A stretch of 64,000 nt of DNA, taken from the NCBI GenBank assembly GCA_009691445.1, contig SICL01000006.1, positions 2,486 to 66,485 on the forward strand, given 5' to 3'. Below, one piece after another: positions 1-64,000 of the stretch. Below the pieces are notes generated by a model. That model worked only from the letters and a program-made list of their open reading frames with translations, was not told the origin of the DNA and searched no databases. Each line of letters begins with the position of its first letter. Position 1 is the first letter of the stretch. The stretch is from Candidatus Taenariivivens baikalensis. Its GTDB lineage: Bacteria; Omnitrophota; Omnitrophia; Omnitrophales; Aquincolibacteriaceae. The position numbers and the translations under genes are program-made.

Positions 1-3000
1 TCTGAAGGGAATCTGCCGCCTGCGTGATTTTTGGTCCTGCCTTTTTCTTCCAAAATGCAAACATCCGCAGCCACGCCCATTTTTGCTCATAGGGAACCAA
101 CGCAAGATAAGCGCAGGGGACAACAATGAGCGATAGGATCGTTGAGACGATCATCCCCCCAATCACTGCAATCGCCATCGGAATTCGAGTTTCAGCGCCG
201 GGTCCCAGAGCTAATGCCGGAGGAATTGCCGCGGCAATGGTTGAGACGGAGGTCATTAAAATCGGGCGAAGGCGGATCGGACAGGCTGAACGAACTGCTT
301 CCAGGGGTTTTAATCCTTGTTCCCGCAGCTGGTTTGAAAATTCGACAATCAAAATGGAGTTTTTCTTAACGACCCCCATTAAGAGCAAAAGGCCGATGAG
401 GCTAAAAATGTTCAAGGAATGTCCGGTGATGAGAAGGGCAATAATGGCGCCTGACACACTGAAAGGCATAGCAAGTAACACCGTAAAAGGATGAATGAGG
501 TGGTTGAATTGCGCGGCAAGCACCATGTAAGAAATTAAAATACCGAGCAAAAGAGCGAAGAGAAGACTTTGAAATGATTCGCGGAATGTTTCACTGGATC
601 CGCTCAAAACAAGATGATATCCCTCGGGTAAAATTTTGCGTCCCAGTTCTTCAGCCTTCTTCAAACAGTCCGCCTGGGATTTTTTAGGCGCAATATTGGC
701 AAAAACCCCAATCGATCTTTCCCGCCCTTTCCTTTTGATGGAAAGAAGGCTCATCCGTTCCTGGATTTTAACAAGGTCTGCCAACTGAACCATTTCTCCG
801 CGATTGTTTCTCACAAACAATTTTTTTAGTTGTTCGGCACTGGTTCGCTGCTCAGGAATAATTTTAATTCGGACATCATAGCGCCGGCCGCCCCGGTTAT
901 ATTTTGCGATGCGCTGTCCGGCAATCAAAGCATTGACGGTCTTTGCAATGGATTCAACGCTTACACCCTGCTGGAAGGCCTTATCCCGGTCAGGATAGAT
1001 TCTTACCTCGGGCATGCCCTCCAGGTAATCAGAATCCACATCCTGGAAGAGACCTGTTTTTATCATTGCCGTCTGGATCTTCTCTGAATATTCCACCAAT
1101 TTGTCATAATCAGGACCGCGAACGGAAAACTCGACCGGAAAACCTCTTTGAGCGGCAAATCCGCGCATTGACAGATCTTGAATCACCGTCTTGACGTTTG
1201 GTATTTTGTTAAATTCGTTGCGGAAGTAAGCCATCAAGTCTTCCTGAGTCGGGCGATGCGAAAAAAGTCCTTCCTTAGGACGTTCACCGGGTTTTTTTAG
1301 AGTGATGAATAGATTGCCAGTATTGACTTCTCCGCCTTCAAAACCTCCCACGGCTGACATGTAGCGCCGAATCGAGGGGTGCTCGGCTAAAAGCTTTTCG
1401 GCTTTTTTAAAGGTTTGGCTTGTGTTTTCAATGGAAGATCCAATCGGAAGCTTCAATCGTGCTAAAAACATACTTTGATCTTGTGCGGGGACAAACTCTT
1501 TTCGTACCAGGGGTAGTAAGAATAGCGATCCGATAAAAAACGCGGTGGACAGAAGAAGAACCTTGCCTTTGCGTTCAAGAAAATAATCGAGCCAGACAGA
1601 ATATTGAAGAGTCAGATTTTTTATTCCGGCATTGAATTTTCTAACCCAGGGATTTTTTGAATCTCCGGTCTCAAGAAATTGCGAGCATCGCATCGGAGCA
1701 AATGATAAAGCCTCGATCAAAGAAAGAAATACGGCAACCGCCATGGTGACGCCGAATTGGAAAAAGAATTTTCCAATAATGCCCTTCATGAATGCCACGG
1801 GAATAAAAATAGCCATAATGGCCGTGGTGGCAACTATGGCGGCCATGCTAATTTCCTCTGAGCCTTTAAGCGCTGCCGTTTGCTGAGAGGCCCCTTTTTC
1901 ACGATGACGGACAATATTTTCAAGGACCATAATGGCGTCGTCCACAACAATTCCAATCGCGAGGGTGAGTCCGAGCAGCGTGAAGGTGTTGAGCGTGAAA
2001 TTAGAGAATTTAAGCACGATAAAAGTTCCAAGGAGCGAAGTCGGAATGGCGAGAAGGATATTCATCGTCGAGCTCCAAGATCCTAAAAAGAACCAGCAGA
2101 CGAGAGAGGTGAGGAGCGAGGCGAGGATGAGAGAAAAAACAAGCTCTTCGACGGAGTCTCGGATAAACCGGGTGCTGTCAAAATTAACGCCAAGATCAAA
2201 ATCCTTTGGCAGGGTCTTTTTGATTTCATCAATACGCTTCCAGACTCGTTCAGCAATTGTGACGGAATTTGTTCCGCGTATTTTTTTGATACCGAGTCCG
2301 ACCGATGTTTTTCCCAGCGTGCGAAACATGCGACGGACATCGGCGAGGCCATCTTCAATGGTAGCCACTTCCTTCAACGGAATCGGACGGTACATGGGCT
2401 GACCGCCGCGGTAGTTGATCATGATTTTTTTAAATTCTTCAACGGTCTTGGCTTCACCCATCACGCGGACATTGGATTCGGTCGTTGGAGTTTCAAGTTT
2501 CCCCGCAGGCATCTCAACATGCTCTTTTTGAATGGCCTGGATAATGTCATCTACGGTCAATTCATAGGCTTTGAGTTTGCTGATGTTGATCCAAATGCGC
2601 AGATTTTGATCCACGTAACCGCCGAGAAAGACTTCTCCCACGCCGGGAACGGTTTTGAATTGATCTTTGAGCTGGCGCTCAACATAATCCATTAAGTCTT
2701 TCAGGGAGCGCGTTGTTCCCACGCTGATCCACATAATGGGTTGATCTTCAGGATTGATTTTATTAATGATGGGAGGATCAATCTCGTCAGGAAGACGGTA
2801 ACGTGCCGCGGCAAGTTTGCTCTGTACTTCCTGCATGGCCGCATCCAGATCCCTGCCCAGCTCAAATTCTAAATTAATATTGGCGGACCCTTGAACGCTG
2901 GTGGATGAAATATCCTTGAGCCCCTCAATGCCCATCACGGAATCTTCGATCACATCCACCACATCTGTTTCCATCACTTCCGGTGCGGCACCTTCCCACG

Positions 3001-3148
3001 TAATGCTGACGCTGAGCACCGGGAAATCAAAATCAGGCATCTGACCTATTCCCATCCCCTTGAATGAAATAAGGCCAAAGATCATGAGGGCCACCATCAT
3101 CATCCAGGCGAATACCGGGCGTTTTATTGAAATACTAGGCAGGCTCAC
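1..3148 (-). CDS. RND multidrug efflux transporter permease (AcrB/HAE1-like). Putative GTG start at 3148 overlaps the stop of the upstream tolC-like gene. The C-terminal end runs off the window edge, so the gene is partial.
   Basis: Manual reverse-complement translation gives MSLPSISIKRPVFAWMMMVALMIFG... and ...TLLGLTLAIGIVVDDAIMVLENIVRH..., which fit AcrB-family transmembrane motifs. Length is about 1049 codons. The ORF track does not report it, presumably because no stop falls inside the window. Confidence 0.8.
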   Translation of the reverse strand, partial: MSLPSISIKRPVFAWMMMVALMIFGLISFKGMGIGQMPDFDFPVLSVSITWEGAAPEVMETDVVDVIEDSVMGIEGLKDISSTSVQGSANINLEFELGRDLDAAMQEVQSKLAAARYRLPDEIDPPIINKINPEDQPIMWISVGTTRSLKDLMDYVERQLKDQFKTVPGVGEVFLGGYVDQNLRIWINISKLKAYELTVDDIIQAIQKEHVEMPAGKLETPTTESNVRVMGEAKTVEEFKKIMINYRGGQPMYRPIPLKEVATIEDGLADVRRMFRTLGKTSVGLGIKKIRGTNSVTIAERVWKRIDEIKKTLPKDFDLGVNFDSTRFIRDSVEELVFSLILASLLTSLVCWFFLGSWSSTMNILLAIPTSLLGTFIVLKFSNFTLNTFTLLGLTLAIGIVVDDAIMVLENIVRHREKGASQQTAALKGSEEISMAAIVATTAIMAIFIPVAFMKGIIGKFFFQFGVTMAVAVFLSLIEALSFAPMRCSQFLETGDSKNPWVRKFNAGIKNLTLQYSVWLDYFLERKGKVLLLSTAFFIGSLFLLPLVRKEFVPAQDQSMFLARLKLPIGSSIENTSQTFKKAEKLLAEHPSIRRYMSAVGGFEGGEVNTGNLFITLKKPGERPKEGLFSHRPTQEDLMAYFRNEFNKIPNVKTVIQDLSMRGFAAQRGFPVEFSVRGPDYDKLVEYSEKIQTAMIKTGLFQDVDSDYLEGMPEVRIYPDRDKAFQQGVSVESIAKTVNALIAGQRIAKYNRGGRRYDVRIKIIPEQRTSAEQLKKLFVRNNRGEMVQLADLVKIQERMSLLSIKRKGRERSIGVFANIAPKKSQADCLKKAEELGRKILPEGYHLVLSGSSETFRESFQSLLFALLLGILISYMVLAAQFNHLIHPFTVLLAMPFSVSGAIIALLITGHSLNIFSLIGLLLLMGVVKKNSILIVEFSNQLREQGLKPLEAVRSACPIRLRPILMTSVSTIAAAIPPALALGPGAETRIPMAIAVIGGMIVSTILSLIVVPCAYLALVPYEQKWAWLRMFAFWKKKAGPKITQAADSLQ

Positions 3149-4478
3149 AGCAGCTCCCGCGCGCGATTTGAAATTGCCAATAGTTTTCTTGAAGCTGATA
3201 AAAGATCTCATTGGCTCTTTGACGCGTCTGGTTCAGAGATTCAAGGGCGGAGAGCACATCAAGATTACTGACCAGACTTCGCGAGTAATCCTCCCGCTGG
3301 AGTCGGTAATTTTCCTCAGAAGTTTTAAGGGCTTCTTCCAAGGCCCTGAACTGTTTTTGCGTCGTGTTCCATGAAGAATAATTTTTTTTAAGATCCAGTT
3401 CAGCCTCTCGCTTTGTTTTTTCGTAAGTCAGCTTGGCTTTTTTCCAATCCGAATAAGCAGATTTTAGTTCACCGACCGCGCCGCCTCCCTGAAACAAGGG
3501 AACTTTGACGGTCAGAAGAAGATCCCAATCAACGCTCGCCAGAGAGCCTTCCCGCTGATCATAAGCATTATTATCCAAGGTGATTTTGGGCCATAGTTTG
3601 CTTTGGGTGACGATGGTATTTTGAAACGCAACTTTCATGGCCTGTTCCGCGACCTGAACATCAAAGCGATTTTTTACATCAGGAAGGTAACTCTCAAGGG
3701 GTTTTGGGGCTTCATGAAGATGAGCGATCTGCTCTAAAGCACGGTCCTCGAGCGAGATGCCGGTTAAAAATTCGAGAATACGCTTTTGGATCATGAGCGT
3801 TCCCTGAGCGGAAAGGAGATCGGACTCCAGGCTTTGCATCCGGCTCTTGGCTTCGGTGACTTCACTTAAACGTGAGCGTCCAATTTGTTCACGTTTTTGG
3901 AGGTCTCCAACACGGCCCTGAAGCAAATGATAAGTTTTCTCAAGAATTTGGACATCTTTTTCAGAACGTTGAACTGAAAGAAAAGCAGACGTGACATCCA
4001 TAAAGAGAAGCTGTACGGCACGTTTCTGATCGTAAAGGCGCTCTTTTCTGAGGCTTCCGGCTCCGGCTAAGGCGCCAAGAGATTTAAAACCCTGAAAAAC
4101 AGGCTGAGAAATGACAAATTTACGGGTACGTGTTTGATCGCGGATCAAACTGGATGTGTCATCGGACGAGGAGCTGCTTGAGGAAGCACGCTGGTGTTGT
4201 TGATAAGATTTTGTGATATCAAAATCAACCGTCCCCAGGGCTTGGCTTGTTGCCTGGAGAAAATCTCCCCAGGTGCTTTCTAGCTCAACGCCCTTGATGG
4301 CCAAATCCTCGCTGCGTTTAAGGGCAAGTTGATAAGCCTCTTCAATCGTAAGCGGAGGAAGGGAAATCGGGGCTGTCTCCAATTGTGCCGGAGGTTTTTT
4401 CGCCATGGCCCAGGCATGGGGGATCGGGGCCATGATGATTAGAATAAAAGCAAAGGGGAACCAATTATTTTTTTTCAT
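3135..4478 (-). CDS. Outer membrane efflux protein (TolC/OprM-like outer membrane factor).
   Basis: 447-aa ORF with an N-terminal signal peptide (MKKNNWFPFAFILIIMAPIPHAWA). Its coiled-coil-rich Q/L/E composition is typical of the OMF family. It lies between marR and the RND pump. Confidence 0.7.
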   Translation of the reverse strand: MKKNNWFPFAFILIIMAPIPHAWAMAKKPPAQLETAPISLPPLTIEEAYQLALKRSEDLAIKGVELESTWGDFLQATSQALGTVDFDITKSYQQHQRASSSSSSSDDTSSLIRDQTRTRKFVISQPVFQGFKSLGALAGAGSLRKERLYDQKRAVQLLFMDVTSAFLSVQRSEKDVQILEKTYHLLQGRVGDLQKREQIGRSRLSEVTEAKSRMQSLESDLLSAQGTLMIQKRILEFLTGISLEDRALEQIAHLHEAPKPLESYLPDVKNRFDVQVAEQAMKVAFQNTIVTQSKLWPKITLDNNAYDQREGSLASVDWDLLLTVKVPLFQGGGAVGELKSAYSDWKKAKLTYEKTKREAELDLKKNYSSWNTTQKQFRALEEALKTSEENYRLQREDYSRSLVSNLDVLSALESLNQTRQRANEIFYQLQENYWQFQIARGSCCEPA

Positions 4479-4939
4479 TAATTCTTTGAGCCTTTGGATT
4501 GGATCAGAGCCCCGTCCATAAAACCAGAAAGATGATTGAGGAATTTATCAATGATAACTTTTTCGTTTTCCGGTAGGGAGGTCAGAGCGCTCATCATAAA
4601 TTTCAAAATATTAATTTGAGCCTTAAGGACGGTCTTTTTTCCTTTGGGAAGAAGATAAAGTAGGGAGGAACGGTGATCTTCCGGATGTGCCACTTTTTTA
4701 AGAAGGTTCTCTTTCTCCATGCGTTTGACAAGATTTGTCATCGCAGGTTTTGAGATATACAGTTTTTCACTTGCTTCAGTCAGAGGGATTTTTCCGTAGC
4801 GCACAAGTTGGCTGAGAAGGGAATATTTCGGCATCGTCAGGCCGGTTTGCGTCAGGATGCGGTTATAAAGGCGGATCCACTTCAGATGAATTTCGCGTAG
4901 ATGAGCAAATGACGGTTTCGCTTTCGGCATAAGGTCCAT
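4478..4939 (-). CDS. MarR-family transcriptional regulator.
   Basis: 153 aa with a winged-helix region (PKYSLLSQLVRYGKIPLTEASEKLYISKPAMTNLVKRMEKENLL). It sits first in the efflux operon and is translationally coupled to tolC (start/stop overlap at 4478). Confidence 0.8.
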   Translation of the reverse strand: MDLMPKAKPSFAHLREIHLKWIRLYNRILTQTGLTMPKYSLLSQLVRYGKIPLTEASEKLYISKPAMTNLVKRMEKENLLKKVAHPEDHRSSLLYLLPKGKKTVLKAQINILKFMMSALTSLPENEKVIIDKFLNHLSGFMDGALIQSKGSKN

Positions 4940-4940
4940 T

Positions 4941-4959
4941 TAGTTAATGAGGTTAACTA
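4941..4959. promoter_or_regulatory. Perfect inverted repeat TAGTTAA-N5-TTAACTA directly upstream of the marR start, in the marR/rluA divergent region. Candidate MarR operator.
   Basis: Palindrome tagttaatgaggttaacta read directly. Its position abuts the marR ATG (4939). Confidence 0.35.
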
Positions 4960-5055
4960 TATTTGATCATAACGGATCAATAAAGAAATGGCAAGCCTGC
5001 TTTTTTCTTTAAAAGGAACTGGCTCCGGAGAGGAGAGCGTTGTATATTAACGCCC

Positions 5056-5979
5056 ATGAGAAAACTTGTGGTGAAAGAAAAGGCCCTGCTCTTAGAATAT
5101 CTTTATCGGACTTTATCGGATACCAAGCGGACCCGAATTAAGGATTACCTTCAAAAGAACGCTATTTCCGTGAATGGGGATAAGACGACCCGTTTTGATT
5201 ATCCTCTTACCCCCGGTAATGTGATCGAAATTGAAACGGACGCGCGAGTGTTGAAAAACGTTCAGCCAGAGTTCGGCGTTCAGGTCGTTTACGAAGATGA
5301 TGCCATGATGGTGATTTACAAACCCTCTGGACTTCTAACGATCGCCACGGAGCGAATTCAGGGCGTGAATGCATTTACGTCGGTTAATGAATACCTGAAT
5401 TTACGGGAGACACCCTCTTTATCGTTAAAACTTTCCGTGAAGAGAAAGGACAAGACGGATTTAGCGATCCGAAAAAAGCAGATTTTTTTAGTGCATCGTT
5501 TGGACCGGGACACATCGGGCCTCCTCATGTTTGCCAAGAACGAGTCGGTGAAATTTAAACTCCAGGGTACTTGGGAACAGGTTCAAAAGAAATATTGGGC
5601 CGTCGTTGAGGGCACTCCCAAGGAGGAGATGGGGACGATGCAGAGCTTTCTTACAGAAAATAAAATTCTCCGCGTTTACAGCGGACCTAAAGAAGCGGCA
5701 TCGAAATGGGCGGTCACTCATTATCGGGTGGTTCGTTCCAATGATCAATATGCGCTCCTTGATATTGATCTAGAAACGGGAAGAAAACATCAAATCCGTG
5801 TTCATCTCGCGGATCTCAAGCATCCGGTGGCCGGTGACAAGGATTACGGCGCTAAGACAAATCCGGCCGGACGGTTGTGTCTTCACGCGTATTCTTTGCA
5901 ATTCCCTCATCCGATTACGGAGAAGATGATGGCTTTGGAAACGAAAATGCCGACTGAGTTCGAGAAAATCTTTGCGTGA
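5056..5979 (+). CDS. RluA-family 23S rRNA/tRNA pseudouridine synthase with an N-terminal S4-like domain.
   Basis: HRLDRDTSGLLMFAKN catalytic motif (HRLD..TSG), 307 aa. Confidence 0.85.
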   Translation: MRKLVVKEKALLLEYLYRTLSDTKRTRIKDYLQKNAISVNGDKTTRFDYPLTPGNVIEIETDARVLKNVQPEFGVQVVYEDDAMMVIYKPSGLLTIATERIQGVNAFTSVNEYLNLRETPSLSLKLSVKRKDKTDLAIRKKQIFLVHRLDRDTSGLLMFAKNESVKFKLQGTWEQVQKKYWAVVEGTPKEEMGTMQSFLTENKILRVYSGPKEAASKWAVTHYRVVRSNDQYALLDIDLETGRKHQIRVHLADLKHPVAGDKDYGAKTNPAGRLCLHAYSLQFPHPITEKMMALETKMPTEFEKIFA

Positions 5980-6569
5980 AAAATTCAGGGCTTGGCGTTT
6001 TGTGTTTACTGTTTGTTGGTTGCGCGTCCATCTTTGGCTGGAATATCCACGCTCCCGGCGTGCTCTCCGAAAGTTTTTATCCAAAATTCCAAACGACCCA
6101 GAAACGAGTGGCGCTTTATCTGCCGGATCGAGTCCTTTCCTCGATTTCCAAAAACAGGGGTGGGAAATTTGCAGATCCTCAGACTTATTATCTGGGCGAA
6201 TCCTTTACCCCCATGGTGATTGAAGGATTCCAGCAGGTATTTGACGAGCTCTTATTTTTAGAAGCAGAACCCTCCCCGGCGATTCTCAAGAAGTACAGCA
6301 TCTCTTATCTGGTCATGATCAATATGAAAGATTTTGGAAATGATGTGACGATGAAGGGGCAGGCTGTTCGCCTCACAACGGAAGTCCAGATTTATGATCA
6401 GGAGGCAAAGCTGATCAAGCAGTATGAAGCCCTGGGATCAAGCGATGCACAGAAGATTTTCTCGAAGAAGGGGGGGCCTGAAGTGAATCTTAATGCCGCC
6501 ATTGAAAATAATATTGTTGTCACCCTTCAATTTTTACAGGATTTTATTCGCGGTGGAAATCATGAATAA
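5976..6569 (+). CDS. Hypothetical lipoprotein.
   Basis: N-terminus MKNSGLGVLCLLFVGCAS has a lipobox-like LFVGC. No other recognisable motifs. Confidence 0.4.
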   Translation: MKNSGLGVLCLLFVGCASIFGWNIHAPGVLSESFYPKFQTTQKRVALYLPDRVLSSISKNRGGKFADPQTYYLGESFTPMVIEGFQQVFDELLFLEAEPSPAILKKYSISYLVMINMKDFGNDVTMKGQAVRLTTEVQIYDQEAKLIKQYEALGSSDAQKIFSKKGGPEVNLNAAIENNIVVTLQFLQDFIRGGNHE

Positions 6570-7080
6570 AAATTCCAGTCTCAAAAAACTCGTCAGCCTG
6601 CTTGTGGCTTGTTTCTTTGTTCCTGTTGTTTTTGCTTCGGAAGTTCCCGATCTAACTCGAACGGACGTACGGATAAGGATGAATCCTAAAACGGGAAAGC
6701 CCTTTGTCAGTATCGTGAACGGGGATGCTCCCGACAGCCGCAGGATTTTTTACGGGAACATGAAAAAATACTCGCGCCCTGATTACCGGATGCTGGACTA
6801 TCACATGAAATCCGGACAGATTCCGTATGACGGCCCTTCCAGCAGTGCTAAAAAAGTTTATGCCTTTGCCGCCACGATGGCAACGGCCGGAGTTTTGGCC
6901 GGAACCCTGATTCCTGTCACCGCAGCTGCCGGCGCCGCGTCTGCTGGGTCAGCGGCCGGTTACGGGGCTGCCGGAACCGGGCTGACTGCGGGTGTTGTTT
7001 CCACGGCCTGGCTTAAGTCGCGGACGGACCCGCATCAGGATGATTTCAAGCACGATTCTGAAGCCGTAGTTAAAAAGTAA
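6562..7080 (+). CDS. Hypothetical secreted protein with a Gly/Ala-rich C-terminal region. Start adjusted to the internal ATG at 6562.
   Basis: MNKNSSLKKLVSLLVACFFVPVVFASE signal peptide after RBS-like ggtgga. The upstream part of track ORF 6493 overlaps the previous gene. Confidence 0.4.
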   Translation: MNKNSSLKKLVSLLVACFFVPVVFASEVPDLTRTDVRIRMNPKTGKPFVSIVNGDAPDSRRIFYGNMKKYSRPDYRMLDYHMKSGQIPYDGPSSSAKKVYAFAATMATAGVLAGTLIPVTAAAGAASAGSAAGYGAAGTGLTAGVVSTAWLKSRTDPHQDDFKHDSEAVVKK

Positions 7081-7168
7081 AGGAAAAGAGGGGAGAAGGA
7101 AGATGGAAGAGGGAAGAAAAAAAAGCGGTTTTAATCTTCCCTCTTCCATCTTCTTTCTTCCTTCTACA
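7081..7168. repeat. Intergenic hairpin element made of inverted arrays of the heptamer GGAAGAN around an A-rich loop. Member of the heptamer-array hairpin family; may also act as a terminator.
   Basis: aggaaaagaggggagaaggaagatggaagagggaag...cttccctcttccatcttctttcttccttct read directly. Confidence 0.6.
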
Positions 7169-7170
7169 TT

Positions 7171-8397
7171 ATGATTTGGGATATCACGATTATCGGAGCG
7201 GGAGCTGCGGGACTCATGACCGCCATTCATGCTACGGGAGGAAATCGCCGCGTATTGCTCCTGGACTCGAAAGAACGAATCGGTGCCAAGATCCTGATGT
7301 CGGGAGGAACGCGGTGCAATGTCACGAACCTTCAAGTTGACGTAAAGGATTTTCAAAGTGAGCATCCGCGCGTCGTTCGTAATATTTTGTCTGCCTATCC
7401 CAGTTCGAAGGCGGTCAATTTTTTTGAATCCATCGGAGTGATACTCGCCCTGGAAGAGGGAGGAAAATTTTTCCCTGAAACCCAAAGTGCAAAAACAGTT
7501 CTTGAAGGGCTCCTAAGTGAAGTAAAAAATCGCAATGTCGATTTGGTCACGGGCCGGCGTGTGGAATCGGTGGAGGTAGATCTTGCATCTTTCCATATTC
7601 GCGGCAAGGGATTTGAATATGAGTCCAAAACCGTTGTGATTTGTACGGGTGGACTTTCTTATCCGGGAACTGGAAGTGACGGGAAAGGGTATGAGATTGC
7701 CCGGCATTTCGGTCACTCGCTCATTGAGACAATGCCTGCATTGACCCCGCTTTCGACGAATGATCCCGATTGGAAAAGTCTTTCCGGTCTTTCGCTTTTT
7801 TGCCGTCTTGTTTTAAAAACAGGAGTTAAGGAAAGAGCTTCATACGAAGACTCGTTTCTTTTCACTCACTTCGGATTTAGCGGTCCTTCGGTTTTGGATA
7901 TCAGCCGCCATTGGCTTCACTGGAAAAAGGAGGAGCCGATTTTGACCGCTAACTTTCTTCCCAAGGAAACCGAAGAAACCCTGCGGGCCACACTTTTGGA
8001 AATGACCACCGAACATTTTGACTGGACGCTCAAGCGGTTTCTTTGCGAAAAACTTCCGGAAAGGCTTGTCGAGATCATTTTAAAAAAATCCTCTATCCCC
8101 AAAGATCAAAGATTGAAACAACTCAAAAAGGAAGCTCGGGAGGTCTTGATCCGGAACCTGTTTCGAATGCCTCTTTCGATCACGGGAGTTTTTGGGTATC
8201 AAAAAGCCGAGGTAACTGCGGGTGGGGTAACTCTGGACGATCTGGATCCTCGTACCTTAGAGTCCAAAAGGCAGCCAGGACTTTTTTTTGCCGGAGAAGT
8301 GGTGGATGTCGATGGCCGCATCGGTGGGTTTAACTTTCAATGGGCATGGGCAAGCGGGGTGGCGGCAGCACTGGGAGCCATTCAGAGATTAATTTGA
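7171..8397 (+). CDS. HI0933/YhiN-family FAD-dependent flavoprotein (aminoacetone-oxidase-family oxidoreductase).
   Basis: N-terminal dinucleotide-binding fingerprint DITIIGAGAAGLMTA and C-terminal GG...AGE motif (FFAGEVVDVDGRIGGFNFQWA). 408 aa. Confidence 0.8.
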   Translation: MIWDITIIGAGAAGLMTAIHATGGNRRVLLLDSKERIGAKILMSGGTRCNVTNLQVDVKDFQSEHPRVVRNILSAYPSSKAVNFFESIGVILALEEGGKFFPETQSAKTVLEGLLSEVKNRNVDLVTGRRVESVEVDLASFHIRGKGFEYESKTVVICTGGLSYPGTGSDGKGYEIARHFGHSLIETMPALTPLSTNDPDWKSLSGLSLFCRLVLKTGVKERASYEDSFLFTHFGFSGPSVLDISRHWLHWKKEEPILTANFLPKETEETLRATLLEMTTEHFDWTLKRFLCEKLPERLVEIILKKSSIPKDQRLKQLKKEAREVLIRNLFRMPLSITGVFGYQKAEVTAGGVTLDDLDPRTLESKRQPGLFFAGEVVDVDGRIGGFNFQWAWASGVAAALGAIQRLI

Positions 8398-8422
8398 CAC
8401 CCCAATTATTTTCACATACAAT
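8394..8422 (+). promoter_or_regulatory. Consensus sigma70-type promoter (TTGACA, 17-bp spacer, TACAAT) overlapping the stop codon of the flavoprotein gene. It would drive a roughly 300-nt leader ahead of the 8751 gene.
   Basis: ttgacaccccaattattttcacatacaat read directly. Confidence 0.4.
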
Positions 8423-8750
8423 TCCAGACGCAACTAGCGACCAATTTGGTTGTGGAGGATTAACCCGAAAGAAGCCCTCTCATTTTGAGAGAGCCGGGGT
8501 AGTAAACCGGCGGGGTAGCACGGCAGCGCAGGATAGCCGTGACGGGAAACTTTTGAAGACGCCTTGAAGGATTTTAGATTCTGACTTGATCAGTGTCTAA
8601 CTCTTTGAGGCGATTTTTTTAAGTGATCCAAGCCGCTCTGAATAAATCAAAAGCTGCAACGTCTATCTACAACAAGCAACCGAACCCCTCTATAGAGAGA
8701 GGTGAGGGGGTTTGTAAGACGTTTAACAATTCAATCAACAGGAGATTAAA

Positions 8751-9074
8751 ATGAAGAAGAATATGATCGTGGTATTTGGAGTGTTCATGGCTGTGGCTGT
8801 GCTTTTCAGCGGCGTTGCTTTTGCGGATGCAGTTTCCGGAAAAGTGAATGCGGTTGATGCAACGACCAGCACCATTGAAGTGTCTCAGCCTGCCGATGCG
8901 GTAACGGGCGTTGCTGTCGAGAGTGTGAAAGTTGCTTATGATGCGGCAACCACATTCACGGGAATTGCAGCGGCTGCCGAACTTAAAGCCGGCGATGATG
9001 TCAAGATTGAAGCTAGCAAAGATGAAGCCACCGGCAGCTGGAAAGCCGCTTCGGTTGAGGTTGTGAAGGCTTAA
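8751..9074 (+). CDS. Small secreted hypothetical protein (107 aa).
   Basis: Strong RBS (caggagattaaaATG) and a signal peptide (MKKNMIVVFGVFMAVAVLFSGVAFA). A rho-independent terminator follows. Confidence 0.5.
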   Translation: MKKNMIVVFGVFMAVAVLFSGVAFADAVSGKVNAVDATTSTIEVSQPADAVTGVAVESVKVAYDAATTFTGIAAAAELKAGDDVKIEASKDEATGSWKAASVEVVKA

Positions 9075-9274
9075 GCTGTTCTTTGAGAGGGTGCAAGATC
9101 GCCTAATTTCCTGACCTAGGAAAACGGGAGATGCGTTTTAAGGGTGAACCCCGCAGAAAGCCGAAGGGCTATTGTGGGAAGGGTTACTCTGCAACACTGA
9201 TTGAATGATCAGTACGTCCTTTTTAGTTTTTTGGATTGTCCGAACCCGTGAGCTCATCCCGCAGGCGTGGCAGA

Positions 9275-9327
9275 GAAGCCTTCTTTTATAGTCTCGTAAA
9301 GAGATCATAAAAGAAGGCTTTTTTTTG
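9275..9327 (+). terminator. Rho-independent terminator.
   Basis: agaagccttcttttat...ataaaagaaggct stem followed by a T8 run. Confidence 0.6.
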
Positions 9328-9339
9328 TAAACTTCACAC

Positions 9340-9600
9340 CTGCGTCATTGCGGGGTGTACGCTACTGTTCTTTGGTAAACCTCCACTCACCAGCGTCATT
9401 GCGAGCGTGGCGAAGCAATCCCGGGTTGTGCGCCCAGAGATTGCCGCGCCCGCCTGCCGGCGAGGCAGGTCGCCACCAAGGAGCGGGATTCCCAATGACA
9501 AAAACCGTCAGATTGCAGCGGTCGCTTTGCTCCTTCGTTCTTCGGCGAACGCCCTGCTCAGAATGACAACCTTGAAATAGTCCCTTGGTATTCACGGAGA
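9340..9600. repeat. Repeat-rich intergenic block. It holds a copy of the gtcattgcgagcg-N-gcgaagcaatc element (9395-9420) and several aatgac/gtcattg half-sites.
   Basis: The same 25-nt core recurs at 40497-40533. Only spurious short ORFs lie in this block. Confidence 0.4.
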
Positions 9601-9634
9601 GGTTTGATAAAATCCACTCAAATATGAGGGCCCT

Positions 9635-10342
9635 TTGATTACAATTCATCCCGCGGAACAACGTGGACATACTCAGTCTGACTGGCTCGACAGTTACCAC
9701 ACGTTTTCCTTTTCGGATTTCTATGATCCCAACCGTATGAGCTTTTGTTCTCTCCGCGTCATCAATGAAGATCGTATTTTACCCACGAAGGGATTTGGAA
9801 CGCATGCGCACAGGGATGTGGAGATTATCACCTACGTGCTTTCCGGATCGCTGGAGCATAAAGATAGCTTAGGGAATGGCTCGATGATTATTCCCGGAAA
9901 GATTCAAAAAATGAGCGCGGGGACCGGCATTCTTCACAGCGAGTGGAATCCTTCCAAGTCGGACCCGGTTCACCTTCTTCAAATTTGGATCGTTCCTGAT
10001 AAAAAAGGACTGAAACCAAGTTATGAAGAACATTCTTTTGATCGTGGTGCGCTCCAGGGTAAGTGGCAGCTCTTGGCATCCGGATCCAAAAATCAGAAAG
10101 TGATTCATATCCATCAGGATACAGACCTTAATGCAACCACCCTTGAAACCGGGCAGATGATCGACTATGCCTTCAAGCCGGGACGCTGCGGCTGGCTTCA
10201 GGTAGCTGGAGGAGACATTACGGTCAACGAAATGCACTTGAAGGCTGGAGACGGCGCCCAGATAAATCATGAAAAAGCTGTTTCGCTGAAAGGGATTTCA
10301 GGACCTGCGGAACTGGTTTTATTTGACCTTGGCATAGGTTAA
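9635..10342 (+). CDS. Pirin-family protein (cupin).
   Basis: GFGTHAHRDVEIITYVLSG corresponds to the pirin HPHRGFE..TY metal-binding motif. 235 aa. Confidence 0.8.
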   Translation: MITIHPAEQRGHTQSDWLDSYHTFSFSDFYDPNRMSFCSLRVINEDRILPTKGFGTHAHRDVEIITYVLSGSLEHKDSLGNGSMIIPGKIQKMSAGTGILHSEWNPSKSDPVHLLQIWIVPDKKGLKPSYEEHSFDRGALQGKWQLLASGSKNQKVIHIHQDTDLNATTLETGQMIDYAFKPGRCGWLQVAGGDITVNEMHLKAGDGAQINHEKAVSLKGISGPAELVLFDLGIG

Positions 10343-10441
10343 AGGGAATAAAATGGGGAACCACAGGGAATCATGGCGAAAAACAAGCAAACCCATTATG
10401 TTCTTCTCTCTTTACTTCCACCTTCTTCCGTTTGAAGCTTT

Positions 10442-11908
10442 ATGATCCTTCTGCGCCGTATTGTTTTATATCTATTCACCCTGATCTATCTCGTATTCTG
10501 CCCGCTCACCATTTTTTATGCGTTGGGATTTATGTATCAGCCCGGATCGGAACACGGCATTGTTAAAACGGGTCTTGTCTATGTTTCTACCGTCCCTTCT
10601 GGAGCCACCGTTTATTTGAACGACATGCGTTATGAGGGGACAACGCCTTCCGTAATTCGCAATCTAATCCCCGGCTCCTATCAGGTTCGGGTTGAGTTAA
10701 AAGGGCATCAGCTCTGGAATCAGGAAGTGCCGGTGGAAGCGGAACACGCCTCGGTATTGGAAAAAATGCTTCTTTTGCCTGAGAGCTTAAAAAAACATTC
10801 CCTGGGGGCGCAGTCCTTTGAACAAATGACAGTCATTCCTGGGACTCCCTTTCTTTTGCTTGCTCGCGGCAAAAAAATATCAGAGTGCTTTGTTTATGAT
10901 CTGAAAAAAAAACTGGAATATCCCCTGTCGGGTCCTTTGTTTGAATGGGAGGACGCCAAGGTTCTTCAAACGCACTTGGTTTCCCGCGCGAAAACGATCG
11001 TGGTGAAACTGGAGAGACAAAATGCCCGCCGATTTTACCAATTTGATTTGAGCCTGGAAAATACGCCTAAAGATCTAACCTCTCTGTTTCCCGAAGAACC
11101 GAAGAAGATCCTCTGGGATCCGTCTGCCGAAACTCATCTCCTCGTTTTTAAAGATAAGCATTTAAATTATCTGCGCTCCGATAAAAAAACAATTTATCCC
11201 AAAGTGGCTGGTAATGTGCAGGGATTTGGTGTGGAAAATAAAAATCTTTATCTGTTGCGAGACGATCATACGTTTGCAGTGATGACCCTGGATGGAAGAA
11301 ACGAAAAGGCCCTTTTGAAAGATGCTGTTCTGGGAGAATCCCTTTTTGAGGACAAGGGATTCTACGATATTGATGTGCTTTCTCCGGAGTTAATCTTATT
11401 TTTGGGTGAGAAAGGAGCATTGATTTCCAATCGATTGCCTTACCGTTTTGCTCACGCGGAGGTGAAGGGTTATGACTACGCTCCTCGACAAAAGAAACTC
11501 CTGGTCTGGACACGCTCAGAGATTGGGGTGATTGATTTTTCCAAAGCTGAGGAATCTGAAACGGATGTGTTCGAAAAAGGGCCGCGCCTGATCTGGATGT
11601 TTACCCGTGGGAAATCGATTCAAAAAGCAACCTGGATTTACGACGCGGCACACGTGATCTTTCAGGATCAGGACCATCTTGTTTTTCTCGACCTCGAGAC
11701 CTTTAACAAGGCCGAGACCCATGAACTTCTCCAAATGAAGGAAGACACGGCGTATCACTACACGGATCAGACCGGACTTCTTTATTTTCTGGACCGTGAA
11801 AGTGGAAAACTGACGGCTGCCGAACTTTTGCCCAAGAGGGAACTCATCTTGCTTCCTTTCCCCACGCGTCAGGAAAAAACCGTAAAACGAAGGCTGATGA
11901 TGTTATGA
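10442..11908 (+). CDS. Membrane-anchored PEGA-domain protein.
   Basis: N-terminal TM helix, then a PEGA-like segment (VPSGATVYLNDMRYEGTTPSVIRNLIPGSYQVRVELKGH). Confidence 0.45.
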   Translation: MILLRRIVLYLFTLIYLVFCPLTIFYALGFMYQPGSEHGIVKTGLVYVSTVPSGATVYLNDMRYEGTTPSVIRNLIPGSYQVRVELKGHQLWNQEVPVEAEHASVLEKMLLLPESLKKHSLGAQSFEQMTVIPGTPFLLLARGKKISECFVYDLKKKLEYPLSGPLFEWEDAKVLQTHLVSRAKTIVVKLERQNARRFYQFDLSLENTPKDLTSLFPEEPKKILWDPSAETHLLVFKDKHLNYLRSDKKTIYPKVAGNVQGFGVENKNLYLLRDDHTFAVMTLDGRNEKALLKDAVLGESLFEDKGFYDIDVLSPELILFLGEKGALISNRLPYRFAHAEVKGYDYAPRQKKLLVWTRSEIGVIDFSKAEESETDVFEKGPRLIWMFTRGKSIQKATWIYDAAHVIFQDQDHLVFLDLETFNKAETHELLQMKEDTAYHYTDQTGLLYFLDRESGKLTAAELLPKRELILLPFPTRQEKTVKRRLMML

Positions 11909-13578
11909 AATTCAATTTTAGCGGGAAAAAATTAACCGGATCAGAACGCGCTATCCAGCGTTTTTTTGAGATCTTGCCTGGGGCCACAAGCTGGTTTATT
12001 TTGATCGGGATGACACTGCTTAGTTTCTGGAACCCCATTTTGGCCGCGGTGTTGATTATTGCCTTTGATTTTTTCTGGATCCTCCGCCTTTTTTTCATGA
12101 CCCTCTTTTTGGTGATTTCCTATTTCCGACTTTCCCTGGAAAAGGAGACGGACTGGATGGCTCGACTTCACGGGCTTAATCATCTGACGGATGCTCTGAC
12201 GTTCCTGAATAAGGATTTTGGTACACGCAGTCTCCCTCAAAAAATTTCTTCCTGGATCCACCGGAAAGAAATGACGGAGCTTCAAAGAAGCGGCGCTTCC
12301 GTTCCTGATTTTAAAAAAATTATCCACTTGGTTCTGATTCCGATTGTGAGAGAGACGCCGGAAATTCTTCGCGACAGTATTTCCAGTTTTCTCAACGGCT
12401 ATTTTCCTTCCGAACAGATTCTCGTCGTGATCGCGCTTGAGGAACGCGCGACCGAGGACGTGAAAGCGGGTGCCCAGCAGATGGCCCGGGAATTCGAAGG
12501 CAAATTTTTTGACTTTAAAGTGATTTTGCATCCCAATCATATTCCGGGGGAGGCGCGTGTGAAGGGGGCTAATGTGACCTACGCGGCTCGGGAAATGACG
12601 CGATATTTTGAACAAAAGGAAATCTTGTTTGATCGCGTGATTGTTTCTTGCTTTGATGCGGATACGGTTGTGGACGCGCATTATTTCGGATGCTTGACCT
12701 ATCAATACATGGTTTGCCCCAAGCGCGAGCGCGCGAGCTTTCAGCCCATTCCGGTTTATCACAACAACATCTGGAAGGTTCCGGGATTTGTGCGCGTGCT
12801 GGAAACAGGGTCTTCCTTTTTCCAGCTTGTAGAATCCACGGACCCGGAAAAACTCGTGACCTTTTCCAGCCACAGTATGAGTTTCAGGGCGCTTGTGGAA
12901 GCGGATTATTGGCCGGTGGATATGATTTCGGATGACTCGGCGATTTTCTGGAAATGTTACATCCACTATGATGGCGATTACCGGGTTGTTCCTCTTTATG
13001 TCACGGTCTCGATGGATGTGGCTGACGCGGGGAATTGGTGGAAGACCATTGTGAATGTTTATCGGCAGAAACGTCGTTGGGCCTGGGGTGTGGAGAATTT
13101 TCCGATTGTGATGCGCGCCTTTCTTCAGGCGAAAAAGATCCCGTTTTCCGAAAAGATGGGCCACGGAGTCAAACTTTTTGAAATGCACGTGGCCTGGGCG
13201 ACTTGGGCGTTTCTGCTTTCTGTGATCGGCTGGCTTCCAGCCCTTTTTGCGGGCCGCGAATTTTCGCACTCCGTGCTTTATTACAGCACCCCCCGCATTA
13301 CCGCGATTATTTTTGGATTTTCCACCTGTGCGCTTGTCGTCACGATTATCATGAGCCTGTGGCTCCTTCCCAAGCGTGAAAAAAGAGATTCTGTATTCCG
13401 GCGACTTGGATTCGCTCTTCAGTGGGTGTTTGTTCCCGGTATTTTTACTTTTCTCAGCACTTTGCCGGCCCTCGAAGCCCAAACGCGTTTGATGCTCGGT
13501 GCCTATATGGAAAAATGGGGCACCGATACGATGCAGCGGCCTGCTGTATTTTCCAGTCCAGCGCCGGGAAAGCAGTAG
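11905..13578 (+). CDS. Integral-membrane family-2 glycosyltransferase, processive beta-glycan synthase-like.
   Basis: DxD (CFDADTV), an ISDDSAIF (TED-like) segment and a Q-x-x-R-W motif (QKRRWAWG) as in cellulose/chitin synthase-type GT2 enzymes. Several TM helices. Overlaps the PEGA gene stop. Confidence 0.6.
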   Translation: MKFNFSGKKLTGSERAIQRFFEILPGATSWFILIGMTLLSFWNPILAAVLIIAFDFFWILRLFFMTLFLVISYFRLSLEKETDWMARLHGLNHLTDALTFLNKDFGTRSLPQKISSWIHRKEMTELQRSGASVPDFKKIIHLVLIPIVRETPEILRDSISSFLNGYFPSEQILVVIALEERATEDVKAGAQQMAREFEGKFFDFKVILHPNHIPGEARVKGANVTYAAREMTRYFEQKEILFDRVIVSCFDADTVVDAHYFGCLTYQYMVCPKRERASFQPIPVYHNNIWKVPGFVRVLETGSSFFQLVESTDPEKLVTFSSHSMSFRALVEADYWPVDMISDDSAIFWKCYIHYDGDYRVVPLYVTVSMDVADAGNWWKTIVNVYRQKRRWAWGVENFPIVMRAFLQAKKIPFSEKMGHGVKLFEMHVAWATWAFLLSVIGWLPALFAGREFSHSVLYYSTPRITAIIFGFSTCALVVTIIMSLWLLPKREKRDSVFRRLGFALQWVFVPGIFTFLSTLPALEAQTRLMLGAYMEKWGTDTMQRPAVFSSPAPGKQ

Positions 13579-13745
13579 GCAGTCGGCAGTAAGCAGTAGC
13601 CAGAAAGCAGTCGGCAGTTAGCAGGAGGCAGTCTGCACTAAGAATATTTTTTGAGATTCGTCTTTTCGAATTAAGTTTTTAATCTTTGTTTTCTGCCTAC
13701 TGCCTCCCTGCCACCTGCCGACTGCTTTCTGCCTACTATTTCTCT
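13579..13745. repeat. Large imperfect hairpin of inverted GGCAGTN heptamer arrays around an AT-rich spacer, just downstream of the GT2 gene and upstream of the giant ORF.
   Basis: ggcagtcggcagtaagcagtagccagaaagcagtcggcagttagcaggaggcagt ... actgcctccctgccacctgccgactgctttctgcctact read directly. Confidence 0.6.
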
Positions 13746-13803
13746 TCCGTGATCACGAATGTTAGCGATTGCCACATTGCAATAAGAATCCCTTCATAAC
13801 ATC

Positions 13804-13832
13804 TTGAAACTCATGGCTTTGCGTGATATTTT
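13804..13832 (+). promoter_or_regulatory. Candidate promoter for the giant gene (TTGAAA, 17 bp, TATTTT).
   Basis: Sequence match only; weak -10 element. Confidence 0.25.
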
Positions 13833-13874
13833 GCCCTAGTTTTTATCGCTACCAATAAGGGAAGTATTATCGAA

Positions 13875-16800
13875 GTGACTTCTACACGCTCCTATTTTTA
13901 TTCACGGAAATTTCCAAGAAAATTAATTGCATTTCTGACTGCACTTTTCTTCGTCCTTGAAAGTTTTTTTGTAACCCCTCAGACTTGGGCCGCCGCTGTT
14001 CCTTTCGAAGTTCAAGTACCTGCTTCCCTCGATTTAAAACTTTCTCCTGAACTCGGGACAATTGAATCTCTCAAAACCGGTTCTGGACCGCTCATCATTC
14101 ATATCCAGGAAGCACACGGCAATTATGAAACTCAAAAAAAAATCCAGGGTATTTTGCACTCCCTTCACTCTCAGTACGGAATCGATCGCATTTTGCTGGA
14201 AGGCACTGCCTTTAAACTCCACCCAGAACTCGCCCGGTTTTATCCTGAAAATCCCGCACTGAATGAGAAAGTCCTTGAGGCGCTTGCCAAACAGGGAATC
14301 GCAATTGGTCCCGAACTTTTTCTAGCCAAAACTCCGGAGGCCGAGGCGTACGGGATTGAGGATGTTAAACCCTACGTTGCCAATGGCGTTGCCTTTAAAG
14401 AAGTCCTGATTCAAAAAGAGAAAACCAAAAAGTTCCTCTCACTTCTCGATCAGCAGATCAGAGCCTTCAGTGGAACCTACCTGAACGATCCCCTCCGGCG
14501 TTTTCTAGATCGCACGGCCTCGTTTGAGAATCATCCGGACACCTTGAATGATCCGCTGAATATTTTGAAGCTCCAAGCAAAGGAAAATTTGGCGCTTGAC
14601 CTCGAAAGTCCGCTTGCTCAGTTTGACTGGCCGCAGCTGGTGCGTTTGAATGTGCTCGCGGAGATGGAAGGGAAGTTTGAAGGGGGAGCATTTGCGAAAG
14701 AGAAGGAAGCATTTCTTAGAGCAATCAAGGCTTATACGTGGAAGGAAGAAGGAAGAGGGAAGAAGGAAGAAAAAGAGAGAAAGACTTCTCTTCCTTCTTC
14801 CATCTTCTCTCTTCTCTCTTCTGAATTTTCCACTCCCGCCCCCCCCAATCTCGAAACCCAAATGGAATCCCTTGTTTCTCAGCTTCCGAGCGATTTTGAT
14901 TACAAAGCTTATCCCAACGTCAATCGATTCATTGGTCACAAGCTATTAGCCGCAGAGTTAAAAGGAGATGCGCTGCTCAAGGAAATCGAAATACTCACGG
15001 CTAAGATCACGGACAAGCTCGCCAAGACGAAGGAAGAGAAGGAAATCGTTGAGCTTTTGAAATCGTACAAATTGCTGAAGAAGTTATTTGCGCTGGAGTT
15101 AACGGCGGAAGAATATGAGCAAGTGGTAAGCCGTCGGCAGAAGGCAGTCGGCAGTAAAGAGCCGGAGAAAGGCAGTTCTGCCTACTGCATACTGCCTACT
15201 GCTTTCTTGTCCCGATTCGCCGCTCTCAACCATGAAAATCGCATCAAGGACTTGAATTTTCGAGTGGGTTCAAAAATTGACGCTTTGTACGAAAAGGCGC
15301 TGGAGTTTTACCGTCTCGCCAAAGAGAGGGACGGAATCATGATTAAAAATATCGAGAAAATCCTTCGGTCTGAAACCCGAAATCCTAAACTCGAAACTCG
15401 AAACAAATCAAAAATTCAAAATCAAAAATTCGAAACGACACAGAAAAGCAGTTCCGTTTTAGATTTGAATCACTCGAATTTTGAATTTATTTCGGATTTC
15501 GGATTTAGAGTTTCGAGTTTGCCGAAGGCGGTGGTGGTGATTACTGGCGGTTTCCACTCCAAACCCTTTGCAACCTACTTCAAAGATCACGGCTACAGCT
15601 ACGCGCTCATTACTCCCAAAATGATTTCTACGGAAGGTCGCGAGACTTATGTGGATTTTATTCTTAAGAATTTTTCTCCAGCCCAGACTTCAAATTTTAA
15701 AATTGCACCTAGGGTCATGTCAACACCCTCCGAACTCCTCAGCCTTGGTTTCGGATCAAAAAATATTCAGAGAATGCGATCCGAGGTGAGAGGAATTTCC
15801 AAAAAAGACTACGAGAAATTGGCACACGATGCTCGAGATCCACGTGCGCGCCGAGGCTGGGTCCAGCCAAAGACTTCTGTAACGGGCAGACGGTATCACC
15901 GCCGGGGAATCGGCCAAGCGGCTTTCCGAGACCGCTCTCAAGTTCGCTCGGAGCTCAGGACTCAAGGATCTGAACATTTGCTGGCAGATCGAATGACCAA
16001 AGCTTTGCTTCAAGCCGATCCGGATATATCAGGTCAGGCTGGTTTAGATGTTGCTCATATCAGGGGATCAGCGTCTGCAGGTTCGATTCTGAAGGCTTTA
16101 GAAACTTTGAACACTGAAGAGTTTAAGGCCCTTCGATTGGACCTTAAAGAAAAGTTCGAGCAACAGCTTGCAACGTTTGTGGCTATCAAACCTCATGCGC
16201 TTAAGGAAGAGGCTGCCCTTATTGAGGGATTTGTCAAAGCAGGATTTACGGTTCACCTTGGACCCCAGGTTCAATTCGACGAAATCAAAGCCCGTAATTT
16301 TTACCGGGCGCACGCCTTTGAACCTTTTTTTATTTCGCAGCTGCTTCCCGAGATCACAAAAGGCCCTGCCCGCATTTTGATTCTCGAAAGGGCGTTAGGA
16401 AATGCCGTGGCGGAGGCCCGGAAGGTTGTGGATCAAATACGAAGTGACCGGGGAGTGACGAATAAAGATCCGCAAAATTATGTCCACGCCTCTGATGACG
16501 GCGAAGAGGGATCTGCCTGGCGTGAATCTGGAATCGCGGTTTCAACCTCGGAAGAAATTATGGAAAATATTTCTCAGGCTATTGAGGCGTCAGCTCATCC
16601 TTATGATCAATTAAAATCTGCCCAAAGTCTTGTTGCGATAGGTCAGGTTGACCCTCAAGGAAACGGGCGAAAACTTTTAGAAGGTTTGAAAGTTCCATTC
16701 GGTTTTGATTGGGAGCGCGATTCTGTAGCGGCTAAAAAAATCTTAGAACGTGCTCTCGTCATTCCACAAAAACGATCTGAATTAAGGAAACCAGAAGCAA

Positions 16801-19800
16801 GGCAGGTAAGAAAGAGTAATCTGCAGAGGGATCAGAGTCCAGCTTTGGCTTTGAGGCGGTTGACATCGGTAGGACGGAATATTTTATCTTTAGGATCTTT
16901 ATTCATTTGGATTCTCCGTCAAATTCCAACGTGGTTTTCAAGCCTTGTTACGCGGCGAAATAATTCCGGGACTGCAACTTTCACGGCATCTTCAACACCG
17001 ATTAACCTTGATTCAATCCGATCAAATCTTTCATCGGCCGCAGCTCTCCACTCGCAAAACCCGCGGACTTCACCGGCAATAACGCTTATACCCGATCTCA
17101 GTGATTCAAGTAAAGTTCCCACTTCTGTTGGTGTGTACATTTTATTTTCATCGTTGTTTAGCATGGTTCGATCCTCCCCTATTTTCAAATGGGGGCGTAG
17201 TCTACTTTCACTTCAAGGAGCTGTCAATATTAATTTTAGTCAATTTTTAATTCCTTATGAATTATATTTAAGAGCTGGTCGCTCCGAGGTGCGGCAGGGA
17301 TGGAAAGACACTTTGTTTCAGTTTGGACAAACCGTTGATTTATCATCCGTTTCAGGGGAACGGATTGCATCAGTTTGGAATCTGAGCACTCATTATGCAC
17401 TTAAGTTTAGCACGACCCTGAAGCAGCTTGGAGAAGGCGCGATTTTTCGACTATTCTTGGATGATCTGGATAGAACTGACGTTATCTTGGAGCAGGCTAG
17501 AGCTGGGGGAATTACGGACGCTGTTCATTTCAGAGAATTTCAGGATCCTGCCCTCCGCTTGGCTGCTATGTCCTATCTTGTTACCGGAACGGTGATGTCG
17601 CGAGAAGAAATGATCAGGCGGTTTGACAGTAAAAGGCGTACGAATCAGGATGAATATAACCTTGCAGGAGCACAAGTAGCCTTGGATACCATCCTGAACG
17701 CATACCGGGATGAAAATTCATTTGTATTTAATGACCATCAAGTAAGAGCTTTCGGATTGGAGTTGCATCAATTGAAAGGAACAGAGCTGAACCCCAGTTT
17801 CGCCAAAAGACTTCTTAGCCGCGCCCTGCATATCGTCCTTGATCCAATACCCCGCTCTGAACTTCGGATGACGGGAACGCCGAAGCTGAAGAACATTATT
17901 CCGACCCCGACTTTTTTCATGAAAGACGCAAAGGGAAAAATCATTGTGAAGGAAGCGGCGGTGAGGGCTCACATGAGATATCTCAAAGATACGTTGCACG
18001 GCGAATACATCCTCCCAGCCGGAGCGACGGGGGAATTCCAGAAAATGAATCCGGAGTTGAGACGCAGTGCGATTGAGATTACCACTCGCGAAGCCAAGGC
18101 CGTCGGACTTATCACCTTTACGAATGTGACGGGAGATGATGAAGAAGAAACCATCGGAAATGCGCTGGCCGCTCAAGCGGCAGGTGCGAATTTTCTTGTG
18201 ATTGCGGCGCTTTATTTTTTGGAGAAATCGTCGGACATCGAAGCCTTTATCCCGAAGATGAGAGAGCTCGGTGTCACGCTTCCACTCGCGCTGTACAATA
18301 ATCCCGGGCTTCCCAAGATTCAGGCTTATGACAGTACCCGCGAAAAGGAAATTACTTCCGATGCTGTAGGGGATTTATATCGAAAAGAATTGATCTTTGC
18401 CATCAAAAATTCCGGAAGCGCAAAACTGACCGAAGAATATATCAGGACCGGAACCCCGACCTATATTGGCGATGAAAGCGCGCTGGACACGGCTTCCAAA
18501 ATTAGAGGCGACAAAGGCGAATCGCTTTACGGCCTGGTCGGTTCCTCGGGAAATTTTATGGCAATTTTCCAGCGCATTGCGGAAACCAAAAACGACGAAG
18601 TTCGGGCCGCGCTCCAGGCAATCATCAATAAGATTCGGCCAACCCTGATTGCACTTAATTTAGATCCGACTCGCGGCCCTCCGCATAAAATTGCTCAAAT
18701 TATCAAATATCTGCTTTCAAAAAAAGATCCTGTGATGAGCGATGATGTTTCACTGGACGGCACCCCCGCGCTTACAGAAGAGGAAATTACGGCCATCAAT
18801 GCCATTCAGCCTCTTCTAATGACTTTTCCTGAGATTCAATTTCAGACGAATGTTGAGTCGCCGTTTATGAAGCTGGAAGGGGGCGATTCTATCGACTTAA
18901 GAGGATTGGTAGGACAGTTGACCGAGTTTCGGGATCGCTTGATAGAAGGTTTGGGGAAATGGGGGAATAAAAAATTATTTATTGGAGTCAGTTTTCAGAA
19001 AAAAGGCGACAGAGAAATCGAAATCTATGACACGACTTCTCAGGGCCTGATCGCGACGATCAACGCTACTCACTATAAAGTTGGGTTTAAACTTATCGCC
19101 GAAACACTGAATCCTTATCTTCTGCCGCAAAATTTCTCAGCGCCTTCTGCTCCAGCTCCCGCCACTCGTTTGGATTCCGCAGGCCCTTCAGTTCCGAACG
19201 CCGCCGTCACCGAATACCAAAAACTTTTTAATGACCTTACGGGGTCGCTTGGAAGCGGTTGGGATATTACAAGTGAGAATGGGCATTGGCTCAAAATTGC
19301 AGTTCCTCAGGGCGGGACGACGGATCCAGCGAATCCTGCCTTTGTCGGCTTTGCTTTGAATTTTGAGCGCGAGATCTTGTTTGGCTGGGGTACGTTTCGT
19401 GTCCACTTTTACCCTAAAGAGGGAAAACTTGCCGGTATTGTTTATCGCGAAGGAAAATTTTATGCCGTGGGAGATTTTGCTTCGCAGGATCAAAACCAGA
19501 TCTTTGCCTTTTTAAATATCGAGGAATATCGTGCAGCTTCTCATAGCTATACCGAACTTGCGTTCCTTTCATCCCGGCGCTCGGAATTGCGGATGAATCG
19601 ACATGCTTTTCTTAAAAAGGCTGCCGTGGTAGCGACGGGGATATTATTTCTACCAAAGACCCCATCATTGGCGGATTCTCCTCGTGTTTTACCTCCCATC
19701 CGGCTGATACCGAGTTTGAATCCTTTTCAGCCAGAACTTGATGGTTTGATTGACGCTGCCGAAAAAATAATTCCACGAAAGTTGGGTGCAGGTTTTCCGG

Positions 19801-22800
19801 TCATCAGGCGTATCCAAGAGGGCGAGTATCGTGCAAAAATTTTATTTTTGAGCGGAAATCTTTCTTGGGATCTTAAACACCTGAAGCAGATGCTGGCGGA
19901 CTTCTCCGGGCAAAGTCTTGCCAAACCCGAGGATTGGCTGATCCTGCCCGAATTTTTACGGCATTACCAGAATGTGACACTGGAAAACTTCCACGGACTT
20001 CCCCACGAGGTGGCTATTCTCTTGGCTCAAGCAAAAAGAATTCCTATGCAAGACCCCTTTGTCTCTATCCTGCAGCCAGAAACAGTCCGGAAAATCCTTG
20101 CCGAAGCCAAACGCCGGAAGCTGGACCTGAGCCGCGAAGAAATCCTCGCGTACCTTCTTATTTCCTGGACGCAGGGAATGCATCCTGTTTCCTTTGGGAA
20201 TAATTCTGTGGCTCTTGCCATCCAATTTTTAAGGGATGCCTGGAAGAAGGAAAACGATGCTCCCGGTGTTCAAGAGCTTTATGAGGCGGCGGTTTCGTTT
20301 GTGAAAAAAATGAATGATTCCGAATTTAGGGTAAAGATGAATCGGATTAATAAACTCAATGCCGAGTTTCTCCAAAAAAATCCCAAAGCCAAAGACAACC
20401 TCGCTTGGGAGTGGGGAAAGCATTACCTTGCACTGGGGGAAACTAAATCTTTCACGCGGGAGGAGCTTTTAGGGCATTGGGTGATTCATACGGCCCTGCA
20501 GCAATTTAACGGGAAAATTCCTGACTTTATGGAGGGGATGATCATTCTTATGGAGAAGGGCTGGAAGGCAGCTGGAGTTTCCTACGAAGAACTCCATCGA
20601 GGCTTCCTTGGGTGGATGCCCAAAATTGGCCAGAGAGATCTTTCCCTGAAATCTAAAGCAGCGGAAGAGCTTGTCCTGGAGACATACTCACGCTTGACCA
20701 AATCCAGCCTCGCAGCAACTTTATCCCGAAGCTCGGCGAAGAACGTTATTGCTCTGCTTCATGCCCCGCCGGAGGCACGTGAGGGCATTGAAAAAGTTTT
20801 TCAAGAGCATTTGCAGCGATTGTCTTCCCAGCGTCCGGAATTGCGTTTGGGGGCCCCACGTTCCGAATTACGACAAAACCGGCCGCCCTTTGGATCGTTT
20901 CACGAGTTTGTGGAAAAGCATGCGGTGAAAATAGAGACTCAAAACAGCTTGATGGTATATGTCGGGAAAGGAAAGGGGAAGGAAGATTCCAAAGAAATGA
21001 CGGAGTGGGCGGCGGCGCGTGCGCTGATTGACGCGAATATTGCTCACAATAAATTATTCGGTGTAGACGGTCAGAAAAAGCGCTTTGTCGCGGTGTTTGC
21101 AACGGGAAGTACCATGATCGGTATTTACAAAAAAGTAATTATTCTGGCCGATCAGCATGAAGAAAAAGAGGGGATTGATTTTTCTACCGCGCGTTCTTAC
21201 AACCTCGATGAAAATGGGGGGCTCGCCCCGGACCACCCGCAAAGCTACCGCTATTTCATGAACCACCACTTGTTTAACGGGTTAACCGAAAGAATAAAGG
21301 AGAAAGCGTTCAGCCTTGATCACACCTATGTTTTTCCCGGAAATTTACCGCCAGCGGAGTATCCCGCCGAGTTTGAGCGCGTTCATAAAGAAATCGAGAG
21401 TTATGGAGGAATTGATTTTCTTTATCTGGGAAGCGGAGAGAACGGCCATTTTGGATTTGTGGAACCGCCTTATTTGATTAACCTCGATTTTGCTGAGTTT
21501 CTTCTTAAAAATCCAAAGCAATCGCTCGATGCGCTTTTTACTGAGAAGCCGGATGAATACCGTTTTCTCCGGGATTCGAATGATTTCATCCTTGAGAAAA
21601 GTATTCAGGGCGACTCTCGTGCGCTTACCCAACGCATTTTGGATTTAAGAAACCAGATCCGGGGAGCCCTTCATGAAGGACTTGAAAAAGGAGGAAGAAA
21701 TGGCGATATGGCTCAGGATTTTCGGACTGCCCGCGGAAGATATTATGAGGAGGAAGCGTCGAAAAAAAGATTCAAACTTGCGGCCAAGTGGTATCACACC
21801 AATTCGTTTCCGGTTAAAATTAAAGCGGCTTTAAAAAAATACGGTCGCCGCCTTTTACACGAACAGATGACGACGATTTATTTTAAGGAGGGCTCTGTAT
21901 TGGAGAACCTTCGAGAGCCGATGGAACTACCAACCGTCCAGTTTAAGACATTGAAGGAGCTTTTTGCTACCCCGGCCAAGCTCTCCTTTCTGAATGCCAA
22001 GACGCCCATTGTGAATTCACGTCTGGTCGAAAATTTTGATACCGTTCCGCTTTGGGCTCCCACCATGGATGGCGGGCTTGTCTTCAGTGCCAAGAAAATT
22101 ATCCAAGTGATCACGGGGCCTATGAAAACGGATGCGGCCTTGAAGATTGTGACAGGACCGGTTTCTCATGATGTCCCCAGCTCCTATCTTCAATTAATGC
22201 AACCCGGATCTACAATAATCCTTCTCGATCAAGCCGCCGCGCAAAAAATCCTTCTCTACCAAGCGAGCCGTTCGGAAGTGAGAGGGGACGTATCCAAAGG
22301 GGCTTCCGAGGAAATAATAGCGAAAAGTGTTTCGGTGCTTGAAATGTTGGATGCTAATTTTCGCTTGGTCCAACGGGCGAATGAATGGCTGGTTCATAAT
22401 AACGAGCTGTTTCCAACGAAGTTGCTAAGATTCAAATACATGCATCCTATCAAGGGCGGAGTTAATATGGCTCAGCGTCAAAAAGGCAGATGGCTGGCCC
22501 CAGAAATTACTCAGGGATTCCGCCGTGCCAAAGCAGAATGGGAAGATGGAGTTCCGAAAGAAATTTTCGAAATCCTCCCCTCCCAAAAGCTCAATCTGGA
22601 TGCCTTGCTTGAAAATATCGAAGCGTTGTTTTCAAGGAGATTTTTGAGGAGTTCTTCCGCTCCAAAATGGTTCAAAGAATTCAGCGAAGTTGTCAAGGCG
22701 TCTGCAGACGAAAAGATTGTTGAGTTGGTTAGCGTTGAAAGATCGAGCGAGGATGAGGCTAAGAGAAAAGTGGCAGCTGTTCTGCTTAAAATCAAATTTG

Positions 22801-25800
22801 ATTTACTCGGAATTGCCCAAGAGAAAGCCATCCAGGCATATAGAGCTTTTATGATGAACGACTATGAAAATGCGGCTAAATTCATAAAGGAAGCTCAAGA
22901 AGCGAGCGATGAAGGACAAGCTAAACGCTTAAAGCGTCCTCCGCAGGAACCTCTTTATAATAAGGACGAGGCAATCAAAGAGGCTTTCAAGTCCGCTCTT
23001 AAAGCCCTCGAGAAACTCCAAACCCGTTCGGAAATGCGGAGCGTGTCGATTCCAGATGCGGTGGAGGGACTGAGGCCTGCGATTGCGGAAACGGAAGAGG
23101 TTTGGGGCGGGCCAATGTGGAAAAAAGACGAACTGTTTGATTTTCTAAAACAAAGTCTAGAGCCGGGCCGTAATCCCATTCAAAATAAAATAGTTTCGAT
23201 TTTTGTTCCCCGGGCCGTGGTTCCCAATGAAGCACGGATGGGTCTGACTCCGGCCGGCGTTAAAATCCTTCGAAAGCTTGAAGCCCTTCTGCGAAAAGTA
23301 GATCCTGAAATTCAAATTAAAATTTATGTGGAAGAAGGTTCGGGAGTTAACCGCGACACGGGTGAGACTTATTATTCTGATTTTAATTACAGCCTCGAAG
23401 GAGCTGTTGTGTTGCCTTATGGAGTGTTTGTTGACAAAGCGGGTGCAGTGGGGCCTCATAAAATCGTGGTCGATATTAAGGAGCCGCCGCCAAGCGCGTT
23501 TCCCTTTCTTAAAGACGCTGTTTTATTTACGTTCCTGCATCCTGCGAGTTCTAAAAAAATGACTCAAAAACTGCTTAAGACTGTGAGAGCCGGCTTTGCG
23601 TATGAGAGTATTTTTTTTAAAAACCAACGTCAAGTCGCCAAAGTTCCAATTTTGGATCCGGCCAGCCGCGCGGCAGGTAAGGCAACGGCGGTTCGTTATG
23701 CATCGCTTGTCAAATACCGAAAGGATCATCCAGCCAAGGAGCTCACGGGTTTGGCTTGGCTCGCGGATAAGATCAAATACCTGTTTCTTTTCGTTTTTAC
23801 TTTTGGAAGGGTGAGAATTTCAGAAAGTGATGAGGTTGAGATAATCTTCCGCGAAAATATGAATTTGAAATCGCTAGAGGAAATGAAAAACCTCCAAGGA
23901 ATTCTGGACGGAAAGACGGTCACCATCTTGGGCGGAGGAATTGTCGCTGAAGAAGCGATGCTTTATTTGTCTGGGTTCGGAGCGCGGGTTTATGTGACAG
24001 AGGTCGAAGAAGGACGCAGACAGGAATTAGCCGAACTCATTTCGGGCAAGGAATTGCAGGAAAAGATTACGGTTTTGACCCGGGGAAATCCTAAGCAGCC
24101 GATTGAATTCGAGACAAAAATTAGAGACGCTCTTGAAAACTCCAATGCAATCATTGGAACCATTTCCATTCCTGGTGCCCGCACGCCTATTGAAATCACG
24201 CGGGCTCTCTATAAGAAACTAGTGTCTAAAAAAACGCTGGCAGTGCGAGACGAGAGTAACCATCCCGGAGATGGTCAAGCTAATGCTGAGTTTGCTCGCA
24301 AATTGGAATTTGTCGGCGTGCCTTCGATCGATCAAGGCGGGGATATTGAGGGAGCGCGTCCCGCAAAATTTAAACACGGATGGCTGCGTGACTGGTTTGG
24401 AGTGATTTGGTTTGCGGTGACCAATATACCGTGCGCAGGAGATCCCAGAGAAACTTCTGAAAAAATGCAATTGGCCAAGATGACCTACCTGACACTGCTT
24501 ATTCTAACAGAATTGATGGGTGAGAAATTTTTGCTCCAGGTATTTCAGAAATTTCCGGAAATGAAACCGGGGATGGTGATGCTGCGCGGACATTTGACGA
24601 ATGCCAAGGTCGCTGCTGCTCTTCGTCTGCCGTTTGTCGCGCCGGAGCCCCTCATCGGCTCTCCGGTTCGCTCCGAAGTGCGGTCGTTGAATACCACGGG
24701 GGCGATTCCGGATGCCGTTCGATTTAGCGACTTCCTTCTAAGATTGTTGCCGGAAATCACGAAATCTTTTTCCCGCCGCTCGGAAGTACGTTCTACCGGA
24801 GTGACGAAGCAGGATATGGCTCCCCTGATTTTTTCCAAATTGCTTAAAGGATTTGTGCACAGAACCCAAGCCGAAGCGGGTGACGGAGCGGTTTCTTACT
24901 CGGTGATTCCGGAGAGGGCTGAATTTACGCGCTGGCTGAATATTCAGCAGGCACGAGCCAGTGAGGAATTGATTTTGAAGGGACTGCAAAGCATGGAACG
25001 GGCTGGGGTTTATCTTTATGATGGAATCACGTTGGAAGAGCTTGAGAATCAACACAAATATTATCTGGGTCATGCAACGTCGGTGATTCTTATGACTCTT
25101 GGAGCCGCACTCGGGTTCTGGCGCGTGTTAGAAAACCAGTCTCTCGAAAATGTTCAGCTTGAAAAGCTTGGTCTGGCTACAAACCAGCTTGATTCCTTCG
25201 CAGTTTTTTTAAGGTCTTTAGGGGAAATCTTTAATAAACAGATTTTGCCTACGGGAATTCAAGGGCGTGCATTAGCTGAACAAATGAATGAGATACTTGC
25301 GCGAATGGGGTCTCTGACGCGGTTTGATGTGAATGATCCCATTCACCCGCTTCCTTCTCCGCTGAAAAAAACCCCTATGCCAGAAACGGCGGCGGTTATT
25401 AGTCCTGTGATCCGCATTGAACTTAATGCTGAAAATTATCGCGGTAAAACGGTTCGAGAATTTCTGGATGCATATAGTCCGAAAATTATGTCACAGCTGC
25501 CCGAAGGTTCTGAGTTGTACGGATTTAATACTGTGAATATTGCAGGAAGGATCGTATCGGGTGCTAACAAGCTTGAGTACCAAATCACGGGAAAGAAATT
25601 GGTTTTTTCCTATCCAAATCAAAAGGCACGCTCCGAAGTGCGTAGCCTGTTAGCCCGCGAACCGGTGCACCCGTTAACCAGTATACCGGGCATGGACGAC
25701 GTGAGTTTTTTGACACTACTTAAAGGATTTGATCGCCTCACGCAAGCGGAAGCGGGTGAAGGAGCCGTTTCTTACTCTGTGATTCCGGAGAGTCCTGACC

Positions 25801-28800
25801 TTACGCGTTGGCTCAATATTCAGGAGGCGCGATCCAGCGAAGCTTTGATTTTACACGAACTGCAAATTATGGAGCGAGCCGGGGTTTATCTTTATGATGG
25901 AATAACACGTGAGGAGCTTAAGTATTATCTGGGGAATGAAACGGCGGTGATTCTTATGACTCTTGGAGCCGCGCTTGGGTTCTGGCGTGTTGCCAAAGGG
26001 TCGCGTTTGGAAGATATTCAGTTTAAAAAACTTGGTCTTACCACAGAATACATCAATGCCTTTGCACTTATTTTGCGGAGAGATTTGGCGCGTTTAATCT
26101 CTGATATTGGGATAAACAGGGACGACGGTCAGTACCAAGTGGGAGAATTTTTTTTATATACCAATACAAAAAAAATAAAAGGTGCGGCGATTCAGGACAT
26201 CATTAACCGATCTACGGGGTACTTATTTAGCGCGCTTTTGAAAAAAAGAATAAATCTCCATGAAGAGTTTTCGATGAGAGAGCTTGTCAATCTTCCGGAT
26301 TTTCCTCTGGGGCATTATTGTTTAATCCGTCTCCTTTTGGCGGGTCAAATTCTGGAATACTGGAAAGTAGAAGCGTCTTCGATAAACAATTTTTCAATCC
26401 GCCTTTTACCTGCGGGGCTTGAAATACTTGCTGAACAATCGTTCCAGCAATCTGCGCTGAGGGAGTCTGTCGCACGACCCGAGTCTCCTCAGTCGAGACC
26501 ATCTGAAATAACAACAGTGGCAACCCCGGCGCCTGTCTTTGCGTTTACGCCGCTTCCTCCTAAGCCTGTCCAAATACCTTCTGCGGCGAAACCGGCTGTT
26601 AGCAGCAATGTCATCCGCATTGAACTTAATGCTGAAAATTATCGCGGTAAAACGGTTAAAGAATTTCTGGATCAACATCGTCAAAAAATTATGTCACAGC
26701 TGCCCGCAGGTTCTGAGTTGTACGGATTTAATACTGTGAATATTGCCGGAACGATCGTATCGGGTCATCACAAGCTTGATTGCAAAATCACGGGAAAGAA
26801 CTTGGTTTTTTTCTATCCAAATCCAAAGGCACGCTCCGAAGTAAGAACGGTATTGTTTGATGATAATTTTCAATTTTCCAAGAGGCCTGAGGCGGATGTC
26901 GCTGCAGAAAAGCAGTATGCCGACGCCAAGATCGAAGAATTTAAGACTGTGGTTCAAGCTCAGTTTGGTCAATCGGGTGCAGCCGTGCATGCTAAAGTCA
27001 AGGAAGCCACTGACGCTTGGCTTAACTTGATCAATGAATTTGTGAAGGACCTCGAACCCATATCCGTTGATGATGAAGGAGATCCTCTCTATAAGCGTAA
27101 TGGCACTTATTTACGGATTATCACCTTTGACATTCGCCCGAAGAAACTGTATCAGTTTTATTGGGAAAGATCCAACCCTGAGGGCGAAGCAGACCCTTAT
27201 GAGAGATTTGATTTTTTTGATGTTGCTATTCAAAACGGAGTTATCATTGATTTTTTTCCGTTCACTGATGTGGAGATTATCCGTGGTGAGGGGGGGAGAG
27301 CATCGCGCCAGGACCTAGCTATTTTAGGACAGGGAATTAGTTTTATTGATTTTGAGAATGAAAAGCGAAAAGAGGGGCTTTTTTCTGATCTCCACGCGAA
27401 ATTGGTGGATGAATTTCAGAGAATAAAGAGCCTGCGGGATGATCGGGGACTAGATGTTACCTCGTGGCCAACAGGAAGGGAACCAGATGCTAAGCTCACT
27501 CAAATTCGAAGTCGAATCATAAATTTAAAAAACCAACTCGTTGAAAGGATTGTTTTTCAGGAGGTAGAAAGTGCTGGGCGTATTTTATCCGCATCCGATC
27601 GAGAATTTAATTCAGCGGTTGATATTGCGGTTCTGATGGGCACGATCATCAATCGCTTTCGAAAACTCGTGATGCAAGCACAAGTTCAATCTCTAGATGA
27701 CTTAAGAAAATTAGCCTTTGATATTGCCCCCGAACTTGCGCGTTCGGAAGTGCAAAAAGGGTTAGCCGGTGAACAAGTGCGCGAGTCAACGGGTTTAAAT
27801 CCCGGGCACGCGATTACCCGGTCACCGGCTAAGCCGGACCGTCGCTCGGAATTGCGGAATAATCTGGTGCAGGAATTTCAGGTTATTTACAAGGGGCAAA
27901 ACACAGCAGTGACGGTTCGGGAGATGAATCTTGAAGATCTGGAATCAGGTGAGCATCCGCATTTTGAAAGCGCTCCGCTCTCACAATTACTTAAAACCAC
28001 CTGGATGAGTCGAGGGAAAGACGGTAGAGATCAAACGCAGGAAGCGTACGTGAATCGAAACGGCCAAGTGTTTTTGGAAAACGAATACGGTCTCCAGTTA
28101 TTGGCAGAAAAGGAAAGAGGCGGGAATAAGGGGGATAGTAATTTTGGCAGTATGAGGCAAGATAGGGAACAAGGATTTTTTCAGAGTATTTTGATTCGTG
28201 AAGCCATTATCCTTCTCACCAATCTCCGGGAACCTCCGAAGCCAAAACAGGTTGCTTCTGCCCCTGAAGTTGTCCATCGGAAGTATTCGCCTTTTGGTTA
28301 TCGTGGAGGAAGCGCTCCGAAAGTTCAGCGAAATTTACCTCAGCCGCAAAAACCAGAACCTGTCATTCAAGCTCAAGCGGCAATGCTGGAATGGTTTGAC
28401 GAAGCAGAGAATCGGCACCGGCGTGTCGTGCTCATCACAGACCGCGGCAAGTACCCGGTTGCTCGTGAAGGAGTTTTTGGAGAATCCTCTCCGCGTCCGA
28501 AAGTTGAAACAAATTTTGTGTTTGACCAGGATCGGATGAATCAGCCGGACGATCTTGAAATGCTTCGGGCCCTTGATCTCCAAACGTCAATTATCAAAAA
28601 ATATATTGCCCCGAAAGTATTTGCGGCTGCTCCGCCAGCTCCGAGTCTCGCAGCTGTGGCCGCGGCTCCACCCACAAACCCGAAGCCCTGGCAGACACGT
28701 TTAGCTGCAACTTATGTATCCCAACGCGAGATGGAGGCAGAGCTTTCTGAAGAAGGGCGTTTCTCAGGAGCTTATACGAAAGAGGGAATGTTCAGGTCGT

Positions 28801-31800
28801 CAATTTTTCATGGGAAAGATTTCCAGGAGGGAGTGTTTGTTGAGGGACGCATGAGAGAGGGAAGGCGCGGCGCATTAAAAGAAGCCGGCTTCAACGGAGT
28901 CTTCCACCGGGAAGGCGAATTTTATGTGGGAATTGAAATGCAAATTGATTCAAAGACGGCGCTCATAAAACCAGAAAAGATTCGTGCCATTATTCAAAAG
29001 AAGGATGGCTGGTTTGTTGCCTGTGAAATTCCCTTGATGCTTTATTCTGACGCCGCCAATTCCAAATTTTTTTCTGATTGGGCGGATATTATGGCGAAGG
29101 CGCTTCGCAAACTCGTGCGTGAACATCCACTGGAAAATCAGCCTTATTTTGAGGGCAAGTTACAAGAAATCTTTCCTCCGGCAGTGATGCTGCCCTTTCC
29201 GGAGAGTATGTCTGCCCGCCCGCAGACTTTTCCGGAACAAGTTGTGAGCGACGCGTCTACGATCGAAATTGCTCCCGGATTTTTTGCATTCATCCACGCC
29301 GAACCTCAGGGAGGAGAATACGATCCTTGGACTAGAAGGAGAATTCGGCCAACCCATTATGAATATTCTGTCCGATTCAAGGATCATTTGTCTCGCGCGG
29401 TAGAAAAAAAAGGTTACAACATAAGAGACCGCAGGGAAACGGTTTTGGGTTATCAAGTCACAATAAAGCCGGGAGATAATAATTCTTCTGCCAAAGTCTC
29501 AGCAGTCAAAACTGTGGGACCGGTCGAGGTTCAGCTTTTGGTGGATGGCTCAGAGAAACAGCCAAAGAGGGAAATTCCACCCATAAAGATTAGTTCCCTT
29601 CAAGTGAATCGGTCCAATCCCCAGGATGCTTCCATTTCTTTGGAAGGGAAAAGCATCGCAATAGGCGAGACACAACAAATTGGGCGTTTTGACATTTATT
29701 TTAAAGGCTATGCCCAATCAACTATCGAAGGCGTGCCGCCCGCCGTGATTTTGATCATCCTTCCGCGTTCGGAAGTGCGAAAAGGGTTAGCCGGTCAGCG
29801 AGTGAACCTGCCAACGGATTTAAATCCCGGGCACGCGATTACCCGGTCACTCGTTAAACCGGATCGGCGGTCGGAAGTGCGATCCACTCCGCTGGTTTCA
29901 GATCAAAGCAGGGATGTCTCCAAGGCTTTTATTCCTCAAGCCTTTAAACCCTTTTATTTTTATGATCGGGAAAGAAGACCCTCCGTGGAGTCTCAAGTCC
30001 CTGCTTCAGTTTTTCTTTTGGATCCCAGGGTTGATGCCTCGTTAAATAAAAACGAAGCCCACGGTGTTTTTCTCAAGCTAAAATCAAAGGGAGACCGAGT
30101 TTTGATTTATGATTATCACGTCACGCCAAATCCCTATGGCCAAACGGCTGAAGAAATTTCAAATCGTAGTGCTTATATCAACCATCTGGAAGTGAACCTG
30201 GATGAACATGGTCACTTGGAATCATTTATGATCCACAAGGGAGACCTGAGCCGCCACAGGCGTCATCCCTGGATTTTTGGAGATGTGGAAGCGTGGTTAA
30301 GTGCCCAGAAAGGAAAGCCATTCAATATTTCGAATCCTGAATTTCCGAAACAGATTCAACCCGGTGCAAGGAGATTGCCCGCAGTTCCGCAAGCGGGCAG
30401 GGTCAGGACGATGGACGCTAAAAATCCTAACTGGGTTACTCCTGAAGATAGTGGACTTGAGCTTCTCGTCAGCCGATTGGGAGATCCCGCGCAGCCTGTT
30501 GTTTTCAATCGTCTGCAGCAAATGCAGGAAAAGATTCTTGAAATGGGACCCGTGGCCTGGTCGTTTTTACTGGATCTTTATCCCTCGTTTACTCGCCAGC
30601 CCAAAATCCAGCAGGAAATCAAAATGATTCTTCTTCAGGCCGGACCCGCGGTTATTCCGGTGCTGCAAGGCTATATTGATCACCGCAGAGAACCCCAGGC
30701 AGTTTTGGCAACGGAACTCTTGCATCAGATCAATCCATTTATTGTCGACGATCACGCCGAATCGCCCATTGCACATATTTCTGAAATGAATTTGCCTCTT
30801 CCCTCGAATCTGGAACCCGCGAATTTGATTGTACTCGGAGGAATGGGAGCTGTTGCCCAAGTGTTTTATGAAACGCACATGAAAGCGTTGGCCCAGCGTT
30901 ACGGAGTGACATTGACGGCGGTGGACCTGATGCCGCAGGATGCTGCGCTCGCAAGAATCAAGGCTGAAAACCTTCCTTATCAAACTTACATCCAGGTACC
31001 GAATCGTCCATTGAACGGGCCGGAAACAGATTTTATGAAACAACTTCTAGCTCAGAATCCCAAAGGGGTTTTGATCCTGACCCGTCCCAACTCTCATCTG
31101 GATTTTACAAGATGGGCACTGAATAACGGGATCAAAGCTTACGTGGAAAAACCTTTTTCTCTTCCCGAGGACACTGTTACGATGGCAAAGCTTCACGAAC
31201 GGTTTGAACGGGCTATTTTTGCCATCGATTTTTTCTTTGATAATGAATCGGCCTTGAAAGGTTTTGAAATGTTGCAATCCAATTTCTTCGGAGATCTTGT
31301 TTCTATCAAAGGCAGCATGATCGAAAGCAATCTCATTGAAAACGGCAGAGGCTGGCTTGTGGACCGAAAAATCAATGGCGGAGGAATGGGGCCGGACATG
31401 CTGGTCCATTTGGTCGCGTTAGCGGAACTTCTTTTGACCAAATTCAAGCCATCTTCCGATCCTTCCCGGCATTTAAGTCTTGAGCAGTTTAAACTGGATT
31501 ATCAAAAGAGCAAACAGTGGCGTTACCGCGGAGCACCGAAAGGCCAGGAGACTTACCTTCATGCCATCGGAAATCTTGGACATGTTCCCGTGGATTTAGA
31601 TGCCGGCAAAGGCCTTCATGAGTGTGCGTATTTTATGATCCTTCAAGGAACCAAAGGAACGCTTGAGATTAATCTTGGAAATCACAAGAAAAATCAAAAA
31701 CCTTTCTTGGAACTTCGCTCGCGCAGCGGAGAAATTGTCTATCACGAAGATTTTGGAGCGGATATCGGTTACGCGGGTGCGGTCCGGAAAATTTTTGAAC

Positions 31801-34800
31801 ATCTTCAAGACCAAAAAAGGCCAGATGGAAAGCCGGCGGTCTCAGATCGGGAGCTTGATTTCCGGGTGCGTGCGGTCAAAACCTCCGTGGATTTGGTAGA
31901 TAAAGTAAACGGCGCGCTCGGCGGCGAATTTTTTTATCATAATGCCGGGCAGAATCCCGCGGAACTTTCGGTGCCTGAAAGAGTGGGGGAACGGGCAAAC
32001 CGTCTGATGCCTCTGCAATCGAATCTGATCAATCCCGTGACCCGCGAAAAAATGCAGATTCGCCGCCAACCCGGAGGAGACGCCTACCGTCATTATTATG
32101 ATTTGTACCGATCTTCGCAAGGCGATCTGCGATTCGAGGGAGTGACGATACAGCTGCTTGCCGACTCGTTACTGGTTGATAACTTAAAAATTCCTGCGAT
32201 TCAAGGATATCGGGAAGACGGTTATGCCATTCCCATTTTAAAGTGGGCGCTCGAGCTTGCCCAAAAAATTTATCCGGATTCAGAGTATCCTTTACTGATT
32301 TCTCAAGACGACGTGACGATGCTGCCGGTGCTTGACGGTATTTTTGACCCGGCGTCGATTGAGCTCCGAAATAATATGGATGGAACCTGGGGGCATCTCA
32401 AAGATCCAGCCTTCAATTTGTATCATATTTTCGGAGGTTCTTACAGCCGTGAGCCCAAAGACGAGGGCGCGATTATTCTTGCCGACCCTCAGTCTTATTT
32501 CCCTTTGGGAACGGCCCAAATCCGTAAGCAGGGTGAAAATTATTTGCTTGTTTCTTCAAGTCTTCCCGCCGCCTCCATAAAATTTCAAGGGCCTTTGATC
32601 CGGGCTTCTTATCGAGGAAAGCCGCTGCGCATTATTTTCCCTCATCAAACGATGGCGATTCGCGGTCTCCCTAAAAAGTGGGATGCCGACGCGGCCGCGG
32701 TCACACGCCGTTTGGAATTGCCGGCAACACTTGCTGAGATTAATATACTTATTGACGGAGGGAACATCGTCGATGCCATTCGATCATTTACGCGCAGTAG
32801 AGCCTCTTTAGATTCTCAATCTGTGAACATGATTGCCGAGCGTCTCAGGCAATCTTATTTGGATCCGCTTGTCGTTGTAGGGAAACTGGGAGGCACTTCG
32901 ATGGCTTTTGAGACTGCGTCTCCCTACGGACTTCTTGGATACCGCAATTCATCCCCGACAATCACGAAACCGGACAAAGCGGATACAGCCGTAGAAGTGG
33001 TTGAACGGATCGTGAAAACGATTTTGGATGTGATGAAGCCTTATGTTGAAGAAGATCCCTCAGCAATCAATCGATTTATGGCGATTCGTTTTAGCGCACC
33101 CGGTTATTTTGATTCGGAAGGAAACCTGATCGAGGATGAAGAAAATATCCCAAAAATCAAGGCCGGATTTAATTTCAGCAAGGAAGTTTTTCAAGCCTTA
33201 ACGAGCGCGCTTCAAAGGAAGGGATGGACCCGCCACGAGTCTCTTCCTCCGATCGAAGTCACTGTCGAACATGACGGGACAGCCGGAGCACGTGGGGAAA
33301 TCTCCGAGTTTGGGACTTTTCCAGGTGACGGCGATCTTTTTTTTCTGATCGCAGGCACAGGCATCGGAAGCAGGCGCTTTAAGGATGGAAAACCTTTTTT
33401 TGGGGATAAGCGCGTTCAGGGGCTGGCGAATGAAGGTCCTCATCACCTCCAGTTTAATGAAAGCAAGGAGCATCCGGATTTTGCTTACCGCGCTCTTCAA
33501 ACCCAAGGCTTTCCTATTAAACGGTTCAAACCGGGGCATGCCCGGCAAATCCGGGTTCCAAACCTTGAGGAAATTTTGCAGTACGGGCCTCATTTGATTG
33601 ATCTTGAGGATTTAACTTCCGGACCCAATATTGAAAAATATGCCGCGGAAGTTTTGAGAAAATTTAATCAGCATAGCGAGCATAACGCTGAAAAAGCTGA
33701 GCAACGAAAACTCGCTTTCGATATTTTAAACGAAGTCGGCTTCAATTTTGAAAGTGTTTCCACAAAACTGCTTGGAGAAAAAGCCAGAGCCGGAAATACA
33801 CTTGCCCAGAGAATCATTCGGCAAAGGGCGCGTTTGCTTGGGATTGGTTTAGCGGTTATGTTGGTTGAACAATATAAAGTCTTTGGAGCGGAAGAATTCG
33901 GAATTCCGAAGCATGTGATTCTTGGGTCCGGAGTTTCCCAGCTTGGTTCTGTTTTTCTGGATGCGGTCCGGGAAGGTTTTAAAGAAAGGCTGGATAAATA
34001 TTATACTGCCCGTCAGGAATATACCTTTGACCCCCATAGGCAGATTGTTCTTTCCAAAGTGATGGACGACACCGGCCGTGAATTTTACGGATTTCTTCCC
34101 ACCCCAACCGAAGCAGCGGCCTACAAACAAAAACTCGGATCTCTCTCACGTTCTGAAGCGCGGATGGATCGACGCGATTTTATACAATCCTTTATCGCTT
34201 TGACTGAAAGTGCTGTCTCTTTGGGCGCGGCCTTGGGTATTAGTTATTTGATCATCCTTCCGCGTTCGGAAATGCGAAAAAGGTTAGCCGGTCAGCGAGT
34301 GAACCTGCCAACGGATTTAAATCCCGGGCACGCGATTACCCGCTCACCGGCTAACCCTGACAGACGCTCGGAAGTGCGGGCGGTCAATACGGAGGGAGCG
34401 ATTCCGGTCAGGTCGTTTGATCTTTCTGCAAACCCCTCCAGAACAACCGAGGCAGGACTTTATCTGATCCGGCGTTTAGGATTACTCCAGACTTCAGTGG
34501 TGCCGCTTTTCCAAGCTATTCTAAAGAAAGAGGATCCCGATCCAGCCGTGGAACTGCTTGTGACAAGCCGGGAAGGTCTTTTCTTACAACCTCCCTCTGA
34601 TGAATTTATGACGGTGAGAAGGTTGAGTGGGCGCGATTCGCTTTACCGTCTGGATCTGAAAGATAAAACCATCACGCCTTTGACCTTTCCCGGCGTGTTA
34701 AATCCTTTCTCTGACGGAAACGGAAAACCCTTTGCACCGCTTACGCCTTTTCCTGCGGAACAAGGGGCTGTGCATTTTGCCCTTGTGGATAGAGATCTCA

Positions 34801-37800
34801 AACTCTGGATTTTGAATCCTTATACCGCGGCAGTCGTCAATCACGATTTAAAACTTCTTGCCGAACAACGGCACAAAGTTGTTTTGGATCCTACAAATCT
34901 GGATTCCATAAGTATCCGCCAGGCTTCAAGTGAAAATCTGATGGTGGTGATTCGCCCGACAGTCAAGTTGTGGGACACTGCCCCAAAATGGCCGATTCCG
35001 CTTTATTTTTCCGCAAGGGATGGAAGTGAATTACCGAGAGATTCTGGATATAGCCCTGACGGTGTTGACAGGATTTATTTATGGAGACCTTTGTACGACC
35101 AAGCGCGTCACGATCTTCGATCCCGTTTTGATTCCGGGAAAAAGGATATTTCCGTGACCGTCCAGGTTTCTGCGCTCACGAGTTCTGCCTTAGCAAATCA
35201 TCTTTCTGTGGAATGGCGTGCCCCAAACGGCGTGTGGGTGGAGGGATTTCTTCCGACTGCGTCCATTCCCGGAGCCTCAAAGGCTCATGAAAATCTTCTT
35301 TATCAGAATCTGAAGGTTTATCCAGGTAAAATTCATAGCGACCATTTTGTTTTTTTTACCGAAGGGCCTAAATCCGAAATTGCGAGTGAATTGGAAGCGC
35401 TATCGTCAGGTCAAAGGACGGCACCCGCCATTCCACCGCGCGTTTCTCCTTTTTATGAAAGTGAACCGGATTTTAGCGTCCACTCTTTTTCCAGAGAAGG
35501 TTATGAATCGGCAGCCGCTTCTCAAACCAACGAAGGGGTTTTAGCGGAATTGACAGATGCGCTCAATCAATTTTCGAACCGGGTGATTCTTGTCGAAGTT
35601 ATCGGAGCTTCGTTTAAAGGAAATGGTTTGAATGTGATTTATCAGGGTGTGCAGGGATTTATTCATAAAAATCATTTAAGGGGATCAGTAAGTGACTACC
35701 CGCGTGGAAATCATATTTCTGTTTGGGTCATGACGGTTGACCGGACTCGGAATCCGTCCCGGCCGTTCGTGCAGTTTTGTGAAGTCCACCCCCGTTCTGA
35801 AGTGCGGAATTCAGGGGTATCACCGCAGTCCGATAGTGATGGAGTTTACCGGGAATTACAAGCAATGGATGCTTTGGGTCTGGATGACCGGCCATACCTG
35901 AGTGTGCAAGTCCTTGGAGTGAGTCGAAGGGGTACGGGTGTAAATGTTGAATATAAGGGAGTACCAGGATTTATTTTATACAACCTTCTTAAGAAACCTG
36001 TGCGTGAGTATCATCCTGGAGATTTCATTGATGTAATTTTTCACAGTATGAAACAGTTGCGGAATTCTTCGCGTCCATTTGTAGAATTTTGGGAACGCCA
36101 GCAGGAAGGAGGATATCGTTCCGAAGTACGCTCCGAAGTGCGCAGCCTGTCAGCCCGTGAACTGGTGCACCCGTTAATCGGTACACCGGAAACCGGCGCA
36201 CAGGCTAACCGGAATACGCGTTCAGAAGCGCGGATGGATCGACGCGATTTTATACAATCCTTTTTCGCTTTGGCTGAAAGTGCGGTCTCTTTGGGCGCGG
36301 TCTTGGGTATTAGTTATTTGATGATCCTTCCGCGTTCGGAAGTGCGAAAAGGGTTTTCGGGACAGCGAGTGAACCTGCCAACGGATTTAAATCCAGGGCA
36401 CGCGATTACCCGGTCACCCGTTAAACCGGATCGCCGATCGGAAGTGCGTTCTGCTTCACCAAAGCCTCGCATCCTTGTCATTGAAGTGAATGCTGCCTTG
36501 TATCGAGTGGCGGAGAAAAGCTTCGGCGAAGTGTTTGAGGCTTTAAAGTCAGAAATTGAAAAAAAGCTGCCACTTGGCGTGAATGTTGGGAATTTCGTTT
36601 CGATGACAGACGGTAATGTCGTTGTGATGGGTAGCAATGATTTGCTTGTGCGTCAAAGAAATTTTTCTAATCCATTTGGGGGCGCCAAACTGACAGTTCG
36701 CTACGCAGATCTTCGCTCGGAAGTCAGGAGCTTAGGAATCCATTCGGCAACGCAGATTGTTCCTCATCTTGGAAAGTTTGATGGAGCTTTGACGGCAAAC
36801 GTTAACCACCACTCTCATCGGCACTCTGATGATCATATCGCTCTGAAAGACGGCCGGTTGATCACCGTTCTGGTCGATGATGAGCCGTATAAAAGATCCA
36901 TTGATTTGACTTTGACGGACCCTGACGACTTAAGCAAACTCTACGTTAAGGTTCGCAAGGTTGAACAGGCGGGTACGTGGGATGTGTTATTAGCTGACTT
37001 ACGGGAAAATGTCACTTCGATGATTAACAAGTCTGATTCGCTGGGTGAGGTTGCGAAGAGCCTGACGGCACTTAATCTCGCACGTTATCAATCCAAGCAG
37101 AAGTCTATTCTCTATGTGGGGACGTTTTATCAAATAGATGAAACCCTCCGGCCATTTGCCTTAATGATTAAGGATGGTTTGACAGAAAATCAACTGAGGT
37201 TCAATTTTAATTTTTCGAATCGAATGATTGCCGATGAAAATGTTTCGAATCCCTTAAAGATTCCATCGATGTGGAGTACGGAGAGTGTTTTCAAGATCAA
37301 GTTGAAGGTCAGGGAAGAAAAGATTTCGTCGGGTAAAATGCCGGTACTGGCTATTATGCGATTAAAAGCACCCTCTTCTCATTTGTCAGATATCCGGGCA
37401 CATTTACAGCAGCTGGGAATTCAGTATTTGATGCGGGCCGAAGTTTCTTATGCCGACGGCACTAAAATAGATCTGGAGCCTCAGGTAAGGGTGGCCAGCC
37501 TGGAAGCCTTGCGGAATTCTCCTTTTGATTCAAGTGTCCGTAAAGTGCTGGGGCAGTTGAAAGGGTTGCGAAGTCTAGCGCTTGCGGCAAGAAGCGGCAG
37601 AACTGACGGATCACTTTTGGATGGATTGGAACGTTCTGAAATTCGGACGGACTTGCCCGTTCAAGAATTTGAGGATCAGGGGCAGTTGATCAGCCGGATT
37701 TTCCGGCAGGGGATTGTACCGCTGGTGAAGATGGGCGAGGCCGCCCGTGCGTGGGTGGTAGCTGTTTACGGAAAAACGAAGACGACAGCGAGGGAATCGT

Positions 37801-38423
37801 CTGCAACACTTCAGGATTTGAGGCAGGCGGCACAGAATCAGCTTGCGCGTTTTTCTGCACTCAACCGGGTTTTGAATCAAACCCATCCAAGATCTTCGTC
37901 GCAGCCGATCATTTCAAAGATTTCCGGAACGCCGGGTTTAGCGTCGGCGGCTTCCATCATTCCCTTTTTACTCAGCCGTCCGGATCAACGATATATTATT
38001 TCGACAGATCTTTCAGTGTCCGATCGCAATCGTTTTTATCTGGAATTTGATGCCTACGTTCAAAACCATCTTGGCGTAAAACTTCAGCAGGTTCCGAATC
38101 TTCAGATTTTGTCACAAGGCTCTGTGGAGGCTTTGGCGAGTGAGTATCCGCAAGGAGTGGTCGTGCTTTCGTCGGAGGAAGCTTCTCTGGATTCTCTGAA
38201 AAGTTTATCTGTCCCGGCGCTGAAGATTCTTCTCCCGGATGCGAATCACAGCCCGTACGTTGTGGGTATGTCGGATCTTCTCAGCCGCAACACGCTTGCT
38301 CAGCTCTTGGGCAATTCCAGCCGTCGAATGCTCCCAGCCGCCAGTCTCTTTTCTTCCGAGCGCTTAAGCCGGATCTTAAGTGATATGCGCCTCTATCAGC
38401 AGTCCTTCCAAGTCGCCGCCTAA
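13875..38423 (+). CDS. Giant multidomain protein (8182 aa, 24.5 kb, GTG start). Signal-peptide/TM-like N-terminus. Tiki/TraB/GumN-like split-motif domain at about nt 14060-15700. DapA/NAL-type class I aldolase domain at about nt 17880-18760. Internal tandem duplication 24778-26845. Gfo/Idh/MocA oxidoreductase domain at about nt 30820-31890. ROK-like domain at about nt 32870-33900. At least 28 in-frame R-S-E-[VLMIA]-R motifs.
   Basis: Single uninterrupted ORF in the track. Motifs read directly: HIQEAHGN...VVVITGGFH (Tiki/TraB-like); AGATGEF...GANFLVIAALYF...LALYNNPG...AIKNSGS (DapA-like, including a Schiff-base Lys motif); VLGGMGAVA...AYVEKP (Gfo/Idh/MocA); VVGKLGGT...HDGTAGARGE...AGTGIGS (ROK-like). 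Confidence 0.75.
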   Translation: MTSTRSYFYSRKFPRKLIAFLTALFFVLESFFVTPQTWAAAVPFEVQVPASLDLKLSPELGTIESLKTGSGPLIIHIQEAHGNYETQKKIQGILHSLHSQYGIDRILLEGTAFKLHPELARFYPENPALNEKVLEALAKQGIAIGPELFLAKTPEAEAYGIEDVKPYVANGVAFKEVLIQKEKTKKFLSLLDQQIRAFSGTYLNDPLRRFLDRTASFENHPDTLNDPLNILKLQAKENLALDLESPLAQFDWPQLVRLNVLAEMEGKFEGGAFAKEKEAFLRAIKAYTWKEEGRGKKEEKERKTSLPSSIFSLLSSEFSTPAPPNLETQMESLVSQLPSDFDYKAYPNVNRFIGHKLLAAELKGDALLKEIEILTAKITDKLAKTKEEKEIVELLKSYKLLKKLFALELTAEEYEQVVSRRQKAVGSKEPEKGSSAYCILPTAFLSRFAALNHENRIKDLNFRVGSKIDALYEKALEFYRLAKERDGIMIKNIEKILRSETRNPKLETRNKSKIQNQKFETTQKSSSVLDLNHSNFEFISDFGFRVSSLPKAVVVITGGFHSKPFATYFKDHGYSYALITPKMISTEGRETYVDFILKNFSPAQTSNFKIAPRVMSTPSELLSLGFGSKNIQRMRSEVRGISKKDYEKLAHDARDPRARRGWVQPKTSVTGRRYHRRGIGQAAFRDRSQVRSELRTQGSEHLLADRMTKALLQADPDISGQAGLDVAHIRGSASAGSILKALETLNTEEFKALRLDLKEKFEQQLATFVAIKPHALKEEAALIEGFVKAGFTVHLGPQVQFDEIKARNFYRAHAFEPFFISQLLPEITKGPARILILERALGNAVAEARKVVDQIRSDRGVTNKDPQNYVHASDDGEEGSAWRESGIAVSTSEEIMENISQAIEASAHPYDQLKSAQSLVAIGQVDPQGNGRKLLEGLKVPFGFDWERDSVAAKKILERALVIPQKRSELRKPEARQVRKSNLQRDQSPALALRRLTSVGRNILSLGSLFIWILRQIPTWFSSLVTRRNNSGTATFTASSTPINLDSIRSNLSSAAALHSQNPRTSPAITLIPDLSDSSKVPTSVGVYILFSSLFSMVRSSPIFKWGRSLLSLQGAVNINFSQFLIPYELYLRAGRSEVRQGWKDTLFQFGQTVDLSSVSGERIASVWNLSTHYALKFSTTLKQLGEGAIFRLFLDDLDRTDVILEQARAGGITDAVHFREFQDPALRLAAMSYLVTGTVMSREEMIRRFDSKRRTNQDEYNLAGAQVALDTILNAYRDENSFVFNDHQVRAFGLELHQLKGTELNPSFAKRLLSRALHIVLDPIPRSELRMTGTPKLKNIIPTPTFFMKDAKGKIIVKEAAVRAHMRYLKDTLHGEYILPAGATGEFQKMNPELRRSAIEITTREAKAVGLITFTNVTGDDEEETIGNALAAQAAGANFLVIAALYFLEKSSDIEAFIPKMRELGVTLPLALYNNPGLPKIQAYDSTREKEITSDAVGDLYRKELIFAIKNSGSAKLTEEYIRTGTPTYIGDESALDTASKIRGDKGESLYGLVGSSGNFMAIFQRIAETKNDEVRAALQAIINKIRPTLIALNLDPTRGPPHKIAQIIKYLLSKKDPVMSDDVSLDGTPALTEEEITAINAIQPLLMTFPEIQFQTNVESPFMKLEGGDSIDLRGLVGQLTEFRDRLIEGLGKWGNKKLFIGVSFQKKGDREIEIYDTTSQGLIATINATHYKVGFKLIAETLNPYLLPQNFSAPSAPAPATRLDSAGPSVPNAAVTEYQKLFNDLTGSLGSGWDITSENGHWLKIAVPQGGTTDPANPAFVGFALNFEREILFGWGTFRVHFYPKEGKLAGIVYREGKFYAVGDFASQDQNQIFAFLNIEEYRAASHSYTELAFLSSRRSELRMNRHAFLKKAAVVATGILFLPKTPSLADSPRVLPPIRLIPSLNPFQPELDGLIDAAEKIIPRKLGAGFPVIRRIQEGEYRAKILFLSGNLSWDLKHLKQMLADFSGQSLAKPEDWLILPEFLRHYQNVTLENFHGLPHEVAILLAQAKRIPMQDPFVSILQPETVRKILAEAKRRKLDLSREEILAYLLISWTQGMHPVSFGNNSVALAIQFLRDAWKKENDAPGVQELYEAAVSFVKKMNDSEFRVKMNRINKLNAEFLQKNPKAKDNLAWEWGKHYLALGETKSFTREELLGHWVIHTALQQFNGKIPDFMEGMIILMEKGWKAAGVSYEELHRGFLGWMPKIGQRDLSLKSKAAEELVLETYSRLTKSSLAATLSRSSAKNVIALLHAPPEAREGIEKVFQEHLQRLSSQRPELRLGAPRSELRQNRPPFGSFHEFVEKHAVKIETQNSLMVYVGKGKGKEDSKEMTEWAAARALIDANIAHNKLFGVDGQKKRFVAVFATGSTMIGIYKKVIILADQHEEKEGIDFSTARSYNLDENGGLAPDHPQSYRYFMNHHLFNGLTERIKEKAFSLDHTYVFPGNLPPAEYPAEFERVHKEIESYGGIDFLYLGSGENGHFGFVEPPYLINLDFAEFLLKNPKQSLDALFTEKPDEYRFLRDSNDFILEKSIQGDSRALTQRILDLRNQIRGALHEGLEKGGRNGDMAQDFRTARGRYYEEEASKKRFKLAAKWYHTNSFPVKIKAALKKYGRRLLHEQMTTIYFKEGSVLENLREPMELPTVQFKTLKELFATPAKLSFLNAKTPIVNSRLVENFDTVPLWAPTMDGGLVFSAKKIIQVITGPMKTDAALKIVTGPVSHDVPSSYLQLMQPGSTIILLDQAAAQKILLYQASRSEVRGDVSKGASEEIIAKSVSVLEMLDANFRLVQRANEWLVHNNELFPTKLLRFKYMHPIKGGVNMAQRQKGRWLAPEITQGFRRAKAEWEDGVPKEIFEILPSQKLNLDALLENIEALFSRRFLRSSSAPKWFKEFSEVVKASADEKIVELVSVERSSEDEAKRKVAAVLLKIKFDLLGIAQEKAIQAYRAFMMNDYENAAKFIKEAQEASDEGQAKRLKRPPQEPLYNKDEAIKEAFKSALKALEKLQTRSEMRSVSIPDAVEGLRPAIAETEEVWGGPMWKKDELFDFLKQSLEPGRNPIQNKIVSIFVPRAVVPNEARMGLTPAGVKILRKLEALLRKVDPEIQIKIYVEEGSGVNRDTGETYYSDFNYSLEGAVVLPYGVFVDKAGAVGPHKIVVDIKEPPPSAFPFLKDAVLFTFLHPASSKKMTQKLLKTVRAGFAYESIFFKNQRQVAKVPILDPASRAAGKATAVRYASLVKYRKDHPAKELTGLAWLADKIKYLFLFVFTFGRVRISESDEVEIIFRENMNLKSLEEMKNLQGILDGKTVTILGGGIVAEEAMLYLSGFGARVYVTEVEEGRRQELAELISGKELQEKITVLTRGNPKQPIEFETKIRDALENSNAIIGTISIPGARTPIEITRALYKKLVSKKTLAVRDESNHPGDGQANAEFARKLEFVGVPSIDQGGDIEGARPAKFKHGWLRDWFGVIWFAVTNIPCAGDPRETSEKMQLAKMTYLTLLILTELMGEKFLLQVFQKFPEMKPGMVMLRGHLTNAKVAAALRLPFVAPEPLIGSPVRSEVRSLNTTGAIPDAVRFSDFLLRLLPEITKSFSRRSEVRSTGVTKQDMAPLIFSKLLKGFVHRTQAEAGDGAVSYSVIPERAEFTRWLNIQQARASEELILKGLQSMERAGVYLYDGITLEELENQHKYYLGHATSVILMTLGAALGFWRVLENQSLENVQLEKLGLATNQLDSFAVFLRSLGEIFNKQILPTGIQGRALAEQMNEILARMGSLTRFDVNDPIHPLPSPLKKTPMPETAAVISPVIRIELNAENYRGKTVREFLDAYSPKIMSQLPEGSELYGFNTVNIAGRIVSGANKLEYQITGKKLVFSYPNQKARSEVRSLLAREPVHPLTSIPGMDDVSFLTLLKGFDRLTQAEAGEGAVSYSVIPESPDLTRWLNIQEARSSEALILHELQIMERAGVYLYDGITREELKYYLGNETAVILMTLGAALGFWRVAKGSRLEDIQFKKLGLTTEYINAFALILRRDLARLISDIGINRDDGQYQVGEFFLYTNTKKIKGAAIQDIINRSTGYLFSALLKKRINLHEEFSMRELVNLPDFPLGHYCLIRLLLAGQILEYWKVEASSINNFSIRLLPAGLEILAEQSFQQSALRESVARPESPQSRPSEITTVATPAPVFAFTPLPPKPVQIPSAAKPAVSSNVIRIELNAENYRGKTVKEFLDQHRQKIMSQLPAGSELYGFNTVNIAGTIVSGHHKLDCKITGKNLVFFYPNPKARSEVRTVLFDDNFQFSKRPEADVAAEKQYADAKIEEFKTVVQAQFGQSGAAVHAKVKEATDAWLNLINEFVKDLEPISVDDEGDPLYKRNGTYLRIITFDIRPKKLYQFYWERSNPEGEADPYERFDFFDVAIQNGVIIDFFPFTDVEIIRGEGGRASRQDLAILGQGISFIDFENEKRKEGLFSDLHAKLVDEFQRIKSLRDDRGLDVTSWPTGREPDAKLTQIRSRIINLKNQLVERIVFQEVESAGRILSASDREFNSAVDIAVLMGTIINRFRKLVMQAQVQSLDDLRKLAFDIAPELARSEVQKGLAGEQVRESTGLNPGHAITRSPAKPDRRSELRNNLVQEFQVIYKGQNTAVTVREMNLEDLESGEHPHFESAPLSQLLKTTWMSRGKDGRDQTQEAYVNRNGQVFLENEYGLQLLAEKERGGNKGDSNFGSMRQDREQGFFQSILIREAIILLTNLREPPKPKQVASAPEVVHRKYSPFGYRGGSAPKVQRNLPQPQKPEPVIQAQAAMLEWFDEAENRHRRVVLITDRGKYPVAREGVFGESSPRPKVETNFVFDQDRMNQPDDLEMLRALDLQTSIIKKYIAPKVFAAAPPAPSLAAVAAAPPTNPKPWQTRLAATYVSQREMEAELSEEGRFSGAYTKEGMFRSSIFHGKDFQEGVFVEGRMREGRRGALKEAGFNGVFHREGEFYVGIEMQIDSKTALIKPEKIRAIIQKKDGWFVACEIPLMLYSDAANSKFFSDWADIMAKALRKLVREHPLENQPYFEGKLQEIFPPAVMLPFPESMSARPQTFPEQVVSDASTIEIAPGFFAFIHAEPQGGEYDPWTRRRIRPTHYEYSVRFKDHLSRAVEKKGYNIRDRRETVLGYQVTIKPGDNNSSAKVSAVKTVGPVEVQLLVDGSEKQPKREIPPIKISSLQVNRSNPQDASISLEGKSIAIGETQQIGRFDIYFKGYAQSTIEGVPPAVILIILPRSEVRKGLAGQRVNLPTDLNPGHAITRSLVKPDRRSEVRSTPLVSDQSRDVSKAFIPQAFKPFYFYDRERRPSVESQVPASVFLLDPRVDASLNKNEAHGVFLKLKSKGDRVLIYDYHVTPNPYGQTAEEISNRSAYINHLEVNLDEHGHLESFMIHKGDLSRHRRHPWIFGDVEAWLSAQKGKPFNISNPEFPKQIQPGARRLPAVPQAGRVRTMDAKNPNWVTPEDSGLELLVSRLGDPAQPVVFNRLQQMQEKILEMGPVAWSFLLDLYPSFTRQPKIQQEIKMILLQAGPAVIPVLQGYIDHRREPQAVLATELLHQINPFIVDDHAESPIAHISEMNLPLPSNLEPANLIVLGGMGAVAQVFYETHMKALAQRYGVTLTAVDLMPQDAALARIKAENLPYQTYIQVPNRPLNGPETDFMKQLLAQNPKGVLILTRPNSHLDFTRWALNNGIKAYVEKPFSLPEDTVTMAKLHERFERAIFAIDFFFDNESALKGFEMLQSNFFGDLVSIKGSMIESNLIENGRGWLVDRKINGGGMGPDMLVHLVALAELLLTKFKPSSDPSRHLSLEQFKLDYQKSKQWRYRGAPKGQETYLHAIGNLGHVPVDLDAGKGLHECAYFMILQGTKGTLEINLGNHKKNQKPFLELRSRSGEIVYHEDFGADIGYAGAVRKIFEHLQDQKRPDGKPAVSDRELDFRVRAVKTSVDLVDKVNGALGGEFFYHNAGQNPAELSVPERVGERANRLMPLQSNLINPVTREKMQIRRQPGGDAYRHYYDLYRSSQGDLRFEGVTIQLLADSLLVDNLKIPAIQGYREDGYAIPILKWALELAQKIYPDSEYPLLISQDDVTMLPVLDGIFDPASIELRNNMDGTWGHLKDPAFNLYHIFGGSYSREPKDEGAIILADPQSYFPLGTAQIRKQGENYLLVSSSLPAASIKFQGPLIRASYRGKPLRIIFPHQTMAIRGLPKKWDADAAAVTRRLELPATLAEINILIDGGNIVDAIRSFTRSRASLDSQSVNMIAERLRQSYLDPLVVVGKLGGTSMAFETASPYGLLGYRNSSPTITKPDKADTAVEVVERIVKTILDVMKPYVEEDPSAINRFMAIRFSAPGYFDSEGNLIEDEENIPKIKAGFNFSKEVFQALTSALQRKGWTRHESLPPIEVTVEHDGTAGARGEISEFGTFPGDGDLFFLIAGTGIGSRRFKDGKPFFGDKRVQGLANEGPHHLQFNESKEHPDFAYRALQTQGFPIKRFKPGHARQIRVPNLEEILQYGPHLIDLEDLTSGPNIEKYAAEVLRKFNQHSEHNAEKAEQRKLAFDILNEVGFNFESVSTKLLGEKARAGNTLAQRIIRQRARLLGIGLAVMLVEQYKVFGAEEFGIPKHVILGSGVSQLGSVFLDAVREGFKERLDKYYTARQEYTFDPHRQIVLSKVMDDTGREFYGFLPTPTEAAAYKQKLGSLSRSEARMDRRDFIQSFIALTESAVSLGAALGISYLIILPRSEMRKRLAGQRVNLPTDLNPGHAITRSPANPDRRSEVRAVNTEGAIPVRSFDLSANPSRTTEAGLYLIRRLGLLQTSVVPLFQAILKKEDPDPAVELLVTSREGLFLQPPSDEFMTVRRLSGRDSLYRLDLKDKTITPLTFPGVLNPFSDGNGKPFAPLTPFPAEQGAVHFALVDRDLKLWILNPYTAAVVNHDLKLLAEQRHKVVLDPTNLDSISIRQASSENLMVVIRPTVKLWDTAPKWPIPLYFSARDGSELPRDSGYSPDGVDRIYLWRPLYDQARHDLRSRFDSGKKDISVTVQVSALTSSALANHLSVEWRAPNGVWVEGFLPTASIPGASKAHENLLYQNLKVYPGKIHSDHFVFFTEGPKSEIASELEALSSGQRTAPAIPPRVSPFYESEPDFSVHSFSREGYESAAASQTNEGVLAELTDALNQFSNRVILVEVIGASFKGNGLNVIYQGVQGFIHKNHLRGSVSDYPRGNHISVWVMTVDRTRNPSRPFVQFCEVHPRSEVRNSGVSPQSDSDGVYRELQAMDALGLDDRPYLSVQVLGVSRRGTGVNVEYKGVPGFILYNLLKKPVREYHPGDFIDVIFHSMKQLRNSSRPFVEFWERQQEGGYRSEVRSEVRSLSARELVHPLIGTPETGAQANRNTRSEARMDRRDFIQSFFALAESAVSLGAVLGISYLMILPRSEVRKGFSGQRVNLPTDLNPGHAITRSPVKPDRRSEVRSASPKPRILVIEVNAALYRVAEKSFGEVFEALKSEIEKKLPLGVNVGNFVSMTDGNVVVMGSNDLLVRQRNFSNPFGGAKLTVRYADLRSEVRSLGIHSATQIVPHLGKFDGALTANVNHHSHRHSDDHIALKDGRLITVLVDDEPYKRSIDLTLTDPDDLSKLYVKVRKVEQAGTWDVLLADLRENVTSMINKSDSLGEVAKSLTALNLARYQSKQKSILYVGTFYQIDETLRPFALMIKDGLTENQLRFNFNFSNRMIADENVSNPLKIPSMWSTESVFKIKLKVREEKISSGKMPVLAIMRLKAPSSHLSDIRAHLQQLGIQYLMRAEVSYADGTKIDLEPQVRVASLEALRNSPFDSSVRKVLGQLKGLRSLALAARSGRTDGSLLDGLERSEIRTDLPVQEFEDQGQLISRIFRQGIVPLVKMGEAARAWVVAVYGKTKTTARESSATLQDLRQAAQNQLARFSALNRVLNQTHPRSSSQPIISKISGTPGLASAASIIPFLLSRPDQRYIISTDLSVSDRNRFYLEFDAYVQNHLGVKLQQVPNLQILSQGSVEALASEYPQGVVVLSSEEASLDSLKSLSVPALKILLPDANHSPYVVGMSDLLSRNTLAQLLGNSSRRMLPAASLFSSERLSRILSDMRLYQQSFQVAA
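14739..14822. repeat. In-frame heptamer-array hairpin (GGAAGAN arrays inverted) inside the giant ORF. Encodes WKEEGRGKKEEKERKTSLPSSIFSLLSS.
   Basis: ggaaggaagaaggaagagggaagaaggaagaaaaag ... cttctcttccttcttccatcttctctcttctctcttc. Same heptamer as the intergenic element at 7081-7168. Confidence 0.55.
15130..15208. repeat. In-frame heptamer-array hairpin (GGCAGTN) inside the giant ORF. Same family as the intergenic element at 13579-13745.
   Basis: ccgtcggcagaaggcagtcggcagtaaag ... ggcagttctgcctactgcatactgcctactgctttc. Confidence 0.55.
15372..15521. repeat. In-frame heptamer-array hairpin (GAAACTC / GAGTTTC arms) inside the giant ORF. Encodes a 7-aa-periodic peptide LETRNPK LETRNKS ...
   Basis: gaaacccgaaatcctaaactcgaaactcgaaac ... 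tttcggatttcggatttagagtttcgagttt read directly. Confidence 0.55.
24778..26845 (+). repeat. Internal tandem duplication of a module of about 290-400 aa (24778-25642 and 25629-26845). Each copy is bounded by CGCTC[CG]GAAGT (RSEVR) motifs, and the second copy carries an extra insert.
   Basis: Repeated peptide blocks LLKGF..RxTQAEAG[DE]GAVSYSVIPE...MERAGVYLYDGIT...AVILMTLGAALGFWRV and VIRIELNAENYRGKTV[RK]EFLD...GSELYGFNTVNIAG..VSG..KL...ITGK.LVF.YPN.KARSEVR appear in both copies. Confidence 0.6.
27741..27857 (+). repeat. In-frame ~115-bp module Y, copy A. Flanked by RSEVR-coding direct repeats and has internal dyad symmetry (ttagccggtga / tcaccggctaa). Encodes KGLAG.QVR..TGLNPGHAITRSPAKPDR.
   Basis: Near-identical at nucleotide level to the copies at 29767, 34263 and 36333. 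Confidence 0.6.
29767..29881 (+). repeat. In-frame ~115-bp module Y, copy B.
   Basis: cgttcggaagtgcgaaaagggttagccggtcagcgagtgaacctgccaacggatttaaatcccgggcacgcgattacccggtcactcgttaaaccggatcggcggtcggaagtgcg. Confidence 0.6.
34149..34378 (+). repeat. Composite in-frame repeat: module X (RSEARMDRRDFIQSF.AL.ESAVSLGA.LGISYL.ILP, about 115 bp) followed by module Y copy C. The same X+Y composite recurs at 36219-36448.
   Basis: Two stretches of about 230 bp with roughly 90% nucleotide identity, read directly. Confidence 0.6.
36219..36448 (+). repeat. Second copy of the X+Y composite in-frame repeat (module Y copy D).
   Basis: See 34149-34378. Directly preceded by a tandem RSEVRSEVRS at 36115-36140. 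Confidence 0.6.
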
Positions 38424-39589
38424 GAAGAAACAAAATTTTTAATTAAATCTTTCAGAGAAAGTAAATGGATGGACATCACACCGTGCTTCTGGATATAAGA
38501 ACGATCAATATTTGAGCAGACAACAAAGTTTTTCCCGTGAGGATACTGACGTCGGAAAATAAGGATATTCTTCGGATCAAGCCCGTTTGAATTCCATTTA
38601 CACTCAATCACTGTCGGGGGTTGGTGCCGGCTGGCCAGAATGAAGTCGATTTCGTGACCCTGCTTATCTCTCCAATAGCGAATGTCTCGAGTTTGAAGAT
38701 GGGCTTGAAGTTCATTAAGGACATAATGTTCCCAAAGCAGTCCCAGATCTTCATTTCGGAGATCATTCCAGCCCTTGTGATAAGAAACGAATCCGGTGTC
38801 GAAGGCGTACACTTTGGGTGCGGCAATAATCTCATTCGATTTATGAGAGTTAAAGGGGCGGATCACATGAGCGATCAGGGTTTCTTCCAGAACTCGAAGA
38901 TAATTTCGGATGGTCACACGGCTTACTTCACATTCTGCCGTAAAACGGGTGGCTTCAAAAATTCCACCGCTTCTTGCCATCACTAATTCCGCGAATCGCT
39001 GAAAAGAGTCTCTTCGATTGAGACGGAAGAGATCCTGAATATCTTTCGCCCAATAATCATCAAGCCATTCCTGAAAGTCTTTTTCCGGAATCTTGGTGTT
39101 GAGAAAGAAGGGCGGTAAACCTCCGAAGCGCAAACGATGCGTTAAGTCTGATTGAGGGAAATGAGCCAGATCTTCCTGGATCATCGGAGTTAACCATAAG
39201 TTTGTCTTCCGGCCTGTCAAGGTATCACGGAATTTTCGTGAAGCCCCTAAGGTGGAAGATCCCGTGGCGAGGACTTTTATTTTTGGGAAATGATCGGCGG
39301 CGATTTTGAGTAATTCAGCGGGAGCCCGGAGGCGGTGAATTTCATCCAAAATAATCCGGTGTCCGTCAAGAGAAGTGAGAAAACCTTCAGGCTCGGCCAT
39401 CATTTGGCGGGTACGGGGAAGTTCACAATCGAAGTACTCGATTTGATCAAGGGTTTGAGTCAGGGAAGTTTTGCCTGATCTTCTCACTCCCGAAAGCCAG
39501 GTGATGGAACGGTGTTCCCAGGATTTTTCAATTAAATTGATCCAAAAATTTCTTTTGACCAAGGGTTCCATACGATTGAACACTAGCAT
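38420..39589 (-). CDS. AAA+ ATPase with a DUF4143 C-terminal domain (AAA_14 family). Convergent with the giant ORF and overlapping it by 4 nt.
   Basis: Walker A LSGVRRSGKTSL near the N-terminus and a Walker B-like RIILDEIH. Size (389 aa) and overall pattern are typical of the PF13173/PF13635 family. Confidence 0.7.
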   Translation of the reverse strand: MLVFNRMEPLVKRNFWINLIEKSWEHRSITWLSGVRRSGKTSLTQTLDQIEYFDCELPRTRQMMAEPEGFLTSLDGHRIILDEIHRLRAPAELLKIAADHFPKIKVLATGSSTLGASRKFRDTLTGRKTNLWLTPMIQEDLAHFPQSDLTHRLRFGGLPPFFLNTKIPEKDFQEWLDDYWAKDIQDLFRLNRRDSFQRFAELVMARSGGIFEATRFTAECEVSRVTIRNYLRVLEETLIAHVIRPFNSHKSNEIIAAPKVYAFDTGFVSYHKGWNDLRNEDLGLLWEHYVLNELQAHLQTRDIRYWRDKQGHEIDFILASRHQPPTVIECKWNSNGLDPKNILIFRRQYPHGKNFVVCSNIDRSYIQKHGVMSIHLLSLKDLIKNFVSS

Positions 39590-39764
39590 AAAGTTAAACT
39601 TTATGCAACAGTACTATCGTTTAGTTATTTTTGTTTGGTGAACCCAGGATTACCAAGATTTACGATTGCGGGAAGGCTATCTGGCAATGGCAGAAGAAGC
39701 ACGGAAGCTGCTTGAGGAATTTAAATATGCGGATGAGGAATCTTTGAAGTCTATAGATTTGCAA

Positions 39765-39890
39765 TGACCAAGAAACAAGATCCAAGAAACAAACAAAGAG
39801 CCAATCTTTCAATTTTAAAATTTCAATAAATTGTTTTAGATATTGGAATTTGAAGATTCCTTGGTTATTGTATCTTGGTGTTTGGTCATT
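39765..39890. repeat. Intergenic heptamer-array hairpin element (CAAGAWA/CCAAGAW arrays inverted around an AT-rich spacer), copy 1 of 4.
   Basis: tgaccaagaaacaagatccaagaaacaaacaaagag ... cttggttattgtatcttggtgtttggtca. Confidence 0.6.
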
Positions 39891-39960
39891 CTAGTTTGGC
39901 TTTTAAAATCTCAGTTGCTTGGGGTGATCTTCAGTGGTATTCTTCCTAGTGGAGGAAGTG

Positions 39961-40401
39961 ATGCGGAACTTTACCCAAAGAACAAGTGTGAGAATCCTGA
40001 CTCAGGTCGTTCTGGTTTCACTCTTTGTGATCCAGAATCATTGCGGCCTTCTAGCTGCAAGCTCTCTCATCCAAAAAGCCGCCTCCATTTCCTCCTTGTC
40101 TTCTTCTTCGCATCAGCAAGTTCCGCCCTGTCACGCTAAAGCGTCTTCTAAGGATTCCAAATCATGCGGTCAGGATTGTTGCACCCGGCTTCAAGCGGTT
40201 TCTCAGAATCAAGAAATAAAGATTTTTCTCAAGCAAGCTCTGAATTTGTCCTCGGAAGCTGTGGATTCTCTGCCGATTCTTCAGCCTGTTTTTACAGTCC
40301 CCAAATTTTCCGCTGAAACACCTCCGCATTTATCTTTCCAGCGGAGTTTTTATCAGGAAGCCTTTCCCTCCCACGCTCCTCCTCTCTCGATTCTGGCCTG
40401 A
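39961..40401 (+). CDS. Small Cys-rich secreted hypothetical protein upstream of the cus-like operon. Start chosen at the ATG with a GGAGG RBS.
   Basis: Hydrophobic N-terminus. C-x11-C-x3-CC cluster (CHAKASSKDSKSCGQDCC). Context suggests a metal-binding role; this is inference only. Confidence 0.4.
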   Translation: MRNFTQRTSVRILTQVVLVSLFVIQNHCGLLAASSLIQKAASISSLSSSSHQQVPPCHAKASSKDSKSCGQDCCTRLQAVSQNQEIKIFLKQALNLSSEAVDSLPILQPVFTVPKFSAETPPHLSFQRSFYQEAFPSHAPPLSILA

Positions 40402-40496
40402 GTAACATCCGGAATCGAAATCCTTTTTTTCTTTCCCGGCTAGTCCTATTGGGCGCTCAGGTTATCCTTTGAGATTGCTTCGTCGGCTGCGGCCTT

Positions 40497-40533
40497 CTCG
40501 CAATGACGTCATTGCGAGCGGAGCGAAGCAATC
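40497..40533. repeat. Palindromic dispersed repeat ctcgcaatgac|gtcattgcgag followed by cggagcgaagcaatc. Second copy of the element seen at 9395-9420.
   Basis: Read directly; 22-nt perfect palindrome. Confidence 0.5.
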
Positions 40534-40573
40534 TCATCCAAACGCGAAAATTTTAGATCCGTAGGAGATCACG

Positions 40574-41629
40574 ATGAATACCAAAAAAATTCAATCCTTA
40601 ATCATTGTTGTAGGGCTTATCACAATTTCTGTGATGACCGGTATTTTGTTTATTGCCAAGCCTCATTTTCACAAATACTTTGTAGCAAAATCTGGAGTAA
40701 AAGAACTCTGGTACTGTCCGATGCATCCGAGCTATACGTCGGACCGTGTGGGGGAATGCCCAATCTGTCATATGAGGCTTGTGAAGTTTGAAGGCGATTC
40801 CGAGAATTATTTGATTCCTGGCAATTCAACCTCAAAAAAGGAGTTCACCATCGATCAAATTCTTAAAATGAAACCCGGAGAGATCTGCCTGCTTCATAAA
40901 TGCAAACATGGCCAATGCAAAATCACGATGAATGAAGAAATCGCACGCGCGGGAAAATGCCCGCATTGCGGCGAGGATTTTGGAATCCTCATCAAGAAGA
41001 ATTTCCCTCAGGGCTATAGCGGCGTTAAGCTTACTCCTGAAAATCAAACGCTGATTGGGATCAAGACGGAACCCGTTCAGATTTATCCGTTGACCAAGAC
41101 GGTTCGGGCCGAAGGGATGGTGCCGATGGATTCTCCTTGGTATATCACGGCGTTTGTTTTTGAAAATGATCTTTCGGTTTTGAAACAGGGTCAGGAGCTT
41201 ACAATTGAACTGCTGTTTAAAATTCCGCTGCAGATGAAGGGAAAAATCCGGGGAATTAGTCCGCTTAATTTGAAAAATCGAACTTCCCGGGTTCGGGTGA
41301 GTTTGGAAAAGGCGCTTAACCTTGCCAGATCCGGGGAAGAAGTTCAGGTGGTGATGAGTCTTGAACTTGGACGTGCGCTCGGAATTCCGAAAACCGCGCT
41401 GCTGGATGCGGGGGACAGGAAGATTGTTTTCGTTTCTCTTTCTCAAGGTGACTTTGATCCGCGTGAAATCAGTGTGGGGCGCCGGGGTGAGGATTTTGTG
41501 GAGGTTACTTCCGGGCTGGCTGCCGGTGATCAGGTGGTCACAAGCGGTAATTTTCTCATCGATTCGGAAAGCCGTTTAAAAGCAAATCTGCAGAATATTG
41601 CCAATGAAGGACACCAACATGGAGCTTAA
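40574..41629 (+). CDS. Efflux RND periplasmic adaptor subunit, CusB/CzcB-like, with an N-terminal heavy-metal-binding head.
   Basis: N-terminal TM anchor, then WYCPMHPSY...CPICHM (CPMHP/CPxC metal-binding domain seen in Cu/Ag efflux adaptors and P1B-ATPases). The rest is HlyD-like. Lies immediately upstream of CusA. Confidence 0.7.
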   Translation: MNTKKIQSLIIVVGLITISVMTGILFIAKPHFHKYFVAKSGVKELWYCPMHPSYTSDRVGECPICHMRLVKFEGDSENYLIPGNSTSKKEFTIDQILKMKPGEICLLHKCKHGQCKITMNEEIARAGKCPHCGEDFGILIKKNFPQGYSGVKLTPENQTLIGIKTEPVQIYPLTKTVRAEGMVPMDSPWYITAFVFENDLSVLKQGQELTIELLFKIPLQMKGKIRGISPLNLKNRTSRVRVSLEKALNLARSGEEVQVVMSLELGRALGIPKTALLDAGDRKIVFVSLSQGDFDPREISVGRRGEDFVEVTSGLAAGDQVVTSGNFLIDSESRLKANLQNIANEGHQHGA

Positions 41630-41643
41630 ATACCAAAAATGTA

Positions 41644-41760
41644 ATAACCAAGATACAAGAAACAAGATACAAATAAAGATACAAAAAAACAATAAACCAA
41701 TCTTTGAATTTTTGAAATCTTGTTATTTATTTGGACACTTGTATCTTGTCTCTTGGTTAT
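41644..41760. repeat. Intergenic heptamer-array hairpin element, copy 2 of 4, between cusB-like and cusA-like genes.
   Basis: ccaagatacaagaaacaagatacaaataaagatac ... tttggacacttgtatcttgtctcttgg. Confidence 0.6.
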
Positions 41761-41773
41761 TCAGGACGTGGTT

Positions 41774-44700
41774 ATGATTGAAAAAATAATTGAATTCTCT
41801 GCTAAAAATAAATTTTTGATCTTTACGCTCACGGCCGTGGCGATTGCCGCAGCGATTTGGTCACTTAAGACTATTCCGCTCGACGCGATTCCGGATCTTT
41901 CTGATACCCAAGTCATTATTTATTCCAAATGGGACCGGAGTCCGGATCTGGTAGAAGCTCAAGTCACTTATCCGATTGTGACATCGCTTTTGGGAGCGCC
42001 GAAAGTCAAAGCGGTGCGGGGGTTCTCGGATTTTGGATTTTCCTATGTCTATGTTATTTTTGACGAGGGAACCGATCTTTACTGGGCGCGCAGCCGCACT
42101 CTGGAATATTTAAGCAAAATCACCTCAAAACTTCCCCAAGGAGTGCAGACGGAACTGGGTCCGGATGCGACGGGTGTGGGCTGGGTCCTGCAATATGCGC
42201 TTTATGATCCCTCCGGAAAACACAGCCTTCAGGAGATCCGGGCGTTTCAGGATTGGAATCTCCGTTATCACCTTCAAAGTGTGCAGGGTGTCGCCGAAGT
42301 TTCTCCGCTCGGAGGTTTTGTGAAGCAGTATCAGGTGGTGGTGGATCCCAGCCGTCTGGCTTTTTATCAGCTCTCGGTGATGGATGTCGTGTCCACGGTC
42401 CGGAAAAGCAATCAGGAAACCGGCGGCGGTTTGCTGGAATTTTCCGGTGCCGAATATATGATCCGCGGCCGAGGTCTGGTGAAGACGATTCCCGACATTG
42501 AAAATAGCGCGATTAAAATGGATACCCGGGGACGGCCCATTTTAGTGAAGCATGTTGCCAAGGTCTCTGCCGGTTCTGAAGTCCGCAGAGGAATCGCGGA
42601 TATGGATGGAAAGGGAGACGTCGTGACCGGGACCGTGGTGATGCGCTCCGGAGAAAACGCGCTCAATGTGATTCGGCGTGTCAAAGAGAGGATCAGGGAG
42701 CTCGAGCCTTCGTTTCCATCGGGAGTGAAATTGAAGATTTTGTATGACCGTTCCGACTTGATTGTCCGGGCGATTGACACGCTGAAGCATCAATTAATCG
42801 AGGAGATGATGATTGTCAGTTTTGTGATTTTAATTTTCCTTTGGCATATTCCATCAGCGATTGTTCCGATTGTGACGATTCCAGTTTCCGTGCTTCTTTC
42901 CTTTATCCTTCTTCATCAGATGAAACTGACATCCAATGTGATGTCGCTTGCCGGGATCGCGATTTCTATCGGTGTATTAGTCGACGGTGCGATTGTAGAA
43001 GTAGAAAATGCGTACAAGCGTTTGGAGGAATGGGAGCATGGAGGCCGCAAAGGAGATTTTCACGAGATCCGCTTGAAGGCGCTCAAAGAAGTCGGGCCGT
43101 CGGTTTTCTTCTCCTTGATCGTGATCGCCGTCGCGTTTATGCCGATTTTCACGCTTGTTGATCAGGCTGGGCGTTTGTTCAAGCCGCTTGCCTGGTCCAA
43201 GAACCTTGCGATGTTCATTGCGGCGATTCTTGCGATTACGCTGGACCCAGCCCTGCGGATGCTTTTTGCGCGCATGGATCCTATCAAGACCCGATGGAGC
43301 TGGCTTTCAAAAACCCTCACGACTCTTTTAGTCGGAAAATATTATCCCGAAGAACAGCATCCAATTAGTAAGCGCCTTTTTCGAATTTATGAACCCGTTT
43401 GCCGCTGGGTGCTTCGTCACCGGAAAACCACGATTGCCGGCGCGCTTCTTTTGATGCTTTCCACGATTCCGGTTTATTTTCGCCTCGGCTCGGAATTCAT
43501 GCCTCCGCTTTATGAAGGAACCATTCTTTACATGCCGACGACGCTTCCGGGAATGTCGGTGACCGAGGCTGGAAAACTTCTTCAAACGCAGGACCGGATC
43601 CTGAAGCAATTTCCGGAAGTGGAAAGTGTTTTTGGGAAAGCGGGACGTATTGACAGCTCAACCGATCCCGCGCCGTTTTCAATGATGGAAACGGTCGTCA
43701 ATCTGAAGCCTGAAAGTGAATGGCGGAAGATTCCCCGCTGGTATTCTTCCATGCCGGAATTCACAAAACCGGTGTTCCGAAAATTCTGGCCGGAACATCT
43801 TGGCTATGAAGCCTTGATTGAAGAGATGAACCAAAAACTTCAGATTCCGGGAACCAGCAATGCCTGGACGATGCCCATCAAAAACCGCCTTGATATGCTG
43901 AGTACCGGCATTCGAACGCCTGTGGGGATCAAGATACTCGGTGCCGACCTCGGCGAAATAGAAAAAATAGGCGCTCACCTGGAAATGATTTTAAAGGATG
44001 TGCCGGGAACACGGAGCGCGTTTGCGGAAAGATCCGCAGGAGGTTATTTCCTCGACTTTGATTTGAAGCGGGATGAGATCGCGCGGTACGGACTTTCCGT
44101 GGAAGAAGTTCAGTCGACGATTATGTCCGCCATTGGCGGCGAAGTGGTCAGTCAAACGCTTGAAGGCCGAGAGCGCTACACGATCAATGTCCGCTATCCC
44201 TTCGAATTGCGGAATGATTTGGAAAAATTAAAGCAGGTTTCAGTGATGTCGTCGCTTGGCTCGATGGTGCCTCTTGGAACTCTTGCGGATCTCCGTCTTA
44301 CCTCGGGGCCTTCCATGATTCGTAATGAGAACGGAATGCTGGCCGGTTATGTATTTGTCGATGTGGCGGGCCGTGATATCGGGCGTTATGTCCGGGATGC
44401 CAGGGACAAAGTGGCTCGTGAACTTAAGCTCCCGGAAAATTATTCCCTGATCTGGAGCGGGCAGTATGAAAATATGCTCAAGGTCCGTGAACGCCTCAAG
44501 GTGATTGTGCCGCTCACGCTTTTTTTGATCGCGCTCATTCTTTATATGAACACCAAGTCCAAGGTTAAAACGGCGATCATTCTTCTGGCGGTTCCGTTTT
44601 CACTCATCGGAGCGGTTTGGCTGCTTTGGATTTTGGGCTACAATATTTCCACCGCGGTCTGGGTGGGGATGATTGCCTTGATGGGCCTTGACGCCGAGAC

Positions 44701-45049
44701 CGGAGTTTTTATGATGCTTTTTCTTGATCTTTCCTATCAGGATGCCGTCCGTAAGGGGCAAATGAAAAATGAAAAGGACCTGGAAGAAGCCGTGATTCAC
44801 GGAGCCGTCAAAAGGATCCGCCCCAAGCTAATGACCGTGATGGCCGCATTTATGGGACTACTTCCCATCATGTGGTCATCAGGCGCCGGAGCGGATATGA
44901 TGAAGCGGATCGCAGCTCCCATGATCGGCGGGCTTATAAGCTCCTTTTTGCTGGAGCTTTTGATCTATCCGGTTTTGTATTCGATGTGGAAATCAAGAGA
45001 ACTAAACCAAGTACCAAATTCCAAACAAATCCCAATCATCGCACCGTAA
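41774..45049 (+). CDS. cusA: CusA/CzcA-family heavy-metal efflux RND transporter. Start moved to the ATG at 41774, downstream of the repeat element.
   Basis: N-terminus MIEKIIEFSAKNKFLIF...IPLDAIPDLSDTQVIIYSKWDRSPDLVEAQVTYPIV and ...ELGPDATGVGWVLQYAL closely follow E. coli CusA. About 1091 aa. Confidence 0.9.
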   Translation: MIEKIIEFSAKNKFLIFTLTAVAIAAAIWSLKTIPLDAIPDLSDTQVIIYSKWDRSPDLVEAQVTYPIVTSLLGAPKVKAVRGFSDFGFSYVYVIFDEGTDLYWARSRTLEYLSKITSKLPQGVQTELGPDATGVGWVLQYALYDPSGKHSLQEIRAFQDWNLRYHLQSVQGVAEVSPLGGFVKQYQVVVDPSRLAFYQLSVMDVVSTVRKSNQETGGGLLEFSGAEYMIRGRGLVKTIPDIENSAIKMDTRGRPILVKHVAKVSAGSEVRRGIADMDGKGDVVTGTVVMRSGENALNVIRRVKERIRELEPSFPSGVKLKILYDRSDLIVRAIDTLKHQLIEEMMIVSFVILIFLWHIPSAIVPIVTIPVSVLLSFILLHQMKLTSNVMSLAGIAISIGVLVDGAIVEVENAYKRLEEWEHGGRKGDFHEIRLKALKEVGPSVFFSLIVIAVAFMPIFTLVDQAGRLFKPLAWSKNLAMFIAAILAITLDPALRMLFARMDPIKTRWSWLSKTLTTLLVGKYYPEEQHPISKRLFRIYEPVCRWVLRHRKTTIAGALLLMLSTIPVYFRLGSEFMPPLYEGTILYMPTTLPGMSVTEAGKLLQTQDRILKQFPEVESVFGKAGRIDSSTDPAPFSMMETVVNLKPESEWRKIPRWYSSMPEFTKPVFRKFWPEHLGYEALIEEMNQKLQIPGTSNAWTMPIKNRLDMLSTGIRTPVGIKILGADLGEIEKIGAHLEMILKDVPGTRSAFAERSAGGYFLDFDLKRDEIARYGLSVEEVQSTIMSAIGGEVVSQTLEGRERYTINVRYPFELRNDLEKLKQVSVMSSLGSMVPLGTLADLRLTSGPSMIRNENGMLAGYVFVDVAGRDIGRYVRDARDKVARELKLPENYSLIWSGQYENMLKVRERLKVIVPLTLFLIALILYMNTKSKVKTAIILLAVPFSLIGAVWLLWILGYNISTAVWVGMIALMGLDAETGVFMMLFLDLSYQDAVRKGQMKNEKDLEEAVIHGAVKRIRPKLMTVMAAFMGLLPIMWSSGAGADMMKRIAAPMIGGLISSFLLELLIYPVLYSMWKSRELNQVPNSKQIPIIAP

Positions 45050-45066
45050 CCAACAAGGAGATAAAC

Positions 45067-45330
45067 ATGAAGAAAACGGTTCTGCTTTTAATGGGTGTGA
45101 TTTTAATGAGTGCCCTGGCCTTTGCAGAAGTTACTGCAGCGGGAAATAAACTTTGTCCCGTCAGTGCTGATCCGGTTGATAAGAATATTTCGGCTGAATA
45201 TAACGAAAAGAGTTACGGTCTTTGCTGCAAGATGTGCATCAATAAGTTCAAGAAGAATCCTGAAAAGTATCTTCAAGAAATGAATGGGGCAGCCGCCGCC
45301 AAGGATGACCACAGCGCTCATCAGCATTAA
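45067..45330 (+). CDS. YHS-domain (TRASH-like) small secreted metal-binding protein.
   Basis: RBS aaggag; signal peptide. CPVS...YNEKSYGLCCKMCINKFKKNPEKY matches the YHS domain pattern. Follows cusA. Confidence 0.6.
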   Translation: MKKTVLLLMGVILMSALAFAEVTAAGNKLCPVSADPVDKNISAEYNEKSYGLCCKMCINKFKKNPEKYLQEMNGAAAAKDDHSAHQH

Positions 45331-45366
45331 AGATAGTGTTGTCTCCGCACTGGAAGCGAGCAACTT

Positions 45367-45418
45367 TAGGGACAGGTCCAAGACGGCGAAACGAACGGAC
45401 CTGTCCCTAGTGTTTATG
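45367..45418 (+). terminator. Candidate rho-independent terminator after the cus-like operon.
   Basis: agggacaggtcc ... ggacctgtccct 12-bp stem followed by a weak U tract (gtgtttat). Confidence 0.4.
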
Positions 45419-45483
45419 GCTCCAGTAACTGGTTTCCGGTATCTGGTTACTCTTCGTGTTATACTTCCTAAACGGGGTCATCT

Positions 45484-46521
45484 ATGTCTAAAAAGGATCA
45501 GAAATCTAAGAGTAAATATATTGTTGGGGTGGATCTCGGGGGAACCAAGATCCTGATCGGTTTGATGAATTCCAGTTTTGGATTGATGGGTTCTCACAAA
45601 ACAGCGGTTGAGCCTCAGCGGGGAGAAAAGGTTTTTTTAAAAAGTATCCAGAACGGCATCGAAACTGTTCTTGATGAAGCCCGCGTCTCGATCAAAGAAA
45701 TTAGCTGTATCGGTGTTGGATGCCCTGGGATGATTCAATTTCCTCAAGGAACAATCAAGCTCTCGCCCAATATTGCTTTCCTCAAAAATTATCCTCTTCA
45801 GCGTCGTTTGTCGAAAATGTTTAAGGTTCCCGTTCTGGTCGAAAATGATGTCAATGCGGGACTCTATGGGGAACAGCAGTTTGGATCGGCGCGTGGACAC
45901 CGCCACGTGATTGGGATTTTCCTAGGAACTGGAGTCGGGGGTGCCATGATTTTAGACGGACGGTTATACCGCGGTGCTTCAGGAGCCGCCGGAGAAATTG
46001 GCCACACCTTTTTGGCGCCGCCGTCGATGCTTTCCAGTTTCGAAAAAAGTACAACCTTGGAAGGCCTGGTCGGACGTTTAGCGATTTCCTCAGAAGCAGC
46101 CCTACTTGTGATGAAGCAAAAGGCAAACCACCTTTATGAGGACGTTCAATACGATGTGAGGAGGATTAAAAGTAAGATGCTCCTTAATTCGATTCAGTCC
46201 GGCGATTCATCCGTGAAGGAACTCGTTTTGCAAAAGGGGAGAATTTTGGGACTCGCGATGGCCAATGCGGTGAATCTTCTGAATCCGGAAATGATTGTCC
46301 TTGGCGGCGGAGTGATTGAGGCGATGGGGCATTTAATCATTCCTGTCGCTCGCGAAGTGATGCATCGTTATGCGATGGCACCCATTGTGAAAAACGTCAA
46401 GGTGGCACAGGCCAAACTTGGGGATTACTCAATTGTGAAAGGCGCCGCCAAGCTTGCTTGGGATGTGCATTTTAATTCATGGGAAGAACAAGGAAGAAAA
46501 CGGAAGAAAGGGGAAGAATAA
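45484..46521 (+). CDS. ROK-family sugar kinase / regulator (glucokinase-like).
   Basis: VGVDLGGTKI, ENDVNAGLYGE and LGTGVGGAMI...GEIGH ROK signatures. The C-terminal tail (EEQGRKRKKGEE) is encoded by a one-armed GGAAGAA heptamer array (46480-46520). Confidence 0.8.
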   Translation: MSKKDQKSKSKYIVGVDLGGTKILIGLMNSSFGLMGSHKTAVEPQRGEKVFLKSIQNGIETVLDEARVSIKEISCIGVGCPGMIQFPQGTIKLSPNIAFLKNYPLQRRLSKMFKVPVLVENDVNAGLYGEQQFGSARGHRHVIGIFLGTGVGGAMILDGRLYRGASGAAGEIGHTFLAPPSMLSSFEKSTTLEGLVGRLAISSEAALLVMKQKANHLYEDVQYDVRRIKSKMLLNSIQSGDSSVKELVLQKGRILGLAMANAVNLLNPEMIVLGGGVIEAMGHLIIPVAREVMHRYAMAPIVKNVKVAQAKLGDYSIVKGAAKLAWDVHFNSWEEQGRKRKKGEE

Positions 46522-46573
46522 GGTGAAAGGATTTTATCCTGTTTTACCCTATGCTTCCGTTTAAAGAGGTTTT

Positions 46574-48136
46574 ATGAAAGATTCAGAGGTTCAGAAACAA
46601 ACCATTGCGGTGATTGATATCGGCGCCAGTGCGATTCGAATGATTATTGCTGAAGTGGGGCAAAAGGGCGAAATCAATTACCTGGAAAATCTCCACAAGC
46701 CCGTCCGGTTTGGGAAGGAAGTGTTCACCCACGGAATGATTTCGAGTGCGTCGATGCGTGAGGGGATCGGGATTTTGAAAGATTTCAAATCCGTGATCGA
46801 TACTTATGGGGTTAAAACAATTCAAGCGATTGCTACGAGCGCGGTGCGTGAAGCGATGAACCGGGATAACTTTATTGATCAGGTTTATGTGCGTACCGGC
46901 ATTGATGTCGAAGTGATCGAGGGACCGGAAGAAAATCGCCTGGAGTTGATTGCCGTGGAGCATGCGCTCGGAGGCAAGGTCGACCTAGAAAAGAAAAATT
47001 GTCTGATTATCGAAGTCGGGTCCGGCAGTACGGAAATGATTATCCTGAATCAGGGACAGGTGGAGATTACCCGGACGTTGTCGCTTGGATCCATTCGTCT
47101 TCCGGAACAGGCTGTTGCGGGTAAAACCGATCCGGCCGTGATGCAGCGCGTTTTAAAACGCAATGTGCATGAAGTCGTGACGTACGCGGCCAAGGAATAT
47201 AACTTTGATCAGGTGGATACGTTTATCGCGCTTGGCGCAGACATGCGTTTTACGTCTCATCAACTTGTGGAAGGAATTAAAGACAGTTTTGTCATTCTCG
47301 ACAAGAAAGCGTTTGTTGGTTTTCTGAATAAAATTTCCAAGATGACACCGGAAGAAATCGCGACTCAGTACGGAATTTCCTATACCCAGGCGGAAACACT
47401 TTTTCCATCCCTGCTGGTTTATTCCAATTTCATGAATGAGACTAAGACCGAAAGTATTATTGTGCCCATGACAAGCATTCGCGATGGGCTTCTGATTGAA
47501 ATGGCACAAATGCTTTCTGGGAATAAACGGACGGATGTCTCCAAGCAGGTTGTGAATTCTACGCGGCATTTGGGAGAAAAATACAAATATGATAAAGCGC
47601 ATGCGCTTCATGTCGCCTCAACATCTCTCAAGCTTTTTGATGCACTGAAGCAGGATCACGGGATGGGGTCCCGCGAGCGGCTACTCCTGGAAGTTTCAGC
47701 GATCGTGCATGACATCGGCTCTTACATTGCTCCGACAAGTCACCATAAGCATTCTAGCTATCTCGTGGAAGCGGCTGAAATTTTCGGGCTTCGGAAATCC
47801 GACAAAAATATTGTCGCCAATGTTGTTCGCTATCACCGCGGCACGAGTCCGCGCGCCACGCACGTTCCCTATATGTCGCTTCCAAAATCCGACCGGGCAG
47901 TGGTCTCAAAGCTTGCGGCAATTCTTCGGGTAGCGGATGCCCTGGATCATACGCATCAACAGAAAATTAGGAATTTTACGATGGACCGCCAGGAAGATGC
48001 GTACACTCTCTGGGTGCCTGAAGAGACCGGGGATATTACCGTAGAGCGGGATAGTTTGCAGGAAAAGGGTGGCATGTTTTCAGATGTGTACGGCGCTCCA
48101 ATTCAATTGAAGCAGGGGAATCCGATAGCGAAATAG
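46574..48136 (+). CDS. ppx: Ppx/GppA-family exopolyphosphatase with a C-terminal HD domain.
   Basis: VIDIGASAIRMIIAEV and EVGSGSTEMII actin-fold motifs, plus HDIGS HD motif. Adjacent to ppk1. Confidence 0.8.
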   Translation: MKDSEVQKQTIAVIDIGASAIRMIIAEVGQKGEINYLENLHKPVRFGKEVFTHGMISSASMREGIGILKDFKSVIDTYGVKTIQAIATSAVREAMNRDNFIDQVYVRTGIDVEVIEGPEENRLELIAVEHALGGKVDLEKKNCLIIEVGSGSTEMIILNQGQVEITRTLSLGSIRLPEQAVAGKTDPAVMQRVLKRNVHEVVTYAAKEYNFDQVDTFIALGADMRFTSHQLVEGIKDSFVILDKKAFVGFLNKISKMTPEEIATQYGISYTQAETLFPSLLVYSNFMNETKTESIIVPMTSIRDGLLIEMAQMLSGNKRTDVSKQVVNSTRHLGEKYKYDKAHALHVASTSLKLFDALKQDHGMGSRERLLLEVSAIVHDIGSYIAPTSHHKHSSYLVEAAEIFGLRKSDKNIVANVVRYHRGTSPRATHVPYMSLPKSDRAVVSKLAAILRVADALDHTHQQKIRNFTMDRQEDAYTLWVPEETGDITVERDSLQEKGGMFSDVYGAPIQLKQGNPIAK

Positions 48137-48246
48137 GGATGGTTCTCAGGCACGGCCTTAGCAAAGAAAAAGTGGTTTGAACATTTTCAATTATTCTTTC
48201 TTGTTTCAATGGCGGGTGATGCGAACCGTCCCGGGCAGAAAAACTT

Positions 48247-50322
48247 ATGAACGATAAATATTTTGACCGGGAACTCTCCTGGATTGATTTCAATGCCCGT
48301 GTCCTTGGCGAGGCCAGGGATGAGAGTAATCCTCTGCTCGAACGTCTCAAATTCATCGGAATTGTGAGCTCGAACCTGGATGAGTTTTTTATGGTGCGCG
48401 TGGCGAGTCTGAGTGCCACGGATCCCATCTTTAAGGATGTTTATCGACACGCCTTTGATCTCATGGACAGGCAGAATCATTATTTCCAGGAATCCCTGGT
48501 TCCCCAGCTTGAGCATGCGGGGATACGGCGCCTGCTTCCTCAGGGGCTCACGGATAAACAGCGGGACTATCTCGCTGCGCTGTTCCATCATGAAATTTTC
48601 CCGCTCTTGACGCCGGTTGCCATCCGTCCTGAAAATCCTGTACCGGTTTTTGTCAACCAGAGCTTGTACCGAATGGTCGCGCTAGCGGATCCGGTGCGTC
48701 TTAAAGTTAGGCATTATGCGGTGGTGGAGGTTCCTAAAAATTATCCTCGTATGATTGCGCTTCTTAGCGATTCTGGCTATTCCTTTATCACGCTTGAGGA
48801 CGTGATCTCTATGTTTGCAGGGGATCTTTTTACAGGTTATGAAATTCTGGAACAGGGGACTTTCAGAATTACACGTGCATCGGAGCTGAGTGTTGATGAG
48901 GAAAAGGATGAGGACTTTTCAAAGGTTTTAAGTGCAGCCTTATCGCTTCGTCAGCGCAGCCGGATCGTCCGTCTTGAGTACAGCGGGTATGACTTGATGA
49001 GGGATTTTCTGAAAGCCCAGCTCGAGATTTCTGATTTTAAAATTTACGAGGTGAGATCTTGGATGGATCTTAAAACGATTGCCCAGCTTGCTTATCAACC
49101 AACCTTTCCCGAACTTAAGCGGCCTCAGTGGGTGCCCAAGCCCTCGCCTGACTTTGAAAAAGCGGATGATGTCTGGAAGCTGCTTAAGGAAAAAGATGTG
49201 ATGGTTCTTCATCCTTATGAATCTTTTGACGTCTTTTTGCGTTTTTTGGCACAGGCAGCACGTGATCCGGATGTGCTTGCGATCAAACAGACTCTTTACC
49301 GCGCCAGTGAATCTTCCCGTGTGATTCATCTCCTGGAGGAAGCCGCCAACAAAGGTAAGCAGGTGACCGTCCTTGTGGAACTTAAGGCCCGCTTCGATGA
49401 AGAGCGGAATATTGAATGGGCGCACCGGCTTGTGAATGCCGGAGCCAGCGTTCTCTACGGCGTTGCGGGTTTAAAGACCCATGCGAAGGCCTGTCTTGTC
49501 GTGCGCCGGGAACCGGAAGGTATCAAACGTTATCTCCATCTTTCCACCGGAAATTACAACGAAAAAACCGCTTTGATTTATTCCGATATCGGACTTTTTA
49601 CTTCTAAGGAAGATATGACCCGGGACGTGAATGTGTTTTTCAATCTGATCACGGGTCTTTCTCAGCCCACTGGATTTTCCGCCATTGAAATTTCCCCCTT
49701 TGGACTTCGCCGGAAACTCGAAAAACTGATTATGCGCGAGACGCTGCGCGGCACGAAGGAAGCACCCGGACTGATGATGGTTAAGATGAATGCTCTCGTG
49801 GACCCTGACATGATCGACGCGCTTTATAAAGCATCGCAAAAAGGCGTGCAGATCAAACTCAATGTGCGGGGAGTTTGCTGTCTTAAGCCGGGCGTCAAGG
49901 GACTCAGCGATAACATTGAAGTCGTGAGTATTGTGGATACTTTTCTAGAACATAGCCGCGTGTTTTACTTCCATAACGGTGGGGATGAGGAGATTTATCT
50001 TTCCAGTGCAGACTGGATGCCGCGCAATCTGGATCGGCGCCTTGAGATTATGTTCCCCGTGATGGAGGAAAAAAATAAGCGATTTTTGATCGATTTGTTG
50101 AAGCACTACTTTAAGGATAATCAGCGTTCCTGGCAGTTGAATGCGCAGGGCCAGTACAAGAAAAAAGATCCGGGAAGCGAAAAAAAATTTCGCGTTCAGG
50201 AATTCTTGTGTAAGAAGGCCGCGGACAATGCTGCAGCATTATCGGTCGGAGGCAAAGAACTCAAGCCCCAGAAGCCCAAGCTTGAGTCTCCGAAGGATTT
50301 AAAAGAAGAGGTATCGGGTTAA
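48247..50322 (+). CDS. ppk1: Polyphosphate kinase 1.
   Basis: NRELSWIDFNARVL...LERLKFIGIVSSNLDEFF N-terminal signature. 691 aa. Confidence 0.9.
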   Translation: MNDKYFDRELSWIDFNARVLGEARDESNPLLERLKFIGIVSSNLDEFFMVRVASLSATDPIFKDVYRHAFDLMDRQNHYFQESLVPQLEHAGIRRLLPQGLTDKQRDYLAALFHHEIFPLLTPVAIRPENPVPVFVNQSLYRMVALADPVRLKVRHYAVVEVPKNYPRMIALLSDSGYSFITLEDVISMFAGDLFTGYEILEQGTFRITRASELSVDEEKDEDFSKVLSAALSLRQRSRIVRLEYSGYDLMRDFLKAQLEISDFKIYEVRSWMDLKTIAQLAYQPTFPELKRPQWVPKPSPDFEKADDVWKLLKEKDVMVLHPYESFDVFLRFLAQAARDPDVLAIKQTLYRASESSRVIHLLEEAANKGKQVTVLVELKARFDEERNIEWAHRLVNAGASVLYGVAGLKTHAKACLVVRREPEGIKRYLHLSTGNYNEKTALIYSDIGLFTSKEDMTRDVNVFFNLITGLSQPTGFSAIEISPFGLRRKLEKLIMRETLRGTKEAPGLMMVKMNALVDPDMIDALYKASQKGVQIKLNVRGVCCLKPGVKGLSDNIEVVSIVDTFLEHSRVFYFHNGGDEEIYLSSADWMPRNLDRRLEIMFPVMEEKNKRFLIDLLKHYFKDNQRSWQLNAQGQYKKKDPGSEKKFRVQEFLCKKAADNAAALSVGGKELKPQKPKLESPKDLKEEVSG

Positions 50323-50966
50323 TCCCACGCTTCGCGGCGTTTCCGGTAAACCATAGCCGCTTTCACGCTTACAATTTTTCGGCTTGGAAGAATCAGGGCG
50401 CTTAGCCTCCCTCCGTAGACACAGCCAGTATCCAGCCCGATAACATTTTTTCTCACCAAGGGTTTACGGCGGACCCAGTGTCCAAAAACAACGGTTTTTC
50501 TCCCGTGATAAAAATGGTACCAGGGTTTTTCTTCTATCCCAAGGGTTCGAAGCGTAGCCAGATCGATCCGAGTTTGCTTTTTTAAAGCCACACGAGGTTT
50601 AAGACCCGCATGGACCACAATCCAGTTTGGGCCTTGAACATAGAGCGGGCATCGGGAAATCCATTTCATATATGTTTTGAATCGCCGTCCCATTTCCCGG
50701 ACCGTGGCGCGGTCATGCGATTTGATGTCAGGTTTTTTTCCGGCTTTCCAGCACAAAAGAAAACGAAGTTCATGATTGCCCAGAATACAGGTGAGATTGG
50801 GAAGACTCATGGCCAGATCCAGTACTTTAGAGCTGGAAGGGCCTTTTGCGATAAGATCGCCTACACAGATCAGGCGATCCTGATCCGTGACCTTGAGTTT
50901 TCGTAAAAGTCTTTTCCACTCACGGATGCATCCGTGAATGTCGCCAAAAATAATGGTTCGCTTCAT
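50319..50966 (-). CDS. Calcineurin-like metallophosphoesterase (ApaH/PrpE-type Ser/Thr phosphatase or diadenosine tetraphosphatase-like).
   Basis: GDIHGC...GDLIAKGP...GNHE metallophosphatase motifs. 215 aa. Confidence 0.7.
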   Translation of the reverse strand: MKRTIIFGDIHGCIREWKRLLRKLKVTDQDRLICVGDLIAKGPSSSKVLDLAMSLPNLTCILGNHELRFLLCWKAGKKPDIKSHDRATVREMGRRFKTYMKWISRCPLYVQGPNWIVVHAGLKPRVALKKQTRIDLATLRTLGIEEKPWYHFYHGRKTVVFGHWVRRKPLVRKNVIGLDTGCVYGGRLSALILPSRKIVSVKAAMVYRKRREAWD

Positions 50967-51007
50967 AGAGTTATTTTTTTTACGTTAGCGATAAGAGTTA
51001 AGCCGGC

Positions 51008-52351
51008 TTACTTTCTTTTCATCCACGAAATATTTTGCGCGCCTTCATTCCTTCCTAATATCGGTTTAATGCCTGCCACGCTGAAAAAAAGATCCAGGCT
51101 TGATATCTTGCGGTGAGTTTTCCGTACTTCCTGAAATTTCCCGGAAAGAAATGAATGAGAAATAAACCGGAGCAAGGTTGAAAGCGCAAATAAGCTGTAG
51201 AATCTCGATCCCCAAAGGGGCGGCAAATGTTCGGCAAGGAAACCTCCTAAAGAGGCCCCGATAAAGATAGCCGCTCCATTGATCAGATTGAAGTAACTCA
51301 GGCAACGGGTGCGTTTACCGGGCGTGACGGCATCAAAAATAAAGTTAACGGAACAAAGATTGAATCCTGCCCAGATAAATCCCGCATAAATTTCCACGGC
51401 AATCAGATAGTAAAAATTTTTTGAAAATAACCATAAAAATGGTACGAGGGGAATCAAAAGGCTTGTGATGTGAAGGATTTTTGCATTTCCCACATGATCC
51501 GCATGCCGGCCCCAGATAGGAAACGCGATCCAGCCGACCAAGGTGGTCAGCAGCATCACGATCATGTATTGAAGATAGCTGAAGTTCAGTTCTTTAAGAA
51601 TGTAGACATTAAAATAGGGGGATGCAAGATTGGTGGTCAAAGAAATCGAGGCCACGAACAAGACAAATTTCACAAAATTACTTTCCCGAATGCGCATGAT
51701 AAACATCCAGAAGGTGAAATCGTGAGTTCGATCATGAGGGATAGTGACATCCTCCATTTTGGACATGAGATAGGAGGAAATTAAACGGCAGACGGTGGCG
51801 GATACAAAAAGGAGAATAAAGCCTAGCTTTTTGGAACTGCCTGAGCGGTCAAAGAAATAAAGAAGAAGACCTCCGCCGGCCACTCCGAGGACGCTGGCGA
51901 GAGTGGAAACTTGAGACCTCCAGCCAAAATAGTTTCCGCGTCCTTCAGGCGGGAGGTAATGACTTATCAAACTTTGCCACACGGTTGAGATGAGATTTCC
52001 TGTCATCCGAAAAATCGTAATCAATAAGATCAAAAAGGAGATTGCCAGAGCCCCTGAAGGCATCAGGGGGAGAAAACACACGGGAATAAGAATAAGCGCT
52101 TGAAGAAGTGTGGCGAAAATCAAAAAGCGAAGCTGGCTTCCTGCTCGTTTGACCGCATGGATTGCAAATAGAAGCACTATGGATGAGAGGAGGTTAGGAA
52201 AGGCGACCAAAAGCCCTATTTGCTTGGGCGAGGCCCCGAGGAAAAGTCCAAGGGGGATTAAATAATTATCCATGACCGCAAGCATGACGGCAGCGGGGAT
52301 GCCTTCTTGCCAGGAAATAGCGAGACTTTTTTGGTAAGGATTAGACATCAA
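51008..52351 (-). CDS. MFS-family transporter.
   Basis: About 12 predicted hydrophobic helices; 447 aa; typical MFS composition. Substrate unknown. Confidence 0.65.
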   Translation of the reverse strand: MMSNPYQKSLAISWQEGIPAAVMLAVMDNYLIPLGLFLGASPKQIGLLVAFPNLLSSIVLLFAIHAVKRAGSQLRFLIFATLLQALILIPVCFLPLMPSGALAISFLILLITIFRMTGNLISTVWQSLISHYLPPEGRGNYFGWRSQVSTLASVLGVAGGGLLLYFFDRSGSSKKLGFILLFVSATVCRLISSYLMSKMEDVTIPHDRTHDFTFWMFIMRIRESNFVKFVLFVASISLTTNLASPYFNVYILKELNFSYLQYMIVMLLTTLVGWIAFPIWGRHADHVGNAKILHITSLLIPLVPFLWLFSKNFYYLIAVEIYAGFIWAGFNLCSVNFIFDAVTPGKRTRCLSYFNLINGAAIFIGASLGGFLAEHLPPLWGSRFYSLFALSTLLRFISHSFLSGKFQEVRKTHRKISSLDLFFSVAGIKPILGRNEGAQNISWMKRK

Positions 52352-52399
52352 ACAATCTCAAATTCCAAATACTAAATCCGAAATTCAGATTTAATATCT

Positions 52400-53140
52400 T
52401 TAGGTTTTAAACCTTGATCTTGCCAGCTTAATGAAATGCCTAAACAAACGGGATTGAACCGGATCCTTAGGCTGACGCTCGGGATGCCACTGAACCGCAA
52501 GAGTCCGGGGCGGCCCCTGAATCGCTTCCGGAATTCCGTCCTCAGAAAAGGCAATAATGTTCATCCAGCGTCCGGGTGTTTTGATCGCCTGATGATGCTC
52601 GCTGTGTACCAGGAATGATTCGTGGCGCGTAATTCGGCGAAGCAAGGAGCCCGGCATGACTTTGATACGATGAAGGGGATTTTTCTTAGAGCGATGATTC
52701 TTGGCGCCCTTGATTTCAGTCTGGATATCTTGGCAGAGCGTCCCTCCGTGCAGGACATTGAGAAGCTGCATACCGTAGCAAATGGCAAAGACGGGGATTT
52801 TACGCCGTTGGGCGGCCTGGAAAAGTGATTTCTCAAAATAAATTCTTCCGCGGTACATCGGATCGACTTTGCGCGTTGCTTTCTCACCATAAAATGCGGG
52901 AGGAATGTCCGCACCTCCTGTAATGACAATTCCATCGATGTGATGAAGCAGCTGTCCGATGTCGTGGGGAAAGGGGATAATCGGAATCAGGACTGGAATT
53001 CCTCCGGCGCGCAGGATGGCCCGCACATAACGGTAATCACAAAGAAGGTCAAACTCTGAGAAATAGGGTTTGAGTTTTTTGACCTCGCAAGTAATGCCGA
53101 TGACCGGTTTGCGGCGCCGCACGACTTTCTTTCGTTTCAT
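52400..53140 (-). CDS. Class I glutamine-amidotransferase-like hydrolase (peptidase C26 / gamma-glutamyl-GABA hydrolase family).
   Basis: AICYGMQLLNV (catalytic Cys), HHQAI and AVQWHPE motifs. Confidence 0.75.
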   Translation of the reverse strand: MKRKKVVRRRKPVIGITCEVKKLKPYFSEFDLLCDYRYVRAILRAGGIPVLIPIIPFPHDIGQLLHHIDGIVITGGADIPPAFYGEKATRKVDPMYRGRIYFEKSLFQAAQRRKIPVFAICYGMQLLNVLHGGTLCQDIQTEIKGAKNHRSKKNPLHRIKVMPGSLLRRITRHESFLVHSEHHQAIKTPGRWMNIIAFSEDGIPEAIQGPPRTLAVQWHPERQPKDPVQSRLFRHFIKLARSRFKT

Positions 53141-53191
53141 AATGAATGGATCTCCGACACAGGATTACGTCAGAATGGGTAAGAGACTTAA

Positions 53192-53322
53192 ATAACCAAG
53201 ATCCAAGAAACAAGTATCCAAATAATAATCAAGCGACAAGATGCAAGTGTCCAAACAGTTTGTCATTTGTAGCTTGCTTCTTGGAGATTTGGTTATTATT
53301 TGGTGTTTGTATCTTGGATCTT
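53192..53322. repeat. Intergenic heptamer-array hairpin element, copy 3 of 4.
   Basis: aaccaagatccaagaaacaagtatccaaataataatcaagcgacaagatgcaag ... cttgcttcttggagatttggttattatttggtgtttgtatcttggatcttg. Confidence 0.6.
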
Positions 53323-53349
53323 GCAAAAGAGAGTCCTCTCTTTATGCCC

Positions 53350-53709
53350 TTACCAATTTGCTTCTTTGCGCCCAAGCCAGGTGCGGTCGATCTTGGGGAG
53401 CTTAACTCCCAGACGCAGCGCAAATTTTTCAAACGAATTGCCGTCCAGAAGTTCTTCAAGGGCAAGGGCGTATTTTTTAGCAAACTGGATCTGCCAAGTG
53501 GGGTGATGGCGGTGCTGGCAAATTTCTGCAGCCTTCCGGATAACATCAGCCTGGTTCCATCCTTTTTTAAAATATTTAAAAATCCGAAGCACTTCATCCG
53601 GAATATCGATTTCACGCAGTTCCTCTTCATACTTGCGAAAAAAAAGATCCACGTAGCGACTTGCTGGAACCCAGTGATTGGCCCAGGCCAGTTTGGATTG
53701 CGTTCCCAA
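53350..53709 (-). CDS. Hypothetical protein (119 aa) downstream of the amidoligase-like gene.
   Basis: ORF only, with coding-like composition. It competes with overlapping alternative frames, so the call is uncertain. Confidence 0.3.
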   Translation of the reverse strand: MGTQSKLAWANHWVPASRYVDLFFRKYEEELREIDIPDEVLRIFKYFKKGWNQADVIRKAAEICQHRHHPTWQIQFAKKYALALEELLDGNSFEKFALRLGVKLPKIDRTWLGRKEANW

Positions 53710-53732
53710 CCTAGCGGCCTGGTCGCGGGCCT

Positions 53733-54527
53733 TCAGATAATTAACGTGAGTGGATTGATTGAGCGGTGTTTAAGCCATCGCAAGGTGACGGCGTGGCAAA
53801 CGACGAGGCAGGCGACAATGTATTCTGGAATGGAACTGTCCAGGATTCTTAGTTCCAGGGTGGGCGGTTTTCTGGTATTTCCCCGATTAAAGTTTATTTC
53901 CCGGAAATGATCCTTAAAAAAGCGTTCCCGTTTGGTGATCTTGAAATATTTCTTGGTTCCCCGGAGAAGACGGCTTGAAGGGGGTTTGGTAATCTGCTCA
54001 CGCCAGACCGTTGAATTTGCTGAGAGTGCAATTAGAAAAGGAATATGACCGTGCAAGCACTGAGCGAGTTTTTTTGCGTCGTCATAGGGGATGCCGTCTT
54101 TTCCTAATCCCAAATGAATGTGGCATCCGGAAAATCGGTCAATCCAACCGCCAACGGGGAAGATCGTTAATCGGTGAGTTTCTCCGTTTGATTCGCGGAA
54201 CTTGGCGTATTTGCGGAGGCTGTTTTTGAGTAGAAAAAAGGCCTCGCGAAGGGTGAGGAAGGCTTTGCTGTTAAATTCAGAGCCGATGCTCCAGTCGCGG
54301 GTGAATTGTTCTCCCTTTTCGACGGCGGAACGCTTGGAAAAGTGGAGTTCCCGTGAGATGCGGTTTTCAGCCACATCGATCGAGTAGCTTTCAAGCTCAA
54401 CGCCCATCGTCACGGCAGGTTTTTTCTTGCGGGACTTAACGGTCTTCATGGAACAACGCTGCGCATTGAATGATTCCAGTTTGAACGCGAAATCATAGCA
54501 GAATGCCTCTAGAATAAAAGAACCCAA
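53733..54527 (-). CDS. Putative amidoligase-family enzyme (GCS2 / glutamine-synthetase-like fold). Low-confidence family assignment.
   Basis: N-terminal MGVELESYS resembles the amidoligase G-x-E-x-E motif. 264 aa. Co-directional with, and upstream of, the C26 hydrolase gene. Confidence 0.35.
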   Translation of the reverse strand: MGSFILEAFCYDFAFKLESFNAQRCSMKTVKSRKKKPAVTMGVELESYSIDVAENRISRELHFSKRSAVEKGEQFTRDWSIGSEFNSKAFLTLREAFFLLKNSLRKYAKFRESNGETHRLTIFPVGGWIDRFSGCHIHLGLGKDGIPYDDAKKLAQCLHGHIPFLIALSANSTVWREQITKPPSSRLLRGTKKYFKITKRERFFKDHFREINFNRGNTRKPPTLELRILDSSIPEYIVACLVVCHAVTLRWLKHRSINPLTLII

Positions 54528-54603
54528 AAAAGCTGTGTCATTCGTTGAATTAGGGATTGATCGCCCCTATAATGACGCAACTCATTGAAAGGTCACAGTC
54601 GTT

Positions 54604-55911
54604 ATGGCGGAAGAATCGTTTGTTCCTCTGATTCAAAAGTATTTTGAAAGTGATCCGGTTACGGCCGCTCATCATCTGGAAACTCTGGATGAGGATCAGG
54701 CTGTGGATGTCCTCAAATCCCTCAGCCCTTCCCTTTGTGCGCGCGTCGTGTTGTATCTTCCGGATGCCTTCGCGGCTTCCTTGCTGCAGAAAGTCCCCAC
54801 GGAATTTTTTAAAGAAATTGTGGATCATCTGGAATCTCAGGACGGGGCGAGTTTGTTCCTGCATCTTCCTCCGGAAACGCGCTCGCTGTTTCTGGAGTAT
54901 CTTTCAGATCAGAAAAAGAAAGAGATCTCCGAATTTTTGACCTATCCAGAAAATAGCGCCGGGCGGATTATGTCGACAGACTTTTTAGCGTTTCACGGCG
55001 ATCTAAAAATCAAGGATGTTGTCCACAAACTCCGCCAAATGATTCAAAAAGGCAGCCGCGCGTCTTATGTCTATGTGGTGGACTCTCAAAACCAGCTTGT
55101 GGGCGTGATGAATATGCGTGATATGTTGATCGCTGATGATGATGCAGCCCTTGATTCCGTGATGCGGCGGGAAGTTTTCACGGTGAATTGCTTCATGGAC
55201 CGGGAACAGGTGGCGAATGAACTTTCAAATCGGCATTACATTTCCGCTCCTGTCGTGGATCATGAAAATCGTCTACTTGGAATTGTGAAAGCGGACCAAT
55301 TAATTGAAGATGTTCAGGAGGAGGCCACGGAAGATTTACAGAAGATGTTCGGTGCTGGAGGGGACGAGCGAGTTTTTTCTCCGATTCGTTTTTCGCTGAA
55401 GACGCGTCTTCCCTGGCTTCATATCAATCTTGCCACGGCGTTTCTTGCGGGATCTGTGGTGGCATTTTTCCAGGATTTTATCGGGAAATTCCCCGTACTT
55501 GCTGTTTATTTGCCGGTGGTTGCCGGTCAAGGGGGTAACACGGGAGCTCAGTCTCTCGCGGTGGTGATTCGCGGAATTGTCCTGCGGGAAATCCCCGCTA
55601 AAAAAGTTTCCCGGCTTATTTTTAAAGAGGCATGGATTGGTGCGGTGAACGGTTTTGTGATCGGCATTGTCACGGCCCTGGCGGCTTGGCTTTGGCAGGG
55701 TAATCCTTTTCTGGGTTTGGTGGTGGGGCTTGCCATGTTCTGTAATATGATGCTGGCTGGACTTTTTGGAGCGGCCATCCCGATTACGATGAAAGCCATT
55801 GGCCTTGATCCGGCGCAATGTTCGAATATTATCCTGACGACCATCACCGATGTGATAGGGTTTTTATGCTTCCTCGGTTTCGCTTATTTATTTCAAAACT
55901 ATCTTCACTAA
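54604..55911 (+). CDS. mgtE: Magnesium transporter MgtE.
   Basis: CBS-pair region plus C-terminal TM domain with VAGQGGNTGAQSLAVVIRG. 435 aa. Confidence 0.85.
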   Translation: MAEESFVPLIQKYFESDPVTAAHHLETLDEDQAVDVLKSLSPSLCARVVLYLPDAFAASLLQKVPTEFFKEIVDHLESQDGASLFLHLPPETRSLFLEYLSDQKKKEISEFLTYPENSAGRIMSTDFLAFHGDLKIKDVVHKLRQMIQKGSRASYVYVVDSQNQLVGVMNMRDMLIADDDAALDSVMRREVFTVNCFMDREQVANELSNRHYISAPVVDHENRLLGIVKADQLIEDVQEEATEDLQKMFGAGGDERVFSPIRFSLKTRLPWLHINLATAFLAGSVVAFFQDFIGKFPVLAVYLPVVAGQGGNTGAQSLAVVIRGIVLREIPAKKVSRLIFKEAWIGAVNGFVIGIVTALAAWLWQGNPFLGLVVGLAMFCNMMLAGLFGAAIPITMKAIGLDPAQCSNIILTTITDVIGFLCFLGFAYLFQNYLH

Positions 55912-55920
55912 GGATTATTT

Positions 55921-56838
55921 ATGCCTGAATGCTGGCTGTGGATTGGCTTTAATGTCTTAATTTTTTTTCTGCTTTATCTCGATCTGTTTGTTTTTAATCG
56001 TAACGCTCATGAAATTAAAATTAAGGAAGCCCTGGTCTCGAGTTTAATCTGGATTATCGTCGCCTTAATTTTTAATGCCGGGGTATTTTGGTTTTCAGGA
56101 AAAGAGCACGGTTTTAATTTTTTAACGGGGTACGTGCTAGAACGGTCTTTGAGCATTGACAATCTTTTCGTGTTTTTACTGATTTTTACTTATTTTCAGG
56201 TTCCGGCCCAATATCAGCATAAAATTCTATTCTGGGGAATTTTGGGGACAGTGGTCACTCGAGCTGCTTTCATTCTGGGCGGCATCGCAATCATTGAGCG
56301 TTTTCAGTGGATACTTTATCTTCTTGGTGTTGTTTTAATTTTTTCAGGATTTAAATTACTTAAAGGTGAAGACAAAGAGATGGATCCTGGGAAAAATCCC
56401 GTCTTGAAAGTATTTAAACGGTTTTTTCCAGTGACCACTCAACTGCATGGAGGGAAATTTTTTGTCAGGGAGGAAGGGCGCCTTATGGCGACGCCCCTTT
56501 TTGTGGTGTTACTGGTGATGGAAACAACCGATGTTGTTTTTGCTGTGGACTCGATTCCTGCCATTTTATCCATTACGCGGGATCCGTTTATCGTTTATAG
56601 CTCGAATGTGTTTGCCATTTTGGGGCTTCGGGCCCTTTATTTTGCACTGGCGGGTCTGATGCAGCTTTTTCAGTATTTGAACTACGGACTCGGTGTTATT
56701 TTGATGTTTGTCGGCGTAAAAATGCTGGTTCAGCCTTTTTACCACATCTCTGTTCTTTTTTCACTCGGGGTGATTGTTTCGGTGCTCACTCTTTCGATTA
56801 TTTTTTCTCTCATTTTCCCTAAAAACAAGCAGCATTAA
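55921..56838 (+). CDS. TerC/Alx-family integral membrane protein.
   Basis: Repeated SIDNLFVFLLIF / AVDSIPAI motifs typical of the TerC family. 305 aa. Confidence 0.8.
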   Translation: MPECWLWIGFNVLIFFLLYLDLFVFNRNAHEIKIKEALVSSLIWIIVALIFNAGVFWFSGKEHGFNFLTGYVLERSLSIDNLFVFLLIFTYFQVPAQYQHKILFWGILGTVVTRAAFILGGIAIIERFQWILYLLGVVLIFSGFKLLKGEDKEMDPGKNPVLKVFKRFFPVTTQLHGGKFFVREEGRLMATPLFVVLLVMETTDVVFAVDSIPAILSITRDPFIVYSSNVFAILGLRALYFALAGLMQLFQYLNYGLGVILMFVGVKMLVQPFYHISVLFSLGVIVSVLTLSIIFSLIFPKNKQH

Positions 56839-56851
56839 TCCGGAGATTTTT

Positions 56852-57607
56852 ATGAAATCAAATTTTGCGGCCTCCGCTTTTTTAATGATGTTTCTTTTCT
56901 CCTCAACCTTGAGGGCGGAAGCGCCGGAGCATTTTTATAATGCCAACGAAAATCTGAATCCGGATCCCAAGTACACGCCGGGGGATGTGCCACTGGAAGA
57001 TACCAATAAGGCCCGTTCTTTTTACACCGCGGAACAGCAGGAACTTGCGGCTTCAGGCGACACCGCTTCCGAAGTGCTCTACACACTTGGACACGGCGAG
57101 ATTTCTTTCAGCGCCGTAAAAAATGAAACCGCGAATGTGCTCGGTTTTTTCCGGAATTATTTTGGCGTGGTTAAGATCAAAGACGGAATTCCTGTGGGTT
57201 TGACCATGGTCATTGATATTAATTCCCTGGACACGGCTGTGCCGGGAAGAAATAACCGGATCCTCAATTTGCTTTTCCGGAGTATGACGCCCGAGCTTGG
57301 AACCGCGCGAGTGGAATTTCAGGAGCTGGATTGGGGCGGAAAAAGTTTTGCTGAGGCGGGTGACGGGGCCGTTCACGGGATCAAAGCTTCCGGGACTTTG
57401 GATTTGAACGGTGTCCAAAAACCAATCACGGCCTCTTTGAATCTTCAAAAACAGAAGGGAATCTGGGCGGTTGAAACCGCATCTCCGATTTCCATTCTCA
57501 TTTCCGATTATCAGTTTGAGAACCGGGTGTATGAGCTGATGAAATCTTGTAATCATAAGTCCATCGGTAATCAGGTGGATGTGAAAGTGGAATTGTTCTT
57601 TAAATAA
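56852..57607 (+). CDS. YceI-like domain secreted protein (divergent). Start moved to the internal ATG with a signal peptide.
   Basis: Signal peptide MKSNFAASAFLMMFLFSSTLRA. GTLDLNGVQKPITASLNLQ resembles the YceI G.LT.HGVTKPV segment. Confidence 0.5.
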   Translation: MKSNFAASAFLMMFLFSSTLRAEAPEHFYNANENLNPDPKYTPGDVPLEDTNKARSFYTAEQQELAASGDTASEVLYTLGHGEISFSAVKNETANVLGFFRNYFGVVKIKDGIPVGLTMVIDINSLDTAVPGRNNRILNLLFRSMTPELGTARVEFQELDWGGKSFAEAGDGAVHGIKASGTLDLNGVQKPITASLNLQKQKGIWAVETASPISILISDYQFENRVYELMKSCNHKSIGNQVDVKVELFFK

Positions 57608-57652
57608 AAATGCCTTTCGATCCAACTAATTCTTGATAGAATCGGCCCCATT

Positions 57653-58573
57653 ATGATCAATGACATTACGGATTTTTTGCGCGCCACCGAAGCCGCGGCC
57701 ATTGCCGCCTCAGAGTGGGTAGGAACCGGCGACAAACTCAATGCGGATAAGGCGGCTACCGATGCAATGCGAGAGCGTCTGAACCGGATTGAATTTGCTG
57801 GCAAGGTCGTTATTGGTGAGGGAAAGAAAGACGAAAGCGCGGGGCTTTTTAATAATGACTGGGTTGGACGGTTTGCTAATCAGAAAATGTCGGATTACTA
57901 CGAGCTTGCTGTTGATCCGATTGATGGAACCCGCCCGACCGTAACTTCCGGCCCGGAAGCTCTGAGCGTTCTTGCCGCTGCCAATGCCGGCTGTATGTTT
58001 ACGACCGAGGAATTTTATATGCACAAGCTTGCCTACGGTCCCTTGATTGCCCATAAAGTAAAACTGAACATCCACGATTCGATCGAAACGATTGTGGAAA
58101 AAGTTTCTAAAGCAACGGGTAAGGCTCCTCATCGAATAGTTGTCTGTCTGCTCGATCGTCCCCGCCACGAAAAATATGTGGCCGTCCTCAGAAAAATGAG
58201 TGTCCGGACAAAATTGATTCAAGACTGCGATATATCAGGCGCGATTGCAACCTGCCTTCCGGAAAGCGGCATTGATCTTCTTTACGGCATTGGCGGAGCT
58301 CCGGAGGCGGTGATTACTGCGGCCGCGATGAAATGTCTTGGCGGTGGATTTCAAGCGCAGATCGTCAATAAAGAGTGCGCGATTTTTCAACCCAAAGTTT
58401 ATGACATTGAAGATTTGGTGAAGGGCGAATGCGCGTTTGCTGCGACAGGGATCACGAATGGCAGTCTCCTCAAAGGTGTCCGTTTTACCAGCCGCGGACC
58501 GGTGACGCACAGTGTGATGATGCGCTCTAAAAGTGGTACCGTTCGGTGGATAACGGCTTATCACGGAAATTAA
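57653..58573 (+). CDS. glpX: Class II fructose-1,6-bisphosphatase (GlpX).
   Basis: ATEAAAIAASEWVGTGDKLNADKAATDAMRERLN, DPIDGTRP and GIGGAPE follow GlpX closely. Confidence 0.85.
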   Translation: MINDITDFLRATEAAAIAASEWVGTGDKLNADKAATDAMRERLNRIEFAGKVVIGEGKKDESAGLFNNDWVGRFANQKMSDYYELAVDPIDGTRPTVTSGPEALSVLAAANAGCMFTTEEFYMHKLAYGPLIAHKVKLNIHDSIETIVEKVSKATGKAPHRIVVCLLDRPRHEKYVAVLRKMSVRTKLIQDCDISGAIATCLPESGIDLLYGIGGAPEAVITAAAMKCLGGGFQAQIVNKECAIFQPKVYDIEDLVKGECAFAATGITNGSLLKGVRFTSRGPVTHSVMMRSKSGTVRWITAYHGN

Positions 58574-58620
58574 TCTGAAATTTTAAAGCGAAACTATAAA
58601 ATTGAAGGCGGAGCATAAAA

Positions 58621-59214
58621 ATGAAATCACGTCTAAGCCTATTGCTGGTAATCGGTTTGCTTTTCTCTCAGCCGGCCTGGGCTGCGGAATATAAACTGGG
58701 CAAGGAACACACGACGGTCGGATTCAAAATTCGTCACTTATTCTCCTGGGTTCAGGGAACGTTTAATGAGTTTGACGGTCAGTTTACCTATGATCCTGAC
58801 AAGCCGGAAACCTGGAAAGTAGATGCTGTGATTCAGGCGAAGAGCATTGATACGCACAATGAAAAACGCGATACGCATTTGAGTTCTGCGGATTTCTTTG
58901 ACGTTGAAAAATTTCCGACGCTGAGTTTTAAAAGTACGGGAGTCCACGATGCGACAAAATCAAATGCCAAACTGGACGGGATTTTAACGCTGCACGGAGT
59001 TGAAAAGCCTGTGACACTGGATCTGGAAATTCACGGAGCCGGTAAAGATCCGTGGGGAAATATGCTTTCGGGATTTACGGCAACCACGAAGATCAATCGC
59101 AAGGATTTCGGACTTTCCTGGAATCAGTCTGTGGAAACTGGACAGCTTTTGGTTGGAGAAGAAGTTTTGATCACGATTGAAGTCGAAGGAGTTTTGCTGG
59201 AAGAAACTAAGTAA
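58621..59214 (+). CDS. YceI-family periplasmic protein.
   Basis: Signal peptide plus LDGILTLHGVEKPVTLDLE and NRKDFGL YceI motifs. Confidence 0.8.
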   Translation: MKSRLSLLLVIGLLFSQPAWAAEYKLGKEHTTVGFKIRHLFSWVQGTFNEFDGQFTYDPDKPETWKVDAVIQAKSIDTHNEKRDTHLSSADFFDVEKFPTLSFKSTGVHDATKSNAKLDGILTLHGVEKPVTLDLEIHGAGKDPWGNMLSGFTATTKINRKDFGLSWNQSVETGQLLVGEEVLITIEVEGVLLEETK

Positions 59215-59254
59215 CCTGAAACTTAAAATTTTAAACGAGTAAAAGGAGAATCTA

Positions 59255-59554
59255 ATGTCGGAATCTCAAAAGACAAAGAAATATGCAATGCTGGCCGCTT
59301 CGATCGCCGGAATTATGGCGGTTTGCGGAACCGTCTCTTTAGCGTATGCGGATGATATGGCGATGGACAGCAAAGACGGAGTGTCCTGCTACGGGGTCAA
59401 TGCCTGCAAAGGTCAGGGCGCTTGCGGCGGCAAAGGTCACGGCTGCGCGGGTGAAAACAGCTGTAAAGGAAAAGGCTGGATCAAAGCGGAAAATAAAGAA
59501 GCTTGCCTGAAAATGGAAGGCGGAAGTTTGAAGCCAACGGCCATCACGGACTAA
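59255..59554 (+). CDS. DUF2282-family Cys-rich precursor peptide (bufferin BufA-like).
   Basis: Signal peptide, then VSCYGVNACKGQGACGGKGHGCAGENSCKG (the CYGV..C..G..C pattern of DUF2282). Immediately upstream of a DUF692 gene. Confidence 0.6.
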   Translation: MSESQKTKKYAMLAASIAGIMAVCGTVSLAYADDMAMDSKDGVSCYGVNACKGQGACGGKGHGCAGENSCKGKGWIKAENKEACLKMEGGSLKPTAITD

Positions 59555-59555
59555 T

Positions 59556-59672
59556 AACCAAACACCAAGAAACAAGATCCAAATAATTCCAAAATTTCAA
59601 TTTTCAATAGGAGTGGGAATTGGATATTGATTATTGGATTTTATTTGGAGCTTGTAACTTGTATCTTGGTTA
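59556..59672. repeat. Intergenic heptamer-array hairpin element, copy 4 of 4, between the precursor peptide gene and the DUF692 gene.
   Basis: aaccaaacaccaagaaacaagatccaaataattccaa ... ttggattttatttggagcttgtaacttgtatcttggtt. Confidence 0.6.
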
Positions 59673-59679
59673 TTAAATT

Positions 59680-61383
59680 ATGTCATTTCCTCTCCTCGGC
59701 TGCGGCATCGGTCTTCGCGCTCCTCACTATGCTGAAATTCTAGGGCCGGCCCGAAAATTGGACTGGTTCGAAGCCATCTCTGAAAATTATATGGATACCG
59801 GAGGGCGTCCCCTCCAGATCCTCGAAAAAATCCGCAAGAACTATCCGGTTGGACTTCACGGGGTTGCACTTTCCGTGGGTTCAACGGATCCGATCCATCT
59901 TCCTTATCTTGAAAAATTAAAAACCTTGATCGACCGCATTGATCCTGCGATTGTCTCCGATCACATTTGCTGGTCGGGCGTGGCCGGTGAACATTTACAC
60001 GACCTCTTGCCCCTTCCTTTCACGGAAGAATCCATCCGCCTGATCGTTGAAAAAACGGACCAGATTCAGAATTTTCTTGGACGTCAGATCCTGCTTGAAA
60101 ATGTTTCGACTTATGTCACGTTCAAACATTCCGAAATGCAGGAATGGGATTTTGTGCGGGAGATCGCAAGGCGGTCCGGCTGTGGACTTCTTCTGGATAT
60201 CAACAATGTTTATGTCAATGCTCGTAATCACGGCTTTGATGCCCAGGAATATCTCCGGAATATTCCCGGAGAGTTTGTGGGACAGATCCATCTTGCTGGG
60301 CACACGGACAAGGGTAAATTTCTTTTTGATACACACAGCTCTCCGGTGATCGATGAGGTTTGGGAACTTTACCGCCAGGCGCTGGAATTGTGGGGAAGCA
60401 AGACGACTCTGATTGAGTGGGATGAGGATATCCCTGAGCTTGAGCGCCTGATTGACGAGTGTGATAAAGCGAGAAAGATTTATCAAAGTGTTCGTGTTGA
60501 ACGTCATTGCGAGGAGTCCCTCAGGGACGACGCGGGAATCTCTGTCAGAAAAGGCGGGATTGCTTCGCTTGCGGCTCGCAATGACATCAAGGTAGAAACA
60601 TCTTTAAAAAACATCCAGCTCTGGATGCAATCTCAAATCAGGGACGGTTCTTCCCAACTTCTGGAAGCGCAACAAGTTACAGAAGAACCGTCCCTGAATC
60701 CCCAGGCCGGGGACCCGGGAGTAGAACGTCTTGACGTTTACCGCGAAGGTTATTTGGCCCGCACCGAAGAATCCCTCAAAGAAGTTTACGAAGCGGTTCG
60801 CCACGTGCTGGGCGACGGCGTGTTTCATGATCTTGCGCATCAGTACGCGCAAAGTTTTTCTTCTCCGGATTTTAATCTTAATCTGAAAGGCCGCAGTCTT
60901 CCGGATTTTTTAAAGCAAACCTCTTGGACTGAAAAGCTTCCATTTCTTCCGGATCTGGCCTGTCTCGAATGGAAAATTGCGGAAGCATTTCATGGTTTTG
61001 ACAAACCTGCTTTTGATCCTTCTTTCCTTTTTCAGTTAAATTCGGAAGATTGGAAAAATCTCCGGATTCTTTTTCAGCCGTCCGTATCGCTTCTGGAATC
61101 TTCCTGGCCCATCCTGGATCTCTGGCAGAGTCGAAAAACTCCTGTGGAGGAAATTAGAATGGATCTTGTGAACCGTCCTCAAAAAGTGTTAGTGGCCCGC
61201 CGCCCCAGCAAAGAAGTTTTTTGCCGTCTTCTTACTGAGCGGGAATTCCGGGTTTTGATTCTTCTGAAGCAGGGTAAATCCCTGGGTGAAATGTTTGAAT
61301 TTTTTGATGAAGAGGAAGCCGATCTTCCTCTGACGGATTGGTTTTCTGCCTGGACGCGGGAAGGCTTGATCGCTTCTTCTTAA
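59680..61383 (+). CDS. Fused DUF692 (MNIO/MbnB-like multinuclear iron oxidase, BufB-like) and DUF2063 (BufC/MbnC-like partner) protein.
   Basis: N-terminal half (LGCGIGLRAPHY...SDHICWSG...HLAGH...IEWDEDIP) matches the DUF692 TIM-barrel family. C-terminal half (LDVYREGYLART...DFNLNLKGRSLPDFL) matches DUF2063. 567 aa. Confidence 0.7.
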   Translation: MSFPLLGCGIGLRAPHYAEILGPARKLDWFEAISENYMDTGGRPLQILEKIRKNYPVGLHGVALSVGSTDPIHLPYLEKLKTLIDRIDPAIVSDHICWSGVAGEHLHDLLPLPFTEESIRLIVEKTDQIQNFLGRQILLENVSTYVTFKHSEMQEWDFVREIARRSGCGLLLDINNVYVNARNHGFDAQEYLRNIPGEFVGQIHLAGHTDKGKFLFDTHSSPVIDEVWELYRQALELWGSKTTLIEWDEDIPELERLIDECDKARKIYQSVRVERHCEESLRDDAGISVRKGGIASLAARNDIKVETSLKNIQLWMQSQIRDGSSQLLEAQQVTEEPSLNPQAGDPGVERLDVYREGYLARTEESLKEVYEAVRHVLGDGVFHDLAHQYAQSFSSPDFNLNLKGRSLPDFLKQTSWTEKLPFLPDLACLEWKIAEAFHGFDKPAFDPSFLFQLNSEDWKNLRILFQPSVSLLESSWPILDLWQSRKTPVEEIRMDLVNRPQKVLVARRPSKEVFCRLLTEREFRVLILLKQGKSLGEMFEFFDEEEADLPLTDWFSAWTREGLIASS

Positions 61384-61587
61384 GTCTCTTCCACTACTTA
61401 CTTCCTAAATCGTTTTACCTGCTCCTGATTTCTGCCTAGGTTTAGCTATCTAATGCTATAAATTGATAGTCAAAACAATACAAAGTTCTATGTTAGTTGA
61501 AATAGTATAAAGCTGAGGGTAACTTTTAATAGGACAGCTGTGCCTAGCCAATAAATAAGTACGCACGTAACCTGAGTTGGAGGAAGT

Positions 61588-64000
61588 TTGAACAGGCTTA
61601 AAACCTATTCAAAAGTGAATCGTCTGACAGCAGCATTCACGGCCGTCATTTTTTTGATCACAAGCTATCCATCGCCGCAGGCACAGGGGATGGAACCTTC
61701 CGCTTCCTTGCCTGCTCCCTCACTCCGAAATATCCTCGAAGACCTAAGCGCGATTCAGCTTCCCAAAGATTTTGGAAAAATTCAGGAAAGCTACCGCGGA
61801 AGCTCCGATAAAGTCGCGGTGCTTGTCCAGGACGCGCACTCCATTCCCGATGCGCAGAGAAACATTCAAAACATCATTGGCTTTTTCCAAAAGGAGTATG
61901 ACGTCTCCTTGGTCGGAGTCGAAGGAACCGCCGCCCAATTGGATCCTCAGATTTTCCACAGTTTCCCGGACCGGAAGAAACTTCGGGAAGTGTTTGAGGA
62001 ATATTACGAGCGCGGGGAATTGACAGGGGGAACCGCGGCTGCGATCTTTAGTCGACAGTCCACAGTCGACAGTCCACAGAAAGAGCACGAGGGTTTAAAC
62101 CGTGGACCGTGGACTATGGACCGTGGACTCGCCTTTGAAGGTCTCGAAGACTGGCCTCTTTACGAGCGCGGTGTTTCCGAATTTTTAAAAGCCCTTAAGG
62201 AGCAAAAAAAACTGAGTGAAGTGTTGGACGGGAAACGTGAAGCGCTCAAGAAAGAAAAGGAGAAATTCTACAGCAAGGAACTTCTGGAAATTGACACAGT
62301 CCTTAATCAGTTTCACAAGAATCAGGGGGATTTGGTTGAGACTGTTAAAGTTCTGGCAAAGTACAAGAAGCCGGAAGGGGAGTTGGGGCTCATTCTGAAG
62401 AAGACAGAAGGCAGTAAGCAGGAGGCAGGAAAGATCGAGTTTGAGGTGAAGAGAATTGCCAGGGAAGTGGAAAAAGCTCTCAAAACATTAAAGTTAGAAG
62501 GGGAAAAAGAAAATTCAAAAACTTCCAACCTCGAATTTCAAGCGAAGAAGCAGCTCTACCAAACCTCTCAATTATCCACCGACGACTATGGACTTTATCT
62601 CAGAGAGACCATCGAGAAGAACCACTTGCCCATCAAGTTATCTCTCCATCTTCACCGAGAAGCGGAAGAAGCCCAGAGACTGAGAGATTTAGAAGGCACC
62701 CGTCTCTTCAAGGATTTTGAACGTTACGGGCAATCGGTCAAAGCCAAGCTTTTCCGAAATGAAAAGGAGAGGATTCTGGATCAGGAAAATCATGAGATGG
62801 AGCTGCTCACTCGCTTTGCGAGTCTGGAGCTGAGCCAGGAGGATTGGGAGGAGGTTAAAAGGTTAAAAAGTGAAAAAGTTAAAAAGTTGGGAGACGAAAA
62901 CTTTTTGACCTTTAAACTTTTGAACTTTTCAACGCATTTTAACTTTTATGAAATCGCCGAACAGCGCGACACCAGCCTTTTTAAAAATACGCTCGCGCTA
63001 ATGAAATCCCATCAAGTCAAAAGCTCTTTAGTGATTGCCGGAGGATTTCACGCCGAAGGACTGACGCAAAAACTCAAGGCCAACGGCATTTCCTATGTGC
63101 TGGTGATGCCGGAAATTAAAACTATGCCGGAGCATTCTCTTTATTTGGAGCACATGAAGGGGAATGTGTCGTGGAAGAATTATTTTGAGGTGAAGGATGG
63201 GAAAGTAAATCTTTATGAGGCGTTTGTGAGAAGCAGCCGCGACCGACTGCTGAAGTTAGAAGCTAGAAGTGGGAAGTTGGAAGAACGAAATCAAAAAGCA
63301 TCTCCCTTCGAACTTCAAACTTTGAACTTCCAACTCGCGAAGCTGTGGAGAGACCAAATCATCCGTGACCTCGCTGCGAAGAATGAACTCACCAAAGCCC
63401 ACGATTACACAAGATTCATTGATGAACTTAGCAAAGAGCATAGCGCAGACCTGCCCGCCGAAGCGAAGCGGCAGGCGGGGAGCAAAGGGTCTGAAAACTC
63501 TATGCCCTATGCTCTTAGCTCACTGCTTCGTCAGCAGTGGCTCTCAAACATTCACCGCTTCATCGACGGCCTGAAAAATCTAAAATCCCGCGGTGAAATG
63601 GATATCCCGAACGTCACACAGCTTCTCAACTCTTTTTCCACCGCCGCGCCCGCTCTCGCCGGAGCACTTTCGAATCAATGGGTTGCTGGGTGGATTTTAG
63701 GTTTTGAAGAAAAACGTTCCGAAGTAAGAACGAACCCCTCCGAACCGGACGGCGCGCGGTCAGTGTCCAAGCTTCACTCTTCAACCTTCACTCCTAACTC
63801 ATCTTCCCGCTCCGAAGCGCGCTCGCAGAATGCTGAACCCAGTCAGGGGACGATCCCTGCCGGGGACAGACCCCGGGATCTCACGGAGATTAATGCGAGG
63901 TACGGAAGCAAAGGGTTGGATAAAATCCTGGCCGCCATCCGGAAGATCTATCTTTCAAATGGTTATTCCGATACTGAATTTAACCCGTATCTTGCCTTGA
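61588..64000 (+). CDS. Start of a second large secreted protein, truncated by the window edge and paralogous to the N-terminal Tiki/TraB-like region of the giant ORF. Putative TTG start at 61588; exact start is uncertain.
   Basis: Manual translation gives a signal-peptide-like N-terminus, VLVQDAHS...VGVEGTA and SLVIAGGFHAEG (matching IIHIQEAHGN...LLEGTA and VVVITGGFHSKP in the giant ORF). It has RSEVR and RSEAR motifs near 63715 and 63805. No stop is seen before the window end. Confidence 0.6.
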   Translation, partial: MNRLKTYSKVNRLTAAFTAVIFLITSYPSPQAQGMEPSASLPAPSLRNILEDLSAIQLPKDFGKIQESYRGSSDKVAVLVQDAHSIPDAQRNIQNIIGFFQKEYDVSLVGVEGTAAQLDPQIFHSFPDRKKLREVFEEYYERGELTGGTAAAIFSRQSTVDSPQKEHEGLNRGPWTMDRGLAFEGLEDWPLYERGVSEFLKALKEQKKLSEVLDGKREALKKEKEKFYSKELLEIDTVLNQFHKNQGDLVETVKVLAKYKKPEGELGLILKKTEGSKQEAGKIEFEVKRIAREVEKALKTLKLEGEKENSKTSNLEFQAKKQLYQTSQLSTDDYGLYLRETIEKNHLPIKLSLHLHREAEEAQRLRDLEGTRLFKDFERYGQSVKAKLFRNEKERILDQENHEMELLTRFASLELSQEDWEEVKRLKSEKVKKLGDENFLTFKLLNFSTHFNFYEIAEQRDTSLFKNTLALMKSHQVKSSLVIAGGFHAEGLTQKLKANGISYVLVMPEIKTMPEHSLYLEHMKGNVSWKNYFEVKDGKVNLYEAFVRSSRDRLLKLEARSGKLEERNQKASPFELQTLNFQLAKLWRDQIIRDLAAKNELTKAHDYTRFIDELSKEHSADLPAEAKRQAGSKGSENSMPYALSSLLRQQWLSNIHRFIDGLKNLKSRGEMDIPNVTQLLNSFSTAAPALAGALSNQWVAGWILGFEEKRSEVRTNPSEPDGARSVSKLHSSTFTPNSSSRSEARSQNAEPSQGTIPAGDRPRDLTEINARYGSKGLDKILAAIRKIYLSNGYSDTEFNPYLAL
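62050..62130. repeat. In-frame heptamer-array hairpin (AGTCSAC arrays inverted) inside the second large gene.
   Basis: agtcgacagtccacagtcgacagtccacag ... ccgtggaccgtggactatggaccgtggactc. Confidence 0.5.
62854..62935. repeat. In-frame heptamer-array hairpin-like element (AAAAGTT / AACTTTT) inside the second large gene.
   Basis: ggttaaaaagtgaaaaagttaaaaagttggg ... cctttaaacttttgaacttttcaacg. Arms are imperfectly complementary. Confidence 0.4.
63251..63340. repeat. In-frame heptamer-array hairpin-like element (GAAGTNN / NNACTTC) inside the second large gene.
   Basis: gaagttagaagctagaagtgggaagttggaagaacg ... cccttcgaacttcaaactttgaacttccaactcgcg. Confidence 0.45.

Follow-up and report, generated by a model that had tools for sequence, protein, structure and literature searches.

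The gene at the downstream edge of the window, the 64,000-nucleotide stretch of a Candidatus Taenariivivens baikalensis contig analyzed here, and the giant ORF encoded upstream of it are paralogs in a large, unannotated family of N-terminal domains of long Omnitrophota proteins. Members of this family show a propensity to carry DNA hairpins in frame, and it is this propensity of the domain that is old, not the individual hairpins. On the best reading of the data, to which we give a rough probability of 55%, the domain is a leader module whose permissive loops have been colonized recurrently, and neutrally, by hairpin DNA.

The edge gene begins at a TTG (61588), the first start codon after an in-frame stop, with a GGAGG at 61579-61583 upstream of it. 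The frame is open from 61576 to past 64000. A preliminary description of this DNA had named an early stop downstream as a result that would refute its reading of the gene; none occurs, and on an ENA contig with an identical upstream gene the edge gene is called at a length of at least 1,223 aa and runs off the contig end. A Logan contig identical to the window ends at 60076. As the same description proposed, the start is signal-peptide-like: a basic N-terminal stretch leads into a hydrophobic one (LTAAFTAVIFLITSY, then PSPQAQG), and the region is conserved across homologs, with F22 and T25 invariant. The motifs that had been picked out from the sequence alone were also all found in place, namely VLVQDAHS (aa 78-85, nt 61819-61842), VGVEGTA (aa 108-114), SLVIAGGFHAEG (aa 479-490, nt 63022-63057) and a pair of RSE[VA]R motifs. 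The coding features of the edge gene are as follows.

61588-64000, + strand: 5' part of the edge gene, the gene of a long protein; 804 codons, stop-free
61621-61689, + strand: hydrophobic segment and PQAQG (aa 12-34), signal-peptide-like or an N-terminal anchor as read off the translation
61819-61929, + strand: N-lobe motifs, a strand plus QDAH (aa 78-85) and a strand plus EG (aa 108-114); model strands 41-47 and 73-76
62152-63009, + strand: insert domain, all-helical, separating the two alpha/beta core lobes (aa ~189-474; AlphaFold helices 154-439)
62944-63057, + strand: C-lobe motifs, FY..A..RD (aa 453-461) and a strand plus GGFH (aa 479-490); model strand 444-450
63715-63822, + strand: two RSE[VA]R motifs, RSEVR at 63715-63729 and RSEAR at 63808-63822

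Invariant residues are Q, H, Q, E and G in the N-lobe (alignments and profiles A2 and A4) and F, Y, R, G, G, F and H in the C-lobe. Six homologs of the edge gene were recovered at 36-43% identity (E 1e-90 to 1e-146). A GTDB scan found relatives at no more than 42% identity, and a metagenome scan with the edge-gene protein gave no match.

That the edge gene is a paralog of the giant-ORF N-terminus had been proposed at the outset, together with a call for a pairwise alignment, and the alignment bears it out. BLASTP aligns the edge gene colinearly with giant-ORF residues 1-600 over 615 columns (E=4e-11, 21% identity); the QDAH, EG, RD and GGFH motifs are common to both, and AlphaFold models of the two domains have an identical order of strands and helices. 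The corresponding region is the following.

13875-15704, + strand: paralogous N-terminal domain of the 8,182-aa ORF (13875-38423), recognized by BLASTP, motifs and AlphaFold topology

The suspicion that these two genes belong to a family heading long or giant genes proved well founded. In an exhaustive HMMER profile search (profile A2), 9,701 cluster representatives carry the leader domain, and Omnitrophota genomes encode several copies each; word-indexed protein searches gave 8-20 matches only, owing to low-complexity words. Of the best 150 of the 9,701 matches, nearly all have the domain at aa ~50-530, and protein length has a median of 2,721 aa and a maximum of 7,984 aa (n=156 proteins). 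Family members share a colinear signature: QDAH ... EG ... helical insert ... FY..A..RD ... GGFH ... P ... Y. The edge gene fits the family placement, with its domain at the extreme N-terminus after a hydrophobic leader and a protein of more than 1,000 aa. RSE[VLIMA]R motifs occur 566 times in the 156 family proteins, at least once in 116 of them; the edge gene has two and the giant ORF 27. A literature search for 'RSEVR' returned no relevant match.

The leader domain has no Pfam or NCBIfam match at threshold. Its only recurrent weak match is PF04187 (ChaN, Tiki superfamily), obtained with 3 of 5 and 5 of 18 core constructs at best E values of 0.0017-0.0025 and 18.8 bits against a cut-off of 27.7; in the edge gene, the C-lobe is the region of these matches. 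Erythromycin-esterase-family structures are among the top non-significant Foldseek matches of both models, and a profile search against PDB sequences returned spurious helical matches only. Proteins of the Tiki, TraB-PrgY-GumN, ChaN and EreA families are built on an alpha/beta core in which a His follows the first strand and a Glu the second, and in which an RD...G-x-x-H signature flanks a late strand; a helical insertion is also found in the EreA-type members of the superfamily. H, E, R and H are invariant in the leader-domain family, and going by weak alignments and the familiar motifs they may be the equivalents of the superfamily residues. The leader domain may thus share the alpha/beta core and the H/E/RD/G-x-x-H layout of these proteins, and it has its weak ChaN and Ere-family matches, but it is unlike them in that its matches are all sub-threshold, its first motif is QDAH instead of GxxH, its helical insert spans ~290 residues and it heads proteins of several thousand residues. 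On the strength of sub-threshold Pfam matches and non-significant Foldseek matches, a Tiki/ChaN/EreA-type fold is plausible, and the domain is probably a distant hydrolase fold of this type. The label Tiki/TraB-like used in the preliminary description is plausible to the same extent, through PF04187 and the Ere-family structures, but the TraB half found no counterpart: PF01963 (TraB), like PF05139, was never among the Pfam matches, sub-threshold ones included.

Four hairpins lie in frame in the edge gene, one of them of period 8. Folding z-scores are from 200 dinucleotide shuffles, of which 1-4 fold equally well for the edge-gene hairpins.

62050-62129, + strand: hairpin 1, unit AGTCSAC, period 7, z -3.5; arms of ~4.3 heptamer copies (AGTCSAC / GTGGACN)
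62854-62933, + strand: hairpin 2, 8-base unit GTTAAAAR, z -2.8; arms of ~4.4 copies
63251-63335, + strand: hairpin 3, heptamer GAAGTTN / CTTCNAA, period 7, z -2.4; aa 555-583; hot spot D (block 12)
63421-63529, + strand: hairpin 4, z -3.7; aa 612-647; hot spot E (block 13)

Hairpin 1 encodes aa 155-181, a 22-aa insertion relative to the homologs P0001 and P0002, and corresponds to residues 123-143 of the AlphaFold model, where pLDDT is < 50. Hairpin 2 lies in the variable linker of block 10, its array beginning on the conserved V-K codons of an EDWxxVK motif, and is modeled as a helix-loop-helix whose loop (model residues 401-405) has pLDDT < 50. Hairpin 3 is 93% identical over 30 nt to the hairpin at the same site in L018. 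Hairpin 4 combines heptamer-like outer arms (AGCAAAG AGCATAG / CTATGCC CTATGCT) with an inner G+C stem and gives the protein ~22 aa more than P0001-P0003. The earlier count of three hairpins in this gene was right about those three but missed the one at 63421-63529, and of the two that it described as heptamer arrays, hairpin 1 is one and hairpin 2 has a period of 8. No second copy of any of the four was found within the 64-kb window, and hence no sign that they are mobile.

The three hairpins said to interrupt the N-terminal domain of the giant ORF are all present, and heptamer-array hairpins also occur between genes.

14741-14822, + strand: giant-ORF hairpin 1, GAAGGAA / TCTCTTC, aa 290-316, z -3.8; low pLDDT, model residues 252-286
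15133-15202, + strand: giant-ORF hairpin 2, GGCAGTN / NACTGCC, aa 420-443, z -3.5; low pLDDT, model residues 389-399
15372-15520, + strand: giant-ORF hairpin 3, GAAAYYC... / ...GGATTTC, aa 500-549; low pLDDT, model residues 463-510
7087-7165, + strand: intergenic heptamer-array hairpin, AGARGGR, z -8.6; a relative of giant-ORF hairpin 1
13572-13737, + strand: intergenic heptamer-array hairpin, GGCAGTN; begins at the stop codon of the upstream ORF

Giant-ORF hairpin 3 is a 48-aa insertion directly before the GGFH strand. Genic and intergenic copies are related: giant-ORF hairpin 1 and the intergenic hairpin at 7087-7165 are 93-96% identical over 24-28 nt, and the unit GGCAGTN is common to giant-ORF hairpin 2 and the intergenic array at 13572-13737. 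The best period is 7 or 8 in 10 of the 11 long hairpins in the window, and TRF finds tandem arrays of period 7 with 3-9 copies; the prefilter of the whole-window z-score scan leaves out A+T-rich hairpins. At least eight different repeat units occur within the 64 kb, and seven arrays lie inside ORFs. The window also holds a four-copy dispersed intergenic AATAACCAAG family with conserved ends, and in-frame palindromes of another class are found in an unrelated gene (59680-61383). Repeats of the protein were rejected as the source because codon repeats cannot give a 7-base period. An assembly artefact was likewise dismissed, the hairpins being present in independent MAGs and a second assembly of the strain being identical over an intergenic hairpin.

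The preliminary description went on to place the hairpin-in-domain arrangement before the split between the two genes, which the evidence does not support. Inserts fall in blocks 4, 10, 12 and 13 of the edge gene and in blocks 7, 10 and 11 of the giant gene; the block-10 linker is the only position common to both, and the repeat units there are unrelated. P0001 and P0002, the closest homologs found, have gaps at hairpins 1, 3 and 4, and L004 is free of hairpins. Detectable heptamer hairpins are carried by about a quarter of the family, and on a neighbor-joining tree these members are scattered, with sisters that lack them; a clean case of gain at site D is offered by the sister pair L077/L029. 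Paralogs of different clades within one genome can carry one element at one site (L071/L077 and L009/L058). At site D, sister genes have linkers that are similar in length and unrelated in sequence, each of them hairpin-forming, which looks like either maintained structure or repeated replacement.

Across the family, 87 inserts of at least 14 aa have a mean folding z of -2.33, with z < -2 in 53%, versus -0.01 and 3.4% for 87 matched conserved controls (Mann-Whitney p = 9e-14). With the window left out, heptamer hairpins number 7.4 per 100 kb in the domain segment, against 0.65 in upstream and 0.42 in downstream DNA (p = 6e-7), a density 11-18 times that of the flanking DNA; with the window included, 12.6% of the sequence accounts for 17 of 24 heptamer hairpins (p = 7e-11). 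Heptamer hairpins keep returning to a few hot spots, which map to low-confidence loops of both AlphaFold models, and every hairpin-encoded stretch within a model falls in or adjoins a segment with pLDDT < 50. These loops also host other palindrome types (GTCATTGCGAG, GTCATTCCCGC, GTAGGGGC...GCCCCTAC). Like that of hairpin 2, arrays can reach into conserved codons at their flanks: those of L018 and L021 extend into LLK or DSR codons, and a hairpin arm overlaps conserved-occupancy columns in 14 of 18 cases. Polarity is constant, the purine-rich arm being 5' in 16 of 18 genic and 7 of 7 other hairpins.

Such strong concentration in the leader-domain segment, together with the constant polarity, would be expected if the hairpins were selected cis-acting nucleic-acid structures in the 5' leader of very long genes, pacing translation for co-translational export or folding, acting as RNase processing sites, or affecting transcription processivity or premature termination. 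The 53% of inserts that are structured speak for this possibility, as do distant paralogs that bear hairpins at the same sites with unrelated sequences, including the non-heptamer hairpins of L014 and L043 at family hot spots. We consider it possible but on balance unlikely. Detectable heptamer hairpins are restricted to that quarter of members and absent from the closest homologs, and identical hairpin classes occur in ordinary intergenic DNA, with another palindrome class in the unrelated gene. U-tracts are absent, hence these are not intrinsic (Rho-independent) terminators, and no + strand terminator-like site was seen in 61300-64000. Rfam had no match for the hairpins, its only match being a c-di-AMP riboswitch located elsewhere. 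Moreover, 15 of the 18 genic hairpins are weaker as mRNA than on the antisense strand, and A.C mismatches exceed G.T on the sense strand, a pattern that fits selection to soften mRNA structure.

The purine-rich 5' arm encodes a K/E/R/G-rich peptide and the pyrimidine-rich 3' arm an S/L/F/P-rich one. Were the hairpins selected as protein, this hydrophilic and then hydrophobic succession might fold into an amphipathic loop or a helical hairpin and provide a variable surface for binding, in the way suggested for PARCEL repeats (PMC2996958), and the helix-loop-helix model of hairpin 2 is consistent with this. It is highly improbable, however, given that pLDDT is < 50 for most hairpin-encoded stretches, that hairpins at one site have no conserved peptide motif in common and that the same DNA class is found in non-coding DNA.

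Phase variation is another explanation, which we hold to be very unlikely. The heptamer arrays would serve as contingency tracts in which one unit more or less puts the reading frame out or back and turns the whole long protein on or off, or would serve to vary a surface loop in a secreted family with several copies. The units have a length that three does not divide, the arrays come early in very long ORFs, the family is multi-copy with hypervariable loops, and in one lineage (three independent assemblies) a frameshift splits the gene, at a C11-12 tract that sits exactly on hot spot D. Yet the arrays have no more than 3-5 units with 68-92% matches, and being so short and imperfect they would slip at strongly lowered rates; each is paired with an inverted copy, which such a tract does not need; and the only second assembly of the strain is identical over an intergenic hairpin.

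On the preferred reading of neutral colonization, the edge gene would encode a leader module at the head of a long Omnitrophota protein that is secreted or membrane-associated. The module would have a signal-peptide-like N-terminus and, after it, an alpha/beta domain interrupted by a ~290-residue helical insert, and the protein tails would be modules spaced by RSE[VL]R motifs. The hairpins would stand outside this ancestral design, as DNA with 7-base periodic arms, of a class that also fills intergenic regions of the genome, that arises or lands repeatedly in a few length-variable surface loops. Two routes could lead there. A 7-base unit seeded on flanking codons may slip locally, with fold-back (template-switch) copying providing the inverted arm, or genome-specific palindromic elements may be copied and pasted, or gene-converted, between intergenic sites and paralogs. 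Survivors would be frame-keeping, stop-free events only, adding 15-50 residues of disordered or helical-hairpin peptide. The data themselves establish the paralogy, the size of the family, that the hairpins are real, their lineage-specific distribution, the hot spots and the position in loops of the models; the mutational mechanism, its neutrality and the enzymatic nature of the domain we infer.

The 11-18-fold concentration in the N-terminal domain is hard to explain by tolerance alone, because the rest of the same long ORFs, which is the comparison, is also rich in linkers, and the constant polarity is suggestive of a process or function tied to one strand. Each of these two features could be a hint of mutational targeting or of a regulatory structure specific to giant genes. 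A fuller version of this idea would make the leader-domain segment a dedicated target of heptamer slippage and fold-back, the hairpins programmed loop diversification or cis-acting structures for very long genes, and the domain a Tiki-like protease that cuts the polyprotein at RSE[VL]R linkers; taken as a whole, we find this doubtful.

Omnitrophota giant genes have been described as very long ORFs with signal peptides and mixed enzyme-like modules, whose N-terminal regions are mostly without identifiable domains (bioRxiv 10.1101/2023.11.21.568195; 10.64898/2026.06.07.730766). The leader-domain genes are like them in phylum and in their very long ORFs, and the searched text of the two preprints makes no mention of the leader domain, hairpins or heptamers. 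If the picture presented here holds, one profile now recognizes the N-terminal part of some ten thousand long proteins of Omnitrophota and, together with the RSE[VL]R motif, supplies concrete candidate module boundaries or cleavage points; by the account of the giant-gene preprint, its structural analysis was blocked for want of information of this kind.

Among known repeats, REP, BIME and MITE-type palindromes resemble the four-copy AATAACCAAG family, which consists of short dispersed hairpins at gene ends, and are unlike the hairpins described here in that the latter have heptamer-periodic arms. No transposase associated with the window hairpins was seen, nor, on inspection by eye, any clear target-site duplication. 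Cyanobacterial STRR are heptanucleotide tandem repeats with one or a few fixed units per genome, reported as intergenic. We rejected assignment to this class: tandem heptamers are present, but the number of units and the arrays inside ORFs depart from a small, fixed, intergenic set. Heptameric repeats are in excess in bacteria, which has been ascribed to polymerase slippage, and inverted heptamer arrays are known from Xanthomonas (PMC4692102). Like STRR and the inverted GGGAATC arrays of Xanthomonas and Nostoc (PMC4692102), the present arrays are made of tandem 7-base units, often as two convergent arrays capable of forming a stem-loop, and are abundant intergenically; unlike them, the unit varies by site and arrays sit in frame inside an ORF. 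PARCEL repeats (PMC2996958) are also dyad-symmetric coding DNA in membrane-targeted or surface proteins, patchy in distribution and thought to be shuffled within genomes, but they are tandem 25-residue repeats with a recognizable HMM, whereas here we find single hairpins and no conserved peptide.

Rickettsia palindromic elements (RPEs) are the precedent for palindromic DNA in frame within genes (review PMC10969869). As in RPEs (PMC10969869), the hairpin DNA is both intergenic and genic, absent from orthologs, and encodes a tolerated peptide at the protein surface; the leader-domain hairpins form hairpins in frame, are missing from orthologs and map to loops or the surface in the models. Dispersed copies were found for giant-ORF hairpin 1, for the GGCAGTN pair and for the four-copy intergenic family, though not for the edge-gene hairpins within the 64 kb. 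RPEs form families of ~100-150 bp with a conserved consensus in many unrelated genes. Here, by contrast, the arms consist of 7-base units in tandem that vary in sequence from hairpin to hairpin, a second copy is undetectable in most cases, and the coding hairpins are concentrated at a few hot spots of one domain family. If the picture holds, the RPE idea would extend from Rickettsia to a phylum that is free-living or predatory and to repeats of a new architecture, and the family, in whose leader domain half of the sizeable insertions are hairpins, would be a large natural experiment in protein growth by palindromic DNA.

As proposed in a preliminary description, the gene that runs off the window at 64000 (the edge gene) is, on sequence grounds, a true paralog of the N-terminal domain of the giant ORF (8,182 residues, 13875-38423). 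Its 804 residues and the first 1,000 residues of the giant ORF form a single colinear BLASTP alignment (E=4e-11), with conservation peaking at the two motif regions. The translated frame is open from 61576, has its first start codon at TTG 61588 just 3' of GGAGG, and continues for 804 codons without a stop to the window end. An ENA contig with an identical upstream gene carries a call of 1,223 residues or more for the edge gene, which rules out an early stop downstream. At the N-terminus of the product, basic residues precede a 15-residue hydrophobic segment and PSPQAQG, a leader that is common to homologs and alignable from residue 1, in keeping with the signal-peptide-like start described earlier. 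The motifs quoted in that description were all found in place by translation:

VLVQDAHS: residues 78-85, forward strand
VGVEGTA: residues 108-114, forward strand
SLVIAGGFHAEG: residues 479-490, forward strand
RSEVR: residue 710, 63715-63729, forward strand
RSEAR: residue 741, 63808-63822, forward strand

The shared N-terminal (leader) domain defines a single gene family heading long and giant genes, as had been suspected. Invariant among relatives are the Q and H of Q[DE]AH, a Q six residues on, EG, two G, Y, FY, R, GGFH, P and Y. All 150 relatives in a GTDB scan come from Omnitrophota MAGs, with several copies per genome (one MAG has at least seven). Identity peaks at 42%, which means that the source species is absent from the GTDB representatives. 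An exhaustive profile search recovered 9,701 cluster representatives with the domain (6,531 at E<=1e-30), and it lies at approximately residues 50-530 in nearly all of the best 150 matches. Median protein length is 2,721 residues and the maximum 7,984 (156 sequences). This large family is undescribed: Pfam and NCBIfam hold no model for the domain, and the searched text of two preprints on Omnitrophota giant genes (bioRxiv 10.1101/2023.11.21.568195; 10.64898/2026.06.07.730766) does not mention it.

The tails of family proteins share the pentapeptide RSE[VLIMA]R, with 566 occurrences in 156 family proteins against only one in the other real ORFs of the window. In the giant ORF it appears 27 times, always between detectable modules (NDK, AlaDH/PNT and others). 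It is a candidate for a linker, or a site of processing, in these long proteins. A literature search for the string RSEVR gave no relevant match. The giant ORF also has weak glucosamine-isomerase and GFO/IDH matches, and most of its length is without a Pfam match.

RSE[VLIMA]R sites: giant ORF residues 635, 691, 967, 1136 ... 7920 (examples), forward strand
NDK module: giant ORF residues 767-878, forward strand
AlaDH/PNT N and C domains: giant ORF residues 3111-3448, forward strand

AlphaFold models of the edge (pLDDT 84, pTM 0.75) and giant (pLDDT 70, pTM 0.66) N-terminal regions agree in the succession of their elements: strand-QDAH, helix, strand-EG, a third strand, an all-helical insert of ~290 residues, strand-GGFH, helix and strand. 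Foldseek found no significant PDB match for either model; the erythromycin-esterase-family structures 6xcs, 6xcq, 3b55 and 2rad were among the top non-significant matches for both. With core-only constructs, PF04187 (ChaN, Tiki superfamily) was the sole recurrent Pfam match, below threshold (best E 0.0017-0.0025) and always covering the RD...GGFH region. TraB, GumN and ChaN proteins typically show an RD...G-x-x-H signature on either side of a late strand. Together, the sub-threshold matches and this signature make the leader domain a likely but unproven distant relative of Tiki/ChaN/EreA. The Tiki/TraB-like label given earlier is likewise plausible but unproven; tested separately, membership of the TraB family proper found no support.

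Inverted-repeat and tandem-repeat searches of the edge gene, with folding scored against dinucleotide shuffles (z), gave four hairpins, all folding better than the shuffles:

62050-62129, forward strand: hairpin 1, periodic arms, z -3.5
62854-62933, forward strand: hairpin 2, 8-base unit GTTAAAAR, z -2.8
63251-63335, forward strand: hairpin 3, periodic arms, z -2.4
63421-63529, forward strand: hairpin 4, z -3.7

The arms of hairpins 1-3 hold 4-4.5 tandem units each. These are the three hairpins of the preliminary description; all three are real, the second has an 8-base rather than a heptamer unit, and the fourth had been missed. None of the four has a 3' U tract, and none matches Rfam.

The same description placed the hairpins before the divergence of the two genes, an ancestral status that the alignments do not support. 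Hairpins 1, 3 and 4 are 22, 16 and 22 residues extra relative to the closest homologs found, P0001 and P0002, and no hairpins were found at the P0002 locus. On a 79-member family alignment, inserts are confined to a few length-variable blocks: 4, 10, 12 and 13 for the edge gene, and 7, 10 and 11 for the giant gene. Only block 10 is common to both, with unrelated units (GTTAAAAR vs GGCAGTN). Hairpin carriers are dispersed on the family tree and close sisters differ. One pair of sister loci is a clean gain, with a 70-base hairpin between conserved RDRLLG and DPRLLK in L077 and a 7-residue linker in L029.

Two sources of new hairpins are suggested. Arm periodicity of 7 or 8 characterises ten of the 11 window hairpins whose arms reach 20 nt or more; the remaining one terminates a c-di-AMP riboswitch. 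Five or six periodic hairpins are intergenic, directly 3' of genes.

9090-9320: c-di-AMP riboswitch (Rfam RF00379, 54 bits)
9276-9320: riboswitch terminator hairpin, followed by a T run
39767-39879, 41643-41761, 53189-53298, 59552-59675: four-copy dispersed hairpin family, ACAAGAW heptamer arms

The four-copy family has conserved ends (AATAACCAAG / CTTGGTTATT); three copies are intergenic and the fourth falls in the initial 150 nt of ORF 53146-53910, and this ORF may really start farther 3'. Giant-ORF hairpin 1 is 93-96% identical over 24-28 nt to the intergenic hairpin at 7087, the GGCAGTN unit recurs in giant-ORF hairpin 2 and the intergenic array at 13572, and in L071/L077 and in L009/L058, paralogs from one genome but separate clades, a single element recurs at one site. 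We infer from these links copying or conversion within a genome. Arrays also run into conserved flanking codons: that of edge hairpin 2 begins on the V-K codons of EDWxxVK, that of L018 extends into LLK codons, that of L021 terminates on D-S-R codons, and D-P-R codons form the outer stem in L077. In 14/18 hairpins an arm reaches into alignment columns that 85% or more of members occupy. This would account for the similar units of distant members at hot spot D (block 12) in the absence of common descent, and suggests local slippage and fold-back copying as a second, likewise inferred, hairpin source. Elsewhere in the window, ORF 59680-61383, an MbnB_TglH_ChrH + HvfC_N fusion, has two in-frame palindromes between its two domains:

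60503-60586 and 60638-60697: one of GTCATTGCGAG type, the other a perfect 16-bp stem
40486-40529: a further GTCATTGCGAG-type palindrome, outside this ORF

The propensity for hairpin inserts is family-wide. A periodic-arm scan of 1.21 Mb (the window and 80 loci) placed 17/24 heptamer hairpins in leader-domain segments, although these account for just 12.6% of the sequence scanned (p = 7e-11). With the window removed, density per 100 kb was 7.4 in the domain, 0.65 upstream and 0.42 downstream (p = 6e-7), downstream DNA being mostly the remainder of the same ORFs. In a periodicity-independent folding test, the mean z was -2.33 (53% below -2) for 87 inserts that are lineage-specific and 14 residues or longer, compared with -0.01 (3.4% below -2) for 87 conserved controls from the same genes, matched in length (Mann-Whitney p = 9e-14). 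At hot spot D, 17/26 inserts are structured and ~12 of those are heptamer-periodic; the remaining structured inserts belong to other palindrome classes (GTCATTGCGAG..., GTCATTCCCGC..., GTAGGGGC...GCCCCTAC). Hairpin-encoded stretches inside the edge and giant models coincide with segments of pLDDT<50 or make up a helical-hairpin tip. The most likely account, at a probability of roughly 0.55, is that hairpin-forming DNA has repeatedly colonised permissive loops.

Other palindromic classes lie in frame at heptamer-hairpin hot spots (blocks 10-12) in L071, L058, L009, L017, L066 and L045, encoding peptides that include SLRARQGLRGEAIS, MDSRFRGNDK and VGAPLVGARTEGRGQAPPLQ. In MAG nzgw332, a frameshift at a C11-12 homopolymer exactly at hot spot D breaks one family member into ORFs of 562 and 1,236 residues (L001 11670-11682, also L002 and L003). 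Three independent assemblies all show this split, perhaps a phase-variable tract, perhaps a sequencing error that they share.

Heptamer hairpins across the window and L005-L084 share a polarity: read on the sense strand, the purine-rich arm comes first (5') in 16/18 genic and 7/7 other cases. Tolerance alone leaves this polarity and the enrichment unexplained, and we therefore keep as a rival a selected nucleic-acid role for the hairpins, which we consider rather unlikely. The antisense strand folds better than the mRNA in 15/18 genic hairpins, and A.C mismatches exceed G.T by ~2.4 to 1 on the sense strand; in this small sample, both would be the trace expected from selection against strong mRNA structure.

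Repeated colonisation of loops by hairpin-forming DNA can be set beside known systems. In-frame palindromic inserts are known as Rickettsia RPEs (PMC10969869) and palindromic coding repeats as PARCELs (PMC2996958), while heptamer arrays, some convergent, occur in cyanobacteria and Xanthomonas, with polymerase slippage as the proposed origin (PMC4692102). The present case differs in that the hairpin arms are heptamer arrays of ever-changing sequence, that the heptamer-array hairpins lie in frame, and that they are strongly concentrated in one domain family that heads long and giant genes.
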